Assembly: GCA_963515595.1 (NCBI GenBank)
Contig: CAUPYH010000010.1
Coordinates: 1,382 to 33,381, forward strand
Reading direction: 5' to 3'
Length of the DNA: 32,000 bases
Source: an uncultured Eikenella sp.
GTDB taxonomy: Bacteria > Pseudomonadota > Gammaproteobacteria > Burkholderiales > Neisseriaceae
Shown: positions 1-32,000 of the stretch, piece after piece
Layout of the letters: the number at the start of each line of letters is the position of its first letter
Position numbering within the stretch: the first letter of the stretch is position 1
Program-made: the position numbers and the translations under genes
Notes under the pieces: model-generated
The model's input: only the letters and a program-made list of their open reading frames with translations
What the model was told of the DNA's origin: nothing
Databases searched by the model: none

Positions 1-49
1 GCCCCAGCTACCCGCCATCCATAGCGTTTACAAGCTTGCAGGTAGCCTC

Positions 50-1342
50 TCACGCCCGCATAGATTCAAACAATCGGAAATAATCGGGAAAGGTTTTGTT
101 CACGCATTGCGGGTCGTTGATATACACGGGCACGCCGAGCAGGGAAACCAGCGAGAAGCACATGGCCATGCGGTGGTCGTCGTAGGTGTCGATGCGGGCG
201 TTGGCGGCCAAGCGGGGCGGCGGGGTGATGTGGATGGCTTCGGCTTCCTCTTCCACCCGTGCGCCGAGTTTGCGCAGTTCGGCGGCCATGGCGGCGATGC
301 GGTCGGTTTCTTTCACGCGCCACGAACCGATGTTGCGCAGGCTGCAACGCGCGCCGGCGGCAAGCGCCACCACGGCCAAGGTCATTGCTGCGTCGGGGAT
401 GTGGTTGGCATCCAAATCGAAGGGGCGGATGCGCTGGCCGGGGCGGCGGGCTACCTGAATATAATTTTCGCCCCACTCCACGGCGGCGCCGATTTTTTCC
501 AGCTCGGCGGCAAACGCGGTGTCGCCCTGGATGCTGTGCCGCCCGATGCCGTACACGCGCACGGGGGTGGCGGCAAGCAGGCCGGCGGCGAGGAAATAGG
601 ATGCGCCGGAAGCATCGCCTTCCACATGGGGGGTGGCCGGGGCGTGGTAGCGGACGTTTTCAGGTAGCCTGAACAGGTGGTGGCTGTCGTGGGCTACCTG
701 AATGCCGAATTGCGCCATCAGTTTGAGCGTGATGTCGATATAGGGTTGGGAAATCAGCTCGCCCTGCACTTCGATTTCGTGCGCCCGGCCGGTGAGCGGC
801 AAGGCCATCAAAAGGGCGGTGAGGAATTGGCTGGACACGTTGCCGCGCACGGTAATGCGGCTCTGGCCGCCGACCTGCCGCTCGTTGATGTGCAGCGGCG
901 GATAGCCTTCCCGGCCTTCGTAGCGGATAGTTGCCCCGGCTTGACGTAGGGCATCGACCAAATCGCCGATGGGGCGTTCGTGCATCCGCGCCACGCCGTG
1001 CAGGCGGTAATCACCGCCAAGCAAGGCCAGCGCGGCGGTAAGTGGGCGGAAAGCGGTGCCGGCGTTGCCGAGGAACAAATCGGCCTGCCGCTGCGGAAAA
1101 CGGCCGCCGCAGCCGTGCACGGTGTAGCTGCCGCCGTCATGATGTTCGATGCGGACGCCGAGGCTTTGCAGCGCGGCAAGCATATGGCGGGTGTCGTCGG
1201 CATCGAGCAGGTTTTCAATGCGGCAGGCGTTGTCGGACAGGGCGGCCAACAGCAGGGTGCGGTTGCTGATGCTTTTGGAGCCGGGCAGCGTAATGGCGGT
1301 GGGGCGCAGGCTGGCGGCGGGGAGGTAGAGGGAATCGGTCAT
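50..1342 (-). CDS. aroA: 3-phosphoshikimate 1-carboxyvinyltransferase (EPSP synthase)
   Basis: 430-aa ORF of full family length. It has the [18 protein letters not shown] and [13 protein letters not shown] motifs typical of AroA. Confidence 0.95.
659..670 (-). repeat. DUS (AGGCTACCTGAA), single copy inside aroA
   Basis: Exact 12-mer. Confidence 0.8.
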
Positions 1343-1412
1343 GATGGGATGGGCTTGGGATAGGGAAGGCTGGCTGCCAACAGGCAGCGGGTTTTATAGT
1401 GGGATGGCTGCT

Positions 1413-1448
1413 TTCAGGTAGCCTTTCGTGTTTGCCGGGCTACCTGAA
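1413..1448. terminator. inverted DUS pair, possible terminator after recN
   Basis: TTCAGGTAGCCT (1413-1424) faces GGGCTACCTGAA (1437-1448, 11/12). The pair lies 10 nt beyond the recN stop. Confidence 0.45.
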
Positions 1449-1457
1449 ACAAGCGCC

Positions 1458-3122
1458 CTACTCTGCTGCCGCCATTTCCAGCATTTCGGCGGCATGGCGG
1501 CGGGTGGTGTCGGTGAGGGTTTCGCCGCCGAGCATGCGGGCGATTTCTTCAACGCGCGCACTGCCTTCGAGCTCACGGATGGTGCTCACGGTTTGGCCGC
1601 CGCCGCTGTGTTTGCTCACCTGCCAATGCTGCGTGCCGCAGGCGGCCACTTGCGGCAGGTGGGTAACGGCGAGCACTTGGTGCTGCCGCCCCAACGTGCG
1701 CAGGGCGCGGCCGACGGTTTCGGCCACGCCACCGCCGATGCCGCTGTCTACTTCGTCAAAAATCAGGGTGGGAATCTGCGTGTATTGGCTGGCAGTTACC
1801 TGCAGAGCCAGGCTGATGCGGGCCAGTTCGCCGCCGGAGGCAACTTTGTTCAACGGCCGCAAAGGGCTGCCTTGGTTGGCGGCTACCTGAAACTGCACCT
1901 GCTCCAACCCGTATGCCTGCGCTTCGCACGGAATGAGCTCGATGTGGAAACGTGCGCCGCGCATGGAAAGCTGCTGCATGTGTTCGGTGGTTTCTTCGGC
2001 CAGTTTGGCGGCGGCCTGCTGCCTTTGGGTGGACAACTCGTGCGCAGGCTGCAAATAGGCGGCTTCGGCCAGGCGCACTTGTTCGCGCAATGCTTCGATG
2101 TCGGCGGCGGCTTCGGAATCGGCCAAATCCTGCTGCAGCTGTGCCAGGCGGGCAGGCAGCTCTTCGGGCTCGATGCGGTGGCGGCGGGCGGCAGACATCA
2201 GTTCGGCCATGCGCTCTTCCTGCGCGGCCAATTCGGCGGGGTTGATTTCGGCACGGGCGGCCACGCTGTGCATGTGGCTGCTGATTTCGCTCAGCTCGGC
2301 TTCGATGCTATCCAGCATTTCCAGGCTTTCGGCAAAACGCGGTTCGATGCCGGAGAGGCTTTCCAGCTGGCGGCGGCAGCGCCCGGCCAGGCTGTGCAGG
2401 CCGTTGTCGCCGTCGATGTGGGCGGCCACTTCTTCGGCTGCCTGCAACAGTTCGGCGGCGTGCGCTAGGCTGTCGTAGCTTTGCGAAAGCTGCGCCCATT
2501 CCCCTTCCACCGGGGCGAGTTTTTCCATTTCGCCCACCTGCCAGGCCAGCTGTTCGCGCTCTTCGGCCAACCGCTCGCCCTCAGCCTCGGCGGTGGCCAA
2601 ATCCTCCTGCGCCTGCCGCCATTGCCGATAAGCGGCTTGCACTTGTTCAGCCAAGGGTTTGCTGCCGGCAAACGCGTCCAGCAGATCGCGCTGCACGGCT
2701 TCACTGTTGAGCGAGTGGTGCGCACTTTGGCCGTGGATGTCCACCAGGCGGCTGCCGATTTGGCGCAGTTGAGCCAGGGTGGCGGCCTGATTGTTGATGA
2801 AGCTGCGGCTGCGGCCTTTGCTGTCGATGGTGCGGCGGATGGAAAGCTCAACTTCGTCTGTGCCGAGCAGGCCTTGTTCGCAGAGTTCGGCGCGCAATTC
2901 GGGCAGGTCGCTCAAATCGAACAGGGCGGAAAGCTGCGCTTCGGGGCAGCCGTGGCGGATTTGGCTGTAGTCGGCCTTATCGCCGAGCAACAGGCTGAGC
3001 GCATCCAGCGTAATGGATTTGCCGGCACCGGTTTCGCCGGTGAGCACGGTAAAACCGGGCTGGAAATCCAGATGGAGTTGCTCAACAATCACAAAATCGC
3101 GCAAAGAGAGGGCAAGCAGCAT
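1458..3122 (-). CDS. recN: DNA repair protein RecN
   Basis: 554-aa ORF. It has an N-terminal Walker A (GETGAGKSI), a long coiled-coil middle, a C-terminal SGGELARISLAL signature and Walker B LIFDEVDSGIGG. Confidence 0.95.
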   Translation of the reverse strand: MLLALSLRDFVIVEQLHLDFQPGFTVLTGETGAGKSITLDALSLLLGDKADYSQIRHGCPEAQLSALFDLSDLPELRAELCEQGLLGTDEVELSIRRTIDSKGRSRSFINNQAATLAQLRQIGSRLVDIHGQSAHHSLNSEAVQRDLLDAFAGSKPLAEQVQAAYRQWRQAQEDLATAEAEGERLAEEREQLAWQVGEMEKLAPVEGEWAQLSQSYDSLAHAAELLQAAEEVAAHIDGDNGLHSLAGRCRRQLESLSGIEPRFAESLEMLDSIEAELSEISSHMHSVAARAEINPAELAAQEERMAELMSAARRHRIEPEELPARLAQLQQDLADSEAAADIEALREQVRLAEAAYLQPAHELSTQRQQAAAKLAEETTEHMQQLSMRGARFHIELIPCEAQAYGLEQVQFQVAANQGSPLRPLNKVASGGELARISLALQVTASQYTQIPTLIFDEVDSGIGGGVAETVGRALRTLGRQHQVLAVTHLPQVAACGTQHWQVSKHSGGGQTVSTIRELEGSARVEEIARMLGGETLTDTTRRHAAEMLEMAAAE

Positions 3123-3161
3123 GGTGTTCTCGAAAGGGAAGGGTGAGGCGGATTATATAAC

Positions 3162-3212
3162 AGGCTACCTGAAAACCGAGAGGCTACCTGAAAACGGTTT
3201 TTCAGGTAGCCT
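3162..3212. terminator. DUS triplet with hairpin, possible terminator after ftsY
   Basis: Exact DUS at 3162-3173 and 3181-3192 (+) and at 3201-3212 (-). The last two form a 12-bp stem with an 8-nt loop. Confidence 0.5.
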
Positions 3213-3231
3213 TTTGCTGTGTATCTTGGGG

Positions 3232-4674
3232 TTACAGCAGTGCGTCTACAAATTCGCGGGCGTTGAACGGGCGCAAGTCGTCGATGCCTTCGCCCACGCC
3301 GATAAAGCGTACCGGCACGGGGCGGCGGCTGGCCAGCGCAGCTAGCACGCCGCCTTTGGCCGTGCCGTCGAGCTTGGTCACGATAAGGCCGGTAAGCCCC
3401 AGCGCGTCATCGAAGGCAATCACTTGGTTCACGGCATTCTGGCCGATATTGGCATCCAGCACCACCACGATTTCATGTGGCGCGTCGGGCATGGATTTTT
3501 GCAACACGCGCTTCACTTTTTTGATTTCTTCCATCAAATGGGTTTGCGTGGGCAGGCGGCCGGCGGTGTCGGCCAGCACGATGTCGATGCCGCGCGCTTT
3601 GGCGGCTTCCACGGCATCGAAACAGACGGCGGCAGAATCGCCGGAAGCTTGGGAAATCACGGTAACGCCGTTGCGCTCGCCCCATTCGGCCAGCTGCTCG
3701 CGGGCAGCGGCACGGAAAGTGTCGCCGGCAGCCAGCAGCACGCTTTTGCCCTGAGCTTGGAAATATTTGGCCAGCTTGCCGATGGAAGTGGTTTTGCCTG
3801 CGCCGTTGATGCCGGCGAGCATAATCACAAACGGCCGTTTGTCTACGGGCAAGTCCAGCGGCTGCTCCAACGGTTTAATCAGCTCGTAGATGGCCTCTTT
3901 CAATACGCTGCGCAGTTCTTCGCCGTCTTTCAGGCCGCGCAGGCTCACGCGTTGGCGCACTTCTTCCATCAGATGCTCGGTGGCTTCAATGCCCATATCG
4001 CTGGTGAGCAGCACGGTTTCCAGCTCTTCATACAGGTCTTCGTCTATCTTGCCGCCGCCAAACACACCAGCCAGCGACTTGGCCATTTGCTGGCGCGATT
4101 TGCTCAAGCCTTGCTTGAGGCGGGCGGCCCAGCCAAGCGAGGCCGGCTGCTCTGGAACTGGCTCGACAGCGGCTTTATGGATGTCGGTGCTTGATGGAGC
4201 AACTGATTCCGCAGCTGTCTGCTCACTGAATGCTGGCTCGTTGCCTGCCTGAGCATCAGAGTCGTGTTCATCAATCGAAGCAGCTGCTTCAGCTGTAGCA
4301 ACAGATGTTTCGCCCGCTACTTGCTCTACTACTTCTACAGCCGGCACGGCATCAGTGATTTCATCTGCCTGTGTTTTAACAAGGGATTGTTCCGCCAAAA
4401 CTTCCGGTTGTGCGAGAGATGCTTCAACGTCTGCCACTTCTGTGTTTGCGGTTTCGTGCACCAATGTTTCGGTAGCCAAATCAGTTAACTCCGACTCGGC
4501 CACAGCAATTTCAGCAGCAGGCGTTTGGGCAGCGGCTTGCTCTGCTATTTCTGAGGCAGCTTGCGTCGCAACCTCATCGGTTTGCACTGCTTCTTCAACC
4601 GCCTGTACCAACTCGGCTTCCTGTTGCGGGGATGTGGGTTGCGCTTTGCGCTTTCTAAAAAATCCAAAAACCAT
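3232..4674 (-). CDS. ftsY: signal recognition particle receptor FtsY
   Basis: C-terminal SRP-GTPase NG domain (GINGAGKTTSIGKLA, DTAGRL, TKLDGTAKGG) after an acidic A/E/T/V-rich A domain. I moved the start from 4779 to the ATG at 4672-4674 (MVFGFFRKRK), because the upstream 35 codons run through a DUS hairpin. Confidence 0.9.
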   Translation of the reverse strand: MVFGFFRKRKAQPTSPQQEAELVQAVEEAVQTDEVATQAASEIAEQAAAQTPAAEIAVAESELTDLATETLVHETANTEVADVEASLAQPEVLAEQSLVKTQADEITDAVPAVEVVEQVAGETSVATAEAAASIDEHDSDAQAGNEPAFSEQTAAESVAPSSTDIHKAAVEPVPEQPASLGWAARLKQGLSKSRQQMAKSLAGVFGGGKIDEDLYEELETVLLTSDMGIEATEHLMEEVRQRVSLRGLKDGEELRSVLKEAIYELIKPLEQPLDLPVDKRPFVIMLAGINGAGKTTSIGKLAKYFQAQGKSVLLAAGDTFRAAAREQLAEWGERNGVTVISQASGDSAAVCFDAVEAAKARGIDIVLADTAGRLPTQTHLMEEIKKVKRVLQKSMPDAPHEIVVVLDANIGQNAVNQVIAFDDALGLTGLIVTKLDGTAKGGVLAALASRRPVPVRFIGVGEGIDDLRPFNAREFVDALL

Positions 4675-4727
4675 CTGGTTGGTTATACTCCATAAACAAA
4701 CCGGTTTACTAACCGGCAATGGAACAA

Positions 4728-4767
4728 AGGCTACCTGAAACAGATTGGCTGTATTTTCAGGTAGCCT
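4728..4767. terminator. inverted DUS pair, possible terminator of the GTPase operon
   Basis: Exact DUS at 4728-4739 (+) and 4756-4767 (-), between the Roadblock gene stop (4802) and the ftsY start (4674). Confidence 0.5.
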
Positions 4768-4801
4768 GGCGTACGGCACTCAGTGCGTATTGGAGAGGCG
4801 T

Positions 4802-5170
4802 TTAGCTGCTTTCCAAATCCACAATGCTGCGAGCTGCACGGCGGGCATCGAGCAGAATTAGGCCCAATTTGGCGCTTTCGCGGGCGGTTACTACCAATAC
4901 GGTATCTTCACCGGCCTGAATCAGCAGGATATAGCCATCAGTGCCTTTCACAATCACCTGCTCCAATTCACCACACAGCAGCTCTTTGGTAGTACGGTTA
5001 CCCAAGGCCAGCAGAGCGGCAGACATCGCGCCCACGCGATCCGGGTCGATATTGCCATGGAGCATGGAAGCAATCGGCAAACCGTCACTAGAAATAACGG
5101 CGGAAGCGGTAATATCAACAGACGAACTGTTCAAATCGCTCAATACGGAAGAAACTAATTGTTGTTGCAT
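4802..5170 (-). CDS. Roadblock/LC7 (MglB/CvnB-like) domain protein
   Basis: About 122-127 aa, typical Roadblock size. The pattern is Roadblock-like (AVISSDGLPIASM ... AALLALG ... GYILLIQAGEDTVLVVTA). The start is either the ATG at 5170 or a TTG at 5185. It is the last gene of the 5-gene operon. Confidence 0.8.
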   Translation of the reverse strand: MQQQLVSSVLSDLNSSSVDITASAVISSDGLPIASMLHGNIDPDRVGAMSAALLALGNRTTKELLCGELEQVIVKGTDGYILLIQAGEDTVLVVTARESAKLGLILLDARRAARSIVDLESS

Positions 5171-5193
5171 ATCGTGTTTTCCCAATAATTTAA

Positions 5194-5853
5194 TCAGAAT
5201 GTTTCAATTTGGTTCGCAGAATCAACGATTTGATACAGCGCCCGCACCAAAGACACAAATTCGTCTTTATGCAGCTGCGGCACGCCGCCGGTCACCAGGA
5301 TAAATTTCAAATCACCGATATACAGCGGGAAGAAGGTCAGCTCACTCTGTCCTGACGGATCGCAAATGCCCACCGCGTTGTGGTAGATGTTCAGGTTATT
5401 CTTAATCAGAAGACTGTGCTGTTCATACAAACGCACTGCCTCACTAGCCAGCACAGCGATTTCTTCGGCAGCTTCGTGGTTGAAACCGGAGCTGGAGAAA
5501 TAGAAACCGTCTTGATCCACCAACAATGCTTTTTGCACATCAGAAAGGTGCATCAGGATATTGGGCAGGCCGGTACCGCTGAGCAAATCGGTTTTCTTGT
5601 CCGGCTTGTCTTCTCCATACAAAAATTCCAAACGCTGCATGCGATACAACAAGTTGAGTGCGGCATCAATATCGTTGGTTTGCGCCCAGCGCAATACGTT
5701 TTCACGGCTAACGGTTTCCTGCTCACCGGCTTGCAAAATACCGCCCAGCAGAGTACGGCTAGCGCTTTGGCCTTTATTGGAAACCGCATAATATGCACCG
5801 GCAGGAGTTACTCGTGGGTATAGATTAGGCTGCAAAAGTAGTGTCGAATCCAT
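5194..5853 (-). CDS. hypothetical protein with a Roadblock-like C-terminal half
   Basis: 219-aa ORF, 2 nt downstream of the GTPase gene stop and 8 nt upstream of the Roadblock gene. The C-terminal segment ALLVDQDGFYFSSSGFNHEAAEEIAVLASEAV resembles the Roadblock beta-alpha pattern. The domain call is by eye only. Confidence 0.6.
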   Translation of the reverse strand: MDSTLLLQPNLYPRVTPAGAYYAVSNKGQSASRTLLGGILQAGEQETVSRENVLRWAQTNDIDAALNLLYRMQRLEFLYGEDKPDKKTDLLSGTGLPNILMHLSDVQKALLVDQDGFYFSSSGFNHEAAEEIAVLASEAVRLYEQHSLLIKNNLNIYHNAVGICDPSGQSELTFFPLYIGDLKFILVTGGVPQLHKDEFVSLVRALYQIVDSANQIETF

Positions 5854-5855
5854 TT

Positions 5856-6392
5856 TTATACCTCTAAACCAGGATCAATTGAATACAGCATAGCTGTAAC
5901 CAGCTGTTTCACATCGTTTTCATTACGAGCATCAATTTCAAATACTGGCACGTTCATGCCGTATTGCAACAGATATTTCTGGTATACCTCGATACCCGGC
6001 GTGGCTTTCAAATCCATCTTGGTTACACCAACAACCACAGGGGCGGTTTTGAGCAAATCGCTGAATGAATCCAAGAAGAACTTCAGATCTTTCAAAGGAT
6101 TGGAACGGGTATTATCCAGCAACAACACCAAGCCCATACTACCTTGACTCAGAATATCCCACATGAAATCAAAGCGTTCCTGCCCAGGCGTACCGTACAA
6201 ATGCACTTTAGTTTTTTCATCCAAGTGAATCACGCCGTAGTCCATGGCCACGGTGGTGTGGCTTTTCATGGAGGTCGTCATATCAGATGCACGGGCATCG
6301 GTCTTGATCGGCGGGTCGTCCGACAGTGCAGCAATAGCGGTAGTTTTCCCCACGCCGACCGGGCCTGTAAAAATAATCTTATTCTCTGCCAT
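5856..6392 (-). CDS. small Ras-like GTPase, CvnD/MglA-like (COG2229-type)
   Basis: 178 aa. G1 is GPVGVGKTT, switch I is TTVAMDYG, G3 is LYGTPGQERF (the Asp of DxxG is replaced, as in MglA/CvnD-type proteins) and G4 is the variant VTKMD. An AAGGAA RBS lies upstream. Confidence 0.85.
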   Translation of the reverse strand: MAENKIIFTGPVGVGKTTAIAALSDDPPIKTDARASDMTTSMKSHTTVAMDYGVIHLDEKTKVHLYGTPGQERFDFMWDILSQGSMGLVLLLDNTRSNPLKDLKFFLDSFSDLLKTAPVVVGVTKMDLKATPGIEVYQKYLLQYGMNVPVFEIDARNENDVKQLVTAMLYSIDPGLEV

Positions 6393-6403
6393 GTTATATT
6401 CCT

Positions 6404-7531
6404 TTATCGGCCAATAATTTTATTCATCAAACGTTGTAGCAGTCCGCGTTGTTTCGGTACTTCTTCATCGCCATTATCTTCATGCGCTCTGGCATGAACT
6501 CTCTCCGGACGCTGTATAGTTTGCGTTTGGGCGGCAGCCCTAGCTTGCCCTGCTCCAGTAGTTTGAGGCTCAGCTTGTCCAGCTGATTCCACAATCAGAT
6601 GGTCGGTAACATAGACTGCAGTAAGATAATCAGCCAAATCTTTGTTATCGATAAGCATCAGCTTGTGCAGGATAGTCAGGCTACCTGAAGCCTTGGTTAA
6701 GAAGGCAGATAGGCGCATTGATTCGGCAAGCGGTGCCAAACGGGTCAGGTTTGGCCAGTTGCGAACTTTGAATACTGTATTTTTGTTGATGACTTTGGGG
6801 AAACGGCCATTACCTGTCCAAATAGCCAGCTGCCACAAGCAAGCGCTGATGGAGAGTTTGGCCTTAGCCTTCAAATGTTCTTCTGTTATGACTCGTGTCT
6901 GCAAATCAACAAATTTTTGCTCACACAAAGATTGGAGTGTTTCAGAATCGGTTGCCAGCAACACTTTCTGAACAGAAGGGAACACCAACAGCACAGGCTT
7001 GCCATTGTGCATTACTGCCACATCGTTATCCTGCTTGGCTGCTTTGCGCACTTCGCCCAGCAAGCCGCTGTCTTCATCAAAATGTTCGATGGTAATATTG
7101 GCTGAATGAGATTGTGTGGCTGCTAGTTCAGTCTCTTGTGTGGCCTGTCTAGAAACAGGAACCGCTGAGCCACCACTACTACTAGCTACCCAAATACCAT
7201 TACCCTGTTGCAAGTTCTTCAAGTTCAAAAACAGAGTATCAAACTTAATTGGTTTAGCCAAATAAGGAGCGGTTACCGGAGGCGGAGAACTGGAGAAATA
7301 CACCACTTTCGCATCTGGAAACTGGGTTTTCGCATCTTTCCAAATCTCTACATCGGTATCGGCATCGGCCAACACCATATCCGGCTGAATGCCCTGCTCC
7401 ACCGTAACCAGTTCATAATTGGTGATGCCGTGCATTTTGAATGCCATGCGGAACATCGCATATTGGCGCTCATCCATGCCCAACAGCATAATGTGAACCG
7501 TCTTCACTTGGGGGATTGCGTTATTAGTCAT
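6404..7531 (-). CDS. receiver (REC)-like domain protein with an uncharacterised C-terminal domain
   Basis: 375 aa. The N-terminal ~110 aa follow the REC layout (HIMLLGMDE ... PDMVLADAD ... VVYFSSS ... LAKPIKFDTL). No output domain is recognisable. The start is 3 nt after the upstream gene's stop. Confidence 0.65.
   Translation of the reverse strand: MTNNAIPQVKTVHIMLLGMDERQYAMFRMAFKMHGITNYELVTVEQGIQPDMVLADADTDVEIWKDAKTQFPDAKVVYFSSSPPPVTAPYLAKPIKFDTLFLNLKNLQQGNGIWVASSSGGSAVPVSRQATQETELAATQSHSANITIEHFDEDSGLLGEVRKAAKQDNDVAVMHNGKPVLLVFPSVQKVLLATDSETLQSLCEQKFVDLQTRVITEEHLKAKAKLSISACLWQLAIWTGNGRFPKVINKNTVFKVRNWPNLTRLAPLAESMRLSAFLTKASGSLTILHKLMLIDNKDLADYLTAVYVTDHLIVESAGQAEPQTTGAGQARAAAQTQTIQRPERVHARAHEDNGDEEVPKQRGLLQRLMNKIIGR
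6678..6689 (+). repeat. DUS, the only copy inside the GTPase operon
   Basis: Exact 12-mer. Confidence 0.8.
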
Positions 7532-7534
7532 TTA

Positions 7535-9043
7535 TTATGTCCGAACAGAACCGTAGTTGATTTTCTGTAGCAACTGGCTCATTGCCAATACTACCTCCTC
7601 TGGCGGATGCTGGATATTGGCACGTACCTTATGCAATACCTGCTCCAAGCGCTCCCACTCTTCCGCACGTTCGCAAATATCGAACAGCGTGATATACAGC
7701 TGCGATTCGCTGGGGTATTCCAAAATTGATTCTTCCAGCAAATTCATTGCTTCATCCAACTGACCGTACATCAACAACGATTCGACATCACGCAACACTT
7801 TTTCTGCCGGCGTCTGTTTTACGCTGACATCATCAGTACGCGTTCTAATAAGAGGCTTGCGGTGCGCTTTTTGGGTACTGGTGCCACGATCTAAGAAACC
7901 GTTGGCAATCCCGATTTCGCGCAATTGAGCCTCATTCGGATTAGCTTCCAACTGAGTAAAGATAGGGTGTTCACCCAAGTTGAGACCCCAGCCCAGCATC
8001 CTTTCCTTCACTTGGCGGCCATACTGGCCTAATGTGTAGTAGAGCTGCCAAAGATGTTGGGCAAATCGGTCGATATTTTGATTTTTATAATCCAAACTCA
8101 GCGCATCAATAATCAATGCAGCCGGTTTGTTAGCCTGGCGGATGGCCTTATTGGCATAGCTGACTGCCGCATCATAGGCCAATCTATCCTTCATCAGGCG
8201 ATAGCCTGACTCAGGCTCCATAAAGCCCATCAGAGCGGCTTTTTCTTCATCGTGCACAAGAATAGCACCAGCATATTTGGAGTTGGTCACCAACTCCTTG
8301 CGAGTCTTGACTGACGCCAAATCTGCCACTTTCTGCTCGTTCTCGGCTTCTGCAACTGCACGACGGCTTTTCTGTTTGGTCTGCTTGCTTTGTGCCGGAG
8401 CATCCAATCCGCTGCGTTCGCCGATTTCGGCAGAGGTTTGCTGCACACCCCAGCCCAGCACTTCTTCAGCCAACACGCGTAGATTAAGGTTGTTTTTATC
8501 GACAGCCAAACCTTGTTTGATGTAGTCCTCAGTTTGTGCTTTGGTGAGCAGGTTGCCGAACTGGCGCAAAGTTTCAGCCAACTCGTCCGGCTTTTTAGCA
8601 TCTAGCCACAGTTGCACCAGCTCATTAACCAAGGTGCTGCGCATACCGTCGCTCACCGCTGCCGAGCCGGAAGTTAGATATTGAGACAGCGATTCGGCTG
8701 CTTTTTCATGATAACCAAATTGCTTATAGACTTTATATTCCGTGAGCGCATCAACTTCCTGCGCCACATTGACTGCTGCTTCTTCCGCTTCCACATCAGG
8801 CACAGCTTCCCAACCCCAGTCTTCACTCACCTCAACCTCTTCAGGCTCAGATGGCGAAACTGCTGCAGCCTGGCGAACAGCTGCCGGCGCTGACTTTTTG
8901 CTGCCTGATCGGGCAGCAGCGCGTTTACCTCTGCCTTTTTTCTCTTCATCAACAGCGGCTTTTGCCTGTTGTTTTTGGCGGCGCTGCACAAAAATCAAGC
9001 CTGCCAAAACCACCAATAGCGGAACTAGAATCGTCAGATCCAT
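7535..9043 (-). CDS. membrane-anchored protein with a TPR-like/FimV-C-terminus-like region
   Basis: 502 aa. It has an N-terminal TM helix (LTILVPLLVVLAGLIFV), a K/A-rich then acidic linker, and helical repeats ending LMYGQLDEAMNLLEESILEYP...LFDICERAEEWERLEQVL. A GGAGG RBS precedes it. It is the first gene of the operon. Confidence 0.7.
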   Translation of the reverse strand: MDLTILVPLLVVLAGLIFVQRRQKQQAKAAVDEEKKGRGKRAAARSGSKKSAPAAVRQAAAVSPSEPEEVEVSEDWGWEAVPDVEAEEAAVNVAQEVDALTEYKVYKQFGYHEKAAESLSQYLTSGSAAVSDGMRSTLVNELVQLWLDAKKPDELAETLRQFGNLLTKAQTEDYIKQGLAVDKNNLNLRVLAEEVLGWGVQQTSAEIGERSGLDAPAQSKQTKQKSRRAVAEAENEQKVADLASVKTRKELVTNSKYAGAILVHDEEKAALMGFMEPESGYRLMKDRLAYDAAVSYANKAIRQANKPAALIIDALSLDYKNQNIDRFAQHLWQLYYTLGQYGRQVKERMLGWGLNLGEHPIFTQLEANPNEAQLREIGIANGFLDRGTSTQKAHRKPLIRTRTDDVSVKQTPAEKVLRDVESLLMYGQLDEAMNLLEESILEYPSESQLYITLFDICERAEEWERLEQVLHKVRANIQHPPEEVVLAMSQLLQKINYGSVRT

Positions 9044-9141
9044 TTATCCCACCCTCCCTAAACATAATTGAATGAAAAAAATATTCATCCTACTTCTCTT
9101 AACATCTTTCCAAACACAAATGTCGGAAATTTAGCCTAAAG

Positions 9142-9169
9142 TATATATTAATTTACACGTTCTATTCAA
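9142..9169 (-). promoter_or_regulatory. candidate sigma70-type promoter for the GTPase operon
   Basis: On the minus strand: TTGAAT, 16 nt, TATATA. It lies in a 220-bp AT-rich gap upstream of the 502-aa gene. Sequence pattern only. Confidence 0.25.
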
Positions 9170-9263
9170 ACGGATTAATGAAACTCTCCGCTAAAAAGAA
9201 AGAGATTACACACTAACAGCATATCTTTTTCTCTGCCTAGCAGGTAATAATTGATGGGCAATT

Positions 9264-32000: not shown

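Follow-up and report, generated by a model that had tools for sequence, protein, structure and literature searches.

A Group 3 MglA operon of Eikenella corrodens, proposed to encode an inner-membrane-associated molecular switch

The closest described relatives of the locus reported here are the "Group 3 MglA" systems of beta- and gamma-Proteobacteria, which were catalogued by Wuichet and Søgaard-Andersen in 2015 and include Neisseria (PMC4316618). In Table S2 of that survey, N. meningitidis MC58 (NMB0476) and N. lactamica are entered with the order DUF>MglA>MglB>MglB and a GTPase of 178 aa, and a subclass with one MglA and two MglB includes N. meningitidis NMB0476-0479, Leptothrix Lcho_0655 and Methylomonas Metme_1347 (PMC4316618). 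The same locus was named "group 3 mgl operon" in a Snodgrassella study of 2024. The statement in the preliminary description of this DNA that no such module was known in the family thus had to be withdrawn. Group 1 Mgl systems (Myxococcus xanthus, Thermus thermophilus) also encode a Ras-like GTPase with the bacterial G1-G2 insertion beside one or more Roadblock regulators, together with receiver-domain and TPR partners; the Myxococcus xanthus/Thermus thermophilus polarity switch further comprises RomR-RomX, MglC and SgmX. The actinobacterial Group 2 systems (conservons CvnA-D, mycobacterial Mfp) resemble the present locus in being highly conserved multi-gene cassettes that include a membrane-associated component as well as a protein whose fold is unknown. 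Furthermore, Roadblock dimers carry small GTPases in the eukaryotic Ragulator-Rag and other Roadblock/longin platforms, where a separate subunit tethers the complex to the membrane (PMC3747258).

Within the window, i.e. the whole stretch of 32,000 nucleotides that was analysed, the operon genes of the ORF list span 4802-9043, all on the minus strand. In the order of reading they encode a TM/TPR scaffold of 502 aa (7535-9043; orthologue of NMB0475/NMV_0522), a receiver-like protein of 375 aa corresponding to the "DUF" of Group 3 systems (6404-7531; NMB0476/NMV_0523), a Group 3 MglA-type small GTPase of 178 aa (5856-6392; NMB0477/NMV_0524), a long, MglB-type Roadblock protein of 219 aa (5194-5853; NMB0478/NMV_0525) and a short canonical Roadblock/LC7 protein, listed with 127 aa (4802-5185; NMB0479/NMV_0526). 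Gene sizes, order and gaps all agree with NMV_0522-0526, and the orthology to NMB0478 was additionally confirmed by a published primer matching the start of the homologous gene in two of the compared loci (L079 and L080). The intergenic gaps had been given as 3, 11, 2 and 8 nt; the first three stand, but the last is probably 23 nt, since homologues of the short Roadblock protein are 119-122 aa long and the corresponding gap in meningococcus measures 22 nt, which favours the ATG at 5170 over the listed TTG as the true start and yields a protein of 122 aa.

The operon is preceded by an AT-rich leader on the same strand (9044-9263, from the mltA stop codon to the first gene), whose 220 bp and 32.3% GC were reproduced on recalculation. 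A sigma-70-like candidate site (TTGAAT-18-TATACT, a consensus match only) lies at 9169-9140, and promoter-like sites in the leader region are not commoner than in shuffled sequence. As first described, the operon ends at a DUS hairpin: two inverted Eikenella-type DUS (4729-4766) pair into a 12-bp stem with UUUGUU behind it, 35 nt past the last stop codon, and the surrounding 116 nt show a folding z of -4.1. Together with a second hairpin at 4717-4700, a 7-bp GC stem with a U-tract, it makes up the probable terminator region (4700-4766, minus strand), upstream of the likely ftsY start.

On the sequence evidence, the locus is the E. corrodens copy of the Group 3 MglA operon, orthologous to NMB0475-0479 of strain MC58. 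The GTPase has the published length of 178 aa and the G2 TT, G3 GTPGQ and G5 DAR motifs as well as the G1-G2 insertion, here TDARASDMT; the DG pair occurs in both Roadblock proteins, the gene order is DUF>MglA>MglB>MglB, and the DUF equivalent is receiver-like at its N-terminus. Nothing essential differs from the published scheme, and this is not a new kind of module. Features absent from that scheme are the TM/TPR gene upstream, the amphipathic DUF tail and, in other lineages, the association with ODP. That the gene set fits neither a conservon nor the Mgl locus was correctly recognized in the preliminary description, as it belongs neither to Group 1 nor to Group 2.

The assignment of the 178-aa protein as a P-loop GTPase was borne out by Pfam (ATP_bind_1 4.7e-17, Ras 1.9e-11, also Roc), and the motifs quoted for it, TTVAMDYG, LYGTPGQERFDFMWD and TKMD, are all present in the translation. 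It carries the P-loop GPVGVGKT, the G4 motif TKMD and a catalytic glutamine. Group 1 MglA has an arginine finger (R-T) and TVPGQ, whereas here H45-T46-T47, with T46-T47 as G2 and without an arginine finger, is combined with GTPGQ. The G3 GTPGQ and G5 DAR motifs are shared with Group 2; in contrast to that group, which also differs in phylum, the operon lacks a histidine-kinase-like CvnA as well as a DUF742 CvnC (no Pfam match), two Roadblock proteins occur instead of one, and TM/TPR and receiver-like proteins replace the kinase.

The two Roadblock proteins always occur together. The shorter one matches Robl_LC7 at 2.9e-16, in agreement with its initial description as canonical, and lies nearer to CvnB5 (3leq, E 3e-7) and an unnamed Robl_LC7 entry (7f8m) than to MglB. 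MglB was not matched at E ≤ 0.1, and a GAP function by analogy with MglB would therefore be an extrapolation. The Roadblock-like C-terminal half proposed for the 219-aa protein was recovered at residues 103-152 (Robl_LC7 1.6e-5, 24.9 bits with a cut-off of 23). Six of eight other homologues match in the same register (E 3e-4 to 0.06), and the profile-profile match between the long and the short protein is weak (E 0.08). Its putative Roadblock assignment is thus based on one Pfam match just above threshold and consistent sub-threshold matches, the chain comprising a conserved N-terminal extension of ~85 residues and a divergent Roadblock core at about 90-213 in which the DG pair lies. The likeness to Ragulator-Rag would be analogy without orthology: the anchor there is the lipidated LAMTOR1 and here a TM/TPR protein, and a Rag heterodimer stands against a single GTPase.

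For the 375-aa protein no Pfam match was obtained. The claim of a REC-like N-terminus was borne out nevertheless, because the model of this domain resembles receiver domains (2qxy_A: E 5.7e-4, target-normalised TM 0.66) and LADAD, S80 and K93-P94 are present. The receiver-like domain (about 9-110, with D20/E21, D56, S80 and K93-P94) is joined by a disordered linker to a conserved domain (residues 146-316) whose WPNLTR motif is nearly invariant; after another disordered linker the chain closes with an amphipathic tail, GLLQRLMNKIIGR, at its C-terminus. The C-terminal domain differs from that of Group 1 RomR, and no RomX occurs here. Among 106 representatives, D56 is kept in 92, D58 in 103, S/T80 in 85, K93 in 102 and P94 in all, so that, judged by these residues, the phospho-acceptor pocket is retained. 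Whether the protein is phosphorylated is uncertain, since Asn replaces the acceptor residue in 13 of the 106 members and the operon has no linked histidine kinase. The tail motif G[LFM]LxR[LI][LM]x[KR] is near-universal among the 106 deep-family representatives, and the hydrophobic moment of the tail falls in the 97.5th percentile. The family tail …RGGFLSRLLRKVAGL (here …RGLLQRLMNKIIGR) resembles E. coli MinD …KKGFLKRLFGG; like the MinD-type targeting sequence it is amphipathic, basic and at the extreme C-terminus behind a disordered linker, although the protein, unlike MinD, is no ParA/MinD ATPase. The tail probably serves as a membrane-targeting sequence; alternatively, it may be the peptide by which the protein docks on the TPR domain.

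As initially proposed, a single N-terminal TM helix (residues 1-19, KD 2.57) and TPR-like repeats are present in the 502-aa protein, the latter as a C-terminal TPR unit at 423-484; TPR_14 is matched by all 17 members of the family (best 2.6e-7). The TM helix and RRQK are followed by a variable charged linker, and the conserved helical blocks span about 95-200 and 255-495; because RRQK stands directly behind the helix, most of the chain is predicted to be cytoplasmic. This differs from Group 1 in that the TPR protein is both membrane-anchored and operon-encoded. Its gene precedes the receiver-like one in every complete locus; in distant lineages only the C-terminal TPR module is kept, and a TM-less TPR homologue opens with the same motif as the tail of the receiver-like protein. 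The TPR protein is a conserved fifth component of the Group 3 operon and an addition to the published scheme.

Generally, the earlier reading of a Ras-like GTPase switch module with its own membrane scaffold was confirmed with regard to its two Roadblock, receiver-like and membrane-anchored TPR proteins. We consider it likely that the locus is a vertically inherited Group 3 MglA orthologue, for which we propose an inner-membrane-associated molecular switch, most likely a membrane-tethered G-protein switch. For its subunit contacts, GAP/GEF roles and membrane tethering we infer the following scheme. The GTPase would cycle between GDP and GTP, with hydrolysis depending on its partners because an intrinsic arginine finger is missing although the catalytic glutamine is there. 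The two Roadblock proteins, short and long, may assemble into a heterodimeric platform to which the GTPase binds and which serves as its GAP, its GEF or both. Moreover, the receiver-like protein may couple an input, be it phosphorylation or a ligand at the conserved acidic pocket, to the GTPase via the WPNLTR domain, and the TM/TPR scaffold and the MinD-like tail would hold the complex on the cytoplasmic face of the inner membrane.

The preliminary description had suggested that the module may govern cell polarity or type IV pilus function, as do MglA, MglB and RomR in Myxococcus, with twitching, colony pitting and competence in mind. Type IV pili are stimulated by Group 1 MglA together with TPR partners (SgmX; a TPR protein of Bdellovibrio). 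Piliated twitchers are numerous among the hosts of Group 3 systems (Neisseriaceae, Dichelobacter, Acinetobacter, Xanthomonas), and one lineage (L167) carries a PilZ-domain gene two genes upstream of its cassette. Mutation of an orphan mglB-3 in Snodgrassella altered the flares at the colony edge on soft agar, which the authors credit to type IV pilus motility, but this phenotype is indirect and maps to an unlinked paralogue. In N. meningitidis 8013, however, all five mutants in NMV_0522-0526 were positive for aggregation and twitching in a screen that caught 100% of the known pil genes, and an NMB0478 null mutant had wild-type colony morphology, piliation and competence. The meningococcal orthologues are thus non-essential and dispensable for type IV pili in that species, a further difference from Group 1. 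Furthermore, neither the arginine finger nor the TVPGQ motif of Group 1 is present in the GTPase, and no pil gene is linked to the cassette in Neisseriaceae loci. The pilus role is contradicted in meningococcus and appears unlikely overall, while for Eikenella and other rod-shaped species a part in polarity or a modulatory function is conceivable.

A somewhat more doubtful alternative comes from the Phyre2 predictions in PMC4316618, according to which the DUF is a response-regulator-like transcription factor with receiver and winged helix-turn-helix, so that the GTPase module would steer transcription. The receiver fold agrees with our model, and the final stretch of about 70 residues in the conserved domain, modelled as three helices plus a strand, is compatible with a winged helix. 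The winged-helix prediction was not reproduced by Foldseek, however: the confident model of residues 143-320 (pLDDT 86.8, pTM 0.82) gave no PDB fold match better than E 0.57, no winged-helix DNA-binding protein appeared among its top fold matches, and an HTH-type Pfam match occurred in none of 20 family members. The conserved MinD-like amphipathic tail and the adjacent membrane-anchor gene argue for a location at the membrane rather than the nucleoid. NMB0478 bound DNA in a South-western overlay assay, but this binding was sequence non-specific and concerns a different subunit. The proposed switch does not account for it.

The composition features reported at the outset are real. The hand counts of 48% (7561-7620) and 62% (2041-2100) GC were recomputed as 48.3% and 61.7%, the operon has 48.5% GC compared to about 63% in flanking housekeeping genes, and GC3 is 0.47-0.55 versus 0.79 in mutS. 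A single DUS was observed where 5.4-7.2 are expected, with a Poisson P of 0.03-0.006 that overstates the significance because DUS are clumped. Nevertheless, the reading of these features as a horizontally acquired, low-GC, DUS-poor genomic island is highly improbable, given that the cassette is found in every Neisseriaceae genus sampled, its identity to homologues declines in parallel with the values for MutS and MltA on its flank, this flank is common to Snodgrassella, 15 of 17 sampled loci from other genera show the same GC deficit relative to their flanks, integrase, tRNA and transposase are absent from the borders, and the meningococcal genes are classed in the "persistent" genome. A defence-system search gave no match. 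A genuinely mobile island that is low in GC and poor in DUS does exist in the window, namely the filamentous prophage located at about 13.6-23.4 kb.

In the synteny survey the five genes were colinear in 79 of 80 genome loci and in 70 of 84 further loci, all exceptions being cut by a contig end, so that every sufficiently long locus was colinear. The same order occurs in Aquitalea, Chromatiales, Vitreoscilla and other lineages, where the TPR and receiver-like proteins are 27-35% identical, and in several other lineages a di-iron ODP sensor gene lies directly upstream of the cassette. Our analysis thus adds to the known Group 3 system a conserved fifth TPR component, a retained receiver pocket, a domain unmatched in the PDB, a MinD-like tail and the upstream ODP gene. 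The biological relevance of such a switch operon is indicated by reports that the coupled mglB genes are beneficial for gut colonisation by Snodgrassella, and that the NMB0477 protein is detectable and a predicted NrrF target.

Judged by its sequence, the Eikenella locus is an orthologue of an already catalogued Group 3 MglA system, and every feature of group membership that was tested was found in it. Prokaryotic MglA-family GTPases fall into five groups, of which Group 3 carries Thr where Group 1 has its arginine finger, together with GTPGQ as G3 and DAR as G5 motif (Wuichet & Søgaard-Andersen, PMC4316618). The Eikenella GTPase (5856-6392, minus strand, 178 aa) matches ATP_bind_1 (4.7e-17), Ras (1.9e-11) and Roc, and in sequence it is roughly equally close to eukaryotic Sec4/Rab (7e-8) and to MglA (1e-5). 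As a single-domain protein it lies within the Group 3 limit of ≤240 aa. Its G2 region reads H45-T46-T47-VAMDYG, with Thr instead of the arginine finger of Group 1, its G3 region is LYG-TPGQ-ERF, i.e. GTPGQ, a motif common to Groups 2-5, and its G5 region is DAR (EIDARNEN), which is typical of Groups 2 and 3; the catalytic Gln is present and the arginine finger is absent. The G4 motif is the canonical TKMD (TK[MT]D in homologues); Group 3 proteins often deviate here from [NT]KxD, in a wording ('often lack the lysine') that allows TKMD (PMC4316618). Relative to Sec4/Rab, the alignment revealed a 12-residue insertion between P-loop and switch I, and the insertion TDAxASDMT is kept throughout the family.

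The gene neighbourhood agrees as well. In Group 3 it is highly conserved and consists of the GTPase gene, one or two MglB genes and a DUF gene whose product combines a receiver-like N-terminus with a conserved C-terminus (PMC4316618). At the Eikenella locus, the upstream 375-aa protein starts with the receiver-like part, its conserved C-terminal region follows after a variable linker, and two Roadblock genes directly follow the GTPase gene, both carrying the Asp-Gly pair of the group (SSDGLP in the short and DQDGFY in the long protein). The arrangement DUF>MglA>MglB>MglB with a 178-aa GTPase is listed in Table S2 of that study for N. meningitidis MC58 (NMB0476) and four other meningococcal strains, as well as for N. 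lactamica (NLA_5090), Leptothrix, Methylomonas and Teredinibacter; Acidithiobacillus has the same gene order with a 188-aa GTPase (PMC4316618). Hence, the module was already on record, although it had been taken to be uncharacterised in this family. The strain 8013 operon NMV_0522-0526 has gene sizes of 1437/1098/537/645/360 bp (PMC7606547), and the Snodgrassella copy was named "group 3 mgl operon" in a 2024 study (PMC11112851). The Eikenella GTPase is 78-81% identical to the GTPases of the syntenic Neisseria loci, and in the loci of N. lactamica and N. polysaccharea (L079 and L080), the long-Roadblock gene begins with a sequence that matches the primer published for the NMB0478 start. For the gonococcus, Table S2 contains only an orphan MglB<MglB pair (FA1090 NGO1475, NCCP11945 NGK_1742) and no Group 3 GTPase. 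This listing suggests that the GTPase gene was lost or pseudogenised in N. gonorrhoeae, while the meningococcus retains all five genes.

The locus differs from two related arrangements, as the preliminary description had correctly noticed. Group 1 MglA/MglB of Myxococcus, Thermus and Bdellovibrio is characterised by arginine finger and TVPGQ, whereas the Eikenella GTPase has H-T-T and GTPGQ. In actinobacterial conservons, a histidine-kinase-like CvnA and a DUF742 protein, CvnC, are encoded together with the Roadblock and GTPase genes, whereas the Eikenella operon lacks both; HATPase, HisKA and DUF742 gave no match at E ≤ 0.1-1 in the five proteins or their families.

All five genes are located on the minus strand and separated by gaps of only 3, 11, 2 and 8 nt. 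The TM/TPR protein gene (7535-9043, 502 aa) is followed by the genes for the receiver-like protein (6404-7531, 375 aa), the GTPase, the long Roadblock protein (5194-5853, 219 aa) and the short Roadblock protein (4802-5185, 127 aa as listed). The true start of the latter is probably the ATG at 5170, because its homologues comprise 119-122 aa and begin at the position of M6. Upstream are MltA (9264-10583) and MutS, downstream is FtsY. The leader (9044-9263) has 220 bp with a GC content of 32.3%. The repeated 11-mer GGCTACCTGAA, which corresponds to the DUS core in the Eikenella-type dialect, has 39 copies in the window, where 0 are expected. Located 35 nt past the final operon stop codon, an inverted DUS pair (4729-4766) folds into a 12-bp stem, and a second GC hairpin with U-tract follows at 4717-4700; the 116-nt hairpin region folds with -37.8 kcal/mol (z = -4.1). 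The mechanically listed ftsY ORF starts with GTG at 4779 and overlaps both terminator-like hairpins. The gene probably begins with the ATG at 4674 instead (MVFGFFRKRK…), leaving an intergenic region of 127 bp. The locus as first described, with five co-oriented genes, their gaps, the leader and the DUS hairpin, was thus confirmed, and GC values of 48% and 62% counted by hand were recomputed as 48.3% and 61.7%. Likewise, the HMM searches agreed with the protein families proposed at the outset, i.e. a Ras-type GTPase, Robl_LC7 in both Roadblock proteins and TPR matches.

The short Roadblock protein matches Robl_LC7 with 2.9e-16. Among solved structures it is closest to 7f8m, an unnamed Robl_LC7 entry (2e-19), and to CvnB5 of a conservon (3leq, 3e-7); MglB is absent among these matches. 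The long Roadblock protein exceeds the Robl_LC7 threshold only barely (24.9 bits, cut-off 23), and the match recurs in equal register in six of eight other homologues. Both Roadblock families are only weakly related in profile-profile comparison (E 0.08). The long protein has a conserved N-terminal extension of approximately 85 residues, for which a second Roadblock domain was considered and rejected, as the profile-profile comparison gave no signal. An additional Roadblock or GTPase paralogue, such as the orphan mglB-3 of Snodgrassella, was not found in the window.

More can be said about the receiver-like protein, for which a REC-like N-terminus had been proposed from the sequence. No Pfam model matches the protein or any of 20 family members, and PF00072 (Response_reg) specifically gave no match at E ≤ 1 for the protein or at E ≤ 0.1 for these members. 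The AF2 model contains an N-terminal alpha/beta domain whose top Foldseek matches are all receiver domains (2qxy_A, E 5.7e-4), and D20/E21, D56, S80 and K93-P94 are positioned at the ends of beta1, beta3, beta4 and beta5; a clear alpha4 is missing from the model. A deep profile search of the family returned 1252 clusters at E ≤ 1e-3, of which 106 representatives were scored. D56 is kept in 92 of them, D58 in 103, S/T80 in 85, K93 in 102 and P94 in 106, i.e. the pocket residues are conserved in 80-100%. Model and alignment together therefore predict a (beta/alpha)5 receiver fold with acidic pocket, which supports the initial proposal. A kinase gene was found neither in nor adjoining the cassette, in the window as well as in the homologous Neisseriaceae loci.

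Residues 146-316 of the same protein are modelled confidently on their own (pLDDT 86.8, pTM 0.82) and carry a near-invariant W-P-N-L-T-R motif, and the PDB contained no fold match better than E 0.57 in Foldseek. With this value as the best score, the published assignment as winged HTH was not confirmed. A Roadblock nature was rejected too, since hhalign against both Roadblock profiles gave E ≥ 0.03 and a probability below 3%. After a disordered linker, the protein ends in GLLQRLMNKIIGR (last 13 codons, 6404-6445). Such an amphipathic C-terminal tail is near-universal in the family, including the most distant members sampled, with the consensus G[LFM]LxR[LI][LM]x[KR]…, and it is similar to the tail by which E. 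coli MinD is targeted to the membrane (…KKGFLKRLFGG). The tail is a probable membrane-targeting element.

The TM/TPR protein, 99-100% identical to Eikenella corrodens proteins, consists of a single N-terminal TM helix followed by RRQK, a variable charged linker and conserved helical blocks; because RRQK follows the TM helix, the bulk of the protein is expected to be cytoplasmic. A C-terminal TPR unit was recognised in all 17 members of the family analysed. Compared to PDB sequences, the profile gave only a weak TPR match (HsiE1, E 0.011). Only the general layout of TM helix, charged linker and TPR is common to this protein and the FimV/TspA-type pilus scaffolds; such an identity was rejected, since neither LysM nor FimV_C (TIGR03504) matched in Pfam or NCBIfam. 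The family is labelled "23S rRNA methyltransferase" in UniRef, and NMB0475 was so named in a proteomics paper, while several Kingella, Conchiformibius and Wielerella records label the receiver-like family "alpha-glucan phosphorylase". Both labels are likely misannotations, because no domain match supports either name.

The cassette is not restricted to Eikenella. In a scan of one genome per species, the receiver-like gene was found in 94 places, of which 80 loci were kept. The five genes occur in identical order in 79 of these, and the 80th ends at a contig edge. Genera with the cassette include Eikenella, Kingella, Alysiella, Conchiformibius, Simonsiella, Snodgrassella and many Neisseria. Another 84 loci comprise 70 that are complete and colinear and 14 on short truncated contigs. 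A metagenome scan for Group 3 loci recovered almost only oral Neisseriaceae, which increased the counts and not the diversity. 

The same data bear on the assumption that the operon represents a low-GC, DUS-poor island. The low GC is real, with 48.5% in the operon vs about 63% in the flanks and a GC3 of 0.47-0.55 vs 0.79 for mutS. The DUS deficit is modest, with one seen vs 5.4-7.2 expected, and the window has longer stretches without any DUS outside the operon. The sole DUS within the operon is located inside the receiver-like gene (6679-6689); the meningococcal NMB0478 gene likewise contains a DUS (Lång et al., PMC2885667). An island or HGT origin, however, was rejected on three grounds: synteny, divergence that tracks the flanks, and a GC deficit that recurs in other genera. 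Snodgrassella shares the MltA/MutS context with the window, and its identities are 68% for MutS, 60% for MltA, 83% for the GTPase, 50% for the TPR and 44% for the receiver-like protein; for E. longinqua the corresponding values are 93%, 86%, 99%, 86% and 83%. The divergence of the cassette thus parallels that of the flanking genes. In spite of this vertical inheritance, the cassette has a lower GC than its surroundings in 15 of the 17 loci sampled from other Neisseriaceae genera (deficit -0.01 to -0.12). Genomic islands are marked by a patchy distribution, mobility genes or tRNA/repeat borders, and phylogenetic incongruence; the cassette is universal in the sampled Neisseriaceae and has no flanking mobility genes. 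The meningococcal orthologues are classed as "persistent" (NeMeSys 2.0, PMC7606547). A defence system was also considered and rejected, since PADLOC returned no matches. The actual mobile, low-GC and DUS-poor island of the window is a filamentous (Nf/MDA-like) prophage at 13600-23400 with 47% GC and three DUS only. Its genes include those for a Rep_trans initiator (14645-16036, E 1e-31), for proteins resembling Zot (18436-19563, E 9e-23) and TspB (20217-21881, E 4e-10), and for an IS110-family transposase (22306-23337). The orthologous operon of N. meningitidis 8013 is directly followed by a truncated TspB gene, NMV_0527.

Beyond Neisseriaceae, the five genes are found in identical order in Aquitalea, a Chromatiales MAG, Vitreoscilla and three unidentified metagenomic lineages, and also in two more metagenomic contigs, each cut at one end. 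Identities in those lineages are 67-75% for the GTPase, about 60% for the short and 46-50% for the long Roadblock protein, 29-33% for the TPR and 27-35% for the receiver-like protein. Since the gene order is the same in other lineages, the TM/TPR gene is, on comparative sequence grounds, a conserved fifth component that is absent from the 2015 scheme. More distant loci vary in this respect. TM-less upstream homologues that retain only the C-terminal TPR module occur in L173 (5246-6004, 252 aa, E 7e-9) and L175 (3244-4026, 260 aa, E 4e-6), both with a 4-nt overlap with the receiver-like gene. A further TM-less homologue in L171 (3194-4582, 462 aa, E 1e-19) begins with MIGILQRLRKKVM, so that the amphipathic motif seen at the C-terminus of the receiver-like proteins recurs at its N-terminus. 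An upstream TPR gene is missing from one locus, L174.

In four non-Neisseriaceae lineages, a Lactamase_B/ODP gene of 254-255 aa is located directly upstream of the TPR gene (L082/L083, 355-1122; L084/L085, 2381-3148; L167, 3642-4409; L169, 3383-4147). It belongs to PF19583, a family of oxygen-binding di-iron proteins, and the four products share 69-79% identity. A PilZ gene precedes it in L167, and downstream neighbours include protoglobin (L081/L082), a PAS protein (L173) and Phosphonate-bd (L166, L167, L173). None of the ODP, protoglobin, PAS and Phosphonate-bd genes is linked to the cassette in the Neisseriaceae loci. A weak generic metallo-beta-lactamase-fold match in the window (20241-20459, E 2e-4) was rejected as a dedicated ODP homologue, since it lies at the start of the TspB-like prophage ORF. 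In the lineages that have it, the ODP gene product may provide the module with its sensory input.

Regarding function, control of type IV pili and twitching was the most obvious hypothesis and the one initially favoured, but it was tested in the meningococcal orthologues and not found (PMC7606547; PMC2885667). NeMeSys 2.0 screened 1589 meningococcal mutants, of which 20 had lost aggregation or twitching, and recovered 17 of 17 known pil genes; mutants in all five genes NMV_0522-0526 aggregated and twitched (PMC7606547). Since all five were mutated, the genes are non-essential. Loss of Group 1 systems, in contrast, perturbs type IV pilus-dependent or gliding motility. In the study of Lång et al. 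(2009, PMC2885667), the NMB0478 null mutant was like the wild type in colony morphology, piliation and competence, and a South-western overlay showed that the protein binds DNA. Though without TM segment, NMB0478 was recovered from the inner-membrane fraction (PMC2885667); the Eikenella orthologue has no TM segment either (maximum KD19 1.28). Hence, the meningococcus does not require the module for type IV pilus biogenesis, aggregation, twitching or competence; a modulatory or polarity role in rod-shaped relatives is at most conceivable.

Other published data concern regulation and host colonisation. NMB0477, an in-silico target of the Fur-controlled sRNA NrrF, is 5.1-fold up in its absence (PMC5586341), and NMB0475 is up in an hfq mutant (PMC5458458). 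In Snodgrassella, the two coupled mglB genes are reported from Tn-seq data to be beneficial for gut colonisation. A third mglB is unlinked to them, and its substitution G78R enabled the bacterium to colonise a non-native host better and changed the flares at the colony edge (PMC11112851). For other Group 3 hosts (Xanthomonas, Stenotrophomonas, Dichelobacter, gonococcal members), a literature search by locus tag and host name found no functional study.

The best-supported reading is that the operon encodes a membrane-associated G-protein switch, based on the tight operon, strict co-conservation, the complete GTPase, the two always co-occurring Roadblock proteins, the pocket, unmatched domain and tail of the receiver-like protein, the TM-anchored TPR protein and the recovery of a TM-less subunit with the inner membrane. 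By analogy with MglB, CvnB and Ragulator, the Roadblock pair would form a heterodimeric platform regulating the nucleotide state. By the same analogy, the receiver-like protein may supply the input or act as GEF or effector, and the TPR protein together with the amphipathic tail would tether the complex to the membrane. A wider interpretation is, in our view, rather improbable. Group 3 systems would then be G-protein complexes of five subunits that are tethered to the membrane, either as a "proteobacterial conservon" or as a Ragulator-like platform, and their TPR scaffold and the MinD-like tail of the receiver-like subunit would have been overlooked. Their input would come in many lineages from the adjacent ODP di-iron oxygen/iron sensor, sometimes with protoglobin or PAS, giving a redox/iron-responsive pathway; Neisseriaceae would have lost the linked sensor and still be iron-regulated via NrrF, and the WPNLTR domain, as GEF or effector, would represent a GTPase regulator of a new type.

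With the Eikenella locus being a plain orthologue, neither the claim of a new system nor that of an island stands. Eleven years after its cataloguing, the module has no assigned biochemical function or output, and pilus control has already failed in the best-studied member. What the analysis sharpens are its features, i.e. the TPR scaffold as fifth subunit, the probable membrane-targeting tail, the retained receiver pocket, a confidently folded domain without structural relative, and the recurrent link to oxygen/iron sensor genes in other lineages. They belong to a core-genome five-gene G-protein switch of pathogens and commensals, with hosts including Neisseria meningitidis, Kingella, Eikenella, Xanthomonas, Stenotrophomonas and Acinetobacter.
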